A stretch of 64,000 nt of DNA from positions 2,447 to 66,446 of the forward strand of contig JBMNON010000004.1 in NCBI GenBank assembly GCA_050943115.1, in the 5' to 3' direction. Below the pieces are notes generated by a model. That model had not been told where the DNA came from. It worked only from the letters and a program-made list of their open reading frames with translations, and made no database searches. This stretch comes from Patescibacteria group bacterium. Its GTDB lineage: Bacteria > Patescibacteriota > Microgenomatia > UBA12405. Position numbers and translations under genes: made by a program. Of this stretch, positions 1-64,000 are shown in pieces; position 1 is the first letter of the stretch; every line of letters starts with the position of its first letter.

Positions 1-669
1 ACGCCGACCCTTCGATTGATTCGGCCAGGTTATTGCCGCTATCGGCGACAACAGTCACTTTATTACTTAAGTTGGCTACATTTTTATTGCTGATAAGAAG
101 TAGGTTTTTCTCATCTTCAGCAACCTGGTTCCCGCCGATTTCTCCCCAAACCTTGTTCATGTCAATATCCTGATAGTTCCCACTGAAGTTATTTAAAAAG
201 AAATACCTGTAGTTACTGCCGTCAAAATTACTGTTTATGATATTTATTAAATTAGCCCAGGCGGCGGCATCGCCTGTTACGATTTGTACATTATCTCCCG
301 TAATGGATTCATTGTTTCCGGTACTAGACTGGTTAATGGTTTCATTGTTAACATCCGCCTCATTTATATTTTCGGTATCTGTCGGTGTCGGACTGATCTC
401 GCCTTCGTTATTTGTTCCGGTTGGTGTCAAAGTAGGTGTAATATTATCTTCTGTCACTGTTGCGGCCGCGACGTCTGACATAGTTGGAGTTGGCTCCGAC
501 GTAGTTGTAGCGTCGGGACTTGGTGTTGGTTCTTCGGTTGGAATAAGCTCTTGTGTGTCAGTCGGAGTCGGGCTTACTGATAATTCCTGAGCCCAAGCTG
601 CAAAGCCAAAATTTAAATTGAAGATTAGGCTCAGGAGGGCTAATTTTAAAAATATTTTTTTAATTTCCA
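1..669 (-). CDS. Secreted Pro/Thr-rich protein, 5' part only (runs off the window edge). Start ATG at 669, Sec-type signal peptide MEIKKIFLKLALLSLIFNLNFGFAAWA, then a TPTPT-type linker.
   Basis: Reverse-complement translation from 669 stays open to position 1. It is absent from the ORF track because there is no in-window stop. N-terminal n/h/c signal-peptide architecture; low-complexity PT region like three other proteins in the window. Confidence 0.5.
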
Positions 670-680
670 TTACATTATTC

Positions 681-705
681 GCGGTCCGTCCTGGGACGGA
701 CCGCA
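681..705. terminator. GC-rich perfect palindrome GCGGTCCGTCC-TGG-GACGGACCGC between two tandem minus-strand secreted-protein genes; stem-loop terminator or attenuator.
   Basis: 11-bp perfect inverted repeat with a 3-nt loop, in AT-rich context, immediately after the stop of 717..1244(-) and 12 nt before the start of the next gene. No clean U-tract on the minus strand, so terminator function is uncertain. Confidence 0.35.
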
Positions 706-716
706 CTCTCGTTTAC

Positions 717-1244
717 TTAATCGTTAAAACCACTTTCCATGTAGTTGACGACAATCTCTTCGTCAATTCCGCTCACGGCATCCCCCGTGGTCATAGAGCC
801 ATCTCCTTCGACCTCGGCTTCACCTCCGGCAGAGTTAAACACTCTGGCTACATTTCTCTGGACGTTATTGCCAGTGAAAGCATAAGCAGTTGTACTGCTC
901 TTCACCAAAGCTACATTTGCTTTTAGTTGCAGACCATATTCAGGCGCATCATCAACACCAAGACGGTTAGCCCGAATGCTCTTGATAACTACAGCCTCGG
1001 CATTCCCCGTGCTCATATCTGAGTCATCAAGCTCTACTTCAGCCTCCCCACCGGGAGAACAAAGCAACGAAGCCCTATTGACTTGAAGATTGCCGCCAGT
1101 GTCTGACACAGCATTTGAATAACTCTTAATCCCGGCAAAATTGACTTGTGCGTCAATTAAGCTGGGTAAATTGAAAGCCATGGCAGGCACAGCCACTAAA
1201 GCGGTCAAAGCTGCCATAACTCCTAAAAAGGCAATTTTCTTCAT
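717..1244 (-). CDS. Secreted protein of unknown function with signal peptide and an internal duplicated segment (GGEAEVE...G.A).
   Basis: N-terminus MKKIAFLGVMAALTALVAVPAMA is a classic signal peptide (AxA site). Two ~45-aa internal repeats both contain GGEAEVE(L/G)D. No TM or sorting signal. Confidence 0.6.
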   Translation of the reverse strand: MKKIAFLGVMAALTALVAVPAMAFNLPSLIDAQVNFAGIKSYSNAVSDTGGNLQVNRASLLCSPGGEAEVELDDSDMSTGNAEAVVIKSIRANRLGVDDAPEYGLQLKANVALVKSSTTAYAFTGNNVQRNVARVFNSAGGEAEVEGDGSMTTGDAVSGIDEEIVVNYMESGFND

Positions 1245-1471
1245 AATTTCCTAAAAAATTTATAATTATTTGAAAAGGTTCGTTTTATTTTATAAAGTAT
1301 GTTTTCTTCACATAACCATCTACCTCCTCGTAAGTAAAAATTATTACTGACTTACTTCTTCTATCTTCAAACTTAAATGTGGTAAATAAATCAGAAAATT
1401 GTAATAAAAGTGTAATAAGAAATACCAAAAAACGTCAAGCCAATTTTTCTCTTTACTGATAAAATAAGTTT

Positions 1472-3148
1472 GTGTTGAAAACAGTAAAAATTGCCGGTCC
1501 GGCTGGGTTGGGAATTAAATCCAGTGGCCAGGTTTTATCACGGTCTCTTATTATCCATGGTTTTAACGTTGTTGATTACAGTGAATATCCCTCCCTTGTC
1601 AGGGGTGGTCACAATACCTATCAATGTAGTTTTACCCGGGAAGATTTATACGCGGTTCACGGGATTATTGACTATTTTTTTTCCGTAAGACCAGGTCATT
1701 GGCAGGAGCATTCAAAAGAATTTAGCAACAAAACCCTAATTTTTACAGAAGATATAGAATCTAAGCCGGAGAAGGGGATTCTCCTTCATCTGCCACTCAA
1801 AGACTTATCCTCAGAAGCTGGCAGTGCTCTGGCTACCAACACTGTTTGTCTGGGAGTGATTTCAAGCCTACTTAAACTTGATAAGGTTCTTTTCCTCGGG
1901 GAGATCAAAAAACAATACCCGCGATATGCCGAACTTAATCAAAAAGCATTTGAAGTTGGTTTTGACTATTCAGAAAAAAATTTTTCAAAATACATAATTG
2001 ATCTGAAAATACCCAAAAAAGCCCAAAAGAACAACAGCCTTCACGATGGTAATGAATCTTTCGGTTGGGGTTTTCTAAAAGGAGGCGGGAATTTCTACGC
2101 TGCTTACCCCATGACTCCTGCCACAGGTACCCTCCATTTTTTGGCAGAAAAACAAAAAGAAAACAAAATTAAAGTTCTCCATCCCGAAGACGAAATTGCT
2201 GCTTCCAATATGGCTGCCGGAGCTGCCATGGCCGGAGCCAGAGTCGCTGTCGGCACCTCCGGAGGAGGATTTGCCCTGATGAATGAAACGGTGAGTTTTT
2301 GTGGAATAGCTGAAATAGGGGTTGTTTTTTATCTGGTTTCCCGTCCGGGTCCCGCTACCGGTCTTCCTACCTGGACTTCCCAGGCGGATCTTCTCCATGC
2401 TATTTACTCTGGCCATGGCGAGTTTCCAAAAGTTGTCCTGGCTCCCGGGGATTGGCAGGAATCATTTGAATTTGGTATTGAAGCTTTAAATTTGGTCGAC
2501 AAACTCCAGACTCCGGTGATAGTATTAAGTGACAAGCTTCTTGGCGAATCTTCGCGGAACACCTCGGACTTTTCATCAAAAAAGGCAACGGTGGATAGGG
2601 GAAAGTTAGTTAAAGATGCTCCTCGTGATTATAAAAGATACCAATTGGCCAAAGATGGCATTTCACCCCGGACTCTTCCGGGAACTGTAAATGGAGAATT
2701 CCTGTCAAATAGCTACGAGCATGATGAATATGGATATGCAACCGAAAATGCAATTGTGGCCAAATCCCAAATGGACAAAAGGGCTTTAAAGTTGCTTCAG
2801 GCTCAAAAGCTGGCACCTAAAGTTAATTTTTTTGGCGATCAAAAAGCAAAAAACTTAATCATCTCCTGGGGTTCGACCAAAGGTCCCATATTAGAATCCT
2901 TTAAGTTAATGAAGAACCCCAAAGATTTTGCCTTTCTCCAGATTCGCACACTAAATCCGATTAATCCCAATATCAAACACATTATTAATTCCTTTAAGAC
3001 CACAATTGTTATCGAGAACAATCAATATTCACAATTAGTCACCCTTTTAAAATCCCAGTTCGATTTTAACCCCACAGATGCATTACTAAAATATGATGGC
3101 CGACCCTTTATGCCAGAAGAAATTTATGAACAACTTAAATCAATATAA
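1472..3148 (+). CDS. korA: 2-oxoacid:ferredoxin oxidoreductase alpha subunit (fused gamma-like N-domain plus alpha core), GTG start.
   Basis: N-terminal gamma-type domain (GPAGLGIKSSGQ) followed by the alpha-subunit core (YPMTPAT, GGGFALM). The size (558 aa) and the downstream TPP-binding subunit fit two-subunit OFOR enzymes. Confidence 0.8.
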   Translation: MLKTVKIAGPAGLGIKSSGQVLSRSLIIHGFNVVDYSEYPSLVRGGHNTYQCSFTREDLYAVHGIIDYFFSVRPGHWQEHSKEFSNKTLIFTEDIESKPEKGILLHLPLKDLSSEAGSALATNTVCLGVISSLLKLDKVLFLGEIKKQYPRYAELNQKAFEVGFDYSEKNFSKYIIDLKIPKKAQKNNSLHDGNESFGWGFLKGGGNFYAAYPMTPATGTLHFLAEKQKENKIKVLHPEDEIAASNMAAGAAMAGARVAVGTSGGGFALMNETVSFCGIAEIGVVFYLVSRPGPATGLPTWTSQADLLHAIYSGHGEFPKVVLAPGDWQESFEFGIEALNLVDKLQTPVIVLSDKLLGESSRNTSDFSSKKATVDRGKLVKDAPRDYKRYQLAKDGISPRTLPGTVNGEFLSNSYEHDEYGYATENAIVAKSQMDKRALKLLQAQKLAPKVNFFGDQKAKNLIISWGSTKGPILESFKLMKNPKDFAFLQIRTLNPINPNIKHIINSFKTTIVIENNQYSQLVTLLKSQFDFNPTDALLKYDGRPFMPEEIYEQLKSI

Positions 3149-3752
3149 AACCAATATTACACCGACTTGGTGTCCCGGATGCGGTAACTTTTTGGTCTAT
3201 GCCGCTATTCGCACTGCCCTGATAAAACAAAACATTCCCCAAGAATCCCTGTTTATTACTTATGACATTGGTTGTGCCGGAAACATGGCTGATTTTATTA
3301 AGTCCTATGGTGTCCACACCCTCCATGGCCGGGCAGTCCCTGTTGCTATGGGTGCCAAAATCGCCAATTCTAAACTTGTGGTTTGTGTTATCGGCGGTGA
3401 CGGTGGCCTTTATGGTGAGGGTCTAAACCACCTTATTGCCGCTGCCCGTCTCAATATCGATATAAAAGTCTTTGTTTCCAATAACTACTTATACAGTCTT
3501 ACCACCGGTCAAGCTAGTCCGACAACCCCAAAAGGGGCTGCTACCAAATCCACTCCTCTTGGAGTTGAAAGCGAGCCCATAGATGCCCTAAAACTCTTGA
3601 AGTCTGTCAATAAAGGGTTGTTTTTGGAGAGAGTCGACGGCAGAGATCATTTCAATTTAAACAAGGCCATCCTTGGAGCTTTTGATCACCAGGGTTTTGC
3701 CCTGGTAGATATCATTCAGGAGTGCATCGCTTTTGGAAAACAACTAAAGTAA
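3126..3752 (+). CDS. korB: 2-oxoacid:ferredoxin oxidoreductase beta subunit (TPP-binding); short form.
   Basis: WCPGCGNF cysteine motif near the N-terminus and the GGDGG TPP-binding motif. I prefer the ATG at 3126 (MNNLNQYKTNITPTWCPGCG) over the track start 3093. The gene overlaps the korA end, suggesting translational coupling. Confidence 0.75.
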   Translation: MNNLNQYKTNITPTWCPGCGNFLVYAAIRTALIKQNIPQESLFITYDIGCAGNMADFIKSYGVHTLHGRAVPVAMGAKIANSKLVVCVIGGDGGLYGEGLNHLIAAARLNIDIKVFVSNNYLYSLTTGQASPTTPKGAATKSTPLGVESEPIDALKLLKSVNKGLFLERVDGRDHFNLNKAILGAFDHQGFALVDIIQECIAFGKQLK

Positions 3753-3822
3753 TCTATCAAAAGATATCATTATCTAGATAAGGTGTTAAAATACACACAA
3801 TAATTGTAAAATATGGGAGATA

Positions 3823-5145
3823 ATGATTACTAAAACTTTAAAAGCCTTTCTTATACCCCTCCCTTTTTTATTTTTGTATATATTATTATCAAATATTCCT
3901 TCCGCTGTTAACAGCGTCGAGGATTGCCTTTCTGGTGAGTTTAAGTTGGACAACTGGAAAGACTCTGATAAAAACGTAAACAAAAATTGGTCGGATACGC
4001 CCGGTTTCAACTGTTCTTATGGTATTCAGGCAGCCGACATCCAAATAAAAGCCGGAGATGGCACCTATTTTGAGGCAAGCTCCTGTTACGGCATAAGCTG
4101 GGATCAATCGTCTTGGTCTGCATGGGAAAAATGGCAGGGGGACGATAAAGGCACTGAGTGCAAGGATACCGTACAATGGTATTGTAAGTGCCCGCCCCAA
4201 CCGCCCACATCAACTCCTACAAACACACCCACCTCGACTTCTACTCCGACTCCAGATCCCACTTCCACCCCCACTCCGACACCTACCAACACCCCATTAC
4301 CAACATCAACACCGTCACCGCTACCGACTCCGACACCTACTCCTACAAACACACCCACCTCGACTTCTACTCCGACTCCAGATCCCACTTCCACCCCCAC
4401 TCCGACACCAAACAATACCCAAACACCAACTCAAACCCCTATTGCCACGCCAACTAAAACTGTCACACCTACCCCCACGCACACTCCAACCCCGACAAAT
4501 ACACCCGTCAGTAATCCCACCCCTACAGCCACCGACACTCCCTCAAGTAGCTCGGAGCCCACTTCTACTCCTCCAGCTGTTGGAGGCGACAACCCCATTG
4601 TTACTTCTATCACTAAAACTTCCACCCCTCAGGTTTTGGGAGCATCACAAAACTTTAATCCGATTATCGAATCAATCAAAAAATCCCTTGTCGGCCAGGT
4701 TCTGGGAACCTCTTTTTTAGCCAACACCTCTGCTCCCTTTAGCCCCCAGGAAAAAATGCCCTCCTCAAACCTCCCTACAGACGGTTCCATCCTTATTCCC
4801 AAGATTGGTCTTTCTCAGCCTTTATATCAGTCTGCCAGAATAGGACAGGAATTTCTTGTCGGTGACCATGAAGTTCTGTTGGCAGAAGTTGATAATACCA
4901 CTTTGATTTACGGTCACAATAGCCCGAAAATATTCGGAAACTTGTATAGGCTGAAATCCGGTGACGCAGTAATCGTAGATATGGGAGACTATTTTGAAAA
5001 TTATATTATTTCTTCCAAGCATTTTGTCCACCAATCCGATGCCGACTTCCTAAAAATTGCCGATCAGGACAATATCGTACTTATGACTTGCAGTTATTCT
5101 AAACCTGAATATCGGCACATATTTATTGCTACCAAAACCAGATGA
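3823..5145 (+). CDS. Sortase-domain transpeptidase with unusual architecture: N-terminal signal anchor, Cys-rich module, ~180-aa Pro/Thr linker, C-terminal sortase catalytic domain.
   Basis: C-terminal domain has the sortase catalytic triad context: LIYGHNS (His), IVLMTCSY (TLxTC Cys), [12 protein letters not shown] (Arg). Compare SrtA LTLITC...RKIFVATEV. The Cys-rich region (C...C...[13 protein letters not shown]) resembles the module in the protein at 16326..17369. Confidence 0.75.
4214..4409 (+). repeat. Two identical 70-nt direct repeat copies (4214-4283 and 4340-4409) inside the sortase PT-linker coding region.
   Basis: Exact 70-nt identity read from the sequence; each copy encodes [23 protein letters not shown]. 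The copies are 126 nt apart. This is a recent intragenic duplication and a slippage-prone site. Confidence 0.8.
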
Positions 5146-5681
5146 AAAAAATAATCAGATACATTATCCCGGTATTTTTACTTATAGTTTTACTTTTTCT
5201 AGTTGTCCGGTCCCAAGATAGTTCTAAAGATACTCCGGAAAGCAACAACTTGACGACAGAAAATCAATTAATTTTGCCTGAATCCTGGTTTTACTCAGAA
5301 GATAATCAAGGTGCGACTCTAAAGATTGAAAAGCTTTCGGACAATGATGTCAGACCGGGAATTATCTTATTAGAATCCGATCTGCCGCCTGAGATTACTC
5401 CAAAAACTTACGTTGATAATTTAATAAAAGGTGCCCGCTCCACCCTTCCCAGTCTAAAAATTATTTCCGATAAAGAATCTGTTGAAAACTATTATCTCCG
5501 AAGTTTTAATTCCAGCTACACTATTAATGGTCAAAAAATAAATATAATCCAAAGAATATACGTAATCGACTCGCAGGTTTATACCCTTACAGCTTCGTAT
5601 CTCCCCGTGGAAGCCAGTATAGAATCCGATGTCGAGCAGATTTTTAATTCCATTTTTCAGTCCGAAATCATTTCCAATTAA
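5142..5681 (+). CDS. Membrane-anchored hypothetical protein, translationally coupled to the sortase gene (ATGA overlap).
   Basis: N-terminal TM segment [15 protein letters not shown] followed by a ~150-aa extracytoplasmic domain. The 4-nt overlap with the sortase stop suggests co-expression. Confidence 0.45.
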
Positions 5682-6240
5682 CCAGCTGCCACCATCTTTC
5701 TACAAACTCCTGCCTCCTGTTCTGGTAATCAAGATAATAGGCATGTTCCCAGACATCGAGCACCAAAATCGGCTCCCAGTCATTTAAAGCCAACAAATTA
5801 TGCTTCTCTACTTGTCCTATCAAAAGATCGTTTTCAAAATTTTTCCATAATACGACCCAACCCGACCCCTCAACACTAACCGCCGCTTGACTGAATTCTT
5901 TCTTAAAAGTTTCAAAACTGCCAAAATTCCTTTCCAGGTTTTCCCGGACTTCTCCTTCCGGTTCATTATTTTCTTGAGGTGGCCTCATGCTTTGCCAAAA
6001 TATATCGTGAAAAATGACTCCGTTCAAATTGAAACTTAAATCTTTAAGCAACCCCTTCAATTGTATGCTGTCATCGCCATTGCGGAACTTTTCCAGCTTT
6101 TCCAGGTCCTGATTAGTATTATTCACGTATGAGGCATGATGCAAATCATGGTGAATCTCCAACTGCCTCTTTGAGATAACCGGTTCCAATGCATCATATT
6201 CATAGGGTAGGGGAGTTAGCGTGTAGTTTTTGACTGTCAT
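5668..6240 (-). CDS. sodA: Fe/Mn superoxide dismutase.
   Basis: Motifs HHDLHHASYVNN, FHDIFW, GSGWVVL and DVWEHAYYLDYQNRR are diagnostic of Fe/Mn-SOD. The likely start is the internal Met at 6240 (MTVKNYTLTPLPY); the track ORF extends 40 codons further upstream. Confidence 0.85.
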   Translation of the reverse strand: MTVKNYTLTPLPYEYDALEPVISKRQLEIHHDLHHASYVNNTNQDLEKLEKFRNGDDSIQLKGLLKDLSFNLNGVIFHDIFWQSMRPPQENNEPEGEVRENLERNFGSFETFKKEFSQAAVSVEGSGWVVLWKNFENDLLIGQVEKHNLLALNDWEPILVLDVWEHAYYLDYQNRRQEFVERWWQLVNWK

Positions 6241-6301
6241 ATAATATAGTAAGCAACTAATAATCTTTTTAAATGATAAAGAAATTAAGTAAGAATAACG
6301 T

Positions 6302-6949
6302 ATGAAAATTGACAAAAGTCGGACATACACTCCTGCTGCGATTATTTTAACCTCTTTCATTGTAGCCTTATATTTTTATCCGAAAGCACCCGATACTATG
6401 GCTACCCACTGGGGTATCGGCGGTCAGGCGAATGGCTATTCATCAAAAGCATTTGCTCTTTTTTTCATGCCCGTCCTGTCTTTGATTTTGTTAGCCCCTT
6501 TATTGCTTTTACCAAGTATCGATCCTTATAAGTCGAATCTTAAGAGGTTCTCCAAATACTTTTATAACTTTATCAACCTACTTTATATCTTCCTTTTTTA
6601 TTTGTATTCTTTGACAATTATTTGGAATCTTAATACTAGATTCAATCTAATTCAGGCCCTAGTTCCTGCTTTTGCCATCCTTTTTTATTACTCCGGAGTA
6701 CTTCTTGGACGCGCCCAAAGAAACTGGTTTGTCGGCATTCGTACACCTTGGACATTAATAAACGAAAAAGTTTGGGACAGTACCCACCGGCTTGCCTCGA
6801 AATTATTTAAGCTTACTTCTCTTATTTCTTTACTTGGTTTGATTGTTCCCAAGTTTGCTTTTATTCTCCTGGTAGTGCCAGTTGTGTTGGTATCTTTTTA
6901 CCTCTTTGTTTATTCATACCAAGAGTATCAAAAAATTAATCAATCCTAA
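6302..6949 (+). CDS. DUF1648/SdpI-family polytopic membrane protein.
   Basis: N-terminal HWGIGGQANGYSSK matches the DUF1648 signature and NWFVGIRTPWTL matches the SdpI/YhfL-type motif. Four or more predicted TM helices. Confidence 0.55.
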   Translation: MKIDKSRTYTPAAIILTSFIVALYFYPKAPDTMATHWGIGGQANGYSSKAFALFFMPVLSLILLAPLLLLPSIDPYKSNLKRFSKYFYNFINLLYIFLFYLYSLTIIWNLNTRFNLIQALVPAFAILFYYSGVLLGRAQRNWFVGIRTPWTLINEKVWDSTHRLASKLFKLTSLISLLGLIVPKFAFILLVVPVVLVSFYLFVYSYQEYQKINQS

Positions 6950-6963
6950 GGGTATAATAAGGC

Positions 6964-7722
6964 GTGGTCATAATCAAAAACAAAAAACAAATTGAAGGGA
7001 TTAGAAAGTCGTGCATCTTGGCAACTAGAACATTGAAGTATTTATCCGCCTTTGTAAAACCGGGGATGTCGACACTGGAAATTAACGACCTAGGCCACCA
7101 GTTTATAACAAAACATGGGGCCATTCCGGCCCCCTTGGGTTATGGAGGTTTTCCCCGAAGCATTTGCACATCAATAAATAATGTTGTTTGTCACGGGATT
7201 CCGTCGGAAAAGGAAACTCTCAAACAAGGAGATATAATCAACATTGATGTCACCACCATCCTCGACGGTTATTACGGTGACGTTTCCGAGAGCTATCCGG
7301 TTGGTAAAATTTCTACAGAAGCCGAGCTCCTTTTAAAGAGAACCAAGCACGCCTTGGATTTATCAATATCTTGCCTCAAACCCGACAAGTATCTTAACGA
7401 CTGTGTCGGTCGAACCATTCAGGAATATGTCGAACAATTTGGCTACAGCGTAGTTCGGGAGTTGGGAGGTCACGGAGTCGGACTCAAGTTCCACGAAGAT
7501 CCTTTCGTTTTTCACTTTAGGACAAACAGGGATAATATTCTGCTTAAACCGGGCATGGTTTTTACTATAGAACCGATGGTCAATGCTTCACCGGACTACT
7601 CGATTAATATTGATAAGTTGGACGGTTGGACTGTCAGGACTAAAAGCGGGGATCTATCGGCACAATTCGAACATACGGTATTAATTACTCCAAAGGGAAG
7701 CGAAATATTAACCAGGATATAA
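6964..7722 (+). CDS. map: Methionine aminopeptidase type I (GTG start).
   Basis: Metal-ligand context is conserved (DIINIDV, GYYGD, GHGVG, FTIEPM, FEHTVLIT). 252 aa. Confidence 0.9.
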   Translation: MVIIKNKKQIEGIRKSCILATRTLKYLSAFVKPGMSTLEINDLGHQFITKHGAIPAPLGYGGFPRSICTSINNVVCHGIPSEKETLKQGDIINIDVTTILDGYYGDVSESYPVGKISTEAELLLKRTKHALDLSISCLKPDKYLNDCVGRTIQEYVEQFGYSVVRELGGHGVGLKFHEDPFVFHFRTNRDNILLKPGMVFTIEPMVNASPDYSINIDKLDGWTVRTKSGDLSAQFEHTVLITPKGSEILTRI

Positions 7723-7728
7723 TAAGTA

Positions 7729-8580
7729 ATGAAAATACTAGATGGTAAAGCTGTTTCCCAAAAAATTCTTGCCCGGATAAACGCTAATCTAAAAAGTTCG
7801 GCAAAAAATCTTAAGCTCGACATCGTCTTGGTAGGGGATGACCCGGCCAGCCATCAGTATGCTCAAATGAAAAAGAAACGCGCTGCTTCTGTTGGTATAG
7901 ATGTTCAGATCCACGAGTTTGCCACTACCGCTTCGAGTCAGGAAATCATTACCTTGATCAAGCTTCTCAACAAGGATCCGCTTGTCACCGGTATAATGGT
8001 ACAGTTACCCCTTCCCCAGCACCTTGATACTCGCGCGATTCTAAACGCGATAGACCCGGCCAAAGATGCCGACGGACTAACCTCAACCAATCTGGGACTT
8101 CTTTTTCAACGTGATCCTGATGCTATTGCCCCGGCTACCGCAGCTGGCGTTATGCTTCTTCTAAATGAATATGGAATAAAACTTAGCGGGAAAAATGCGG
8201 TAATTATTGGCAGGGGAGTTGAGGTCGGATTGCCCCTGGTTGCCCTGTTCATGGCAGCCAATGCCACTGTAACTCTTTGTCATTCATACACCCAAAATTT
8301 AATGGGTATTACCAAAAAAGCTGATATTCTGATATCGGCCGTTGGCAAATCAAAGTTAATCACTCGGAACCATGTAAAAAAGGGTGCTATTGTTATTGAT
8401 ATCGGTCTTTCACCTGATCCTGACACCGGTAAGTTGGTGGGGGATATTGACTTTGAATCGGTAGCTTCCAGGATATCTTATATTACACCGGTTCCCGGAG
8501 GCATAGGCCCCATGACCATCGCTACACTTTTATCCAATACTTGGCTAATATTTCAAAGAAACCGTAGCAAAACGTCGTAA
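7729..8580 (+). CDS. folD: Bifunctional methylenetetrahydrofolate dehydrogenase/cyclohydrolase.
   Basis: MKILDGKAVSQKI start, MVQLPLP, DPAKDADGL and GRGVEVGLPLV(NAD-binding)...CHS motifs; 283 aa. Confidence 0.9.
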   Translation: MKILDGKAVSQKILARINANLKSSAKNLKLDIVLVGDDPASHQYAQMKKKRAASVGIDVQIHEFATTASSQEIITLIKLLNKDPLVTGIMVQLPLPQHLDTRAILNAIDPAKDADGLTSTNLGLLFQRDPDAIAPATAAGVMLLLNEYGIKLSGKNAVIIGRGVEVGLPLVALFMAANATVTLCHSYTQNLMGITKKADILISAVGKSKLITRNHVKKGAIVIDIGLSPDPDTGKLVGDIDFESVASRISYITPVPGGIGPMTIATLLSNTWLIFQRNRSKTS

Positions 8581-8660
8581 AAAACAATTCCAAAAATATC
8601 ATAGCACATATCATAATTGCAGCCTTTTATACGAAATTACTACCTGTTATCTTAGTAGAA

Positions 8661-9090
8661 ATGACTGAAAACAAATATTTAAAACCCGTAACTCAAGAAG
8701 AACTTGATACTTGGTTAAAGTTTGAGGCAGGATTGGATGATCCGGCGGCTCACGAAGCCAGTTATCGGAATACTGTTGGAGAGAAAAATTATATCCCCAA
8801 TCCACGTCTCAGGCTGGAATACCAGGGAAAAAATATTGTACAATCAGATAATGCGTATCCAGCTATACGACCGAGGCAGCCCGCAAGGGAAGAAATTGTG
8901 GAATCAGTTGGATAACCTTTGCCAGCGTTTACAACTGGGTTCTTCTCCTGAATTTATTACTGATATGAGCCGGGTTTACTCATTGGGAGTACAAGGTAAC
9001 ACCGTTTTGTTAATAAATGGGCAGGTCGCCTTGGTTGATAAATTTCCTGACCAAAAAGAACTTGAAGATATTCTAAACGATTACCGTTAA
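8661..9090 (+). pseudogene. Possible frameshifted or decayed small gene: ORF 8661-8915 and overlapping +1-frame ORF 8722-9090.
   Basis: Two overlapping ORFs in different frames fill the map/folD to tatD gap. The C-terminal segment of the second frame (NTVLLINGQVALVDKFPDQKELEDIL) resembles the beta4-alpha4 end of a thioredoxin-like fold, but no CxxC is present. This could also be one real small ORF plus noise. Confidence 0.25.
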
Positions 9091-9884
9091 ATATTTAGTC
9101 CAAACAACCTGAGGGCATTATCATCTACGATGCTTTCTGTTTCTTCTAAATTCAGCTTCCAAATACTAGCCACTTTTCCGTAAACATATTTAACGTAATC
9201 AGGTTTGTTAACTTCCCCTCTGTGAGGAATCGGTGTCAGGAAAGGAGAATCTGTTTCCAGAATAAGCTTTTCTTTTGGTATTGCAGCCACCACATCGGCC
9301 AAGCCGGTTTCATAAGTCAAATTGCCGTCAATTCCAAAATACCAGTCAATCCCCAGATCTAACACGTTTTTAATCCTCTTTTTTCCTCCTGTATAACAAT
9401 GGAATACCCCCCTAAGACCCTTATATTCTCCCAGAATACCCAACACCTCATCGACCGATTTTCTGGCGTGTATTATTAGGGGGAAGCTATATTTTTTTGC
9501 CAATTGGATTTGTTTTCGGAAAAGTATTTCCTGTTCATCCTTGTCTCTCTCTCGTTCTTCCGGGGGAGGAGGGGAGTAGTCAAGCCCTGTCTCGCCGATA
9601 GCGACAACATATTCACGATTTAAATTAGCCAATTCTTCCAGTGAAATTATTTGTTCTTCAATTGGTAAATCAAGTTCCGGAGCTGTGTCCTGGGGGTGTA
9701 TACCAACACTGGCCCAAAGCAAGCCTTTATTGGATTTCGCCATTTCCACATTGTTTTTGGATTCTTCGATGTTGCTGGCGGCCAATATCACACACCTCAA
9801 GTCACTTTTCTTGATACCCCCTACTGTCTCCTCTAGCGAGACGTCGCAAAATCTATCATTAATGTGGGCATGCGTATCAATCAT
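9087..9884 (-). CDS. tatD: TatD-family metal-dependent hydrolase (DNase).
   Basis: MIDTHAHIND start (HxH), GETGLDY, HCY and ETDSPFL motifs; 265 aa. Confidence 0.85.
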   Translation of the reverse strand: MIDTHAHINDRFCDVSLEETVGGIKKSDLRCVILAASNIEESKNNVEMAKSNKGLLWASVGIHPQDTAPELDLPIEEQIISLEELANLNREYVVAIGETGLDYSPPPPEERERDKDEQEILFRKQIQLAKKYSFPLIIHARKSVDEVLGILGEYKGLRGVFHCYTGGKKRIKNVLDLGIDWYFGIDGNLTYETGLADVVAAIPKEKLILETDSPFLTPIPHRGEVNKPDYVKYVYGKVASIWKLNLEETESIVDDNALRLFGLNI

Positions 9885-9988
9885 GGTTTTGTAATATTAT
9901 CATCAACATTTTTGTAAATTTTAAATTACTTTTTCAGATATTTCTCTATTTCCAAAAAAAGAAACCTTGCTTACCCCAAACACTACAA

Positions 9989-11395
9989 CTAAATTACCCG
10001 AGGGAACAGGGCCTTTACTGGAACCCTCACTTGACCCGAAAAACACTCGTGTATAACTTTGGAAGCATTCGGCATAAACGGGGCTAAAAGAGACGAGGCC
10101 CTTTTGATGTTAGCTATAAGCTCTTTTAGTAATGCTACCCTCGTCGGATCATCTTTTTCCAATTTCCAGGGAGTTTCTGAATTTAATTTGGCATTTGAAG
10201 AGTCAATAAATTCCGCAAAGACCCCCCTTATCGCTTCATCAAAATTTAGATTGTCAACCAGAAACTTGAAATCATTGTCAATTTTTACTTCTACATCTTC
10301 GATAACGATACCTTCTGCCAACTTAGCCAACCTCGATACCAAATTGCCTAAATTATTAGCTAAATCAGCATTATACCTTTCCTTAAACCTTTCAATACCC
10401 ACATCGGAATCATTATTGGTCGGAAACGATCTGGCAATCAAATACCTGCTGCCGTCCACGCCAAAAAGGTCAATTAACTGCTGTGGCGATATTACATCCC
10501 CCAGTGACTTTGACATTTTCTGTCCGTCAATAATATAAAAACTGTGAATAAAAGTTTTTTCAGGTAAATCCAAACCTGCCGACATTAGCATCGCTTGCCA
10601 AATGACTGTATGGAACCACAAAATTTCCTTCGCTAAAAGGTGGATATTGGCTGGCCAATATTTCCCCTTATCATCCAAAAATTGAGTGGCACTGTAATAA
10701 TTAATTAGGGCATCAATCCAAACGTAAATAGTGTGTTTTTTGTCCCAAGGGACAGGTATCCCCCACTCCACGTTTTCTCTTGATATAGATATATCCTTAA
10801 CACCTAATTTTAACTTCGAGAGAACCTCACTTCTTTTACCTTCAGGGTAAACATAATTAGTTTTATCGTCTTCTATTAACTCGATAATCTTTGGCACATA
10901 CTTGCTTAATCTAAAAAACCAATTTTCTTCTTCTCTCCAAACCGTTTTTTCCGGTGGATGAAGCGGGCAATGGCCGCCAACTAGGTCGGTTTCGGTTAGG
11001 AAGCTTTCACAGCCGATACAATACCAACCTTCGTATTTATCCTTATAAATATCCCTGTTATCATACATTTTTTGTAAAAAATCCTGGACTACCTTTTCGT
11101 GTCGGGGATCTGTTGTACGGATAAAAAAATCATTGCTGATATTTAGACTCTTCCAGGCTTCAGAAAATCGGGGAGCGATACTGTCGCAGTATTCCTGGGG
11201 CGACAAACCTGCTTTTTGGGCTGCCTCGTCTACTTTTTGGCCATGCTCATCGGTTCCCGTTAAAAAGAAAACATCATCCCCCAAGTTTCGATGAAGACGG
11301 GCGATGAAATCAGCCGCCAGAGTTGTTGAACTGTGGCCGATGTGTGGCACATCATTGATATAGTAAATCGGAGTTGTAATGTAAAAATTTTTCAT
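9989..11395 (-). CDS. metG: Methionyl-tRNA synthetase, minimal form (no C-terminal tRNA-binding extension).
   Basis: Class I HIGH (PHIGHSST) and KMSKS motifs; CxxC...CPLH zinc knuckle; 468 aa. Confidence 0.9.
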   Translation of the reverse strand: MKNFYITTPIYYINDVPHIGHSSTTLAADFIARLHRNLGDDVFFLTGTDEHGQKVDEAAQKAGLSPQEYCDSIAPRFSEAWKSLNISNDFFIRTTDPRHEKVVQDFLQKMYDNRDIYKDKYEGWYCIGCESFLTETDLVGGHCPLHPPEKTVWREEENWFFRLSKYVPKIIELIEDDKTNYVYPEGKRSEVLSKLKLGVKDISISRENVEWGIPVPWDKKHTIYVWIDALINYYSATQFLDDKGKYWPANIHLLAKEILWFHTVIWQAMLMSAGLDLPEKTFIHSFYIIDGQKMSKSLGDVISPQQLIDLFGVDGSRYLIARSFPTNNDSDVGIERFKERYNADLANNLGNLVSRLAKLAEGIVIEDVEVKIDNDFKFLVDNLNFDEAIRGVFAEFIDSSNAKLNSETPWKLEKDDPTRVALLKELIANIKRASSLLAPFMPNASKVIHECFSGQVRVPVKALFPRVI

Positions 11396-11463
11396 TTTAA
11401 GAAAACGTCAACTAATAAAGTATAACTTTATTTTGCCATGAATCCCCCAAATTAGGGTCATGG

Positions 11464-11751
11464 CTATGACATTTTCTTTGAGCTTTTCTTGGTAGTTGCT
11501 TTCGTATCTTGTTTTTTCACTTTGACTTTTCCGGCGAATTCCGACTTTAATCTGGCAACTTTATTGCCGCGATAAATCCTTTTCTTCCCAACCTTGTCAA
11601 GTGCAGAATATACGGCTTTTAAACCTTCAGCACTTGGTTTTGTCAAAAAATCTTTAACAATTTTCTTTAATTTACTTTTGGCGTATACATTTTCCTTGCG
11701 GTTTTTCAAGGACTTTCTTAATGATTTTTTTGCAGATAAACTAATTGGCAT
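11464..11751 (-). CDS. rpsT: 30S ribosomal protein S20 with a Lys-rich C-terminal tail.
   Basis: SAKKSLRKSLKNRKEN...LKKIVKDF...KAVYSALDKVGKKRIYRGNKVARLKS fits the S20 pattern. About 95 aa with a basic extension. Confidence 0.75.
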   Translation of the reverse strand: MPISLSAKKSLRKSLKNRKENVYAKSKLKKIVKDFLTKPSAEGLKAVYSALDKVGKKRIYRGNKVARLKSEFAGKVKVKKQDTKATTKKSSKKMS

Positions 11752-11817
11752 GGCTCTTATTCTATCTCAACCTTCCCATATTTACAAGAATTTATATAAT
11801 AGGTCATAATTACACCT

Positions 11818-13431
11818 ATGAACATTAGGCAACGGCTTACCGTTTATACGACACGCCGGCAAAGCAGTATTCTTTCAGCTTCTATTGTTTTGGCTGTTAC
11901 CTTTGCCATATCGGCTGCCCTAGGTTATCTCCGGACCCGCTTTCTTTACGGCATGTTCTTTAAATGTTGCGCTTCTGAGTTGGATGCCTACAATGCTGCT
12001 TTCCGCTTACCGGATTTAATATTCAAGCTTTTAGTAACTGGCGCCTTATCAGCCTCATTCATTCCTGTATTTTCCGGCTATCTTCACAAAGATCCCAAGC
12101 AAGCCAACAAAATTGCCTCAACGGTAATAAACCTCCTATTTCTAGTTTTTATCGGTGCCGCCATAACACTTTTAATGTTTACCCGCCCCTTATCTGAACT
12201 CATTGCTACCGGTTTTACTTCAGAACAATTTGATTTAATGGTCAACCTTACCCGGATACTTTTGACCGCCCAAATCTTCTTCCTCATTAGCAATTTCATC
12301 ACGGCCATACTCCAAGTAAATCAGATTTTTCTCATTCCGGCCTTTTCTCCTATCGTCTACAACTTATTTATTATCCTTAGCATTTTCACGCTCGCCCCCC
12401 GCTTTGGTTTATATGGGGTTGCTTATGGTGCTGTTGTTGGTGCCTTTTTCCACCTGGCAATACAAATACCAATTGCTAGGCGAGTTGGATTTAATTATTC
12501 CTTGGTTGCCGATACAAAACTAAAAGGGGTCAGGGAAGTTGTTAGGTTAATGATCCCCCGCAGTTTGTCTTTGGGCTTAGGTGAAATTGAGAATACTGTT
12601 ACCTTATTCTTTTCCAGCACGCTTGCCGTTGGTTCCTTTTCCTTACTTAACTTAGCAATGCAACTTATATATCTCCCCTCCAGGATTTTTGGGACTACAG
12701 TAGGTCAAGCGTCATTACCGATTCTGTCGAAAAATATCGCCAGAAATGAGCTTAACACCTTTCGTCAAACCGTCAACAAAACTCTCCTTCAAAGTTTATT
12801 CATCTCACTTCCCATCGCCACGCTTTTGTTGATATTACGCCTGCCGGTAGTGAGAATTGCCTACGGATCAAGGCAATTTCCATGGGAAGCCACCGTACTT
12901 ACCGCCAAAACTCTGGCTTTCCTGACACCGGTTATAGTTTGCCAGGCTGCTATCCAAATCCTTGTTAGGTCCTTTTATGCCCTCCACAACACCAAAACTC
13001 CTCTACATATCTCGACCATTTCACTGCTTACAAACATTATCCTAAACTACACCTTTATAAAATTAACTGATCTTGGAATAATGGGGTTGGCTATCAGTTC
13101 GTCGGTAAGCAATATTATCCAGGTGTCCGGATTGATGTTTCTGTTTATCAAAAAAGTCGACGGCTTCAACTGGCTTTCAACCTTCAAATCGGCATTTAGA
13201 ATATTTATTGCTTCCTTAGCCGCGGGAGCGTCCACTTGGATGGTGTTCAAAGGTTTGGATCTTTTCTTGCTAAACACCAGCAGAACCATCAACGTTCTAT
13301 TGCTGCTCGGTTCCACCTCTGCCATAGGCGGTTCCATTTATCTGATTTTAGCTCACCTACTTAATATCGAAGAATTCGCCGAATATAAAAAGTATTTCCT
13401 GAAAACCAAGCGTTTTATTTCCGCCAAATAG
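11818..13431 (+). CDS. murJ: Lipid II flippase MurJ/MviN.
   Basis: About 14 TM segments; N-terminal FRLPDLIFKLLVTGALSASFIPVFS is the MurJ signature region; 537 aa. Confidence 0.85.
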   Translation: MNIRQRLTVYTTRRQSSILSASIVLAVTFAISAALGYLRTRFLYGMFFKCCASELDAYNAAFRLPDLIFKLLVTGALSASFIPVFSGYLHKDPKQANKIASTVINLLFLVFIGAAITLLMFTRPLSELIATGFTSEQFDLMVNLTRILLTAQIFFLISNFITAILQVNQIFLIPAFSPIVYNLFIILSIFTLAPRFGLYGVAYGAVVGAFFHLAIQIPIARRVGFNYSLVADTKLKGVREVVRLMIPRSLSLGLGEIENTVTLFFSSTLAVGSFSLLNLAMQLIYLPSRIFGTTVGQASLPILSKNIARNELNTFRQTVNKTLLQSLFISLPIATLLLILRLPVVRIAYGSRQFPWEATVLTAKTLAFLTPVIVCQAAIQILVRSFYALHNTKTPLHISTISLLTNIILNYTFIKLTDLGIMGLAISSSVSNIIQVSGLMFLFIKKVDGFNWLSTFKSAFRIFIASLAAGASTWMVFKGLDLFLLNTSRTINVLLLLGSTSAIGGSIYLILAHLLNIEEFAEYKKYFLKTKRFISAK

Positions 13432-13448
13432 TTGTATATACTGTTTAT

Positions 13449-14015
13449 ATGAAACCCAAAAAAGAGATTTCTCTTTTGCCGGATGAGATGGACCTCAACT
13501 CACCTTCTGCCCGTCTTTTACGCTGGATTACAACTGTCGGCCGTGTTGTCATAATTGCAACCGAACTGGTTGTTATCGGTGCTTTTCTCTCCCGGTTCTA
13601 TCTTGACAGAAAAAATGCCGATCTCTCTGAGGTAATAAGACAGCAAAGAGCTATATTGGATAGTACCAAAGAGTTTGAAGATGACTTTACTCAGCTACAA
13701 ACCAAGTTGTCCACGATAAAAAAGGTTTATGCCGCCACCCCAGCTTATGATGAAAAAATTAGCGATTTAGTTACTAGTACCCCCCTCGATATCAGATATG
13801 AAAGTATGTCTATCAAAAAGTCCGATACGAATACGATTTCTGCTGACATCGAACTGATAGCTTTCCAGGAAGAGTCGATTGTCAATTTTATAACCAATTT
13901 AATTCTTAGCCCTTCCATGGATTCTGTCAACATTCGGACCATCAAGAAAAATTCAAAAGAAAACTTTTATAGGGTTACAATAGCCTTGGTTTTCAAAAAG
14001 GATCAGCCAAAATGA
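13449..14015 (+). CDS. PilN-like bitopic membrane protein (candidate type IV pilus/competence assembly component).
   Basis: Short cytoplasmic N-terminus with ISLLPDE (compare the PilN INLLP motif), one TM, a predicted coiled coil and a ~100-aa periplasmic domain; 188 aa. No pilM is visible upstream, so the assignment is tentative. Confidence 0.4.
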   Translation: MKPKKEISLLPDEMDLNSPSARLLRWITTVGRVVIIATELVVIGAFLSRFYLDRKNADLSEVIRQQRAILDSTKEFEDDFTQLQTKLSTIKKVYAATPAYDEKISDLVTSTPLDIRYESMSIKKSDTNTISADIELIAFQEESIVNFITNLILSPSMDSVNIRTIKKNSKENFYRVTIALVFKKDQPK

Positions 14016-14650
14016 ATTTCACTGAAACCCTGAAAACCCAAAAAATTCACCGCTTTGTAAAAAAGCAAAGAGAAAATAAAAAATTTCTCAAGTCACTGGA
14101 GTTAAGCGGTACTTTTTTCCTTATTGCCTTTTTTGGTTTATTTGCAATAAAACCGGCAATCACAACAATTTCCGGCTTGGTCGGGGACATTAAGGCTAAG
14201 GAACAGCTCACAGTAAAATTAAGGGAGAGGATTAAAAATATAATACAAGCTCAGGAAAATTATGCCCTTATCCAGGAGAAGTACAGCGTAATCGAATCTA
14301 GCCTTCCCGAAGGTTATCATTTTTTTAACTCTTCTAGCCAATTCCGGGCCTCCTTCATTGAGCAAAATGTCGCTTCTGACAGGTTGGTATATGGCTTTTC
14401 TGACACCCAAAAGCAGTCAGTTAAGAATCTACAAGCCTACAATATAAAGACCGGTGGTCAGGCCGATTTTTCACAAATAGTCGGTTTTGTCGACAAGATA
14501 CTTGGTGTCAGGAGATTGATGGATATTGATCAAATTAACTTTTCAATTGAAAAGGATGCCTACGCTGGCAGCCAAAGTGAAGCTAGCGCATCAGGTGGTT
14601 TGAAATTTAATATCAATGCCGATGTTTTTTACTGGGAGGAAGAAAAATGA
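14012..14650 (+). CDS. PilO-like bitopic membrane protein.
   Basis: Basic cytoplasmic N-terminus, one TM (LSGTFFLIAFFGLFAI), coiled-coil segment, C-terminal periplasmic domain; 212 aa. Overlaps the upstream gene by 4 nt. Confidence 0.35.
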   Translation: MNFTETLKTQKIHRFVKKQRENKKFLKSLELSGTFFLIAFFGLFAIKPAITTISGLVGDIKAKEQLTVKLRERIKNIIQAQENYALIQEKYSVIESSLPEGYHFFNSSSQFRASFIEQNVASDRLVYGFSDTQKQSVKNLQAYNIKTGGQADFSQIVGFVDKILGVRRLMDIDQINFSIEKDAYAGSQSEASASGGLKFNINADVFYWEEEK

Positions 14651-14940
14651 ACAAAGAAAAAACTTCATCGTATTTGATATTCATTTCAATTTTTACTTTC
14701 CTCACCGTCTTCACCCTGCTTATTCAAAAAAGTTATGAAAATTTAATCAAACCCACTCAAAACCTTGGCACCAACGAAAATATTACTCCGATGAATCCGA
14801 ACCTGGACATGACTGTTCTGGATGAAATTGAAAAGAGGGAAGATCTGCGTGTCGAGGATATAGACATGGGATTGCTTCAGGAGCTTGTGCCAACTCCGGA
14901 TTCTACCGATACAGGTACTCAATCAGTTAGGCTTCAATAA
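14647..14940 (+). CDS. Small single-pass membrane protein with acidic C-terminal tail.
   Basis: N-terminal TM (YLIFISIFTFLTVFTLLI); coupled (4-nt overlap) to pilO-like and followed 2 nt later by the large surface protein. Confidence 0.4.
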   Translation: MNKEKTSSYLIFISIFTFLTVFTLLIQKSYENLIKPTQNLGTNENITPMNPNLDMTVLDEIEKREDLRVEDIDMGLLQELVPTPDSTDTGTQSVRLQ

Positions 14941-14942
14941 CC

Positions 14943-16292
14943 ATGCGACAAGAAAAAAGGATACCGACACTCTTAGGACTGATCCTTCTCGTTCTATTTA
15001 TATTTGGAGGCGTTAGCCTAACCAGAAAAACAACATCTCTCAATACAAAAGCTAGTAATCCCTGTAAACCAATCAACCCCCAAGTAACCAACATTACCAA
15101 CAACTCCGCCGATATCTCTTTTCTAACAGAGTCCACTTGCTCATCAGCAATTATCATTACCGACAGGACAATTACTAACTTTAGGGAAAACAGCCAGGTG
15201 CACTACTTTCAGATAACTAGTTTACAAACCTCTACTGACTATACCTTTTCTTTCTTAATAAACGGCAACCGGCAGGAAAGCAGTAATTACAAATTTACAA
15301 CTGCCGGACAGCCATCAGGCAACATGCCCACATCAAACTTGGCTTGGGGAAAAGTTTATACCCCGGATCATCAACCGGCAATTGACGCTATCGTTTATCT
15401 AAATATTCCGGGGGCTTCTCCTCTGTCTTCTCGGGTTACGTCAAACGGATATTGGAATATCTCATTGGCTACTAGTTTTGATATTAATCAGAACACCTGG
15501 TTCACTCCGCCGGAAAACATAGAGGAAGATATCGTCGTACTTTACCCCAACTCTCCTCCGACCCAAATCACCAGTAGCACATCAAGAAACAATCCGGTAC
15601 CTGATATCATAATCGGTCGCAACTCATTTTCTTCAGTTAGCGCCAGTGGCGAAGAACCACCCGGTGTTATAGATCTTCCCGATCCTGGAGCTGTCCAAAT
15701 ACCCCTTGATATTATCAACCCCAAAAATAACGAATCAATAAATACCCAAAAACCCGATTTTTTTGGTAGCGGACCGGCAAATACCGTAGTCGAAATTCAG
15801 GTTGAATCACCCCAAACATTTACCGGCCAAGTCCACATAAATGATGATGGATCATGGAATTGGTCTCCTCCTGAAAATTTGGAGCCGGGAGAACATACAA
15901 TTACTGTTACTGCTACTGACCCCGAAACTGGTTTGGTAGAAACAGTCAAAAGAAGATTCGTTGTTCTGGCGGCTGATAACGACAACCTTGCCTTCACCGC
16001 TTCACAATCAGCCAGTCAAGCTAGCCCTACTCCGACAACAATACCCACCCCAACAGCCAAAGTTAGTAGCGCGAGTCCGTCTCCAACTCAAATACCAACT
16101 GTAACACCAGCAACAATTCCCACCAAAAAACCGGATGCACCAACACCAATTCCATCTATTACTTCTTCTAGTTCCGGCACCCAATCCAGCTTACTCGAAA
16201 GCGGACAGACCACCCCTACTTTACTTACTTTCATTGTTTCTACATCCCTGATTGGTCTTGGTTTAAGGCTGTTAAGGAAAACAAGTATTTAA
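14943..16292 (+). CDS. Large cell-surface protein: signal peptide, FN3-like and Ig-like (Big) domains, Pro/Thr/Ser linker, C-terminal TM plus basic tail (LLRKTSI).
   Basis: N-terminal hydrophobic signal. The segment ...NITNNSADISFLTES...YTFSF is FN3-like beta-sandwich, and PGEHTITVTATDPETGL is Ig-like/Big. PTPTTIPTPTAKVS is a linker, and the terminal hydrophobic stretch plus RLLRKTSI resembles a sorting-signal layout without LPXTG. Confidence 0.6.
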   Translation: MRQEKRIPTLLGLILLVLFIFGGVSLTRKTTSLNTKASNPCKPINPQVTNITNNSADISFLTESTCSSAIIITDRTITNFRENSQVHYFQITSLQTSTDYTFSFLINGNRQESSNYKFTTAGQPSGNMPTSNLAWGKVYTPDHQPAIDAIVYLNIPGASPLSSRVTSNGYWNISLATSFDINQNTWFTPPENIEEDIVVLYPNSPPTQITSSTSRNNPVPDIIIGRNSFSSVSASGEEPPGVIDLPDPGAVQIPLDIINPKNNESINTQKPDFFGSGPANTVVEIQVESPQTFTGQVHINDDGSWNWSPPENLEPGEHTITVTATDPETGLVETVKRRFVVLAADNDNLAFTASQSASQASPTPTTIPTPTAKVSSASPSPTQIPTVTPATIPTKKPDAPTPIPSITSSSSGTQSSLLESGQTTPTLLTFIVSTSLIGLGLRLLRKTSI

Positions 16293-16325
16293 AACTCGAA
16301 AATTTTCCTCTAAACTAACAATATA

Positions 16326-17369
16326 ATGCTTGTTCGTAAATATCTTTATGCCATTTTTACTATAGTCTTTTTCTCGCTATCACTCGTCGGTACCCTTTAC
16401 TTGGTTCAAAGAAATCAGGATATTAGGGACAGGGCTGAGGGTTGTCCTGAATGTCAGGAATGGAACGGTAGTTCTTGTTACTGGGATTTTAGCGGAGGAG
16501 GCGATGACTATTACATCCGATGTTGTTGCGCCCACCCTGATATATGTTCTGAGAGCGACGATTGGATGCAAAATTATTGCCAATCAAGCCCGGACGAATG
16601 TACCGTCTATCACCAAGGATCTTGTTTTACTGTAGAAAATTGCCAAGGTGAACAGGTTCAAAGATTTCACAAAAACTATACTGGTACGTCCGATAATTAT
16701 GATCAGGGTTTCTGCGGAACAACTGAAAATCCCGAATCACGCATAACTGTTCCCGATAATAACCAACATACTTATTGTGCTAACGCCAATCCTTGCGAGT
16801 GCGCCCAAATCGATCACCACTTCGACGGTGCTGGTGTCGATGGACCTGGAGGTGTCTGTGAGTGTAAAGCTTGTCCTCCACCCACCAATCCTCCTACCCA
16901 AATTCCTACAACCCCACCCACCAATACACCTACTCTGACCCCCACTAAAACTCCCACCCCTACAGCCACTAAAACTCCGACTCCTACTGCCACCAAGACT
17001 CCCACCCCAACCCATACGCCCACTCCCACCAAAACTCCGACTCCTACTGCCAGCAACACCCCGCCTCCAGGATCTACTCCGACCTCAACTCCTATTCCTA
17101 CAAACACGCCCACTCCCACCAAAACTCCAACCCCTGTCCCCCCATCTGGCACGCCCGCTCCAAGCAATACTCCTGCTCCCAGCAATACCCCAATACCGAC
17201 CCTGGTTATTGCCCAAAATACACCCGTTCCTACCGACGCCCCTGCAATAGCTCAGGCTCCCAGCCCAACTACAGTCACCTTGCCGCAAGCTGGCGTAGAC
17301 CTTCCGGTAAAGATAATCGCCGTTGTCGGTACAATTATCACATTGTTCGGCTTTTTGATATTATTATAA
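16326..17369 (+). CDS. Cys-rich secreted protein with long Pro/Thr linker and C-terminal LPQAG motif followed by a hydrophobic anchor; candidate sortase substrate.
   Basis: About 24 Cys in the first 190 aa (CPECQEW, CCCAHPDIC, CECKACPPP). A 130-aa PT repeat region (TPTPTATKTPTPT). C-terminus TLPQAGVDLPVK-IIAVVGTIITLFGFLILL. The CECKACPPPTNPPT junction mirrors [13 protein letters not shown] in the sortase. Confidence 0.6.
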   Translation: MLVRKYLYAIFTIVFFSLSLVGTLYLVQRNQDIRDRAEGCPECQEWNGSSCYWDFSGGGDDYYIRCCCAHPDICSESDDWMQNYCQSSPDECTVYHQGSCFTVENCQGEQVQRFHKNYTGTSDNYDQGFCGTTENPESRITVPDNNQHTYCANANPCECAQIDHHFDGAGVDGPGGVCECKACPPPTNPPTQIPTTPPTNTPTLTPTKTPTPTATKTPTPTATKTPTPTHTPTPTKTPTPTASNTPPPGSTPTSTPIPTNTPTPTKTPTPVPPSGTPAPSNTPAPSNTPIPTLVIAQNTPVPTDAPAIAQAPSPTTVTLPQAGVDLPVKIIAVVGTIITLFGFLILL

Positions 17370-17370
17370 T

Positions 17371-18303
17371 TTGATGACTACATCTTTAAGGGTTAATCTT
17401 CTTTCTCTGATAGAAGCGCTACGTCCGGTTCAGTGGATTAAAAATTTAAATTTATTCGCCGCCGCTATCCTCAATGGTCAGTTAACAAATGCTGAAGTCT
17501 TTTTTAAAAGCCTGGGTGCTTTTATTGTCTTTAGTCTTTTATCATCTTCTTCCTATTTGATAAATGATCTTGTTGACATTAACAACGACAGGAACCACCC
17601 TGTTAAAAAAAACCGCCCATTGGCCAGGGGTGACGTCTCTGAATCACTTGCCATCTTTACTGCCTTCCTACTGCTTATCCTGGGCTTATTCCTGGCAATG
17701 TTTATCAACCCTGGTTTTCTGTTTATATCCCTTGTGTTTGTTTTTCTTCAATATACATATTCTCTGGTCCTAAAAAAGAAGGCTATCCTCGATATTATCG
17801 GTATTGCTTTTTTCTTTATCCTAAGGGCATATGCTGGTGAAATTGCTACCGGTTACCATTTACCCGTATGGATAATGTTGACGGTAATTTTTCTCTCCTT
17901 GTTTATCGCAAGCGGTAAAAGACGCAGCGAGCTTGTGAATACCGGTTCCAAAACCAGAGCCGCTCTAAAAGGTTATGGTACTTCTCTTCTTAACTTTTAC
18001 ACTACCATGTTCGGCGTTTGCACCCTTATCACATACGCCATGTTTACCTTTCTGGAAGAGCCTGTCAGATTTCAAGGACTAATTCATAATTTTTTGCTGG
18101 AAAATTTTCCGGCAGCGCTTGACCGCAAGTGGTATATGGTAACGCTTCTTCCGGTGATATTTGGTATTATGCGCTACGGCCAGATTATCTTTGAAATGCA
18201 GGAAGGGGAGAGGCCTGAACGGGTTGTTGCTACTGATATCCCGCTTCTGATGTCCATCCTCGCATGGGGTCTAATGATAATCACCATTATTTATGTTCTT
18301 TAA
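17371..18303 (+). CDS. UbiA-family prenyl-phosphate phosphoribosyltransferase, decaprenyl-phosphate 5-phosphoribosyltransferase (DPPR synthase)-like.
   Basis: LRPVQWIKNLNLF, first Asp-rich motif YLINDLVDINNDRNHPVKKNRPLARG (NDxxDxxxD) and second motif in a polytopic membrane protein; 310 aa. The pattern matches the Rv3806c-type subfamily rather than quinone UbiA/MenA. Confidence 0.7.
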   Translation: MMTTSLRVNLLSLIEALRPVQWIKNLNLFAAAILNGQLTNAEVFFKSLGAFIVFSLLSSSSYLINDLVDINNDRNHPVKKNRPLARGDVSESLAIFTAFLLLILGLFLAMFINPGFLFISLVFVFLQYTYSLVLKKKAILDIIGIAFFFILRAYAGEIATGYHLPVWIMLTVIFLSLFIASGKRRSELVNTGSKTRAALKGYGTSLLNFYTTMFGVCTLITYAMFTFLEEPVRFQGLIHNFLLENFPAALDRKWYMVTLLPVIFGIMRYGQIIFEMQEGERPERVVATDIPLLMSILAWGLMIITIIYVL

Positions 18304-19891
18304 GAGAAAAAATATCTTCGGGTATCTTTCTTGTGCATTGTTACTGCTGGCCTTATTAACTCGTTTCTATAAATTGGACTGGGGTGACGGCTACTTTTTT
18401 CATCCTGATGAAATGAATATGGCTGTAGCCATAACTAGGTTTTCCACCCACAACCTTGATCCTCACTTTTATGCCTATGGCCAGTTCCCTTTATATCTTA
18501 CATATTTTTCCATCAAAACCTTCAATTTTATATCTAATGCCTCTTTCACTTCTCCTGTTAGCTTAGAAAGTGCCGTCTTTGGACTTAGGATTTGGTCTGC
18601 CCTTTTCTCACTTGCTTCCCTACTTCTTCTCTATCGTCTCTCTCGTCTTCTTTTTCCCGATAAAGTTTCTCCCCGGATATTCGTCTTATTACTCATTTTT
18701 ACACCCGGACTTATACAACTTTCCCACTTTGGTACTACTGAATCGTTTCTGTTTTTTGTTTTTTGTTTCAACCTTCTCATTGCTGTAAAGATTTTTGAAA
18801 AGTTTAAGTTAACCAGTCTTGTCCTGGCTGCTTTTATTAGCGGTATTGCTGTTGGTACAAAAATCAGTGCGATAATTATGTTCGGTCCCGTTCTCTTGTC
18901 GTTATTATTGACAACGGTAAAGACAAAAAAAATCGCTTATTATATCCTCCGAAACCTAATTTTCTTTCTGGTGGTGCTTTTAACATTTAGCCTATCTTCT
19001 CCTTATAACCTTGTTAACTTTAATGATTATAAATCCGCTCTTAGTTACGAAACCGCCGTCGCTCTGGGTCACATGAAAGTCTTCTATACTAATCAATTTT
19101 TGGATACAAAACCATACTTGTTTCAGTTACAAAAAGTATTCCCCTACACTCAGGGAATATTTATTTTTTTGCTTTCGGCACCTGGTTTAGTTCTGCTTAT
19201 AAAGAAAATGAACCACAAATGGTTATTAATCCTGCTTCCTTCGTTTGTTTACTTTCTTTACAATGGTCAGCTTTATGTCAAATGGACCCGTTTTATGTCC
19301 CCTCTCTTTTTCCTCCCTCCCCTGCTTGCCACCTATTTTTTTAGCCATCTTCGTTCAAAAACCTTAATCGTTTCACTCATAGCTATCTCCATTATTCCCG
19401 GTGTCTTCTTTTGGACAAGCAGATTTGAAACCGATGTCCGCCTCAAGGCGTCTGATTGGTTTATCGATAACATCCCTGCAAATACCAAGATATTGTCCGA
19501 GTCAGGCAATGTAATTAATATCCCCCTTGCTTCCGTTCCCTATGATGTTAACAATTTCGACTTTTATGTTTTGGAAAATAATCCCCTGCAGCTTGAGTTA
19601 CTATCAAAAGAGCTTCGGCTATCTGAGTACATCATCGTTCCCTCAAGAAGGGTTTTTAAAAACCAGCAGGGAGATAGGTTCCCCACCAGCCGGAAGTACT
19701 ATGAGGCTTTGTTTTCAGGTGACTTGGGGTTTGTGGAAATTAAAAAGTTTGAGCGGAACAATTCCTTTTTACTTAACTCAGAAGATGCAGAAGAAACCTG
19801 GTCCGTGTTTGACAATCCTACTATTAGAGTATTTAAAAAGTTTAACCATTTATCCCTGGAAGAGTATAAAAAAATTCTTGGCGCCACATGA
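18293..19891 (+). CDS. GT-C fold membrane glycosyltransferase (GT39/PMT-ArnT-like), copy 1.
   Basis: About 11 TM helices; first extracytoplasmic loop carries the HPDE(MN) acidic motif typical of PMT/ArnT-type GT-C enzymes; large C-terminal soluble domain; 532 aa. Confidence 0.65.
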   Translation: MFFKRKNIFGYLSCALLLLALLTRFYKLDWGDGYFFHPDEMNMAVAITRFSTHNLDPHFYAYGQFPLYLTYFSIKTFNFISNASFTSPVSLESAVFGLRIWSALFSLASLLLLYRLSRLLFPDKVSPRIFVLLLIFTPGLIQLSHFGTTESFLFFVFCFNLLIAVKIFEKFKLTSLVLAAFISGIAVGTKISAIIMFGPVLLSLLLTTVKTKKIAYYILRNLIFFLVVLLTFSLSSPYNLVNFNDYKSALSYETAVALGHMKVFYTNQFLDTKPYLFQLQKVFPYTQGIFIFLLSAPGLVLLIKKMNHKWLLILLPSFVYFLYNGQLYVKWTRFMSPLFFLPPLLATYFFSHLRSKTLIVSLIAISIIPGVFFWTSRFETDVRLKASDWFIDNIPANTKILSESGNVINIPLASVPYDVNNFDFYVLENNPLQLELLSKELRLSEYIIVPSRRVFKNQQGDRFPTSRKYYEALFSGDLGFVEIKKFERNNSFLLNSEDAEETWSVFDNPTIRVFKKFNHLSLEEYKKILGAT

Positions 19892-21588
19892 TCAAAAAAG
19901 AAAAAATTTTATTATTGCTTATTATCATTCTGGCAGCAATATTAAGGTTTACCGGTCTTAATTGGGATCAGAATCAACATCTTCACCCCGATGAAAGATT
20001 TTTGACAATGGTTGCCGATGCCATCAAAATTCCCCAAAGTTTTTCAGATTACCTCGACCCTCAGTTATCCTCTATGAGTCCCTATAATAAAGGATTTGAC
20101 TTTTTTGTCTATGGCACCCTCCCTCTCAATTTAACTAAAATCTTGGCAGTCAACTTCGGCTTCGACGGCTATTCAAAAATATATTTACTTGGCCGTCTCT
20201 TATCTTCGTTGTTCGATCTCTCTACTTTGCTTTTAACGTATATTATTTGTAAGAACTTGTTTAGCAAAAAATCCGCCCTCTTTGCTGCTCTGGCTTATTC
20301 TCTGATGGTGCTGCCGATTCAGCTGTCACATTTTTTTACTGTTGATACTTTTCTTAACTTTTTCATGGTTTTAACATTCTATTTTCTTGTAAAAGCTGCC
20401 GACAAACCCCGTCTGTTATATTTCCTGGGATTGTCTTTTTCCTACGGACTTGCCCTATCCTCAAAAGTTTCTGCCCTGTACTTTCTACCCATAATTGGGA
20501 TATTCTTTTTATTTATTTTATTTAAAGGGAAATGGTCCGGCAGCACTCTTTTCTTGATGATGATCGCATTGCTTAGTACCGCAATTAGCTTTCGACTTGC
20601 TCAGCCCACAGCCTTTGCCCAGTCTTCTTTTTTAAACTGGCAGCCAAATGAACAATTTCTCGGTAATTTAAAAACTCTCAAATCCATGGGTAATATCGAC
20701 TCCTGGTTTCCGCCTGATGTTTATTGGATTTCTCGTCAATCAAAACTTTTTGCACTTGAGCATGTAACAATGTGGGCACTGGGAATACCTCTCGGTTTAC
20801 TCTCGCTAATTTCTCTTCCTTTTTCTACCTACCGCATCATTCGTACCACAAATCTCCATCCGTTTAAAAACTCCAAGACCTTCTCGATACTGTCAATAAT
20901 AATTTGGGTTGTTTTTCTCTTCGTTTATCAATCCTTTCAATTCACCAAAAACCTGCGTTATTTTTTAATTATTATGCCCTTTCTTTCAGTCCTTGTTGGG
21001 TATCTGCTTGCCTCTTCCGTAAAACATTTTCAAAAATTTATTCCATCCAAACTCTATTTGGGCATTATTATCATCCTTGTATCAATATGGCCTCTTTCAT
21101 TTATCTCTGTCTATCTTAGACCTCACAGCCGCATTCTGGCCTCATATTGGATTTACGAAAATATTTCCAAAGGATCTCAATTAACCTGTGAACATTGGGA
21201 TGATTGTTTGCCCCTGAATATCAGCTCCAGCCAAAATCCATCCGTTTATGAAATAACTCAGCTCAACCTTTATGATCCTGAAAGCGAAGAAAAATGGCAA
21301 AACATAAATTCCGTATTGGCTAATTCCGACTACATGGTAATTACCAGTAATCGCCTCTACGGTTCTATTCCCTTTGTCAGCAACCGCTATCCCCTAACTA
21401 CTGAATTTTATGAAAAACTTTTTGGTAACCAATTAAATTTCACAAAAGTAGCTGAATTCCACCCAAAACCTTGTTTTCTTGGAATAGAATCCCCTCTGAC
21501 GTGTATAAACGATGAATGGGCCGAGGAATCTTTCACCGTTTACGATCACCCCAAAGTTCATATATTCAAGAAAATTAGCCTTCAATAA
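19888..21588 (+). CDS. GT-C fold membrane glycosyltransferase (GT39/PMT-ArnT-like), copy 2 (paralog of the upstream gene).
   Basis: Same architecture and the same loop-1 motif (HLHPDERF). 566 aa; 4-nt overlap with copy 1. Confidence 0.65.
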   Translation: MIKKEKILLLLIIILAAILRFTGLNWDQNQHLHPDERFLTMVADAIKIPQSFSDYLDPQLSSMSPYNKGFDFFVYGTLPLNLTKILAVNFGFDGYSKIYLLGRLLSSLFDLSTLLLTYIICKNLFSKKSALFAALAYSLMVLPIQLSHFFTVDTFLNFFMVLTFYFLVKAADKPRLLYFLGLSFSYGLALSSKVSALYFLPIIGIFFLFILFKGKWSGSTLFLMMIALLSTAISFRLAQPTAFAQSSFLNWQPNEQFLGNLKTLKSMGNIDSWFPPDVYWISRQSKLFALEHVTMWALGIPLGLLSLISLPFSTYRIIRTTNLHPFKNSKTFSILSIIIWVVFLFVYQSFQFTKNLRYFLIIMPFLSVLVGYLLASSVKHFQKFIPSKLYLGIIIILVSIWPLSFISVYLRPHSRILASYWIYENISKGSQLTCEHWDDCLPLNISSSQNPSVYEITQLNLYDPESEEKWQNINSVLANSDYMVITSNRLYGSIPFVSNRYPLTTEFYEKLFGNQLNFTKVAEFHPKPCFLGIESPLTCINDEWAEESFTVYDHPKVHIFKKISLQ

Positions 21589-22708
21589 TTTCTCTAAAAC
21601 TGTTTACGGTTCTGTTCTCCGAGAAAACTTTTTTCATTCTTTTGGAATTATTTGGCCTTTTATTATTTACTTCATTAACTATTGCCCAAGCTAGATTATT
21701 TTTCTCCCTTGTATCAAACAAGGTACCGGCACCACTGATCAGGATTGGCACTCTAACCCCGGGCAAACTACTGGCAACAACCCTAGCTCCACCCAAAATT
21801 GCTTCAGCCTGAACCATTCCAAAAGCTTCGGTAGAATTTGTACTTGGCAATACCAGCAAGTCTATGTTTTTATAAAAATAAGACAACCCTTCATTTGTCA
21901 AAAATCCTAAGTGGCTTACTACTTTTCTGTGCTTATTCATCAACTTGTGAATCCGCTTGATATAATCTATTTCTCCGATTGCATTCTTTGGACCCACTAA
22001 ATAAACCCCCAGATTGTTTCCCAAAGCTTTTCTTATTGGCCTTATCACCTCAAGTAAGCTTTCTATGCCTTTCTCTGCCGACAACCTCCCCACAAAACCG
22101 ATTTTATAAGCTATATCCCTTGTTGCCTTATCTATCAAGTTTTTTTCTTTTTTCAAAACCATTTCTTTACTTAATCTGATTGGTGGATAAACTACTCTGA
22201 CCTTGTCAAGATAACGGGAGACTACCGGCGACAGGGAGGCGTAATCCATGCTTGAACAGACAATAATATCCGCAATGTTGCAACAAAGTTGGTTTATTAA
22301 TTGTAATACCCATTCAATAATCCTATTCACTAAACCACAGGGTAGTCTGACATCGCAGTGATAGATAACTATACTTTTTTTGTTCAATATTTTTGCAGCC
22401 AGCAATAAATAAAACGCTTCAGGTTGGGGGAGGTTGCTTATTACAGTATCGCTTTTACGAACCTCTTGCCATCCCTGCCAAAACCATTTCGGCATTATCA
22501 GTCCCTTACTAAATTTTTTCCAAACTGGAACCCTGACAACTCTAACTCCACCCTCTGATTCTTCAAGTGGCAACTTTTTGTCGTGTTGCGAGGTGATAAC
22601 AGAGATGCAATCACCTTTCTTCCTCAAGGCTACGGCCAGCCTAGACACGTAGACGCTCAACCCGGAAGTGTATGGCAAATAATAACTTAAAGAAAATAAT
22701 ATTCTCAT
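21575..22708 (-). CDS. GT4-family glycosyltransferase (GT-B fold).
   Basis: N-terminal SGLSVYVSRLA-type GT4 start; C-terminal EAFGMVQAEAILGGARVVAS (E-x7-E motif); 377 aa. Confidence 0.75.
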   Translation of the reverse strand: MRILFSLSYYLPYTSGLSVYVSRLAVALRKKGDCISVITSQHDKKLPLEESEGGVRVVRVPVWKKFSKGLIMPKWFWQGWQEVRKSDTVISNLPQPEAFYLLLAAKILNKKSIVIYHCDVRLPCGLVNRIIEWVLQLINQLCCNIADIIVCSSMDYASLSPVVSRYLDKVRVVYPPIRLSKEMVLKKEKNLIDKATRDIAYKIGFVGRLSAEKGIESLLEVIRPIRKALGNNLGVYLVGPKNAIGEIDYIKRIHKLMNKHRKVVSHLGFLTNEGLSYFYKNIDLLVLPSTNSTEAFGMVQAEAILGGARVVASSLPGVRVPILISGAGTLFDTREKNNLAWAIVNEVNNKRPNNSKRMKKVFSENRTVNSFREIIEG

Positions 22709-23250
22709 TAGGCTTCTAGTGATAACGCTGTACCGATACTCTTATCAAACACTTTACATGCTTGGTTATTTTGATGCAGTACCTTTTGTTGTGGCAGCTG
22801 TTTTTTGAGATATTCAACAATCAACTTGTCATCCTCGACAAATATATCCGGTTTTATCCTTTCCAGTACTTTTTTCTTGAATATATGTGGTTGTTCATTT
22901 TTCAAATTCAGATGAATTTCGCAAAATACCTTATCCAATTTTCTTTTTTTCAACCAAAGATGGGTCTCCCTCTCCAGAAAAGAGTATCGGCTGGATATGG
23001 CCACTACATTACACTTCTCTGTTCCGGCAGCCCTTTTAATCAAGTCCAAATTCGCCTTGATTGCTGGTCTAAAAAAATAGATGTGGGATATTTTTCTGAT
23101 AAGTTGTTCTATTCTTGTTCTTGGGAATCGATAGTGCAGCCTTTTTGCCTTGCCTTTAAACAAAAGTTCAATTAAGATTTTTGGTATCAATGGAGGCTTG
23201 TCGATAATAACTCCGTCCAGATCAACCGCCAGCACATACTTTCTCTTCAT
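22708..23250 (-). CDS. HAD-superfamily phosphatase-like protein.
   Basis: Motif I VDLDGVI (DxDxV), motif II VVAISSR, C-terminal K...FVEDD (motifs III/IV); 180 aa. Confidence 0.5.
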   Translation of the reverse strand: MKRKYVLAVDLDGVIIDKPPLIPKILIELLFKGKAKRLHYRFPRTRIEQLIRKISHIYFFRPAIKANLDLIKRAAGTEKCNVVAISSRYSFLERETHLWLKKRKLDKVFCEIHLNLKNEQPHIFKKKVLERIKPDIFVEDDKLIVEYLKKQLPQQKVLHQNNQACKVFDKSIGTALSLEA

Positions 23251-23297
23251 TTTCTTTGATTATAACAGTGCCGATTTTTCTTTGGATATAATAAGCC

Positions 23298-23873
23298 ATG
23301 AATCCATATACTAGCAGAGCCAAAGACTTTTTGTTTTGGCAACCACCACTGGACTACCTGGCCTTATTGTTGTCAAAAAAATTTGGCCGCCAACTTTTCG
23401 TCTTCCTAAATTTTTTTATCTGGCCCTACCTTTTTTACTTATCTGTAATTCTTACCATTACTGATCCAAATATATTCTGGCAAATCTTTATTGCCATGTT
23501 TATAAGTGTTTTTGTCGAATATTTGCTCAAATCTTTGCTCCCTTGGAAGCGGCCCATTACCAAAACCCAAAACTTTCTCCCTTTTGGTATTCATCACCAA
23601 TGGGCTTTAAAGGGCAGTTTTCCTTCGGGGCATACGGCAAAAACACTTATATTCTTTCTTTTTATACTCCAATATGGTGTCCACTCGCCTCTAATTTTTA
23701 TCTTAATAAATGTCCCCCTGGTGTTAGCCCGGATATTTTTGGGATTCCATTATCCGGTTGATATCTTTGGAGGTCTGCTCACCGGTTTTATCTCTTGGCT
23801 TTTTACCCACCAACTCATCTTTCCTTCAGAGTTTACTGATCCACTTCGTGATATATTTAAGCTAGTTTTTTAA
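23298..23873 (+). CDS. PAP2-family (type 2 phosphatidic acid phosphatase-like) membrane phosphatase.
   Basis: All three PAP2 motifs are present: KRP (LPWKRPITK), PSGH (FPSGHTA) and SRx5Hx3D (LARIFLGFHYPVDIFGG). 191 aa with 5-6 TM helices. Confidence 0.75.
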   Translation: MNPYTSRAKDFLFWQPPLDYLALLLSKKFGRQLFVFLNFFIWPYLFYLSVILTITDPNIFWQIFIAMFISVFVEYLLKSLLPWKRPITKTQNFLPFGIHHQWALKGSFPSGHTAKTLIFFLFILQYGVHSPLIFILINVPLVLARIFLGFHYPVDIFGGLLTGFISWLFTHQLIFPSEFTDPLRDIFKLVF

Positions 23874-23875
23874 AT

Positions 23876-25963
23876 ATGATCTCCGACTTAAAATTCATCA
23901 TATTCTGGTGGCTTTCTATCTTTTTGATCTCATCAATTTGTTTACCTCTAGTTCTTAGTATTTTTAAAAAATTTTGGGACAGGGGATACGTTTTTAGCAA
24001 GATACTTTCTCTCGTTGTTCTGACCTATTCTGTTTTTGTTCTTGGAGTCATAAAGTTATTACCCTTCACCAACCTTTCGATTTGGTTTTTAATTTTAATT
24101 TTCTTATCTCTAAACGGACTTTATCTATCCCGTCCCAAAAGGTTCAAAGCTTTTACTGGCTTGATTAAAGAAAACTGGAAAAAATTCCTTTTTGAAGAAA
24201 TTCTGTTTTTGCTCATCTTAATTGTTTGGTCTTTTGTTCGGGGGTTTAATCCTGCAATTGAAGGTTTGGAAAAGTTCATGGATTGGGGTTTTGTCAATTC
24301 AATGCTTCGTTCGGTTTATATGCCTCCCGTTGATATGTGGTTTGCCAATGAACCTATAAACTACTATTATTTCGGTCACCTTATTTTTGCTCTTGTTACC
24401 AAATTGTCAAATATTAACAGTACCATTACATATAATTTATCAATCGCATCCATTGCCGCGCTAACCTTCGTCAGCACTTTCTCCCTTTCGCTCAATCTGG
24501 TTTATTGCTTACTAAAAAAAAGTTCGTTAGCAAAATTAATTCTTGCCGGAACGGTGTCGGCCCTCTTGTTGACTTTCGGTGGCAATCTCCATGCTGTCTA
24601 CAAGATTGGCAGAATCAACATGGACAACAATCAGGGCAAGCTGGTTTTGAATGCAGGTGAAATTCAGAAGGCCGCTTCAGGTTATTGGTATCCTGACGCA
24701 ACCAGATTTATTGGCTTTGATCCCGAAACCAGCGATAAAACCATCCATGAATTTCCTATCTATAGTTTTGTCGTTGCCGACCTTCACGGTCACCTAAATG
24801 ACATCCCTCTTGTTCTTTTCTTTCTGGCCTTTTTGTTCTCGGTATCCCTTTTGCCAAAGCAATTTTCTTCCTGGAAATTACTAATTCCTGCCGGTTTTCT
24901 TTTGTCTATTGCCTATATGACAAATGCTTGGGACATAGCAGTTTATGGTCTCTTTTTCGGTCTTTATGTTTTCCTCTACAAATTACGACAGTATAATTTT
25001 AGGGATTCTCTGGTTAAAACTCTTTTTAATGGATTTCTGGTAATTTTATTCTGGTATTTATTTACTCTGCCTTTTTCACTGAACTTTACTCCGATGATGG
25101 AAGGCTTGCGTTTGTCTGATGCCCATTCACCCTTTTATCAGCTTTTTATACTTTATGGCGGGTTTTGGTTAATCGCCCTACCATTTGTGATTTTCTTTTT
25201 TGTAAAAAATAAATTAAACATTAAGAAAGCCACTCTTTCCGATGTATTTGTTCTCTCCTTACTCATCCTGGCGACACTTCTTATTATTATGCCCGAAGTC
25301 TTTTACATAAAAGACATTTATATTTACGAACACCGGAGAGCCAACACGATGTTCAAACTGGTCTATCAGGCATTTATCCTCTACTCTCTAGCTTCTGGCT
25401 ACATCCTTGTCCGACTCAAGCTGTCTTTGAAAAGAGTGCTTTTCGGGATTTATGCATTAGTTTTTTCTTTGGTTTTTATTTCTCACCTAATTTATCCTTA
25501 CTTTGCAACTAAATCATATTACTCTTTTAAGGAATACCATGGGTTGTGGGGCTTGGACTTTCTTGAAGACAAATATCCGGATAACTATGCTGCCATAAAA
25601 TGGTTAAACGCTAATGTCGAAGGACAGCCCAACATTATTGAAGCTGCCGGAGATAGCTATACTACTTATAACCAAGTATCTATGGCCACCGGATTGCCAA
25701 CTGTCCAAGGCTGGTTGGTTCATGAATGGTTGTGGCGTGGAGGGTATGACCAACCTGGAGCTAGAGCTGAAGAAGTCAAAACTGTCTACGAGTCGACAGA
25801 TATTGAAAAAGTCAAACCTATTCTCCAAAAGTATTCTGTTAAGTATATTTTCATCGGCGACAAAGAGTACGAAAAGTATCCCCAGCTAAACACCCAAAAG
25901 TTTGAAGAAATCGGCGCCAACATTGTTTTTGAATCAGGGAAAACCAAAATATTTCAACTTTAA
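23876..25963 (+). CDS. DUF2298 / Chlor_Arch_YYY-type large polytopic membrane protein (putative GT-C-like glycosyltransferase).
   Basis: 695 aa with about 14 TM helices. NYYYFGH 'YYY' motif in an early loop. C-terminal soluble domain with HEWLWRGGYDQPGARAEEV. Confidence 0.6.
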   Translation: MISDLKFIIFWWLSIFLISSICLPLVLSIFKKFWDRGYVFSKILSLVVLTYSVFVLGVIKLLPFTNLSIWFLILIFLSLNGLYLSRPKRFKAFTGLIKENWKKFLFEEILFLLILIVWSFVRGFNPAIEGLEKFMDWGFVNSMLRSVYMPPVDMWFANEPINYYYFGHLIFALVTKLSNINSTITYNLSIASIAALTFVSTFSLSLNLVYCLLKKSSLAKLILAGTVSALLLTFGGNLHAVYKIGRINMDNNQGKLVLNAGEIQKAASGYWYPDATRFIGFDPETSDKTIHEFPIYSFVVADLHGHLNDIPLVLFFLAFLFSVSLLPKQFSSWKLLIPAGFLLSIAYMTNAWDIAVYGLFFGLYVFLYKLRQYNFRDSLVKTLFNGFLVILFWYLFTLPFSLNFTPMMEGLRLSDAHSPFYQLFILYGGFWLIALPFVIFFFVKNKLNIKKATLSDVFVLSLLILATLLIIMPEVFYIKDIYIYEHRRANTMFKLVYQAFILYSLASGYILVRLKLSLKRVLFGIYALVFSLVFISHLIYPYFATKSYYSFKEYHGLWGLDFLEDKYPDNYAAIKWLNANVEGQPNIIEAAGDSYTTYNQVSMATGLPTVQGWLVHEWLWRGGYDQPGARAEEVKTVYESTDIEKVKPILQKYSVKYIFIGDKEYEKYPQLNTQKFEEIGANIVFESGKTKIFQL

Positions 25964-26028
25964 TACTTTTTTGTTAACAAGCCTTTACTCTTTTCAAGCC
26001 CAATATTTTTGCGTATAGTAAGATACGC

Positions 26029-27930
26029 ATGCATGATATTTTAGAAGGCCTTAATCCGGAACAACGCCAAGCCGTTATCCACCATGGAACACCCTTACTT
26101 TTATTGGCTGGTGCCGGTTCTGGAAAAACCCGGGTATTAACTCATCGGGCGGCTTTTTTTATCAAAGAAAAATTAGCTGCCCCGGACGAGATCCTTCTTC
26201 TGACCTTTACCAACAAAGCCGCCGGAGAGATGAAACAAAGGATGGGGCAGTTGCTCGGCCAAAACGTCGAAACCAAGTCACCCTCGTCCCCCAGTGTTTT
26301 CGCTGGTACTTTTCATTCTTTCTGTTGTCGAATCTTGAGGGTTGATGGCCACCATATCGGTATTCCTGAAAACTATGTAATTTACGATACAAACGATCAG
26401 GAAAACCTAATTAAATCTATCCTCAATGATATGGATTTAAGTAGTAAAGAGTTTAAACCAAGCAGCGTGCTTTATTATATTGAAGCTGCCAAGACCAACT
26501 TCCAGTCGCCTCAGGATATGTCCGCCGATTCACATGGTTTCTGGCAGTCATACGCCTCGAAAATATACGGCAAATACCAAACTCTTATGTCCGATTACCA
26601 TGCTCTCGACTTTAATGATCTTCTTTACAAAACCGTCGAGCTGTTTATCAATTGCCCCCAAGTTTTAGAAAAATATCAGGAACGCTACAAATATATTCTT
26701 GTCGATGAATATCAGGACACAAATACAATTCAATACAACTTGACCAAATTGATCTCTAAAAAATTTAAACAAATCACGGCTGTCGGCGATGCCTCTCAAG
26801 CCATTTATGGTTGGCGCGGGGCGGATTATCGTAATTTGGTCAGTTTTACTACCGACTTTCCTGACGCCAAAATTATTAACCTTGAACAAAATTATCGATC
26901 AACTCAAATCATTCTCGATGCCGCAAACTCCGTAATTTCCAAAAACAACTCCCATCCTGTCCTCAAACTTTTTACCAATAAAAAATCCAGCGATCTAATA
27001 AAATTATACGAAGCCGAATCTGAATTGGCCGAATCTGACTACGTTGCCTCAAAAATCAGGTTCATTCACGACAACCTCCATATTCCCTTTAGAAACATCG
27101 CTGTCCTTTACAGGATGAACGCCCAGTCTCGGGTACTCGAAGAGGCTTTTCTAAAACGCTCTATCCCTTATGTTTTGATTGGCGGTACCCGTTTCTATGA
27201 ACGTGCCGAGATCAAAGACATTTTGGCGATGTTGCGCTACGCCAACGACAGTGCCGACAAAATCTCCTTAGAAAGGGTGGAAAAAGCGCTGGGAAAACGT
27301 CGCTTGGCTGCTTTCTTGGAGCATCTACGAGGTTTGAACTTGAAGGAACTTAACTCTCTTCAGATATTGGAATCTTTGGTAATCAACTCCGGTTATCTGG
27401 CTAAATTTAATCCCAAAGAGGAAGATGATCAAAGGAAAATTGAAAATATCAAAGAATTAAAGTCTGTCGCAACAAACTTTCCCAAATTAAATGATTTTTT
27501 GGAAAATATTGCCTTGGTTCAGCAGGAGTATTCCCTTCAGGAGAAAAACAAGAAAAAGGAGAACCGCGATGGTGTCCGGCTTATGACCCTCCACTCTTCA
27601 AAAGGCCTCGAATTTGAAGTGGTTTTTCTGGTTGGTTTTGAAGAGGGGATATTACCCCATTCTCAAAGTATGATAGAAGAGTCCGAGATCGAAGAGGAGC
27701 GTCGTCTTTGCTACGTCGGTATTACCCGGGCCAAGGATTATCTTTACATAACCTATGCTTCCCGACGGCTTTACTTTGGCAAGAGCAGTTTAAATGAACC
27801 CAGTCGTTTTCTTGTCGACATTCCCCAAAATTTAATTGAATTTGAAGAACCAAACGAGATTGTCCGCGATTATCGTCATGGTCGAAACCACGGCGGTGAC
27901 GAATTTATTTATGATCCTGATATATACTAA
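26029..27930 (+). CDS. UvrD/PcrA-family SF1 DNA helicase (compact, 633 aa).
   Basis: Walker A AGAGSGKTRVLTHR, DEYQDTN, GDASQAIYGWRGA, NYRST, LMTLHSSKGLEFEVVFL, VGITRAK. Confidence 0.85.
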   Translation: MHDILEGLNPEQRQAVIHHGTPLLLLAGAGSGKTRVLTHRAAFFIKEKLAAPDEILLLTFTNKAAGEMKQRMGQLLGQNVETKSPSSPSVFAGTFHSFCCRILRVDGHHIGIPENYVIYDTNDQENLIKSILNDMDLSSKEFKPSSVLYYIEAAKTNFQSPQDMSADSHGFWQSYASKIYGKYQTLMSDYHALDFNDLLYKTVELFINCPQVLEKYQERYKYILVDEYQDTNTIQYNLTKLISKKFKQITAVGDASQAIYGWRGADYRNLVSFTTDFPDAKIINLEQNYRSTQIILDAANSVISKNNSHPVLKLFTNKKSSDLIKLYEAESELAESDYVASKIRFIHDNLHIPFRNIAVLYRMNAQSRVLEEAFLKRSIPYVLIGGTRFYERAEIKDILAMLRYANDSADKISLERVEKALGKRRLAAFLEHLRGLNLKELNSLQILESLVINSGYLAKFNPKEEDDQRKIENIKELKSVATNFPKLNDFLENIALVQQEYSLQEKNKKKENRDGVRLMTLHSSKGLEFEVVFLVGFEEGILPHSQSMIEESEIEEERRLCYVGITRAKDYLYITYASRRLYFGKSSLNEPSRFLVDIPQNLIEFEEPNEIVRDYRHGRNHGGDEFIYDPDIY

Positions 27931-27937
27931 AAAGTAA

Positions 27938-28975
27938 ATGATCACCCGAATTTTATATAACGAGGAAAAAGATCAATACAATAAGTTAATAAATCATCCG
28001 GTTCAAACATGGGAGTGGGGTGATTTTCAAATATCCCAAGGCCACAGGGTTTATCGCCTTGGTGTTTTCAATAAAAGCAAAATGGTCTCCGCTTATTCAG
28101 TTAGCTTTCACCAACTGCCCAGAACTGAATATTCCGTAGGGACTATCCTGCGGGGTCCGGCAATCAACCAGGACATGATTACCAACATTACCAAAATTGC
28201 TACTGACGAAAATGCTGTTTTTGTAAAATTCGAGCCAGACAAAATTATCGCTACTTTTGACAAGTACAACACTCCCAAGCACACCAAAATAAATATGGAT
28301 TTTCCCCATCTTATCGTATCTCCCAAAGTTGCCTTCTATCCCTATTCATACCTCCTTGACCTGTCAAAATCCGAAGATGAGTTGCTCTCTCTAATGCACC
28401 CCAAAACTCGTTACAACATTCGTGTTGCCAATCGTTACGGTGTTACCATTGAAGAGAAGAGCGATGACGAAGGGTTTGAAATTTATCTCAAACTCCTTTT
28501 TGAAACCACCAAGCGCCAGGGCTTTTATCTGCACACCCAAGAATATCATCGGGATCTTTGGAACACCCTCAAAACTACATCAATACCAAAAATCCTGCTT
28601 GCTTCATACCAGGGCCGGGTTTTGGCCGCTTTTATGCTTTTTGTCCAGAAAGATAAGCTTTTTTATCCTTACGGAGCTTCAAATGACGAGCAGCGGCAAG
28701 TGATGGCCCCCACACTATTGATGTGGGAAGCTATCAGATTAGGAAGGAAAAACGGATGCAAAACCTTTGATATGTGGGGGAGCCTGGGTCCCGAAGCCAA
28801 AGAGTCGCAACAGGGTTACGGTTTTCACCGTTTCAAGCAAGGTTTCGGAGGACAGCTGGTTCAATTTGTTGGAACTTATGACTTGGTGATTAACCCAAAT
28901 GCATATCGGCTTTATAATCTTGTTGATAAATACCGTTGGAAATTTCTAAGGCTAAAAGCCAAATTTGTCAGGTAA
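27938..28975 (+). CDS. FemAB-family peptidoglycan interpeptide-bridge aminoacyltransferase.
   Basis: 345 aa. C-terminal half (YQGRVLAAFMLFVQKDKLFYPYGASNDE...APTLLMWEAIRLGRKNGCKTFDMWGS) fits the FemABX/MurM GNAT-like core. Confidence 0.65.
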   Translation: MITRILYNEEKDQYNKLINHPVQTWEWGDFQISQGHRVYRLGVFNKSKMVSAYSVSFHQLPRTEYSVGTILRGPAINQDMITNITKIATDENAVFVKFEPDKIIATFDKYNTPKHTKINMDFPHLIVSPKVAFYPYSYLLDLSKSEDELLSLMHPKTRYNIRVANRYGVTIEEKSDDEGFEIYLKLLFETTKRQGFYLHTQEYHRDLWNTLKTTSIPKILLASYQGRVLAAFMLFVQKDKLFYPYGASNDEQRQVMAPTLLMWEAIRLGRKNGCKTFDMWGSLGPEAKESQQGYGFHRFKQGFGGQLVQFVGTYDLVINPNAYRLYNLVDKYRWKFLRLKAKFVR

Positions 28976-29016
28976 TCTATACGGATAAAAACAAAAATAT
29001 AACTTATAATATACCC

Positions 29017-29319
29017 ATGTCTAACGGTAAGAAAATCACTAAAACAGAGCTGGAACATATTGCCCGTCTTGCCCGAATTAAATTAAATGAAGAAGACATA
29101 AACCGTTTTCTCCCCCAGCTGGACACTGTCTTGGAATATCTTGATAAGCTAAAGGCCAAAGATACTTCCGCAGTTCCCGTTTCTTATCAAGTTACCCAGT
29201 TGGAAAATGTTCTCCGTATAGATAAGGCCGGTCCCTGCCTAAGCCAAAAACAGGCTCTATCTAACGCTCCCAAAACTGAGGATGGTTATTTTGTTGTCCC
29301 AGCTACAATTAAAAAATAA
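29017..29319 (+). CDS. gatC: Glu-tRNA(Gln)/Asp-tRNA(Asn) amidotransferase subunit C.
   Basis: ITKTELEHIARLARIKLNEEDINRFLPQLDTVLEYLDKL is the GatC consensus. Start chosen at ATG 29017 (about 100 aa) rather than the track start 28936, which overlaps femAB. Confidence 0.75.
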   Translation: MSNGKKITKTELEHIARLARIKLNEEDINRFLPQLDTVLEYLDKLKAKDTSAVPVSYQVTQLENVLRIDKAGPCLSQKQALSNAPKTEDGYFVVPATIKK

Positions 29320-30794
29320 TGGATCTTGCAAAACTTACCATAAACAAAATAAAAAAATGTTTGGTTGACGGAGATTTTTCTGCCCGACATATTCTTGGGG
29401 AATATTTGAATCAAGTAAAGTCTTGCGATTCCAAAGTCAAAGCCTTTATTACCGTTGCTGAAAAAGAAGCAGTAAACTCAGCCGAAAAAATTGACCAAAA
29501 AATTAAGAATAAGGAAAAGTTGGGAAGTCTGGCCGGTACTGTAATGGCTGTCAAGGATATATTTTTAACTGAAGGTATTGAAACCACCGCTTCATCCCGA
29601 CTTCTTAAGGGCTACATCCCTCAATATTCATCTACTGTATACCGAAGACTGGTAGAACAGGACGCCATAATTATTGGCAAAACAAACACTGATACTTTTG
29701 CTTTTGGTGCCAGTACTGAAAATTCCGGGTATTTCACTACCCACAACCCTTGGAATCTGGAAATGGTCCCCGGCGGATCTTCCGGAGGTTCGGCTGTTGC
29801 AGTCGCCACCGATATGGCAACTATCGCCTTGGGTACCGATACCGGAGGTTCAATCCGCCAACCAGCTTCACTATGCGGAGTATCTGGCCTCAAACCTACC
29901 TATGGCCGAAATTCCCGTTATGGTATCACTGCGATGGCCTCATCTTTTGATTGTCCGGGTGTTTTCGCCCGTCATGTAGAAGATATCGCTCTCTCAACCC
30001 AATTTATGGCCGGACAAGATCCTCACGATGCTACCAGTAGTTATACTCCTGTTCCTGATTACTTTAATTCTTTACAAGCTACGAATATTAAAGGCTTAAA
30101 GATCGGTATTCCCAAAGAATATTTTGAAGGCTCTATAAGCCTAAAAGTTAAAGAAAAAGTATTAGAGGCAGCCTCATTATTTGAGAAACAGGGCGCCCGG
30201 CTCGTCCCCGTCTCTCTTCCCAGCACGGATCTTGGCATTGCCGTTTATTACGTCTTAGTCCCTTGCGAGATATCGGCAAACATGGCCCGTTACGACGGTA
30301 TCCGATTTGGTCAAAGCAAGCGGGATACACAGGATTTATTCTCCTACTATATGGAAACACGGGGAGAATTTATGGAAGATGAACTAAAAAGAAGAATAAT
30401 TATCGGCACTTATGCTCTTTCGGCTGGTTATTACGACGCTTACTATACCAAGGCTTCCCAAGTTAGAACTCTAATTAAAAACGAGTTTTTAGATGTTCTA
30501 AAACAAGTCGATGTTATTCTGGCCCCTGTCTCACCGACTACCGCCTGGCCTATTGGCCAAAAAGCCAATGATCCTTTGGAAATGTACATGGCAGATGTTT
30601 ATACTGTTTGTGTTAATGTTGCCGGGCTGCCTTCTTTGGCTCTCCCTTGTGGATTTGATGATTCAAAATTACCCATAGGCTTTCAACTCGTGGGTGGTTT
30701 CTTTGAAGAGGAAAAAATCCTTTCACTCGGCTTTCAGTATCAGCAATTAACGGATTACCATTTATATACTCCGCCTATATGTCAAAACCCATAA
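29319..30794 (+). CDS. gatA: Amidotransferase subunit A (amidase signature family).
   Basis: GGSSGGSAVAVA and GTDTGGSIRQPAS amidase-signature motifs; 491 aa; overlaps gatC stop and gatB start. Confidence 0.9.
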   Translation: MDLAKLTINKIKKCLVDGDFSARHILGEYLNQVKSCDSKVKAFITVAEKEAVNSAEKIDQKIKNKEKLGSLAGTVMAVKDIFLTEGIETTASSRLLKGYIPQYSSTVYRRLVEQDAIIIGKTNTDTFAFGASTENSGYFTTHNPWNLEMVPGGSSGGSAVAVATDMATIALGTDTGGSIRQPASLCGVSGLKPTYGRNSRYGITAMASSFDCPGVFARHVEDIALSTQFMAGQDPHDATSSYTPVPDYFNSLQATNIKGLKIGIPKEYFEGSISLKVKEKVLEAASLFEKQGARLVPVSLPSTDLGIAVYYVLVPCEISANMARYDGIRFGQSKRDTQDLFSYYMETRGEFMEDELKRRIIIGTYALSAGYYDAYYTKASQVRTLIKNEFLDVLKQVDVILAPVSPTTAWPIGQKANDPLEMYMADVYTVCVNVAGLPSLALPCGFDDSKLPIGFQLVGGFFEEEKILSLGFQYQQLTDYHLYTPPICQNP

Positions 30795-32248
30795 AATCTG
30801 TCACCCCAATTATCGGCCTCGAAGTCCATGTTGAGCTCAAAACAACAACGAAGATGTTTTGTTCTTGCCCGGCTAATCATTTCCATGTTAAACCGAATAC
30901 TCACACCTGTCCCGTTTGTTTGGGTTTGCCCGGAGCTCTTCCTGTACCCAATAAAACAGCCATCGATTGGTGTATAAAAATCGGATTAAGCCTAAATTGT
31001 TCTATCAATCAGCATTCCTTTTTCGAAAGAAAAAACTATTTTTACCCTGATTTGCCTAAAGGTTATCAGATAAGCCAGTATCAACAGCCTTTCACTGTTA
31101 ATGGTAGCTTGAAAGTTGGCGACCACGATGTTCGCATTAATCGGGTTCACATGGAGGAGGACACTGCCAAATCTATCCACTCCACGCTTGATGGACAGGA
31201 AGTAACTCTTATTGACTTTAATCGTTCCGGGGTACCTTTGGTCGAAATCGTCTCCGAACCCGATATTGTTTCACCTCAAATGGCTAAGGTCTATCTCCTC
31301 TTAATTCAACAGTTAATGCGCTATTTGGGAGTATCGGACGCCGATATTGAAAAGGGAAGTATGCGCTGTGAACCCACCGTCAATTTAAAGGTCGAAACAG
31401 ATGAAACTACGATTTATACACCCATAGTTGAAGTCAAAAATGTTGCCTCTCTTACCGGTGTTCAAAATGCTATTGAATTTGAGCTGGATAGGCAGCTTCT
31501 TGACTGGCAAAAGACCGGTGAGTCCAAAACCGTTAACAATAAAACAACCCGAGGCTGGGATGCTGCCAGAAGTCAAACATTTCTTCAAAGAGAGAAGGAA
31601 GGTTCTTCGGATTATCGTTATTTCCCGGAGCCAGATATCCCGCCCGTCAATTATTCAGATGATGAGGTCTTTCATATAAAATCTACCATACCCGAATTGC
31701 CCCAGGCCAAAATTAGCCGTTACATAGCCGACTTTGCCCTGACTGATTATGATGCTTCACTTTTAGCCTCAGATATGAATTTTGCTCTGGCTTACGAAAA
31801 GGCCTTGGGTGAAAATCCGTCAAAAGATTTTGCTAAATTCACAGCAAACATATTTACTGGACCCATCAAAACATATCTTAATGAATCTAACTCGTCTGTC
31901 GATCTGGAAAAGGTAAGCAGGGAGATATTTAGTACATTGTTTGATGCTGTCAGTCAGGGAGAAATATCCTTAACTGTTGCCCGGCAGATTATTGTTGAAT
32001 CCTATCTATCCGGGCAGGATCCGCTGCAAATTGCCAGGGACAAAGGATTAATTCAAGTTTCCGACACGGCAGAAATTGAATCAATAGCCAAACAGATTAT
32101 TGATGCCAATCCAAAAGCCGTTGCTGATTACCAAAAAAATCCCAATTCCATAGGTTTCTTTATAGGCCAAGTGATGAAAACCTCCGGTGGAAAAGCCAAT
32201 CCTCAGGTGACCAAACAAATCATAGAAAAGCTATTATCCCAAGTTTAA
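30779..32248 (+). CDS. gatB: Amidotransferase subunit B.
   Basis: IGLEVHVEL, CPVCLGLPGALPV; C-terminal GatB/YqeY domain; 489 aa. Confidence 0.9.
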   Translation: MSKPIKSVTPIIGLEVHVELKTTTKMFCSCPANHFHVKPNTHTCPVCLGLPGALPVPNKTAIDWCIKIGLSLNCSINQHSFFERKNYFYPDLPKGYQISQYQQPFTVNGSLKVGDHDVRINRVHMEEDTAKSIHSTLDGQEVTLIDFNRSGVPLVEIVSEPDIVSPQMAKVYLLLIQQLMRYLGVSDADIEKGSMRCEPTVNLKVETDETTIYTPIVEVKNVASLTGVQNAIEFELDRQLLDWQKTGESKTVNNKTTRGWDAARSQTFLQREKEGSSDYRYFPEPDIPPVNYSDDEVFHIKSTIPELPQAKISRYIADFALTDYDASLLASDMNFALAYEKALGENPSKDFAKFTANIFTGPIKTYLNESNSSVDLEKVSREIFSTLFDAVSQGEISLTVARQIIVESYLSGQDPLQIARDKGLIQVSDTAEIESIAKQIIDANPKAVADYQKNPNSIGFFIGQVMKTSGGKANPQVTKQIIEKLLSQV

Positions 32249-32583
32249 TAGCGGCTGACTCTTACCAGAAGTTCGCTATCACCATCGTTAAAACTTAATA
32301 CCATTGGGCTGCTTCCCCGAACATAGTCTGGCATTTTTATCAGCCGTCTTTCCGGTAGTTTAGTATTGTCGATACCGTATATAACTGCCATCTCCGATTC
32401 TTCTTTCGTTGAAAAAGCAAAAAGGCTTACTCTGTTTCCGTGATAAATATCTATATATTCAGAATCTGTACTATGAAATGACAATGGCTTGTCATCAACC
32501 CGAAACAACCCTTTAGGATCAACTTTCAGTCCGTAATCGCATGGCAGATCACACTTTCCAATTTCTATTAATGCTCCCGTCAC
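32245..32583 (-). CDS. Hypothetical cytoplasmic protein (112 aa), convergent with gatB and divergent from the membrane wHTH regulator.
   Basis: Clean ORF with a 4-nt convergent overlap with gatB; no recognisable motif. Confidence 0.35.
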   Translation of the reverse strand: MTGALIEIGKCDLPCDYGLKVDPKGLFRVDDKPLSFHSTDSEYIDIYHGNRVSLFAFSTKEESEMAVIYGIDNTKLPERRLIKMPDYVRGSSPMVLSFNDGDSELLVRVSRY

Positions 32584-32715
32584 AAATTTACCCCCTTAAA
32601 ATATATTTTATAATATTCTATAAATAATGGAAGTATCCAAAAAAACTAAAATAACTTGTAATAATAGATATTGTATTATTGTTCTTTCTCAGTTTAATTT
32701 CCTATAATTATTACA

Positions 32716-33942
32716 ATGCCAATCCCTTACCATCAAAAAGCACCCCCTTTCTCCTGGGGAATAATTATCACCTTAGCTGCCTTCTCCTTACTTATTTTGG
32801 TAATAATTATGTATTATTCTTGGCAATCTCAAAGAGAACAGCTGCAAAATCACCTTAGTACTCTTTCCGATATTGTTAAAAGTGATATATCCTATCATGA
32901 TGGTCAATGGGATATAACAAAATATCTCAATGACACTCAAATCCCCAATGACATACCCCTTTATGTTATTACCAGTGAAGGCTATGTTGTTGATCGGCGC
33001 AATATATTAATAAATTTCCTGGACACTTCCGATCTCAGATTCAGCTCGTCTTTCCAAACCCCTCAAACAATCACAACTCCTGTTGGGGAAACTTGGTATA
33101 TGTACAGTAAACCTTTAATCAGAAATAGGATTAGCTACGGTACCATTCTTCTTGCCTATCACCAACCTGAATTCTCTTCCATAAACGAGATAGAACTCCA
33201 GTTAAAGGATCTGGGTCGTATGATCGATTCCCGGATAAACGTTAGCGGTGACAATTTACTTGATTTGTCAGGTTTCGACCCCAAAACAATAAGCGGCAAG
33301 ATTTCTTATCAGATTGTTGATACCAGGAATAAGGTTGCAGCCACCTCCGGGCCTATTCCTTCTTATATAGACAGAAGCTATTTGTCCTCATTTGACAGCG
33401 ATCAATTTATCAATATAAAAAATAGTTCTAGCATATATACTGCCCATATTGCCCCGATTGTTGATAATAACCGCCAAATAGGAGTTGTTGTTACTGCCCA
33501 GGATACCATCGGAATAGGTACTGATGTCGGCAATAAAGTCTTGCTTGCTTATGGCCTGACTTTGATGTCTGTCACCCTGTTACTTTCATTGATGCCCCGA
33601 CTTTTACCCGGACATCTTGGTACCCTAGCCCTGTTAAGTTTTGATAAAAAGTCCAGTCGGCTTTTTTACCAGGACAAGGAGCTTCCCATTCCTCTTGATT
33701 CGAATCAGTATTATGTTTTGGTTGCACTATTTTCAAAACCAGGTAAACGTTGGGAAACAGATGAGCTAACCGACATCATTTTCGGTCAAACCTCTTTATC
33801 AGAAATGAAATCTTATTGGCGGAAAATATATGATGCCGTCAGGTCCATAAACCAAAAAACCCAAAACACATTCGGGCAAAAAATTATTGAAACTGAAGCC
33901 AAAACTTTTCGTCTCAGATCTCATTTGGTTTACTCAAATTGA
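32716..33942 (+). CDS. Membrane-bound one-component regulator: TM, ~250-aa extracytoplasmic sensor domain, second TM, cytoplasmic OmpR/PhoB-type winged-helix DNA-binding domain.
   Basis: TM1 at residues ~14-35 and TM2 at ~283-305. The C-terminal 100 aa (LSFDKKSSRLFYQDKELPIPLDSNQYYVLVALFSKPGKRWETDELTDIIFG...KTFRLRS) fit the trans_reg_C wHTH pattern. No receiver or kinase domain. Confidence 0.5.
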   Translation: MPIPYHQKAPPFSWGIIITLAAFSLLILVIIMYYSWQSQREQLQNHLSTLSDIVKSDISYHDGQWDITKYLNDTQIPNDIPLYVITSEGYVVDRRNILINFLDTSDLRFSSSFQTPQTITTPVGETWYMYSKPLIRNRISYGTILLAYHQPEFSSINEIELQLKDLGRMIDSRINVSGDNLLDLSGFDPKTISGKISYQIVDTRNKVAATSGPIPSYIDRSYLSSFDSDQFINIKNSSSIYTAHIAPIVDNNRQIGVVVTAQDTIGIGTDVGNKVLLAYGLTLMSVTLLLSLMPRLLPGHLGTLALLSFDKKSSRLFYQDKELPIPLDSNQYYVLVALFSKPGKRWETDELTDIIFGQTSLSEMKSYWRKIYDAVRSINQKTQNTFGQKIIETEAKTFRLRSHLVYSN

Positions 33943-33990
33943 CTCAACCAATAATACTGTATTCTTTGCCTGTTAACATTTATAACAAAA

Positions 33991-35040
33991 ATGAAAGTAA
34001 CACAAAAAGCCAAAAAATATTCTCCCTTAGGGGTTTTTGTCCTTTTATTATTTATCGCCTTCTCCTCTGTAGCAATCATCAAAGTTTTTTCGGAAGAAGA
34101 CACCTGGATTTGTGAAAATGGAGAATGGGTCCGGCATGGCAATCCTTTTTTACCCAAACCCAAGAGCTACTGCCCTTCTTCAATCTCTAACGCTCAAAAC
34201 CGGGAAGCTGATCCCAAGGAGACAGTTGAGAGCTTCTATAACTGGTATCTCCAGTACGAAGGCAATCCAATAAGCAGCGGTGCTTACAAAACCAGTGACT
34301 ATTTGTCCGATAACTTTAAAAAAGAAATCGATAGTCTCTTGTCAGGCTTTGAAGGAGGTGGTTACGATCCCATACTATTGGCTCAGGATTTTCCCAGCAG
34401 CTTTGAAGTCAGCGTAGTATCAGTCAACAACGATCAAGCCAGTGTTGCTGTTGAAATGGAGTTTTACGGTATGACGCAAAGCGTGGAAATTAATCTGGTC
34501 AAAAGCGGAAAACTATGGCAGATAGACAAAATCTTCAGATCATCAGAGGCCAGCTCGTCTACCGGTCAATCCGACCAGTCGGTTACGATTTATTTTAACA
34601 ACCCTCGTCGTTCGACGGCTTCGGGTAGCAATGATTGTGGTGTTGTCTACGGCGTTGAAAGAATAATAAGCGAACAGGGTGATATCTACCAAGCAGCTTT
34701 AGAGCAGCTGTTTCAGGGGCCGTCGAATGCCGAAAAAGCCCAAGGTTACACTTCCTTTTTTACCTCAGAAACTAGGAGCATTCTAAAAAGTGTCAAAGTA
34801 AACGGATCTACCGCTTATGTCGACCTCGCTGACATTAGAAGTCTTATCCCGAACGCCAGTAGTAGCTGTGGGTCGGCAGAATTGCTTTCTCAAATAGAGG
34901 AAACCCTAAAGCACGACCGGAAAATTACGAAAGTCATTATTGCTATTGACGGTAATCCTCAGACCTTCTATGATTGGGTTCAGATAGGTTGCAATCAGGA
35001 GAATGGGAACTGTGATGCCACTCCTTTTAGCGACGAATAA
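33991..35040 (+). CDS. Membrane-anchored extracytoplasmic protein with C-terminal GerMN-like domain.
   Basis: N-terminal TM anchor. C-terminal ~140 aa (YQAALEQLFQGPSNAEKAQGYTSFFTSETRSILKSVKVNGSTAYVDLADIRS...) matches the GerMN/LpqB-type domain pattern. Confidence 0.45.
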   Translation: MKVTQKAKKYSPLGVFVLLLFIAFSSVAIIKVFSEEDTWICENGEWVRHGNPFLPKPKSYCPSSISNAQNREADPKETVESFYNWYLQYEGNPISSGAYKTSDYLSDNFKKEIDSLLSGFEGGGYDPILLAQDFPSSFEVSVVSVNNDQASVAVEMEFYGMTQSVEINLVKSGKLWQIDKIFRSSEASSSTGQSDQSVTIYFNNPRRSTASGSNDCGVVYGVERIISEQGDIYQAALEQLFQGPSNAEKAQGYTSFFTSETRSILKSVKVNGSTAYVDLADIRSLIPNASSSCGSAELLSQIEETLKHDRKITKVIIAIDGNPQTFYDWVQIGCNQENGNCDATPFSDE

Positions 35041-35051
35041 AAAAACAGCTT

Positions 35052-35075
35052 ACAACCAAGGCTGGTTGTTTATAA
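35052..35075 (+). terminator. Rho-independent terminator-like hairpin downstream of the GerMN gene.
   Basis: ACAACCA-AGGC-TGGTTGT stem-loop followed by TTATAA, 12 nt after the stop codon. Confidence 0.4.
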
Positions 35076-35122
35076 CCCTAAATATTAAAGAAATTAGCTT
35101 CAATTATTGATAAAATAATGAA

Positions 35123-38100
35123 GTGCCAACTATCATAGATCAGGTAAATTTTGAAACTGAGTACAAGAAGTTAAATCAACAGCAGAGGCAGGCGGTAGAC
35201 GCTATCGAAGGGCCGATAATGATTGTAGCCGGAGCTGGCACCGGCAAGACTCAAACAATCGCTCTTAGGATTGCCAACATTCTCCAAAAAACCCAGACAC
35301 CTCCTCACGGAATCCTCTGTCTCACTTTTACCGAGAATGCCGCCATCAATATGAGGGAGAGGCTGCAGACTATTATCGGTCCTCTTGCCTACAACGTCAA
35401 AATCCACACCTTCCATTCCTTTTGTAATGAAGTCATAAAAACCAATCCTGAACACTTTATCTTTGCCCAAAATATCGAATCTCTCGAAGAACTTGAAAAA
35501 ATTGAAATCATCCGGGAACTTATAGATAACTTACCGGAGGGTTCACAGCTTAAACCGTGGGGGGACCCCTATTACTACCAACGGGACATCATCAGCAGCA
35601 TTCAGTCACTCAAAAGAGAAAACATATCGCCCAAAAAATTTTTTGACCTTATCAAAGAACAGGAAAAATTCCTTAAGAACACCAAAGACCAATATTCAGC
35701 CCTTAAAGCTCTTAGAATCGGTAAGACTATCGAATCGGAACTTATGACTATTGTTGAAAACCTAAAAAAAGAATCTGAGAAATTTAAAGCAATTTACAGC
35801 CTAATAAACCTCAACCATCAGCTTTATCTTCAGGGACACTTCGACATCGGTCTGGCCAAAAACCCAGCAGTAAATTTCAAAAATGCTCTCATAAAAATAT
35901 TTGATAATTTTGAGAAAGACACCCCCCGTCAGCTTGAACTTCACCAGATATTTATCGCCTACCAGCAGGAACTCCAGCGACTGGGGCGCTATGACTTCGA
36001 CGATATGATTCTTTTTGTTCTCGATGCCTTCAGGGAAGATCAGGAACTGCTCCTGGCCTACCAGGAGCGTTTCCAATATGTTTTGGTTGATGAATACCAG
36101 GACACCAACTCAGCCCAGAATCAAATCCTAGACCTGCTTGGTTCCTACTTTGATGACCCCAATATATTTGTTGTTGGCGACGACGACCAGTCAATTTTCC
36201 GTTTCCAGGGGGCTTCAATCGAAAACATCTATGAGTTTTACCAAAAATATAAAAAAAGCATTAAAGTAATTGTCCTAAAAAACAATTACCGTAGTCATCA
36301 GCTTATCCTGGACACTTCCGCCTCAGTTATTAACTACAACAAAAATCGGATCGTAAACTACATTGAGAATATTGACAAATCCCTGGTTTCTATCAGTACC
36401 TATGACCCCAACCCCGTCAACTTCTATGAAGGCACCTCGGTTCTCGACGAGAATTATTTTATTGCCCAAAAAATTGAGGAGTTAACTGAAAATGGCACCA
36501 GCCCCAGGGAAATTGCTGTTTTGTTCCGTAACAACAGCGATGCCGATGATTTGGTCGAAACTTTAGAAAACAAAGGTATCAAATTTCATCTTGAATCTGG
36601 CACAAATGCCCTGGATCATCCCAGAATAAAGCAACTGATTAGATTGCTTACTTATATTAATGACCCCACAGATAGTGAAAGCCTTTTCCATCTACTTTCC
36701 TATGATTTTATAAAAATAAACTCATTCGATCTTTACCGGATACTTCAATATTCCCATCGCCATCAATTGCCACTAAGCGAATTGATATCCAGTCCTCATC
36801 TTTTAAGCCAGATTAATGGTATAAAGAAAAACACCTTAATCCGTTTAAAAAACTTTTCGATTCGTACTGCCAAAGCCATCCACTGGCTAAAATATTACAA
36901 CCTTGACCGTTTTTTCAATAGGACGATAAGGAAGTTTGGTTATTTAAGTCATATCGTCGCTTTAAATGACTTGGAGTTAATAAACTACCTTAACGCTTTT
37001 TATAACGAAATAAAGCGCTTCTCGGTAAAAAAGGAAACTACGCTTTCGGATTTTCTGGAACGCATTGAGCTCTTTATCGACAACAAAATCCCTCTTACTG
37101 CCCAGGAATTGTTATCCGACTCGGAAAACTCTGTTCGCCTGATGACTGTACACAAAGCTAAAGGCTTGGAATTTGAACATGTTTTTTTAACTAAATGCAC
37201 CGATCGGAAATGGGGAAACAACTATCATGCCAGCCCGCTCCGACTGCCTTCAGGCATTCTTAAAACCGAAATATCCCGTTTGGCTCACGATGAAAACGAA
37301 GATGAGCGCCGTCTTTTTTATGTTGCCCTCACCCGCGCCAAAAAACAAATCTACATCTCCTACTCCCGAAAAACCGAAACCGGCAGGGATCAGTTGCCTT
37401 CAATTTTTATTGCCGAAATAAAACCTGATCTTATTGAAAAAATATCCCCTCAATCCCAAAGTCAACAGGAGGCCATCTTTAATGCTTTCCCCCTGGATTC
37501 CAAGAAACCCATAAAAAATATTGAACTTTCATCCCACCTGAAAGATCAGTTGAAGAAAAATTACAAGCTTAACGTGACTCACCTGAACTCCTATCTGGAA
37601 TGTCCTCTCTGCTTTTATTACAAAACAATTTTAAGGATCCCATCAATCAAGGATAAATATGCCGCTCTGGGAACTGCTGTTCATTATAGCCTCAGCCATC
37701 TGTTTAACGTCCTTGGTCAACAGGGAAAGCTGATTAGCAAAAAAGATCTGTTAACCTTTTACGAGCAAGCGCTGAAGCGCGAGGATTTAAGTCAGAAGAA
37801 CTTTAAAGAAGCCCTGCATCGGGGAACGGAATCCCTCTCGGAATACTATGACCACTACCAATCGTCCTTTAGCGGTAACTGTGTTATGGATTATGATTGC
37901 ACCCCGCGTCACTTGTTTGTTGACGATACTCCCATTACCGGGAAAATAGACAAAATTGAAATTCAAAAGACCACTCGCGATGGGAAACCCGCTGCTAATT
38001 TAGTTGATTTTAAGACCGGTAATCCCGATACCAAGAGTAAAGATATGCAGCCCGGAGGTTCCTACTACAACCAGATTGTTTTTTACAAAATCCTTACCGA

Positions 38101-38329
38101 TTCTGATCCTGAGTTCCCTTATCACGTCAGCACCGCCACCATCGATTTCATTCAAAAGAGTAAATACAAAAAAACCTTCATCCGCAGGGATTTTGAGTTT
38201 AGGAAAGACGATATCGATATTGTCAAAAAATTGATAAAGGAAATATACGAAAAAATAATTAATCTCGACTTCAATCATATCGGTGAAGAATGCAAAGATG
38301 AACAAGACCTCCACGGCTTGCTAGAATAG
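35123..38329 (+). CDS. UvrD-like SF1 helicase fused to C-terminal RecB-family (PD-(D/E)XK, probable Fe-S) nuclease; AddA-like helicase-nuclease, GTG start.
   Basis: Helicase motifs AGAGTGKTQT, DEYQDTN, GDDDQSIFRFQGA, NYRSHQ, LMTVHKAKGLEFEHVFL, VALTRAK. Nuclease motifs GTAVHYSL, GKIDKIEI, LVDFKTG, YYNQIVFYKIL (QxxxY). Four flanking Cys (ECPLC...C...EECK) suggest an AddB/Cas4-like Fe-S ligation. Confidence 0.75.
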   Translation: MPTIIDQVNFETEYKKLNQQQRQAVDAIEGPIMIVAGAGTGKTQTIALRIANILQKTQTPPHGILCLTFTENAAINMRERLQTIIGPLAYNVKIHTFHSFCNEVIKTNPEHFIFAQNIESLEELEKIEIIRELIDNLPEGSQLKPWGDPYYYQRDIISSIQSLKRENISPKKFFDLIKEQEKFLKNTKDQYSALKALRIGKTIESELMTIVENLKKESEKFKAIYSLINLNHQLYLQGHFDIGLAKNPAVNFKNALIKIFDNFEKDTPRQLELHQIFIAYQQELQRLGRYDFDDMILFVLDAFREDQELLLAYQERFQYVLVDEYQDTNSAQNQILDLLGSYFDDPNIFVVGDDDQSIFRFQGASIENIYEFYQKYKKSIKVIVLKNNYRSHQLILDTSASVINYNKNRIVNYIENIDKSLVSISTYDPNPVNFYEGTSVLDENYFIAQKIEELTENGTSPREIAVLFRNNSDADDLVETLENKGIKFHLESGTNALDHPRIKQLIRLLTYINDPTDSESLFHLLSYDFIKINSFDLYRILQYSHRHQLPLSELISSPHLLSQINGIKKNTLIRLKNFSIRTAKAIHWLKYYNLDRFFNRTIRKFGYLSHIVALNDLELINYLNAFYNEIKRFSVKKETTLSDFLERIELFIDNKIPLTAQELLSDSENSVRLMTVHKAKGLEFEHVFLTKCTDRKWGNNYHASPLRLPSGILKTEISRLAHDENEDERRLFYVALTRAKKQIYISYSRKTETGRDQLPSIFIAEIKPDLIEKISPQSQSQQEAIFNAFPLDSKKPIKNIELSSHLKDQLKKNYKLNVTHLNSYLECPLCFYYKTILRIPSIKDKYAALGTAVHYSLSHLFNVLGQQGKLISKKDLLTFYEQALKREDLSQKNFKEALHRGTESLSEYYDHYQSSFSGNCVMDYDCTPRHLFVDDTPITGKIDKIEIQKTTRDGKPAANLVDFKTGNPDTKSKDMQPGGSYYNQIVFYKILTDSDPEFPYHVSTATIDFIQKSKYKKTFIRRDFEFRKDDIDIVKKLIKEIYEKIINLDFNHIGEECKDEQDLHGLLE

Positions 38330-38332
38330 GGG

Positions 38333-38764
38333 ATGCAAGTCAAAATTAAGCGCTTCGATAAAAATCTGCCTTTGCCCGCTTATAAAAGTACCGGTGCTGC
38401 CTGCACTGATCTTTATACTCGGGAAGATGCCATCATTCCCCCGGGAGGAATTTCCTATATCCCCTTAAATATCGCCCTTGAAGTTCCTGCAAGTCACCTG
38501 GCAATTATTGCTCCCAGAAGCTCAACTCACAAAATCGGCATTATGCAAGCCAATGGTATCGGCATTATTGATTCCGATTACTGCGGTGATAACGATGAAT
38601 TGGTTTTTGCAGCTTATAATTTCACCCCAGAATCCGTCAAGATTGAAAAGGGTACCCGTCTTGCCCAACTTATAATATTGGGTTATGAAAACATAGATTT
38701 TAAAGAAACCGATACCTTGGGCAATACTGACAGGGGTGGCTTCGGTTCTACAGGTCAAAAATAA
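38333..38764 (+). CDS. dut: dUTP diphosphatase.
   Basis: KSTGAACTDLY, IIDSDYCGD, RLAQLII, C-terminal GNTDRGGFGSTG motif V; 143 aa. Confidence 0.85.
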   Translation: MQVKIKRFDKNLPLPAYKSTGAACTDLYTREDAIIPPGGISYIPLNIALEVPASHLAIIAPRSSTHKIGIMQANGIGIIDSDYCGDNDELVFAAYNFTPESVKIEKGTRLAQLIILGYENIDFKETDTLGNTDRGGFGSTGQK

Positions 38765-38765
38765 A

Positions 38766-39920
38766 ATGCCTATCCGCCCGCTTGTCGACAGGATAATCAG
38801 AAAATTTGAAACAGGTTACCGGCCTTTCAACTACATCGAATTGTCCCGGTCCAGACTTTTAGCTAATTACGATTATTTTCAAAAATTATGCCCTTCATCA
38901 CAAATTTGGCCGGTACTGAAATCTAATGCTTACGGACATGGCTTACAACCGGTTGTATCGGTACTAAAGGAACGCCAGTTTGAGTATTTTGTTGTCGACA
39001 GCTATCACGAAGCCCTTAAAATTTGGGAAGTCGCTCCCCGCAAGATCCTTTTGATTGCTGCTCTGCATCCGGACAATTTCTCCAACCTTAATTACAAGAA
39101 CCTTACACTTACGATCCAAGACCCTTATTCTCTAAAAAAACTTGCCTCCCTGCGCACTCCGACTAGAATCCATTTAAAAATTAACACTGGTATGTCAAGG
39201 CAGGGAGTTGAGATTGAAGAAATTCCTCAAATCTTGCGGATTATCTTAAAAAATCCGCAAATAGAACTTGAGGGTATCTATTCACACCTTGCTGACGCTG
39301 ACAATACCGATAATTCCTTTACCATGATTCAGGAAAGCAACTTTTTGCGCGCAATAAAACTGGTTCGTCACAATGGTGTTAATCCCAAATTTATCCATCT
39401 GGCAGCTACGTCATCATCTGTCAAAGTCAACCATCATGATTTTAACGCCATCCGTCTGGGCATCGGTCTTTATGGCATTAACCCTCTTAATCCCCGGGAT
39501 CGGGATTACAAGAAATTAGAAGGGATAAAACCAGTGCTTTCATTTAAGTCAACGGTTGTAAAAACACGCACTCTCCAAAAAGGAGATTGTGTAAGTTATA
39601 ACTGTACTTATACTGCTCCTTCCTCAAGAACTATTGGCATAATTCCGGTTGGCTATTATGAGGGTATTAGCCGTCAACTTGGTAATTTTGCATCAGTCAA
39701 ATATCACGATAAATACTATCCGGTAATTGGTTTGGTATGTATGAATATGGCAGTAGTTGATTTTGGTAAAACAACTCCCGCTTTATTTGATGAAGTAGAA
39801 GTTATTAGTGCCGAAAGTGGCGATAAAAATTCCATTATCTCTTACAGTCGAGCCTGCCATGCTACTGCTTATGAATTGTTAGCCCAGCTAAATTCTTCTA
39901 CAAGAAGGCTTTTTGCTTGA
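38766..39920 (+). CDS. alr: Alanine racemase.
   Basis: PLP-lysine motif VLKSNAYGHGL, SYHEA, GMSRQG, YSHLADAD. Start taken at ATG 38766 just after the dut stop; the track start 38736 lies inside dut. Confidence 0.85.
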   Translation: MPIRPLVDRIIRKFETGYRPFNYIELSRSRLLANYDYFQKLCPSSQIWPVLKSNAYGHGLQPVVSVLKERQFEYFVVDSYHEALKIWEVAPRKILLIAALHPDNFSNLNYKNLTLTIQDPYSLKKLASLRTPTRIHLKINTGMSRQGVEIEEIPQILRIILKNPQIELEGIYSHLADADNTDNSFTMIQESNFLRAIKLVRHNGVNPKFIHLAATSSSVKVNHHDFNAIRLGIGLYGINPLNPRDRDYKKLEGIKPVLSFKSTVVKTRTLQKGDCVSYNCTYTAPSSRTIGIIPVGYYEGISRQLGNFASVKYHDKYYPVIGLVCMNMAVVDFGKTTPALFDEVEVISAESGDKNSIISYSRACHATAYELLAQLNSSTRRLFA

Positions 39921-39991
39921 TTATTTCAACACTAAGATATAAATTGGAAAACAGCAACTTTACTTAACCGGAATTATAGTAAAATTAAAGA

Positions 39992-41116
39992 ATGGTTCCT
40001 GTTTATATTCTGCTTGGTATCGTAATAGTCCTTTTGGTCTATTTTATTCTTCGCCAACCCCCCAAAGCCAAAACAGAAGAAATATCCGAGGAGTTTTTCA
40101 ACAAATTCAACGAAAAGTTCCCCGATATAATGAAAAACGCCAATTCCCTCCTTGTTTCCATGGCAGCCCAGAAACTTGATTCTCAAAAGCAGGAAATTGA
40201 AGTTGACCTGGCCAACAAGAAAGAAAATATTGAAAAGATGGTCAAGCAAGTCTTGGATGAGTTAAAAAATAGTTCCAACAAGTTAGAACAAGCCGAAAAA
40301 GACCGTGTAAGCAGCTTTTCCAGCCTTAAAAAATCACTTGAAAATTCAGAAAAGATTACCCAGCATTTATCGGCCACTACCGAAAGTTTAAGCAAAGTCC
40401 TTTCCAACAACCAGCTGCGGGGAGCTTTTGGAGAAAAAGTAGCCGAGGACCTTCTAAAAATGAGCGGGTTTGTTGTTGGCACTGATTATGAAGTAAACAA
40501 GGAGCAATCCACTACTGAAACCCGTCCCGATTTTGCTATTTTACTACCCGACGGAGCCAGGATAAACGTTGATGTTAAATTTCCTTATTCCAGCCTGACA
40601 AAAATGGCAGAAACCTCAGACGAGGAAACCAAAAACCGTTACTTAAAGATGTTTGAGCGGGATGTCAAAGATAAGATTAAACAGGTTTGTACCCGTGATT
40701 ATATCGATCCCGAAAATAAAACAGTTGACTTTGTTATTCTCTTTATCCCAAACGAAATGATATTTTCTTTTATCTACGACAAAATGACCAATGTCTGGGA
40801 AGAAGCCATGAAGAACAAGGTCGTTCTTTGTGGTCCTTTCAGCTTTACCGCAATTTTGCGTATGGTTCGCCAGGCTTACGATAACTTCCGCTATCAGAAC
40901 AATATCCAGCAAATAATAACTTACATCAAGCTTTTTGAAAAAGAGTTCGACAGCTATAATCAGGAATTCGAAAAAATCGGGGATAGGATAGAAAGCCTTT
41001 CCCGTCAGTACAACACTGTTAGTACTACCAGGACCAGGCAGCTTCTAAAAGTCGTTGACCGTATAAAAATAGAAGACTCCAATCAGAAATCATCTGTATT
41101 GGAATTGGAAAAATGA
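39992..41116 (+). CDS. rmuC: DNA recombination protein RmuC.
   Basis: N-terminal TM and coiled coil, then the RmuC core LRGAFGEKVAEDLL...RPDFAILLPDG...VDVKFP...VDFVILFIPNE; 374 aa. Confidence 0.8.
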   Translation: MVPVYILLGIVIVLLVYFILRQPPKAKTEEISEEFFNKFNEKFPDIMKNANSLLVSMAAQKLDSQKQEIEVDLANKKENIEKMVKQVLDELKNSSNKLEQAEKDRVSSFSSLKKSLENSEKITQHLSATTESLSKVLSNNQLRGAFGEKVAEDLLKMSGFVVGTDYEVNKEQSTTETRPDFAILLPDGARINVDVKFPYSSLTKMAETSDEETKNRYLKMFERDVKDKIKQVCTRDYIDPENKTVDFVILFIPNEMIFSFIYDKMTNVWEEAMKNKVVLCGPFSFTAILRMVRQAYDNFRYQNNIQQIITYIKLFEKEFDSYNQEFEKIGDRIESLSRQYNTVSTTRTRQLLKVVDRIKIEDSNQKSSVLELEK

Positions 41117-41415
41117 TCAAATACCTGGTTTTAAACCGCTGGCCGATATTTACCCTGTCCTTTCTCATAATATTACTCATATTTGTCTCCTCAGTTCCGC
41201 CTTCGGGTATAACTGCTTACCTCATATTTTTCTTTCTTCTTTTCTCGTTTTTCTTGTCTTTCACATTTATATTTACTCGCCGCATAAAAACAAACATCCT
41301 GATCGCTTTCTTCCTATTATCTGTTACCCTGATGTTTTTCTTTAACCTTGATAATCTGGTTAACATTTTCCTTTTAGCGGCTCTCTTCGTTGCCCTCTAC
41401 TTCTTATCTAAGTAA
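41113..41415 (+). CDS. Small polytopic membrane protein (100 aa), coupled to rmuC.
   Basis: Three hydrophobic helices; 4-nt overlap with the rmuC stop. Confidence 0.4.
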   Translation: MIKYLVLNRWPIFTLSFLIILLIFVSSVPPSGITAYLIFFFLLFSFFLSFTFIFTRRIKTNILIAFFLLSVTLMFFFNLDNLVNIFLLAALFVALYFLSK

Positions 41416-41426
41416 TCAATTAGCCC

Positions 41427-41455
41427 TTGACACCCGCTAGCACTCGACTTATTAT
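41427..41455 (+). promoter_or_regulatory. Near-consensus sigma70-type promoter TTGACA-N17-TATTAT upstream of hrcA, embedding a degenerate CIRCE-like half site (TAGCACTC).
   Basis: The -35 hexamer is an exact TTGACA, the spacer is 17 nt, and the -10 TATTAT ends 9 nt before the hrcA ATG (leaderless-like). The left CIRCE half TAGCACTC is present, but the right half GAGTGCTAA is only partly matched (TTGCTAA). Confidence 0.35.
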
Positions 41456-41464
41456 ATTGCTAAT

Positions 41465-42205
41465 ATGGCTGATTTAACTCAAAGACAAATAAAAATTCTT
41501 AAATGTATCACGGAAGAGTTTATTGAGACCGCCAGTCCGGTCGGGTCTGAAACATTAGAGAAAAAATACTCGCTTGGCATATCTTCGGCAACTATTAGAA
41601 ATGAAATGTCAGCCCTAACTCAATTGGGCTACCTCAAGAAAAGCCATTTGTCTTCCGGACGTGCCCCCACCTCCATCGGTCTCAAGTACTATGTTAGAAA
41701 TCTTATGACTCCTAAATCTCTTTCTATCAGCGAGGAAATTGGTGCCAAAGAAAAAATATGGGACTATCGGAATGAGTTTGAAAAATTACTTCGAGAAGCC
41801 ACCAAAGAATTGGCTTCACGTACCCGATCCATGGCTATAGCCACCACCGACCAGGGTAATCTTTATAGTTATGGAGCTTCCAATCTTCTTGAAGAACCCG
41901 AATTCTACAATATCGACGTTACCAAAACGGTTCTCTCCCTTGTTGACAATGTAAACTATTGGTTTGATATTTTAAACAAAGCCGAATCTGTCCAAAACCC
42001 CACCGGCGAGGAATTTGTCCACCTTCTGATTGGAGAAGATTTGGGTATGGAACATTTGGAGCCTTGCGGCTTTGTTTATCAGACTTACGAAGCCGGCCCT
42101 CACCGCGGTATTATGGGCATAGTCGGACCGGCTCGCTTCCGCTATACCGTAATTGTTCCCATAGTTGACTATTTTGCCGAACTCGTTTCCACCGTTACCC
42201 GTTAA
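41465..42205 (+). CDS. hrcA: Heat-inducible transcription repressor HrcA (short form).
   Basis: N-terminal wHTH LTQRQIKILKCITEEFIETASPVGSETLEKKYSLGISSATIRNEMSAL is highly HrcA-like; 246 aa; first gene of the hrcA-grpE-dnaK-dnaJ array. Confidence 0.8.
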   Translation: MADLTQRQIKILKCITEEFIETASPVGSETLEKKYSLGISSATIRNEMSALTQLGYLKKSHLSSGRAPTSIGLKYYVRNLMTPKSLSISEEIGAKEKIWDYRNEFEKLLREATKELASRTRSMAIATTDQGNLYSYGASNLLEEPEFYNIDVTKTVLSLVDNVNYWFDILNKAESVQNPTGEEFVHLLIGEDLGMEHLEPCGFVYQTYEAGPHRGIMGIVGPARFRYTVIVPIVDYFAELVSTVTR

Positions 42206-42213
42206 TCACAAAT

Positions 42214-42681
42214 ATGTCTCAAGAAAAGAAAGGAAAAACCACTAAAAAAGTTAACAGCGCCAAATTAAGCCATTTGGAGGAACAGATATCGGAGCTGAAG
42301 GAAAAATTAGCCAGGTCTCTTGCCGACTATTCTAATCTGGAAAAAAGAATCGATAGCCAGAAACAGCTTTTTGTAACCTTGGCTACCACCGGTATACTGA
42401 CCAAGATGGTGGAAGTTCTCGATGACTTTTATTTAGCTCAGAATCACCTTGGCGATCCCGGTCTGCAGATGGCCATAGACAAATTCCTTGCTGTGCTTAA
42501 ATCTGAAGGCCTGGAAGAAATCGACGCTCTCGGCAAGGAGTTCGATCCAAAAACCATGGACTGTGTTGACGTTACTGAAGGTACTCAGGATTATGTTGTC
42601 GAAATCAGGAAAAAAGGTTATTTGTTAAATGATCACGTTCTCCGTCCGGCTCATGTAGTCGTTGGCAGAGAAACTAATTAA
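42214..42681 (+). CDS. grpE: Nucleotide exchange factor GrpE.
   Basis: Coiled-coil N-terminus and C-terminal beta domain (YLLNDHVLRPAHVVVG); 155 aa. Confidence 0.85.
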   Translation: MSQEKKGKTTKKVNSAKLSHLEEQISELKEKLARSLADYSNLEKRIDSQKQLFVTLATTGILTKMVEVLDDFYLAQNHLGDPGLQMAIDKFLAVLKSEGLEEIDALGKEFDPKTMDCVDVTEGTQDYVVEIRKKGYLLNDHVLRPAHVVVGRETN

Positions 42682-42706
42682 TAATTTATTAATTAAATTT
42701 TAAATT

Positions 42707-44608
42707 ATGGCAAATAAAATAATTGGAATCGATTTAGGTACCACAAACTCCTGCGTTGCTGTTATGGAAGGTGGTAACCCAAAAGTTATCCTCACTTCAG
42801 AAGGAAGGAACCTCATTCCTTCAGTTGTTGAACCGGTTAAAGGATTGGTGGGTGATCTTGCCAAAAGGCAAATGGTCCTTAACCCTGAAAATACAATTTA
42901 CAGTATTAAAAGGCTAATGGGTCGGCGCATTGACGATCCTGAGGTTGAAAAAACCAAAAAATCCGTGCCTTATAAAAATGTATCCGGAAAAGATAATACT
43001 GCCTCGGTCGAAGTAAATGGCAAGCAATATACTCCTCAGGAGATATCGGCCATGATTCTCCAGAAAGCCAAATCTGATGCTGAAAAATACTTGGGCGAGA
43101 AAGTCACTGATGCCGTTGTCACCGTTCCGGCTTATTTTGATGATTCCCAGCGTCAGGCTACCAAGCAGGCAGGTGAAATTGCTGGTCTTAGCGTCAAGCG
43201 CATAGTCAACGAACCTACAGCTGCAGCTCTGGCTTATGGTTTGGATAAAAAAAATAGCGGTTTAATTGCTGTTTACGATTTAGGCGGGGGTACTTTTGAT
43301 ATTTCCATCCTGGAAATTGGCGAAGGGGTATTTGAAGTAAAAGCCACTAACGGCGATACCTTCCTTGGCGGCGATGACTTTGACAATCGGATTATTGACT
43401 GGCTTCTTGATAATTTTCAAAAAGATAACGGCGTTGATCTTCGCAGCGATCCGCAAGCCCTTCAAAGGGTTAGGGAAGCTGCCGAGAAAGCCAAAATCGA
43501 GCTTTCCAGCACCAATCAAACTGAAATTAACTTGCCTTTTATAACTCAAAAGGAAGGCCAGCCTCTCCACTTGACAGCTACCCTTAGCCGTTCCGAGTTG
43601 GAAAAACTGGTCGATGACTTAATCCAGAAAACTATTACCCCTGTTGAGCAGTGTCTCAAAGATGCTGGCGTTTCCAAATCGGACATCACCGATATCTTGA
43701 TGGTGGGTGGCATGACCCGCATGCCCAAAGTCCAGCAGGTAGTCAAAGATTTCTTTGGCAAAGAACTTAATACTACCGTCAATCCTGATGAGGTTGTCGC
43801 TATCGGAGCAGCCGTCCAGGGTGCTGTTTTAACCGGCGAGGTAAAAGATGTGGTTCTCTTGGACGTCACCCCGCTTACTCTTGGAATTGAAACTGCCGGT
43901 GGAGTTAGGACACCCCTTATAGAAAGAAACACCACCGTACCCACCAAGAAATCCCAAATATTCACTACATATTCTGACAACCAACCACAGGTGGAAATTA
44001 ACGTATTGCAGGGTGAAAGGCCTATGGCTACCGACAATAAATCACTGGGCCGTTTCGTTCTCGACGGTATCGCTCCTGCTCCACGTGGCGTCCCACAGAT
44101 CGAAGTCACCTTCGATATCGACAGTAATGGCATTCTCAATGTTTCTGCCAAAGATAAGGGCACAAACAAAGAACAGAAGATTACGATTCAAAATGCCACT
44201 AATTTGTCCCAAGAGGAAGTGGAGACTATGAAGGCAGAAGCTGAAAAGTTTGCTGCCCAGGACGAAGAGAAAAAGCAGCTTGTTGAATCCAGAAACAGGC
44301 TTGATTCCACCATCTTTTCCGCCGAAAAAACTCTCAAGGATTTGGGTGACAAAATAAAGGCCGAGGATAAGGTCAAAGTCGAGGAAAAGCTAAAACAAGC
44401 CAAAGATGTTATGGTCAAAACCGATGTCAAAAAAGACGAACTCGACAAAACTACTGAGGAATTAAGTCAAATCCTTCAAACAGTCGGAGCGGCCTTTTAT
44501 CAGCAGGGTGAACAACCCGGCCAACAACCCGGTCCGCAGGATAATCAGGAGAAAGAAGATGGCAAGGATAAAAAGGACGAACCCGAGGAAGGTGAGGTCG
44601 TCAGCTAA
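42707..44608 (+). CDS. dnaK: Hsp70 chaperone DnaK.
   Basis: [22 protein letters not shown], substrate-binding domain, C-terminal EEGEVV-like tail; 633 aa. Confidence 0.95.
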
Positions 44609-44614
44609 TCAAAA

Positions 44615-44636
44615 CCGTCCGGGAATTCCCGGACGG
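44615..44636 (+). terminator. Perfect GC-rich palindrome CCGTCCGGG-AATT-CCCGGACGG between dnaK and dnaJ (attenuator/processing hairpin).
   Basis: 9-bp perfect stem read directly, located 7 nt after the dnaK stop and 17 nt before the dnaJ start. It shares the CCGTCC/GGACGG core with the palindrome at 681-705. Confidence 0.4.
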
Positions 44637-44652
44637 GATAAAATATAAACTT

Positions 44653-45504
44653 ATGAAACGAGATTATTATGAAGTCTTGGGTGTTTCCAAGAATGCCAGC
44701 AGTGATGAGATCAAAAAAGCTTACCGTAAGCTTGCCTTGGAGTATCATCCTGACCGCAACAAATCTTCTGATGCCGAAGAAAAATTTAAGGAAATCAACG
44801 AGGCTTATGAAGTTCTAAGTAACGACCAGAAAAAACAAGCATATGATCAATTTGGGCATGCCGCTTTCGACCCCAATTCCGGACCTTTTGGCGGCCATAC
44901 CTACACCAGGCAAAACGGTCCTTTCAACTTTACCTACACAACTAGTGGCAACCCTTTCGGGGAAGCGGATTTTGACTTTGGCGGCTTTAGCAATCCTTTC
45001 GACATCTTCGAGCAGTTTTTCGGCACCTCTTTTGGTCGGGATAGAGGACCGCGCTTGCCCACCTATAAAATCCAGGTAAGTTTTCTTGAAGCTGCTAACG
45101 GAGTTGAAAAGGAAGTCATTGTTGATGGAAAAAAGACCAAGGTTAAAATTCCGGCGGGTATCGACGACGGTCAGAGGATAAAATTTAAAGATTTTTATCT
45201 TTACGTGGACGTCCTCCCTAACGACACTTTTCAGCGTGAGGGTAATAACGTTTTTGTTACCAAAGCAATTAGCTTCTCACAAGCGGCTCTTGGAGCTGAT
45301 ATCGAGGTCCCCACCCTAACTGGCAGTCTAAAAGTAAAAGTCCGGCCGGGTACCCAACCCAACACTTTAATTAGGCTAAGAGGCAAGGGGATTAAGGATA
45401 TCGGTGGCTACGGATACGGTGATTTGTATATTCGTCTTCAGGTGGAGGTTCCCACCCGGCTCTCAAATAAACAAAAAGAATTACTCAAAGAACTGGGTTT
45501 GTAG
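44653..45504 (+). CDS. dnaJ: DnaJ-class co-chaperone lacking the Cys-rich zinc-finger domain (type II, CbpA-like architecture).
   Basis: J domain with HPD (YHPDRN) and a G/F-rich region, followed directly by C-terminal beta-sandwich domains. There are no CxxCxGxG repeats. 283 aa. Confidence 0.8.
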
Positions 45505-45515
45505 ATATTTTAGGT

Positions 45516-45545
45516 TTGTATCTTAAACACATCCTTTGTTATAAT
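45516..45545 (+). promoter_or_regulatory. Candidate promoter for nusA-infB: TTGTAT-N18-(TGn)TATAAT with extended -10.
   Basis: Hexamers read directly, 77 nt upstream of the nusA ATG. Confidence 0.35.
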
Positions 45546-45571
45546 ATCTCAGATTAAATTTGTGTAATTGG

Positions 45572-45602
45572 AATGGGGGCGTGACAGTCCCCATTTTTGT
45601 TT
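45572..45602 (+). terminator. Intrinsic-terminator-like hairpin (AATGGGG-loop-CCCCATT plus TTTGTTT) in the dnaJ-nusA spacer / nusA leader.
   Basis: 7-bp GC-rich stem, 10-nt loop, followed by a T-rich tract. It terminates the dnaK operon and/or acts as a nusA leader attenuator, since it lies downstream of the candidate promoter. Confidence 0.5.
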
Positions 45603-45621
45603 ACACCTCAAGGAGAAAATT

Positions 45622-46608
45622 ATGGATTTAAAAAGATTACCAAAAACAGAATTTGCTGCTGCTGTAGCTCAAATTGCCGGTGAGCGTAATATTGACATTC
45701 AGGCAATCCTGGATTCTATCGAACTCGGTCTAGTATCTGCCTATAGAAGAGATCAGAAAGAGCATGGGATTATCGTTCCCGAAGAAGATATCTTTACGGT
45801 TGAACTGTCACCGGAAACTGGTTCTTTCCGGGTTTACAAGGTCGATGATGATCAAAAAACTGATGTTACACCCCCAGGATTCGGGCGTATTGCTGCTCAA
45901 ACTGCCAAACAGGTTATTGATCAAAAGATCCGTGAAGCTGAGAAGGAGGTCCTAATCTCAGAATATGAAAAGAAAATCGGTACTCTTCTTCCCGGAACTA
46001 TTTTGCACATCGATCCTTTTAAAGCCAGTGTCGGTATCGGCAAGGCTGAAGGTATCTATCCCAAGGAAGAACAGGTAAGAAATGAAGCCCTAACACTGGG
46101 TACTAGAAAACTATTTCTATTAAAAGAAATAAGTGAGATGGAAACCGGCCGTAAAGATATAATCTTATCCCGCAAGGATCCAGAATTTATTCGTCAACTC
46201 TTCGCCCGAGAGGTACCCGAAGTCGGCAATCATACCGTCATCATTGAAAAAATTGCCCGTACTCCCGGGGTCAGAACCAAGGTTGCCGTGTCTTCTACTC
46301 AGCCGGGAGTTGATCCTGTTGGTTCCTGTATCGGCCAAAAGGGTTCTCGGATACAATCAGTATTAAACGAGCTGCCTGAAGATGAGAAGGTCGATGTTGT
46401 TCCCTTCTCAAAAAACTTAAGCCAGTTTATTGTTCAGGCTCTCTCTCCGGCTGAAGGGGTAAAAGTTGAATCTATTCAAAACGGTATTGCCCTGGTTACC
46501 GTCCCAGAAGATCAGCAAGCCCTAGCTATCGGTGGCGGGGGTGAGAATGTCCACTTGGCAGGTGAATTGGCCGGTGTGGAAATTAAAATCGAAGCAGAGA
46601 AAAAGTAA
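45622..46608 (+). CDS. nusA: Transcription termination/antitermination factor NusA (core only, no C-terminal acidic repeats).
   Basis: Start at ATG 45622 preceded by AAGGAG (the track ORF begins 18 codons upstream). S1 and two KH domains (GSCIGQKGSRIQ); 328 aa. Confidence 0.85.
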   Translation: MDLKRLPKTEFAAAVAQIAGERNIDIQAILDSIELGLVSAYRRDQKEHGIIVPEEDIFTVELSPETGSFRVYKVDDDQKTDVTPPGFGRIAAQTAKQVIDQKIREAEKEVLISEYEKKIGTLLPGTILHIDPFKASVGIGKAEGIYPKEEQVRNEALTLGTRKLFLLKEISEMETGRKDIILSRKDPEFIRQLFAREVPEVGNHTVIIEKIARTPGVRTKVAVSSTQPGVDPVGSCIGQKGSRIQSVLNELPEDEKVDVVPFSKNLSQFIVQALSPAEGVKVESIQNGIALVTVPEDQQALAIGGGGENVHLAGELAGVEIKIEAEKK

Positions 46609-46665
46609 TTTTTCTCAAATAAAAATTTTTAGGTTTAATCTTAGCCTTAATAGGATGGGAGTTCT

Positions 46666-48123
46666 ATGGAAAACACTAACGCAAAAACAAAAATAAAAAC
46701 ACTATTCAGACCACCCGTCGTTGCCCTGATGGGCCACATTGATCACGGAAAAACTTCACTGTTAGATAAAATTCGGGCCACCAACACCTGGAAAAGGGAG
46801 GTTGGTGGGATTACTCAGCATATTGGGGCATACCAGGCCGCCGTCAAAGAAAAAGACGGTCAGGAAAAGCTGATAACCTTTATCGATACTCCCGGCCACG
46901 CTGCTTTTATTAATATGCGGGCCAGGGGCGCCCAGGCTACCGATCTGGTCGTCCTGGTCATTGCCGCCACCGAAGGTGTGATGGCTCAAACCAAAGAGTG
47001 TCTGCGACACATCAAAGACGCCAGCCTTCCCTTTATTGTTGCCATGAATAAGATGGATCTTCCCGGAAGCCAACCCGATAAAGTCAAAGGTCAACTGGTA
47101 GAAATGGGGTACACCCCCGAAGAATACGGAGGACAGCTTGCAGTAATACCCGTTTCTGCCAAAACCGGAGAGGGAATTGATGATCTTTTAAGTATGATTC
47201 TTCTTAACGCAGAAATTATGGAGTTGAAATCAGAACCCGATGCTTCTGTGGAGGCCATTGTTATCGAGTCAAAAGTTGACAAAAGAAAAGGTCCTGTCGC
47301 CTCGGCTATTGTTAAAAAGGGCACTCTTCGCCTAGGAGACCAGATTTATGCTGAGAACATCCCTTGCAAAATCAAAGCCATGGTTGACTATACCGGCAGC
47401 AACATCAAAGAAGCCGGTCCTGGTACTCCAGTTGAAATCTTGGGGTTCCAGCAAGTTCCCGCTGTTGGTAGCCTTATAACCACTCAAGCCAAAGCGGTTG
47501 AAGTGGAAAAAGAAGTGGCTCAGGCACGGACTACAATAGTAGACGAGGAAACGCCAAAGCTTCCGGTAATTATAAAGGCCGATACCGAAGGCACCCTTGA
47601 AGCTCTTTTGGGTAGTTTTTCTGATGATGTTCTTATAATATTTTCCGGCATTGGTCCGGTTACTGATAACGATGTTTTTATGGCTCAAACCTCAGGCGCT
47701 CAAATTTTTGCCTTCGATGTCAAGACTCCTTCTTTTATCCATAAGTTAGCCGAAAATAATGGTGTTAGGGTTATGGAGTCCAGGGTTATTTATGAAATAA
47801 TCGATGATATTCAGGCCCAGGTCCTAAAAATACTTGAACCCACTATTGATGAAACTATACTTGGCGAAGGTATTGTCAAAGCTGAATTCAAAATTAATAA
47901 AGTTAGGATTGCCGGAGTTGAAGTAACCAAGGGTGAAATTGTCAAGAGCGCCCCGGTCCACATCAAAAGGAACGGTAAAATCATCAAGGACACCAAAATC
48001 GACACCCTCAAGCAAGGCAAGGAGGATGTCGAAAAAGTAAAAATGGGGAACGATTGTGGCATAACATTCAAGCCTTATGTTGATTTTAAGGAAAATGATG
48101 TTATAATATCCTATAACAAATAA
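46666..48123 (+). CDS. infB: Translation initiation factor IF-2, short form (G domain onward).
   Basis: [29 protein letters not shown]; C-terminal beta barrels; 485 aa. Confidence 0.9.
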
Positions 48124-48126
48124 TTA

Positions 48127-48969
48127 ATGTCTCAAAATAACATGAATTTGAGCCAAAATAACCGCTCGGTTATCGAAGAGACAGGTAATCTTAAAAAATT
48201 TGGAAGCAGGCCAAATATGAAAAACTATAAAGTTGATTCCATCAAAAACTTAATTGACGGTGCCAAAAGCGCTCTGATTGTTGTCCCTGAACTAAACATC
48301 GATAGTGCCGGAGCTGCTCTTGCCTTAGCTTTACTTTTAAAAAAACAGGGCAAGCAGGTTCAGGTTTACTCGCCTCAATCTACCGACAATAATTATTCCA
48401 GGTTAGCCGGTCTCGATCTCTTAACCAACAATTTAACCAGCAGCGATTTGATTATTTCCCTCAATTATCCTCTGGATCAAATTGACCAGGTTTCTTATAA
48501 CGACGATGGCGGTAAATTGAATTTGGTTGTTAAGACCAAAGACAACGCCCCGAAAATCGAAAACGATAGTATCATCGTCAACAACCAGTCATCCGTTGCC
48601 GATGTCAATATTATGCTTGGTGACGAAACTAAATTGGAAAATCAGGAGATCATCAAAAAGGGTAATTGGGTACTAATCACTCCTCAAAACGTTAGTAAAG
48701 ACTGGCCAAAAGCTACTTTAGTCGACCCCGATGCCCCTTACTCTGAAATCTTCACCTTCTTACTGCCCATGCTTGGATTAGATTTGGACACCGATTCAGG
48801 CAAGGACCTATTAATTGGTTTAAGAGTTGCCACCCAGTCTTTTTCCGTTAATGTCTCACCCGAAACATTTGAAGCTGGCGCCATTAACTTGAGGGCTACT
48901 CAGCCTCCCGCCGAGTCTTCTTCAAATCAGGGTGGTAATCCCGAGCCCTCATCTGTATCCACAGTCTAA
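48127..48969 (+). CDS. DHH-family-like protein with degenerate catalytic motifs (NrnA-like position between infB and rpsO).
   Basis: ALIVVPELNIDSAGAALALALLLKKQGKQVQVY aligns with the NrnA motif I region (isHxnPDGDAiGSslaL), but the His and first Asp are replaced and no DHH triad is visible. 280 aa. Confidence 0.35.
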   Translation: MSQNNMNLSQNNRSVIEETGNLKKFGSRPNMKNYKVDSIKNLIDGAKSALIVVPELNIDSAGAALALALLLKKQGKQVQVYSPQSTDNNYSRLAGLDLLTNNLTSSDLIISLNYPLDQIDQVSYNDDGGKLNLVVKTKDNAPKIENDSIIVNNQSSVADVNIMLGDETKLENQEIIKKGNWVLITPQNVSKDWPKATLVDPDAPYSEIFTFLLPMLGLDLDTDSGKDLLIGLRVATQSFSVNVSPETFEAGAINLRATQPPAESSSNQGGNPEPSSVSTV

Positions 48970-49236
48970 ATGTCTAAAGAAAGCGTAAATACTTGCCAGG
49001 ATTGTGTTTTATTTTTACCAATCGAAGACACCAAACCGATAAAATATCTTCGGGCCAAATTAAAAGACTGTTCCCCTTGGAGAACCCAGCTTGATAATTC
49101 TCAAACCGGTTTATGCCAGAGTATGGCAAGATTAGTTATCGTTAACAGGAGTGGAAGGGCAGTTGTTGAATGTCCGGCGGTGTTGTCCACAGCCCCCTCT
49201 TGTGAAAACTTTCTTCCAAGAAGACGGGAAGAATAA
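48970..49236 (+). CDS. Small Cys-containing hypothetical protein (88 aa).
   Basis: ORF abuts the upstream gene (stop/start adjacent). Six Cys including a CxxC. Could be spurious. Confidence 0.3.
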   Translation: MSKESVNTCQDCVLFLPIEDTKPIKYLRAKLKDCSPWRTQLDNSQTGLCQSMARLVIVNRSGRAVVECPAVLSTAPSCENFLPRRREE

Positions 49237-49241
49237 ATTTG

Positions 49242-49250
49242 TGTTATAAT
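49242..49250 (+). promoter_or_regulatory. Extended -10 promoter element TGTTATAAT upstream of rpsO-pnp.
   Basis: TGnTATAAT read directly, 77 nt upstream of the rpsO ATG; no strong -35. Confidence 0.4.
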
Positions 49251-49327
49251 CTACCTCGTAGCTATCAGGTCGGTGTTTCGGAAGCCAAGCCGGAGCATTA
49301 TTAATTACCGACAAATAGCCCTAAACA

Positions 49328-49597
49328 ATGGCATTAACTAAAGAAGAAAAAAAAGGTATTATCGATAAGCACGCCCAAGCTAAGGGTGACACCGGTTCAC
49401 CTGAAATTCAGGTAGCCATATTAAGTAAGGAAATTGAAAAACTCCAAGGTCATCTTTTGGAAAACAAACACGATTCCCCTGCAAAAAGAGGTTTGCTAAG
49501 TAAGATCGCAAAAAGGCGAAGACTCCTAAGATATTTGTCTGAGCATAACCAGGATCGGTACGGTAAACTGATAAAGGATCTGGGTTTGAAAAAGTAA
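49328..49597 (+). CDS. rpsO: 30S ribosomal protein S15.
   Basis: MALTKEEKKGIIDKH...GDTGSPEIQVAILSKEI..L..HL..NKHDSPAKRGLL matches S15; 89 aa. Confidence 0.9.
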   Translation: MALTKEEKKGIIDKHAQAKGDTGSPEIQVAILSKEIEKLQGHLLENKHDSPAKRGLLSKIAKRRRLLRYLSEHNQDRYGKLIKDLGLKK

Positions 49598-49610
49598 TTT
49601 AAGATCCTTT
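49573..49610 (+). terminator. Stem-loop AAAGGATCT...AGATCCTTT spanning the rpsO stop (rpsO terminator / RNase III-type processing site before pnp).
   Basis: 9-bp inverted repeat with a 20-nt loop. The position is analogous to the rpsO-pnp intercistronic hairpin of other bacteria. Confidence 0.4.
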
Positions 49611-49648
49611 AACTTTGTGTTAATTTATGAATTTTAAAAAGGTAAAAT

Positions 49649-51838
49649 ATGGTTATGACCAGTAACTCTTTTGATATAAAAATCGGCGACCAAATTATAA
49701 ATCTCGAAGCCAACAAGCTCGCCCCCCAAACTAATGCTTCAGTAGTAGCCACCTATGGTAATACCAAGGTATTAGCTACGGTTGTAATGGGCAGAACTGA
49801 CCAAAGCCGGGATTATTTCCCTCTTTCAGTAGAATTTGTTGACAAGCTTTACGCTGGTGGTTTGGTTAAGGGTGGTAAATGGGTTAAAAGAGAAGGCGGT
49901 CCTTCTGACAATGCTATCCTTTTTGGCCGGATTATTGACCGGTCTGTTCGTCCTCTCTTTCCGGACGGCTTTATGAACGAAGTTCAGATTGTCACCACCG
50001 TCCTCAGCAACGACAAGGAACATGATATAGTTTTGGCTGCTTTTACCGCAGCTTCAGCCGCCCTGGCCATTTCCGATATCCCCTTTAATTCTGCAGTATC
50101 TGCTGTCAGGGTTGGTCTGATCGAGGGTAAGATGGTAATTAACCCGGCACTCTCTCATCTTAGCCAATCCAGCCTGGATCTCCTTGTCTGTACGGGTCCG
50201 GCGGGTGTCAATATGATTGAGGCTGATGCTCAAATAGTCGACAACGAGGCTGTCCTTAATGCCATTGAAGTGGCCAAGGACACCGGCGAAGCAATTAACA
50301 AACAGATATTGGAATTTGCCCAAAAATACGGTAAGAAAAAAGTGGAGTTTATTCCGGTTCTTCCGCCCCAGGATCTAATTGAAGAACTCAATTCTAAGTA
50401 TCAGGAAGATATCAAAAAATTCCTTGAAAACGGTGTCGACGGTAACCACATGCAGGCCGAGCATGATTTGCTGGAGAAAATTACACAAGATTACAAAGCC
50501 AGGGTTGAGACCGAAGAAGAATTTACCAAACTTTTAACTGAATCATTCAACTACGTCATTAAAAAACATATTCGCCAGAGTACTCTCGATGGCCAGAGAT
50601 ATGACAAAAGGGCTTTTGATGAAATTCGTCCTCTTCAAATCGAAGCCGGGATTCTCCCTTCGGCTCATGGTTCAGCCCTGTTTCAAAGAGGTTTGACGCA
50701 GGCATTGACCATAACTACTCTAAGCTCTTTGGCGGAAAAACAGTACCTCCAGGATTCAACCGGAGAAACCACAAAACGATATATCCACTACTACTCTGCA
50801 ATGCCTTTTTCCACCGGTGAAGCCGGTCGATTTGGTCGTCCCGGCAGAAGGGAAGTCGGCCATGGGGCTCTAGCTGAGAAAGCCCTGGCTCCTGTTATCC
50901 CATCTGAGCAAGAGTTTCCCTATACCATTATTCTGACATCGGAAGTTCTTTCGCAAAACGGATCTTCTTCCATGGCTTCTACTTGCGGCTCAACTTTGAG
51001 CCTGATGGATGCCGGAGTCCCCATAAAAGATAAAGTAGCCGGAATTTCTATTGGTATGATGTCTGATGACAAGGATAACTATGTCCTTCTGACTGATATC
51101 GCCGGAGTCGAAGATCACAATGGCGATATGGATTTTAAAATAACCGGCACCCGCACCGGTATTACCGCCATTCAGCTTGATATCAAAAGAATGGGCTTGA
51201 CCATGGATATGATAAAAGCTACTTTTGAGGCAAGTACCAAAGCCAGATTTCACATCTTAGATGAAATGGAAAAAGTGTTGTCCTCACCCCGTCCTGAGTT
51301 ATCACCCAATGCTCCTAAAATTTCTATGGTTCGTGTCCCCGAAGAAAAAATTGGAGAGATTATCGGCAGTGGCGGAAAGACTATTAAAGGGCTTATGGAG
51401 AAATATGGAGTTGAGATCGAGGTCGACGATGAAGGCATTACCTCAATATCCTCTCTGGATCCGGCCAAAAACGAGGCTGCAGCTGAAGAAATTCGGGCTA
51501 TGATAAAAGAGGTGGAAATAGGAGAAGAGTATGCCGGAGTAGTTACCAGAGTTGAGAACTATGGCGCTTTTATTGAGTTCCTTCCCGGAAGAGAAGCCCT
51601 GCTTCATGTTTCCGAGATGTCCGGTGGTTTTATTGCCGACCCTTCGTCTATTATCAAAATAGGCGATAAAGTCGACGTCAAAATTTCCGGTTTCAATGAT
51701 AATCACCAAATAAAATTATCTGCTCCTCAATTTAAGGCTGATCATCCCGGTTCTCCCCAGCAACCCAGACCGGCATTTGATCGAAATCGGACAAGCTACG
51801 GTAGGCCTCCTTTCCGACCCAAAGACCGTCGCCGCTAA
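49649..51838 (+). CDS. pnp: Polyribonucleotide nucleotidyltransferase (PNPase).
   Basis: Two RNase PH domains, KH (GSGGKTIKGL) and S1 (GVVTRVENYGAFIEF) domains, basic C-terminal tail; 729 aa. Confidence 0.9.
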   Translation: MVMTSNSFDIKIGDQIINLEANKLAPQTNASVVATYGNTKVLATVVMGRTDQSRDYFPLSVEFVDKLYAGGLVKGGKWVKREGGPSDNAILFGRIIDRSVRPLFPDGFMNEVQIVTTVLSNDKEHDIVLAAFTAASAALAISDIPFNSAVSAVRVGLIEGKMVINPALSHLSQSSLDLLVCTGPAGVNMIEADAQIVDNEAVLNAIEVAKDTGEAINKQILEFAQKYGKKKVEFIPVLPPQDLIEELNSKYQEDIKKFLENGVDGNHMQAEHDLLEKITQDYKARVETEEEFTKLLTESFNYVIKKHIRQSTLDGQRYDKRAFDEIRPLQIEAGILPSAHGSALFQRGLTQALTITTLSSLAEKQYLQDSTGETTKRYIHYYSAMPFSTGEAGRFGRPGRREVGHGALAEKALAPVIPSEQEFPYTIILTSEVLSQNGSSSMASTCGSTLSLMDAGVPIKDKVAGISIGMMSDDKDNYVLLTDIAGVEDHNGDMDFKITGTRTGITAIQLDIKRMGLTMDMIKATFEASTKARFHILDEMEKVLSSPRPELSPNAPKISMVRVPEEKIGEIIGSGGKTIKGLMEKYGVEIEVDDEGITSISSLDPAKNEAAAEEIRAMIKEVEIGEEYAGVVTRVENYGAFIEFLPGREALLHVSEMSGGFIADPSSIIKIGDKVDVKISGFNDNHQIKLSAPQFKADHPGSPQQPRPAFDRNRTSYGRPPFRPKDRRR

Positions 51839-51853
51839 TGTATACTGATAATA

Positions 51854-52915
51854 ATGGATACCAAGGCTTTGACTGTAGACCAAGCTATAGTCAATCTAAA
51901 GGCTAAAACTAAAGACACAAACTTTCCTCCTGCTTTAGTTGACAAGCTCAATGAGCTTTTTGCCCAACTGGAAATAAATGCCAGATCCGAATCCAACTTT
52001 TGGCAAAATTTTCAATCGGCATCCCAGTACATCGATTGGTTAATTAGCCTTCCCTGGAATCAGGAAAGTAAGGATATCCTAGATCTTGACTATGCCAGGG
52101 AAAAACTTAATGAAAATCACTATGGCCTCGATGCTGTTAAGGAGAGAATCCTCGAATATATTTCGGTTCTAGCCTTGCAAAAAAACCGTACCCCCGACCA
52201 ACCTCTTAGGGCTCCAATTCTTCTTTTTGTAGGTTTAGTAGGTACCGGAAAAACTACCATGGCCAAATCAATTGCTGATGTTATGGGCCGCAAGCTTATA
52301 CGTATTCCTTTTGGCGGCTTGGGTGATCCTCATTACCTTAGAGGTCGATCAAAGTACTACCAGGATGCGCAACCTGGTCAAATTATCAAAGGATTAGCTT
52401 GGGCAAAAACAAGAAACCCGGTGATTCTTTTGGATGAAATTGACCGTGTTGCCGACGATGCTTTAAACACCATAATGGGTGTTCTGGTCGAATTGCTGGA
52501 TCCTGAACAGAACATGGCGTTCACTGATCACTACATTGATTATCCCTTCAATCTTTCCCAGTGCGTTTTTGTTGCTACCTGTAACAATACCAATCGAATT
52601 GCTACTGCTGTTATGGATCGTCTTGAAGTTATTCAGATGCCCTCATATACCGATGAGGAGAAAATCGCCATAGGCCGGGATTATATTTTGCCTTCAGCGA
52701 TTAAAGATGCCGGCTTAAAGCCTGGCGAACTTCTAATCGCACCTTCTATATGGCCACAGGTTGTCCGCCCCCTGGGTTTTGATGCCGGAGTTAGAACCTT
52801 GAAAAGGAACATTGAAGGACTCTGCCGAAAGACAGCTCGTCTTATTTTTGAGAACAAGACCAAGGCTGTGACGGTGGACGAATCCAATGTTAAACATTTT
52901 TTGCCTCAGTGGTAA
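51854..52915 (+). CDS. Lon-like AAA+ ATPase module only (no N-domain, no S16 peptidase domain).
   Basis: Near-colinear match to the LonA ATPase region: HYGLDAVKERILEY, Walker A GLVGTGKTT, IIKGL...NPVILLDEIDRV (Walker B), LLDPEQNMAFTDHY, VFVATCN, MDRLEVIQM, sensor-2 GVRTLKRNIEGLCRK. The ORF stops where the protease domain would begin and the next gene is a UDG. Confidence 0.7.
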   Translation: MDTKALTVDQAIVNLKAKTKDTNFPPALVDKLNELFAQLEINARSESNFWQNFQSASQYIDWLISLPWNQESKDILDLDYAREKLNENHYGLDAVKERILEYISVLALQKNRTPDQPLRAPILLFVGLVGTGKTTMAKSIADVMGRKLIRIPFGGLGDPHYLRGRSKYYQDAQPGQIIKGLAWAKTRNPVILLDEIDRVADDALNTIMGVLVELLDPEQNMAFTDHYIDYPFNLSQCVFVATCNNTNRIATAVMDRLEVIQMPSYTDEEKIAIGRDYILPSAIKDAGLKPGELLIAPSIWPQVVRPLGFDAGVRTLKRNIEGLCRKTARLIFENKTKAVTVDESNVKHFLPQW

Positions 52916-53487
52916 TGTCGCCAAAAGATAAAAAACTAAAATATATCGCTGATTTAGTAGCTCAATGCACTAAATGCCCTCTTTATAAAACAGCTACCAA
53001 TCCGGTTCCGGGGTCAGGAGATTCTAAAACAGAAATTGTCCTTATCGGCGAAGCCCCGGGCTTTTATGAAGATCAGCAGGGTTTGCCCTTTGTCGGTAAT
53101 TCTGGTAAACTACTTGATAGACTATTGGCAGACATCAAATTGAGTCGGGAAGAAGTTTTTATCTGTAACATCCTAAAACATCGACCTCCCAACAATCGCG
53201 ATCCGCTGCCAAACGAAATTAGGGCTTGTGTACCTTATTTGAAAGCCCAATTACAAGTTATCGAGCCGAAAGTTATAGTCACCCTGGGAAGATTCGCTCT
53301 TAATTATTTTTTCCCGCAGGATATGATTAGCCGGGTTCATGGACAAATTAAACAATTTGTGTGGCAGGAACAAAACCTGTCTATGATTCCTGTCTATCAT
53401 CCGTCAGCGGCACTACGAAGCACCTCCAACCTAAAAGCTCTGGAAGAAGACTTCCGGAAAATCGGCAAATATTTAAATAAAATTTAA
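52909..53487 (+). CDS. Uracil-DNA glycosylase, family 4 (Fe-S type).
   Basis: CTKCPLYKTATNPVPGSG, GEAPG.YED..GLPFVG.SGKLL, HPSAAL; 192 aa. Confidence 0.8.
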   Translation: MVMSPKDKKLKYIADLVAQCTKCPLYKTATNPVPGSGDSKTEIVLIGEAPGFYEDQQGLPFVGNSGKLLDRLLADIKLSREEVFICNILKHRPPNNRDPLPNEIRACVPYLKAQLQVIEPKVIVTLGRFALNYFFPQDMISRVHGQIKQFVWQEQNLSMIPVYHPSAALRSTSNLKALEEDFRKIGKYLNKI

Positions 53488-53489
53488 TT

Positions 53490-55259
53490 ATGGAAAGAAA
53501 ACAAAGAAAACCAAAACAAAAAGGACAGGACCAAGTCCAGCAAAACTTTTACAATAACCCGGTCAGGCAGTATAAAAACCCCTATGACTCTGTCAGGATC
53601 GCCTCGTTGGGAAGCTTTGGTGATGTCACCCAAAACATGTTCGTTTATGAATTCATCCCTAACGGCGATTACAACAAGAGTCAAATAATAATTGTAGATG
53701 CCGGTGTCGGCTTTCCTGAGGAAGACGCTTTCGGGGTGGATCTTCAGATACCAGACACCCAATATCTTCAGGACAAAAAAGACAGAATACTGGGAATACT
53801 TATCACTCACGGCCACGAAGATCATATTGGTGCTATCCGCTTTATTCTACCGATTCTTGGGAAAAATATCCCTATTTATGCACCAAAACTTGCAGCTGCT
53901 TTTATTGAATCCAGGCTTACTGAAAGTAGCTTGAGGGCAAATATGCACATTTATGATGGCAGGGAACAAATCAAATTGGGTCCTTTCACGGTTGACCCTG
54001 TTCGGGTCACTCACTCTATACCAGATACTTTTCATCTTGCCATTAATACCTCAATCGGTGTCTTTTATCACGGATCGGATTTTAAATTTGATGTTTTCCC
54101 GCTTGATAATAAACCTTCAGACATGAGAAAAATAGCCCATGTAGGCGATAAAAATGTAGTATGTTTACTTTCAGATAGCTTAGGCTCTGATCATGAAGGT
54201 TTTTCTCCCTCGGAACGTTCAATTGCCGAAAACTTTAAAAGGGAAATTGTCTCTGCCCCCGGACGGGTATTTGTCACCTCGATTTCCAGCAACATTGTCC
54301 GTTGGAGTCAGGCCATAGAATATGCCAAAAGCGTCGGCCGCAAAATTGCCGTTGTCGGCTTTTCAATTGAAAAAGCTATTGGTATTGCGCGGGAGCTCAA
54401 CTACATTAACTTAACCGAAGCAGACATGATCCCAATTGAGAGGGCTAAAAATTTCCCGGACAACAAGATTATCTTTTTAGTTGCCGGTTTCGCCGGCCAG
54501 CCCGATTCGGCCCTCAGCAAAATTGTCATGGGCAAGCACCGCTTGAAAATTAAACCCGGGGACAAGGTAATATTTTCTTCCCCTGATTATATTCCCGGCA
54601 CTACCTCCGGCATATATGAAATGATTGATAATTTGGCACGTCAGGGTGCGGATGTCACATACGGAGAAAAAGAAGAACTCCATGTTTCCGGCCATGGATA
54701 TCAAAAAGAACACGCCATCCTGATTGATCTTCTCAAACCAAAATACCTTCTGCCTATTGGCGGCAACTTCCGGCATGTAAAAAGCTATGAAAGCATGGCC
54801 AAAAACCTGGGCTACAAGGAGGAACAAGTAATCAAACCGGACTATGACGCCACGGTCACTTTCCATGGCAACGGTAACTTTGATACCAATTTCCGCATAC
54901 CTTTAAAGAAGGTTTTAATTGACGGCTTGGGAATTGGTGACGTTGGCACTACTGTTCTTCGGGATAGAAAACTTCTAGCCGAAGACGGCATGATAACAAT
55001 TGTTATGCTTGTCGATTCCCAAACCGGCGAGCTGTATAAGGAGCCGGTAATTCTTAGTCGAGGCTTCGTCTTCGTAAAAGAAAGTTCGGATCTTCTTAAT
55101 TATCTGCGCCAGGAAGTTACTGGCAAGTTTAAGCAGGTCACCAGTAAACCAGCAAATTTCGATTATATCCGTGAGGAAATTCAGGGTTACATCGAAACAA
55201 TAATCCACCAAAAAACCGGCCGTGAGCCCATGGTTCTGCCCTTGGTAATTGAAGTCTAG
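53490..55259 (+). CDS. rnj: Ribonuclease J (metallo-beta-lactamase/beta-CASP).
   Basis: ILITHGHEDHIGAI (HxHxDH), beta-CASP motifs, C-terminal domain; 589 aa. Confidence 0.85.
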   Translation: MERKQRKPKQKGQDQVQQNFYNNPVRQYKNPYDSVRIASLGSFGDVTQNMFVYEFIPNGDYNKSQIIIVDAGVGFPEEDAFGVDLQIPDTQYLQDKKDRILGILITHGHEDHIGAIRFILPILGKNIPIYAPKLAAAFIESRLTESSLRANMHIYDGREQIKLGPFTVDPVRVTHSIPDTFHLAINTSIGVFYHGSDFKFDVFPLDNKPSDMRKIAHVGDKNVVCLLSDSLGSDHEGFSPSERSIAENFKREIVSAPGRVFVTSISSNIVRWSQAIEYAKSVGRKIAVVGFSIEKAIGIARELNYINLTEADMIPIERAKNFPDNKIIFLVAGFAGQPDSALSKIVMGKHRLKIKPGDKVIFSSPDYIPGTTSGIYEMIDNLARQGADVTYGEKEELHVSGHGYQKEHAILIDLLKPKYLLPIGGNFRHVKSYESMAKNLGYKEEQVIKPDYDATVTFHGNGNFDTNFRIPLKKVLIDGLGIGDVGTTVLRDRKLLAEDGMITIVMLVDSQTGELYKEPVILSRGFVFVKESSDLLNYLRQEVTGKFKQVTSKPANFDYIREEIQGYIETIIHQKTGREPMVLPLVIEV

Positions 55260-55277
55260 TTACCTTATAATAAGCTC

Positions 55278-56996
55278 ATGCTTTACAGCAAACTTTTTGG
55301 TAAAACCAGCAAGACCGTCAGTAGCCAGGCAGTTGTTACCAGCCACAAACTTCTCCTTCAAGGAGGTTTTATTAGGCCTCTTTCTGCCGGCAGATACACC
55401 TTCCTGCCACTTGGCTTTAAAGTTGCCCGAAAGATTGAGCAGATTATCCGTGAAGAAGTTGTCAAAACCGGAGCCCAGGAGTTAATAGTTCCCACACTTC
55501 ACCCCATCGAACTTTGGCAGAGGGCGAACCGCGATAAAAAATTCGGTTCCGCCATGATGCGCGTAAAAGATAGGAGCCAATCCGAGTTTACCCTTGGAGC
55601 CACTGCAGAAGTCATCATGATGGATTTAGTAAACCAATTCAATGTTACTTACAAAGATTTGCCAATTAACGTCTTCCAGTTTTCCCAAAAATTTCGTGAT
55701 GAAGCCAGACCGAGTGGCGGATTGCTTCGTACCCGGGAATTTGTCATGAAGGACGGTTATTCTTTTCATGAAAACGAAAAAGAACTAAAGAAAACTTACC
55801 GGCAGTACTGGGAAGCGTATGAGAGGATTGCCAAAAGACTCGGCCTTGATGTCCTTGTTGTCGAATCTGATAACGGCGCCATCGGCGGTGCCGTTTCTCA
55901 TGAATTTATGGTTGAAGCTGATGTCGGCGAAGATACCGTAGTAAAATGTTCCTGCGGCTATTCGGCCAATCTCGAAAGAGCCGAATTTATTAAAGAATCC
56001 AAAAATCTTAGCGATCAAAGTAAGCCTCTTTCCCGGATGGACGCTCTCCGGGGTTCCACCATGGAAGACGGAGTCAAGCTACACAATCTTCCCCTGTGGC
56101 AGCAGATAAAGGATGTCGTTTATGTCGACGAATCCGGTCGTTTTATTCTAGCCATAATTAGAGGCGACTTCATGGTCAACGAGACCAAACTGAAAAATTT
56201 GGTCAACTCGGTAGAACTCCGACACGCCGACGATGAAGAAATTAGAAACCAGCTTAAATCCGAACCCGGATTTATTTCTCCGGTTGGCATTAAGGAAAAT
56301 TTAGGCAATAATGTTAAGCTCATCATTGCTGCTGACGACTCGCTTCGTACCATTAAAAATGCCTACGGAGGATCGAATGAAAAAAATACGGACCTATTAA
56401 ATGTTAATATTGATCGCGACTTTAAACCCGACATTGAAGGAGACATCGCTCTAGCCCAAGAAGGTTACCTCTGTCCTAAATGTAAAAAACAGGTTCTCAC
56501 TGCAGTCAAAGCTGTTGAATTCGGTAACATATTTAACATAGGTTATACCTATTCAGAGCCCATGGATGGTACTTTCGTCGATGCTGAAGGCCAAAAAAAG
56601 CTGCTTTACATGGGTTCCTATGGAATCGGTATCGGTCGGGCCATGGCTACCATCGTCGAAAAACACCATGACGACAAGGGTATTATTTGGCCACGCTCCA
56701 TAGCTCCTTTTCAAATTCACCTTATAGGCCTTGACCTTTTTGAAGAATCCGTCAAAACCCAAGCCCAAAAGCTATATGAAAACCTTATAAGCAGGGGAAT
56801 TGATGTTCTCTACGATGATAGGGAAGAAGTATCGGCCGGCACCAAATTCAATGACGCTGACCTGCTCGGCATTCCCGTCCGCTTGGTAATTAGTAAAAAA
56901 AGTTTGGAAAATGGCGGAATAGAGTACAAAGAAAGAGACCAAAAAGAAACAGAAATTTTTTCAAAAACAAGCCTTACCGCCAAACTAAGCAAATAA
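55278..56996 (+). CDS. proS: Prolyl-tRNA synthetase (bacterial type with insertion/editing domain).
   Basis: Class II motifs (FRDE, GGAVSHEFM, GSYGIGIGR), C-terminal anticodon-binding domain; 572 aa. Confidence 0.9.
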   Translation: MLYSKLFGKTSKTVSSQAVVTSHKLLLQGGFIRPLSAGRYTFLPLGFKVARKIEQIIREEVVKTGAQELIVPTLHPIELWQRANRDKKFGSAMMRVKDRSQSEFTLGATAEVIMMDLVNQFNVTYKDLPINVFQFSQKFRDEARPSGGLLRTREFVMKDGYSFHENEKELKKTYRQYWEAYERIAKRLGLDVLVVESDNGAIGGAVSHEFMVEADVGEDTVVKCSCGYSANLERAEFIKESKNLSDQSKPLSRMDALRGSTMEDGVKLHNLPLWQQIKDVVYVDESGRFILAIIRGDFMVNETKLKNLVNSVELRHADDEEIRNQLKSEPGFISPVGIKENLGNNVKLIIAADDSLRTIKNAYGGSNEKNTDLLNVNIDRDFKPDIEGDIALAQEGYLCPKCKKQVLTAVKAVEFGNIFNIGYTYSEPMDGTFVDAEGQKKLLYMGSYGIGIGRAMATIVEKHHDDKGIIWPRSIAPFQIHLIGLDLFEESVKTQAQKLYENLISRGIDVLYDDREEVSAGTKFNDADLLGIPVRLVISKKSLENGGIEYKERDQKETEIFSKTSLTAKLSK

Positions 56997-57033
56997 GATA
57001 GAATTTGCATATTCTATGCTTTATACTTAATTC

Positions 57034-59175
57034 ATGGCTAAAAGAGGACGCAAAAAAAAATCTAGCGGAATCATCCCTCGTCTGAGATTGAAACCGTCTA
57101 CTGTCCAGTCAATATTTTTCATATTTTTCTTGATATTGGCAATTATTTCCATTTTTTCTTTTCTCCAAACTGGTCCTATTCCGACCCAATACAACCTCAT
57201 TCTTGGCAATCTTTTTGGATTCGGATCCATGTTTGTGCCCTTTCTGTTTCTTCTGATCGCCTTTCTTTTTGCCAAAATCAAGTCACCGCTGAAGGAGCCC
57301 AATGTTTTTCTTGGCTTTTCAATCATGTTTCTGTCAACTATTAGTCTCTTTAGGCAGGGTTTTGCCGGGGAATTTTTTTGGGAGCAGTTGACTATTCTCT
57401 TCGGTCCGGTACCGACTTTTCTCATCTATTTCTTTTCCTTTATTGTCGGTTTTGTAGTTCTCTTCGATACATCTGTTGCTCAGATTTTTAAGTTTTTAAA
57501 TAACACTTTTACTCTCATCAAAAAATACACTATTGGAAACCTACCCAAAGAAAAATCGACTAAAACCAAAAAGGAAATTGGCAGCATTTTTCAATCAGAG
57601 TTGCTGACTGAAAAGGATGATGATACCAAAAAGGAAACTAAATCCGACCCGGCAGTTGTTAACATACCCCCGGTTATCAAAACCCCCAATACCGGTCTTA
57701 ATGGCAACCCTCTTGGATCCTTAAGCAGTTCTGCAAATAAAATTTGGGAATATCCTAACATTTCAATTTTCGATGGCGCTCCCGGTGCAAAAGCTGACAG
57801 GGGAGATGTCCGCAAGAATGCCCAAATAATCGAGCAGACACTCGACTCCTTTGGCATTACTGCCCGAGTTGCCGAAGTCAACAACAGTCCGTCTGTTACT
57901 CAATATGCTCTCGAAGTTGCCCTGGGCACCAAATTAGCAAAAATCATTAGCCTAAGTAACGATTTGGCTATGGCTCTCGCTGCTCCCGGAGGCCAGATCC
58001 GGGTTGAGGCTCCGATACCGGGGCGTTCTTTGGTGGGTATTGAAGTCCCCAACAAATCTCTTGAAGTTGTACCTATCCGTCAAATTCTTGAGTCTGACAC
58101 GATGAAGCAGGCCAAAACAAAGATTACCGTGCCCCTTGGCAAAGACGTCTCCGGTCAGGCCAAGATCGCTGATATTTCCAAAATGCCCCATGTTCTGATT
58201 GCCGGTCAAACTGGTTCAGGAAAATCTGTTTGTGTTAACTCTTGGATTGCCACATTACTTTATAGGGCTTCGCCTGATGAAGTTAAACTGATATTAGTTG
58301 ACCCCAAAAGGGTAGAGCTGACACCTTACAATGGCATCCCGCACTTACTTACTCCTGTAATTGTTGAACCTGAAAAAGTTGTTTCTGCCCTAAAATGGGC
58401 TGTTGCTGAAATGGAAAACCGTTACAAAATGTTTACCGAGGTTGGGGCTAAAAACATTGAAGGTTACAATAACATGGCCGGATTCCAGTCCGTCCCCTAT
58501 ATTGTCATTGTCATTGACGAGTTAGCTGAGATTATGCTTTTCTCTCCGGCCGAAGTAGAGGATAATGTCTGCCGGCTTGCCCAAATGGCCCGTGCGGTTG
58601 GTATACATCTGGTTTTGGCCACCCAAAGACCTTCGGTCAATGTCATTACTGGTCTTATCAAGGCTAACATTCCCACACGGATTGCTTTTGCCGTTGCTTC
58701 AATGATGGACTCCAGAGTTATTCTCGATTCCCCCGGAGCGGAAAAACTGCTTGGTAGGGGAGACATGCTCTATATTCCGCCTGAGCTGGCTAAACCGGTC
58801 AGAATCCAAGGCTGCTTTGTCTCTGATCGGGAAATAAATAATTTAATTGATTACCTCAAGTCCCAAGGTGGCGATACTCAGTATAATGATTTAGTTACCA
58901 GTCAGCCGGTTGCCAGTCCTAATTCTATGAGTAAAAATGTTCTCTCTGTCGATGGCGAAGAAAGAGATTCAATGTTTGATGATGCGGTCAAACTCATCCA
59001 GGAAACAGGTAAGGCTTCTGCTTCGCTTCTTCAGCGTCGGCTTAAACTCGGTTATGCCAGAGCTGCCAGAGTATTGGATGAACTGGAGCAAGCCGGCATT
59101 GTCGGCCCTGCTAATGGTTCCAAGCCTCGTGATATTTTAGTGCCGCATAATTCTTCTGATTCCAGTAACGACTAA
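57034..59175 (+). CDS. ftsK: DNA translocase FtsK/SpoIIIE.
   Basis: N-terminal 4-5 TM helices, linker, motor domain with HVLIAGQTGSGKS (Walker A) and VIVIDELAEIM (Walker B), C-terminal gamma wHTH; 713 aa. Confidence 0.85.
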   Translation: MAKRGRKKKSSGIIPRLRLKPSTVQSIFFIFFLILAIISIFSFLQTGPIPTQYNLILGNLFGFGSMFVPFLFLLIAFLFAKIKSPLKEPNVFLGFSIMFLSTISLFRQGFAGEFFWEQLTILFGPVPTFLIYFFSFIVGFVVLFDTSVAQIFKFLNNTFTLIKKYTIGNLPKEKSTKTKKEIGSIFQSELLTEKDDDTKKETKSDPAVVNIPPVIKTPNTGLNGNPLGSLSSSANKIWEYPNISIFDGAPGAKADRGDVRKNAQIIEQTLDSFGITARVAEVNNSPSVTQYALEVALGTKLAKIISLSNDLAMALAAPGGQIRVEAPIPGRSLVGIEVPNKSLEVVPIRQILESDTMKQAKTKITVPLGKDVSGQAKIADISKMPHVLIAGQTGSGKSVCVNSWIATLLYRASPDEVKLILVDPKRVELTPYNGIPHLLTPVIVEPEKVVSALKWAVAEMENRYKMFTEVGAKNIEGYNNMAGFQSVPYIVIVIDELAEIMLFSPAEVEDNVCRLAQMARAVGIHLVLATQRPSVNVITGLIKANIPTRIAFAVASMMDSRVILDSPGAEKLLGRGDMLYIPPELAKPVRIQGCFVSDREINNLIDYLKSQGGDTQYNDLVTSQPVASPNSMSKNVLSVDGEERDSMFDDAVKLIQETGKASASLLQRRLKLGYARAARVLDELEQAGIVGPANGSKPRDILVPHNSSDSSND

Positions 59176-59180
59176 AGCTT

Positions 59181-59786
59181 ATGTTCAGAGCTTCAACAAT
59201 ATTAAAAAACGCCCGTCTGGATAAAGACCTGGAAGTTAATGAAGTCGCCAAAAAGTTAAAAATTCCCTCAAAATATATCCAGGCAATTGAATCGGAGGAT
59301 ACTGTCTGTTTCCCGTCAGAGCCTTATTGCTCCCTTATCGTAAAAGATTACGCTGATTTTTTAGGTTTGAACGGGCAGGAAATCCTAAAATTATTCCGTA
59401 GGGATTTTGCCCAGAAGAAAAAAGTAAAAACCGCCAAAAAAGAGTTCTTTTCCTTTACCCCTCAGTTCACCTTTACCGCTTCCATAGTATTTTTTACTCT
59501 CATATTTGCTGCTTACTTAACGTCAGAATACATCAAATTCAACAGTCCGCCTAAACTAAAAATTGAAGCTCCGCATGAAGCCGTCCTTGGTTCTTATATT
59601 GAAGTTTCCGGTAATACCGATCCGGAGTCGGCAGTGAGAATCAATCAGGACTTGGTTATTGTAGATCAAAACGGAAACTTTAATAAAAAGGTCTTGGTGA
59701 ATAATACCAATACCAAAATATTTGTGGAATCCAAATCTCCCAGCGGTAAGGTAACAACTCAGGAAATGATTGTTAATTCCAGGTAA
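59181..59786 (+). CDS. RodZ-like HTH membrane protein (N-terminal XRE-type HTH, TM, extracytoplasmic C-domain).
   Basis: ILKNARLDKDLEVNEVAKKLKIPSKYIQAIE is an HTH_25/RodZ-type start. Central TM (IVFFTLIFAAYLT); 201 aa. Confidence 0.5.
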   Translation: MFRASTILKNARLDKDLEVNEVAKKLKIPSKYIQAIESEDTVCFPSEPYCSLIVKDYADFLGLNGQEILKLFRRDFAQKKKVKTAKKEFFSFTPQFTFTASIVFFTLIFAAYLTSEYIKFNSPPKLKIEAPHEAVLGSYIEVSGNTDPESAVRINQDLVIVDQNGNFNKKVLVNNTNTKIFVESKSPSGKVTTQEMIVNSR

Positions 59787-59820
59787 TGACAAAAAAACAT
59801 AAAACCTTTATACTGGTTTC

Positions 59821-60072
59821 ATGGACTCTACACAGATAATAATTCTCCTTTCAATAGTTTCTATTTCGATAGTTGTCATTGTCGGGGGCGTTTGGTTCAT
59901 TATGATTCTTAGGGAACTTAAAACCACCATTTTCAAGGCCAATAGTATTCTGGATGATACTAAACTTATAACATCTTCGGTGGCCCAACCTGTTTCCTCT
60001 GTATCCGAATTTATTATGGGTTTCAAAAATGGCCTCAACCTGTTTAACACTCTCTTCAAAAAGGAGGCATAA
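59821..60072 (+). CDS. Small N-terminally anchored membrane protein (DUF948-like).
   Basis: TM IIILLSIVSISIVVIVGGVWFIMIL followed by a helical segment; 83 aa. Confidence 0.35.
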   Translation: MDSTQIIILLSIVSISIVVIVGGVWFIMILRELKTTIFKANSILDDTKLITSSVAQPVSSVSEFIMGFKNGLNLFNTLFKKEA

Positions 60073-60399
60073 GTGAGTTCTAACCGTCAAGAATGTAATA
60101 ACGATAGCACGAGTAGCTTTTTGTTTGGCCTGCTCCTCGGTGCCATAATCGGTGCGTTGATTGCAATTATCATCTACAAAAATAATAAATCAGAAGTCCT
60201 GTCTGATTTTCAGAAAAAAATTCAGGAGATAGTCGGTAAATTTACCAATCCGACAAGTTCTTCATCCCCAAAAGAAACCGCATCTTTCTTGCCAAAACCC
60301 CCGTCCCCAAAAACGCAAATTTCCACCCAAACCTCGCCGCCCTCGACTTCTTCAAAAAGAAAAACTACCCCAAAAATGTTCATTAAGCCCAAAAGATAG
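60073..60399 (+). CDS. YtxH-like small membrane protein with Ser/Pro/Lys-rich tail (GTG start).
   Basis: FLFGLLLGAIIGALIAIII glycine-zipper TM typical of the YtxH domain; 108 aa. Confidence 0.4.
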   Translation: MSSNRQECNNDSTSSFLFGLLLGAIIGALIAIIIYKNNKSEVLSDFQKKIQEIVGKFTNPTSSSSPKETASFLPKPPSPKTQISTQTSPPSTSSKRKTTPKMFIKPKR

Positions 60400-60425
60400 C
60401 AGCTTCTTTTGTTATAATCACTTTT

Positions 60426-62204
60426 ATGAAAGCCAGGGAACTAAAAGATAAGTTCATTCACTTTTTCGTTTCAAAAAATCATCAGGAAATCCCTAGTGCC
60501 CCCCTTGTCCCCGAAAACGATCCCACTACTCTCTTTATTTCGGCAGGCATGCACCCTCTGGTTCCGTATTTGCTTGGCCAAAAACATCCCCTCGGCAAGC
60601 GCCTTGTAAACGTCCAAAAATGCGTTAGGACTGGAGATATTGAAGACGTTGGCGATACCTATCATCACACCTTTTTTGAAATGCTTGGCAACTGGTCGCT
60701 GGGGGACTATTTTAAAGATGAAATGATTCCCTGGAGCTATGAGTTTCTGACAAAGGAATTAGGAGTTGACCCAAACCATTTACACGTCACCTGCTTTGAA
60801 GGAGATGTTGATGCTCCCCGGGACGAAGAGAGTGCCGCCATTTGGAAAAGAATGGGCTTGGCCGATAAACAAATTCATTTTCTGCCAAAAGAGGATAATT
60901 GGTGGGGCCCGGCAGGAACACAGGGTCCCTGTGGTCCTGATACTGAAATGTTTATTGACTTAAAACCGGAACTTCCTCATCAGGAGTTCAAAGAAGCTTG
61001 CCATCAGGGACGCTATATCGAAATTTGGAATGACGTTTTCATGGAGTACAACAAAACCGCAACGGGTACATATGAAACCCTTAGCCAGAAAAACGTAGAC
61101 ACCGGTATGGGTGTGGAGAGAACTACTGCTATTCTTTCGGGACTTTCTGATAATTACCTGTCACCAATCTGGCAGCCTATAATTATCAAAATTGAAGAAG
61201 TGTCCGGCAAATCGTACGCTACACCTGAAAACCAAAGACCGATAAGAGTAATTGCCGACCATCTTCGTTCAGCAGTTTTCATTATTGCCGACGGAATTGA
61301 GCCTTCCAACAAAGAAGCCGGCTACGTTCTTAGACGCCTAATCAGACGTGCTATCCGCCAGGCAAAGTTGCTGGGAGTCAGCACAAATTTCACCATGGAA
61401 ATTGCTAAATCAGTTTTGGACAATCAGGATAATTACGCCGGAACTTATCCTGAATTAGATCATTTCAGAGACAAGATCTTAACCGCTCTTGATGGCGAGG
61501 AGAATAAATTCAGGCGTACCCTCGATAATGGACTAAAAGAAATTAACAGGCTTATTAGCCGCCATCAAACCATATCGGGTACCGATGCTTTTAAAATTTA
61601 TGAAAGTTATGGATTCCCCCTGGAAATGATAATCGAAGAGTTGTCAAAAAACGGCCAATCATTAAATGTCGAAGAGTTTAATCAAGCCAAACTAGCCCAC
61701 CAGGAAAAATCCAGAACCCTCTCCTCTGGTAAGTTTAAGAGCGGTCTGTCGGACCAGTCGGAAGTTGTAACCAAATACCATACGGCCACCCATCTTCTTC
61801 ACGCCTCTCTTCGAAAAATATTAGGTAAAGAGGTTCGTCAGGTTGGCTCGAATATTACCAGGGAGCGTCTTCGTTTTGACTTCACTTACCCTGAAAAGTT
61901 GAGTCGGGAACTACTCGAATCTATCCAGAAATTAGTAAATGAAAAAATTAATGAATCTTTACCGGTAACGTGCCGTAATTTGCCCTACCGTCAAGCTATA
62001 GACGAAGGCGCCCTTGCTTTCTTTGAGGGTAAATACCCAGAAAATGTTTCGGTGTATACAATCGGCGAAGGCGATAATATTTTCTCAAAAGAAGTTTGTA
62101 CCGGACCCCATGTTGCCAACACAAAAACTCTTGGGAGCTTGGAAATTACCAAAGAAGAATCAGCCGGTTCAGGCAAAAGACGAATATACGCCACTCTTAA
62201 ATAG
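60426..62204 (+). CDS. alaS: Alanyl-tRNA synthetase, truncated form (catalytic, tRNA-recognition and editing domains; no C-Ala/oligomerisation domain).
   Basis: FHEMLGNWSLGDYFK-type class II core and the editing HTATHLLHASL...CTGPHV (HxxxH...CxxxH). It ends at 592 aa, whereas canonical AlaRS is about 870 aa. Confidence 0.85.
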   Translation: MKARELKDKFIHFFVSKNHQEIPSAPLVPENDPTTLFISAGMHPLVPYLLGQKHPLGKRLVNVQKCVRTGDIEDVGDTYHHTFFEMLGNWSLGDYFKDEMIPWSYEFLTKELGVDPNHLHVTCFEGDVDAPRDEESAAIWKRMGLADKQIHFLPKEDNWWGPAGTQGPCGPDTEMFIDLKPELPHQEFKEACHQGRYIEIWNDVFMEYNKTATGTYETLSQKNVDTGMGVERTTAILSGLSDNYLSPIWQPIIIKIEEVSGKSYATPENQRPIRVIADHLRSAVFIIADGIEPSNKEAGYVLRRLIRRAIRQAKLLGVSTNFTMEIAKSVLDNQDNYAGTYPELDHFRDKILTALDGEENKFRRTLDNGLKEINRLISRHQTISGTDAFKIYESYGFPLEMIIEELSKNGQSLNVEEFNQAKLAHQEKSRTLSSGKFKSGLSDQSEVVTKYHTATHLLHASLRKILGKEVRQVGSNITRERLRFDFTYPEKLSRELLESIQKLVNEKINESLPVTCRNLPYRQAIDEGALAFFEGKYPENVSVYTIGEGDNIFSKEVCTGPHVANTKTLGSLEITKEESAGSGKRRIYATLK

Positions 62205-62237
62205 AGCATCAGCTCAAAATATTGTATCCTTATATAG

Positions 62238-64000
62238 ATGAACCAAACAAATTTTTGGTTGATTTCTATTGACGAAGGTATTGTCTCCGCTTCTTTAATC
62301 CTTCTTAAAGAAAGCAGTTTTTCCATCGCCGCCATAGGTGGTCAGGTGGAATGGCACCAGGAAGACGATACTTCTCTACTAACGGCAGTTGACGGCTCTT
62401 TGTCCCAAGCTGCACTTAAAGCCGGATTATCTGAGGATCAGGAACCGGAAAATGCCGCTTTTATTCTACCTCCTTTTTGGGTCGGATCCGATGGCAAGAT
62501 TGTTGCCGACAAAAAAAAGAATATCGAAAATTTATGTAAAACACTCAATCTTAAACCGATGGGTTTTATTGCCAATGATGAAGCTGTTGTTGAAGAAGCC
62601 AATCTTAGGGATGGTTTTCCCGTCAGCTTTGTTTTACTTAACCTAAGTCAAAGCAGTATAACTATATCCTTAGTATATTTGGGCAAGATCAAAGAAAGGA
62701 TAAAAAAACCCATGCCCAATGAATTCAATCCGTCCTTAGTTGAATCTGCCTTAATAGAATTAAATTCCGAATCAACCCTGCCGCCACAAATACTAGTCTT
62801 TGGCCAAGCCGATGACAATATTATAAACTTACTTAAAAATTACCCCTGGATAGGTAAAAAGGATACTGAAACATTTTTACATTTTCCCGATATTAATCTG
62901 GTTTCCCAGGAAAGCGTCACCAAGATTTATTCCTCGGTTATTGCGTCCCAGATAAACCCCGGAAGCCTCAAAGCATCAGTGCCTATTCCTGCCAGCCGGC
63001 TTGACTCCGAATACAAAACTGAGATAGAACCTGACTCACCTGAAAGTGAACCAGGCCCTTCTGATGACGGACTTGATTACCCGCCCTCTGTTGATACATC
63101 AGAAATCACAGAAAGTTTCTCGTCATTCGACAAGCCGATAAAATTAGCCCAGGAAATCAAGGAAGTTCCTCCTCAAGATCTTGGATTTTCTGTCTCCGAC
63201 TATGACAAACCTCTTGATGATGTCAAGCCTGTCCAGGAAGAGACCTTGCCCTTAATAAACCAACCGGTCTTGGATACACCGTCTGAAACATCTCTTGACA
63301 ATATCCCTATTCCCCAAAAGAAAAAGCTTAATTTGTCTTTACCCAAAATAAATTTCCCTAAATTGAAATTACCGAAATTAAAATTAGCCGGTAGGCTGGT
63401 TTTTATTCTTCCTGCCCTATCTCCCTTACTTCTTCTTATACCTTTCTTTTTCTCGAAGGCAGATATCCGTCTTTTCGTCACCCCTTTTGAATTCGACTAC
63501 GTTAATAATGTTATTTTGGATACTGCAGCAGTCGGTTTCAATAGTAGTCAGAACATTATTCCTGCAGAAAACAAGACCTTAGAATTCACAGTTTCCGACA
63601 GCGTCCCTACCACCGGAGAAAAAACTGTTGGAGAAAAGGCTCAGGGAGAAATCACAATTTATAACAAACAAGACAGAAATCAATCTCTTAAACAGGGAAC
63701 AATCCTGATCGACTCTGATGGTCGGAATTATGAGTTGGTCAACGATGTCTCCGTGGCTTCCAGTAGTTCAGATTTGGATGAAGGCGTTATCAATTTAGGT
63801 CAAACAAAAGCCCTTGTAATTGCCGCCGACATAGGTCCCGAATATAACCTACCCAAAGATGCCAGACTCACTTTTAAAGAACACTCAGATGGAGCCTTAA
63901 TCGCCAAGGCTACCGATCCGTTCGTTGGTGGTAGTAAACGCCAAATAAAGGCCGTAAGCAAAGAGGATAAAACAGCTCTCGAACAAAGGCTTGACTCCAC
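62238..64000 (+). CDS. Large membrane protein, 3'-truncated by the window edge: cytoplasmic N-domain, acidic/Pro-rich disordered region, single TM, extracytoplasmic domain.
   Basis: ORF open from ATG 62238 to the window end (not in the track because there is no stop). TM LVFILPALSPLLLLIPFFF around codon 390. The off-frame 62389..62646 ORF is internal to it. Confidence 0.45.
   Translation, partial: MNQTNFWLISIDEGIVSASLILLKESSFSIAAIGGQVEWHQEDDTSLLTAVDGSLSQAALKAGLSEDQEPENAAFILPPFWVGSDGKIVADKKKNIENLCKTLNLKPMGFIANDEAVVEEANLRDGFPVSFVLLNLSQSSITISLVYLGKIKERIKKPMPNEFNPSLVESALIELNSESTLPPQILVFGQADDNIINLLKNYPWIGKKDTETFLHFPDINLVSQESVTKIYSSVIASQINPGSLKASVPIPASRLDSEYKTEIEPDSPESEPGPSDDGLDYPPSVDTSEITESFSSFDKPIKLAQEIKEVPPQDLGFSVSDYDKPLDDVKPVQEETLPLINQPVLDTPSETSLDNIPIPQKKKLNLSLPKINFPKLKLPKLKLAGRLVFILPALSPLLLLIPFFFSKADIRLFVTPFEFDYVNNVILDTAAVGFNSSQNIIPAENKTLEFTVSDSVPTTGEKTVGEKAQGEITIYNKQDRNQSLKQGTILIDSDGRNYELVNDVSVASSSSDLDEGVINLGQTKALVIAADIGPEYNLPKDARLTFKEHSDGALIAKATDPFVGGSKRQIKAVSKEDKTALEQRLDS

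Follow-up and report, generated by a model that had tools for sequence, protein, structure and literature searches.

Gene boundaries and neighbourhood

The gene described here lies on the forward strand of the window, by which we mean the whole 64-kb stretch of DNA that was analysed. An ORF at 51854..52915 (+) runs from an ATG start codon to a TAA stop codon at 52913–52915 and encodes a protein of 353 amino acids. It is preceded by a gene for PNPase and followed by genes for a uracil-DNA glycosylase (UDG) and RNase J, all on the same strand:

49649..51838, + strand: PNPase (pnp), with its stop 15 nt before the start of the ORF (ORF list, related loci)
51854..52915, + strand: LonA-type AAA+ ATPase without protease domain and without N-domain, 353 amino acids plus stop (profiles, structures, tblastn, AlphaFold, Foldseek)
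52915..53487, + strand: uracil-DNA glycosylase of the UDG superfamily, family-4-type (Pfam UDG, E = 1.2e-36)
53490..55259, + strand: RNase J (rnj), 2 nt after the UDG gene (annotation, related loci)

The stop codon of the ORF and the UDG start codon, whose ATG begins at 52915, have one base in common (TAATG), in agreement with the original prediction, which placed an unrelated UDG gene directly on the 3' side. A tblastn search with Escherichia coli Lon aligns residues 294–579 of the query to the ORF with 40.6% identity; the end of the ORF corresponds to Lon residue 579, at the linker between the AAA+ and S16 domains, where the alignment ends and is followed by the stop codon. The protein thus ends at the AAA+/S16 boundary, as had been proposed from the sequence. 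Because the UDG gene begins at the stop codon, there is no space downstream for a remnant of an S16 domain. The remaining genes of the window have ordinary housekeeping and envelope functions.

Relationship to LonA

Profile searches assign the protein to the Lon type of AAA+ ATPases. Pfam detects an AAA domain (residues 123–261, E = 8.9e-19) and a Lon_lid domain (PF22667, residues 284–337, E = 6.6e-9), and no other Pfam model matches the protein. The NCBIfam model TIGR00763 'lon' (endopeptidase La equivalog) matches with an E-value of 2.9e-94, covering only positions 253–573 of its 795, and its score of 317 bits lies below the curated cut-off of 608. The score against PRK10787 is likewise below the family threshold (246 versus a cut-off of 891). 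The PHROG match is to a full-length Lon-like profile that is covered only at positions 251–578 of 793. Neither the LON substrate-binding domain (PF02190) nor the long coiled coil is present in the protein, the alignment to TIGR00763 beginning at position 253, and Pfam finds no match to the S16 domain (Lon_C, PF05362).

Structural comparisons give the same assignment. All strong matches among solved structures are LonA proteins, including Bacillus subtilis Lon (3m6a, E = 1e-75) and the E. coli fragment 235–584 (6n2i, E = 3e-68). An AlphaFold model computed from 45 family members has a pLDDT of 87.9 and a pTM of 0.82; a Foldseek search of the PDB gave LonA or LONP1 chains for each of the best 50 matches, with TM-scores of 0.78–0.86 over approximately 345 columns. 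A better fit to another AAA+ clade, the outcome that would have spoken against the original prediction, was not found: the runner-up NCBIfam families are far weaker than 'lon' (ClpA, 5.5e-10; RuvB, 5.6e-3), and the fold search returned LonA only, which rules out RuvB, ClpX and ClpA. An origin in a defence system or phage was also rejected. The PADLOC matches are partial, weak and of a generic P-loop kind, the best being DolB (2.4e-10) over the P-loop core; no significant full-length match to the defence ATPases DolB, IetA or TRIP13 was obtained, and the genomic context consists of housekeeping genes.

Domain organization and ATPase machinery

In the AlphaFold model, three N-terminal helices (residues 8–20, 26–44 and 46–65) precede an α/β domain, which is followed by the lid. 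The helices correspond to the three-helix bundle that forms the end of the HI(CC) domain and precedes the AAA+ module in LonA. What LonA has and this protein lacks is a globular N-domain, the greater part of the coiled coil and the entire S16 domain. The proposal that the ORF begins beyond the Lon N-domain therefore holds for the globular domain and needs amendment for the bundle, which is retained. The elements of the ATPase are distributed along the gene as follows:

51875..52048, + strand: three N-terminal helices equivalent to the three-helix bundle of the LonA NTD, residues 8–65 (AF2, Foldseek, alignment)
52232..52258, + strand: Walker A, GLVGTGKTT, residues 127–135, family-invariant (alignments)
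52421..52486, + strand: Walker B, VILLDEID, residues 190–197, followed by RVADDALNTIMGV (residues 198–210), the feature ending at L211 (alignments)
52583..52588, + strand: sensor-1 asparagines N244/N245 (ATCNN), invariant (structures, alignments)
52619..52621, + strand: arginine finger R256 (MDRLE, residues 254–258), equivalent to Lon R484, invariant (alignments; role from PMC7239648)
52703..52864, + strand: Lon lid, the small alpha-helical domain, residues 284–337 (Pfam PF22667, alignments)
52793–52795, + strand: sensor-2 R314 (GVRTL, residues 312–316), equivalent to Lon R542 (alignments)

The motif match to the LonA ATPase region that had been noticed in the sequence is borne out, with Walker A and B, LLDPEQN, MDRLE and sensor-2 all present. 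The Walker A motif reads GLVGTGKT, compared to GPPGVGKT in canonical LonA. The LLDPEQN motif comprises residues 214–220 and contains the bridging glutamate E218 (Lon E447). The bundle carries the segment Y59-I-D-W62, which aligns with Y294 and W297 of Lon, and Y227 and D229 align with the residues Y456 and E458 of the Lon PS1-hairpin. The roles of the arginine finger, the sensors, the bridging glutamate, the residues that couple the bundle to the hairpin, and Y398/I399 have been described for Lon (PMC7239648). In the alignments, the family shows no variation at K133, D194/E195, N244/N245, R256 and R314, which the wider clade retains as well, and the same holds for the coupling residues Y59/W62, E218, Y227 and D229. 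An arginine finger can work only between neighbouring subunits, and its invariance thus implies a ring-shaped oligomer that hydrolyses ATP. Judging from these residues, the protein would form a ring and cycle ATP in the manner of Lon.

Conservation and selection

The same protein with the same stop codon is encoded in two independent assemblies (SRR31061296 and SRR27676599). More than 120 clusters from Shapirobacteria, Woesebacteria and 'Patescibacteria group' genomes share 70–82% identity with it, and all are 348–358 residues long. A scan of one genome per species gave 484 matches that encode a relative; among the 80 best of the 484 are members from Shapiro-, Woese-, Gottesman-, Ames-, Levy- and Roizmanbacteria, with identities of 53–82%. 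Among the related loci from these species-level genomes, 78 of the 82 complete ORFs have a stop codon directly after the end of the alignment. Conservation reaches at least 98% at 151 of the 353 positions. The dN values amount to 0.1–0.2 with dS saturated, giving a dN/dS of approximately 0.05–0.08, and selection on the gene, as estimated from these rates, is strongly purifying.

A truncated lon pseudogene, or a full-length lon that has been frameshifted or misassembled, might also produce an ORF that stops where the S16 domain should begin, and nothing more than this coincidence speaks for such a remnant. The UDG gene that starts at the stop codon leaves it no room, the sequence is identical in two assemblies, hundreds of genomes agree in the length and the C-terminus of the protein, and dN/dS is approximately 0.05–0.08, so that we attach a negligible probability to an artefact. 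In particular, the shared stop, the 78 of 82 relatives that end alike and the low dN/dS rule out a frameshift hiding an S16 domain, the concern raised with the original prediction, together with sequencing error and misassembly; the description of the gene as a clean in-frame ORF stands.

Pore loops and C-terminal tail

Two regions that depart from Lon lie in the pore loops and at the very C-terminus:

52340..52378, + strand: pore-loop-1 segment R163–G175, RGRSKYYQDAQPG (alignments)
52901..52912, + strand: tail L-P-Q-W-COOH (alignments, AF2, genome loci)

The position of Lon Y398 is occupied by Y169 in this gene, within the local sequence Y168-Y169-Q170. A tyrosine is found there in all 68 full-length Lons of the data set (68/68), whereas the close family has tyrosine in 77 sequences and histidine in 44, and more distant protease-less members have H, R, F, S, Q, E, N or D. 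The residue that follows is isoleucine or valine in Lon, proline in the close family and glutamine in this gene. The Tyr-Ile pair (Y398-I399) is thus not conserved across the protease-less clade; conserved in its place is the acid-rich stretch P-[DE]-A-E-P-G, with which the loop continues. The pore-2 region is also replaced, the family-invariant DRVADDALNTIMGV occupying the place of DKMxxDxRGDPxSA. The lack of conservation of the pore-1 tyrosine in the family argues against a classical threading unfoldase. Because this protein still has a tyrosine at pore-1 (Y168-Y169), some threading activity is possible.

The C-terminus ends in P-Q-W-COOH in 120 of 121 close homologues, and an ending of the form [LIMV]-P-x-[WY] is found in about 75 of 82 genome loci. 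Many of the distant protease-less members end in an aromatic residue (QAW, QMY, PNYY, PMW, PTW, DEW), and others end without the motif. AlphaFold confidence is lower at the tail, which suggests that this segment is flexible. An invariant C-terminal tail of this kind would look like a docking motif for a separate partner.

With the protease domain and the N-domain absent, the profile score below the cut-off and the pore-1 pair not conserved, the protein falls outside the LonA protease family (TIGR00763; MEROPS S16 subfamily A) by that family's defining features, yet it is clearly derived from LonA.

Distribution of the family

A search of representatives clustered at 50% identity revealed further protease-less Lon modules with 39–57% identity to the protein; these bear variable N- or C-terminal extensions without Pfam matches, and some are named Dojkabacteria. 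When the search was seeded with the most distant member, it returned mostly proteins of 344–360 amino acids, including entries from Woesebacteria, Woykebacteria and the Microgenomates group. In a neighbour-joining tree of 186 Lon AAA+ modules, a rough distance tree without support values that long-branch attraction could affect, 25 of the 27 protease-less modules fall in one pure clade, which points to one old loss over repeated accidents. The clade comprises members from Shapiro-, Woese-, Gottesman-, Levy-, Roizman-, Woyke- and Dojkabacteria, and unusual Lons that carry two or three AAA+ modules in tandem are nearest to it in the tree. Among ordinary Lons of full length, the closest belong to Firmicutes (Clostridiales, Veillonellaceae), not to CPR.

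Databases list these proteins as 'AAA family ATPase', 'ATP-dependent Lon protease' or 'Lon protease', the last being the UniRef name of a Woesebacteria member. The labels 'Lon protease' and 'ATP-dependent Lon protease' on these genes are wrong, and metabolic reconstructions may consequently overcount proteases. No dedicated Pfam or NCBIfam model for a protease-less family matched, and a literature search on Lon in Patescibacteria, CPR or Microgenomates and on protease-less Lon found no paper on the family. Together, these data define a genuine and strongly conserved protein family of the tiny-celled Microgenomates and Dojkabacteria: a natural, selectively maintained, stand-alone ATPase derived from LonA.

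Search for a partner peptidase

The window was searched by tblastn with E. coli proteins, as were 1.3 Mb of sequence flanking 83 homologues, and neither yielded a match to S16, the Lon N-domain, ClpP or ClpX. Residues 1–300 of E. coli Lon gave no match in the window or in the 83 loci. Pfam analysis of 37 further ORFs of the window revealed no compartmentalised peptidase, and apart from an M24 aminopeptidase and a sortase the window has no peptidase-type genes.

These searches bear on a two-component protease, in which the Lon motor would be the unfoldase half and its Φ-P-x-W-COOH tail would dock on a peptidase encoded elsewhere, either an orphan S16 or another self-compartmentalised enzyme. 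Analogous split proteases are HslU with HslV, ClpX with ClpP, and the proteasomal ATPases with their HbYX tails. Such an arrangement would give a use to the invariant tail on a lower-confidence, probably flexible end of the protein, to the aromatic residue in which many distant protease-less members likewise end, and to the ring implied by the arginine finger; Lon, ClpX and HslU are also members of one clade, HCLR (PMC7239648). However, no partner peptidase adjoins the gene in the 83 Microgenomates loci or in six distant contexts, and S16, ClpP and ClpX are missing from the window. A motor that feeds a protease would hardly be expected to have lost its pore-1 aromatic, as much of the clade has, and other clade members end without the tail motif. 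We therefore regard a split protease as rather unlikely, though a serious candidate.

Genomic context

The order of the flanking genes is widely conserved. A PNPase match lies upstream in 79 of the 83 related loci, with a gap of at most 60 nt in 41 of 78. RNase J follows the Lon-like gene at 70 of the 83 loci, and does so in the distant relatives L087 and L088 too. A UDG gene is located between the Lon-like gene and RNase J in 39 of the 83 loci; it also adjoins two distant relatives, one 43% identical (with a 4-nt overlap) and one 47% identical. In Microgenomates the gene forms part of a collinear array on the same strand, hrcA-grpE-dnaK-dnaJ-nusA-infB-x-rpsO-pnp-[gene]-(udg)-rnj-(proS)-ftsK-HTH25-alaS, and relatives of 39–47% identity still precede udg and/or rnj, or follow rpsO-pnp. 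Dojkabacteria and other distant members have unrelated contexts, which contain histidine kinases, a C39-like peptidase on the opposite strand, groES, and M16/M23 peptidases. A scan for promoters and terminators across 45–60 kb of the window gave counts equal to those of shuffled sequence, so the limits of an operon cannot be set from them.

The flanking genes would suit an accessory role in RNA decay, in which the ATPase would work with PNPase and RNase J, assembling or remodelling a degradosome-like complex or ribonucleoprotein substrates a role filled elsewhere by DEAD-box helicases. The frequency of same-strand pnp and rnj on its two sides is consistent with this, as is the persistence of the rnj adjacency, or of the position downstream of rpsO-pnp, at 39–47% identity, and the stretches between the genes show no conspicuous promoter-like or terminator-like site. 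The PNPase of these genomes has a basic tail rich in R, F, N and P that could suit the acid-rich pore loop. Yet genes are collinear across the class over the entire 20 kb between hrcA and alaS, and the adjacency to pnp and rnj may therefore reflect only a conserved gene order. The distant members, Dojkabacteria among them, reside next to groES, M16/M23 peptidases or histidine kinases, and an acidic pore loop is unfavourable to RNA binding. A role in RNA decay is accordingly improbable.

The UDG gene invites a further proposal, namely that the nucleic-acid binding of Lon is kept and that the protein serves uracil repair or the maintenance of the nucleoid together with UDG, whose translation would be coupled to its own. 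Its basis is the stop/start overlap in this gene and the 4-nt overlap in the 43%-identical relative, the UDG gene that follows the 47%-identical relative, the downstream UDG in 39 of 83 loci, and the title given to 6n2i by its PDB depositors, 'DNA-binding ATP-dependent protease La'. Against it, more than half of the loci have no UDG here and yet an unchanged ATPase, gene overlaps are common in such compact genomes, and no DNA-binding motif was identified in the protein. A DNA-associated factor is thus very unlikely.

Proposed function

The retention of the Lon motor without a cutting or a substrate-recognition domain suggests a job other than protein degradation. We favour, with moderate confidence, a ring-forming, non-proteolytic motor derived from LonA that uses ATP for remodelling or for a chaperone-like activity. 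The intact ATP machinery would allow ring assembly and ATP cycling as in Lon. With no chamber and with gripping residues that are unconserved, the ring would not thread proteins processively into a degradation chamber, and would serve a limited range of clients, or a partner. The gene would have housekeeping expression within the co-directional array hrcA-grpE-dnaK-dnaJ-nusA-infB-rpsO-pnp-[gene]-(udg)-rnj-proS-ftsK.

A bolder proposal, which we consider doubtful, is that the Lon motor constitutes one half of an unrecognised two-part machine in Microgenomates and Dojkabacteria, the tail docking either on a separately encoded peptidase, as in a naturally split Lon, or on the flanking PNPase/RNase J, whose basic tails would suit the acid-rich pore loop. 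If PNPase or RNase J were the partner, the result would be a degradosome powered by an AAA+ ring and not by a DEAD-box helicase. The conserved tail points to a possible partner.

Comparison with known systems

In Lon, motor and protease are regarded as inseparable parts of one fused protein, and whether its 'chaperone' activity can have an independent life is an old question that is usually studied with catalytic-site mutants. The family described here represents a natural dissection of Lon, in which a large lineage with minimal genomes keeps the motor only, under strong purifying selection, and in which the ATP machinery is intact while the substrate-gripping residues have been rewired. At 353 amino acids, the protein is a small and defined test case for a Lon ring without proteolysis.

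The closest comparison is with LonA itself (E. coli, B. subtilis and LONP1), with which the protein shares about 40% identity over the bundle and the AAA+ module and the same fold (TM-scores of 0.78–0.86). Common to both are Walker A and B, sensor-1, the arginine finger, sensor-2, the glutamate of DPEQN and the Tyr/acidic pair of the PS1-hairpin. By contrast, the protein has no PUA-like N-domain, long coiled coil or S16 domain with its Ser-Lys protease; the pore-1 Tyr-Ile is unconserved, the pore-2 segment is replaced, and a new C-terminal Φ-P-x-W tail is present. The Lons with tandem AAA+ modules (two or three modules and one S16 domain) resemble the protein in being without a detectable LonA N-domain, but they keep S16 and, unlike the protease-less clade, have a mostly aromatic pore-1 position. 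One of these Lons is from Dependentiae, and none was traced to Microgenomates.

ClpX and HslU are, like this protein, free-standing single-ring AAA+ ATPases of the HCLR clade, the ring being a prediction in the present case. HslU engages its peptidase via a C-terminal tail. The protein differs from both in having no partner peptidase found, no IGF-type loop, no I-domain and no conserved pore-1 aromatic, and its sequence similarity to the ClpA, ClpX and RuvB models is marginal. LonC, an active protease with a degenerate ATPase, is the inverse case, in which the opposite activity was lost.

The FtsHi proteins of plants follow the same theme, one half of a fused AAA+ protease having been kept for a new function (PMC8197885). 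They retain an inactive protease domain (PMC8197885), whereas in this protein the domain is cleanly deleted. The same domain content is found in EcLon(235–584) (PDB 6N2I; E = 3e-68), which comprises three helices of the HI(CC) domain, the NB domain and the H domain and crystallises as an open helical hexamer (PMC6722904). EcLon(235–584) is an engineered truncation, while the protein described here is the product of a natural, independently evolving gene with its own loops and tail.

Tandem-AAA Lon Proteases Among the Homologues

Among the 150 nearest representatives of the protease-less LonA-type ATPase (ORF 51854..52915), 33 carry two to three successive LonA-type AAA+ modules, that is, repeats of AAA and Lon_lid, ahead of a single S16 protease domain. 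These tandem-AAA Lon proteases lie outside the window and include the homologues P0121-P0141, from the search of representatives at 50% identity, together with others. The LonA N-domain was not detectable in any of the 33. One such protein comes from Candidatus Dependentiae, and another is encoded on a 283-kb contig in housekeeping surroundings. No description of a tandem-AAA Lon was found in the literature searched.

Basic Tails of PNPase and RNase J

In the window and in 78 related loci, PNPase terminates in a basic, low-complexity tail of 30–40 residues, rich in Arg, Phe, Asn, Pro and Gly, with a median net charge of +5.5 over the last 35 residues. The window protein ends in ...GRPPFRPKDRRR. 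The RNase J that begins at 53490 bears a basic extension at its N-terminus, rich in Lys and Gln.

51730..51838, C-terminal tail of PNPase (within 49649..51838)

Genomic Surroundings and Taxonomic Labels

DNA-maintenance genes are notably concentrated in the window:

26029..27930, UvrD/PcrA-like helicase
35123..38329, AddA-like helicase-nuclease (UvrD and PD-(D/E)XK)
38333..38764, dUTPase
39992..41116, RmuC
52915..53487, UDG

The record title 'uncultured Gammaproteobacteria bacterium' is attached to many species-representative MAGs with the Microgenomates-type gene and synteny (loci L005, L006, L008 and others); a few individual records bear the name 'Candidatus Methanoperedens sp.' or 'Clostridia bacterium' instead. 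Judging by gene content, the taxonomy in these titles seems to be either a placeholder or mistaken.

Reading Frames Lacking a Pfam Match

Three ORFs of the window have no Pfam match, the last of them at a threshold of 1e-5:

48127..48969, + strand, conserved 280-aa ORF, immediately 3' of infB
48970..49236, + strand, Cys-rich 88-aa ORF, next after the 280-aa ORF
62238..63998, + strand, long ORF extending past the window end

The last comprises 763 residues when read in the source contig. The 280-aa ORF occurs in 62 of the 83 related loci, and occupies the place after infB that is held in many bacteria by rbfA/truB.
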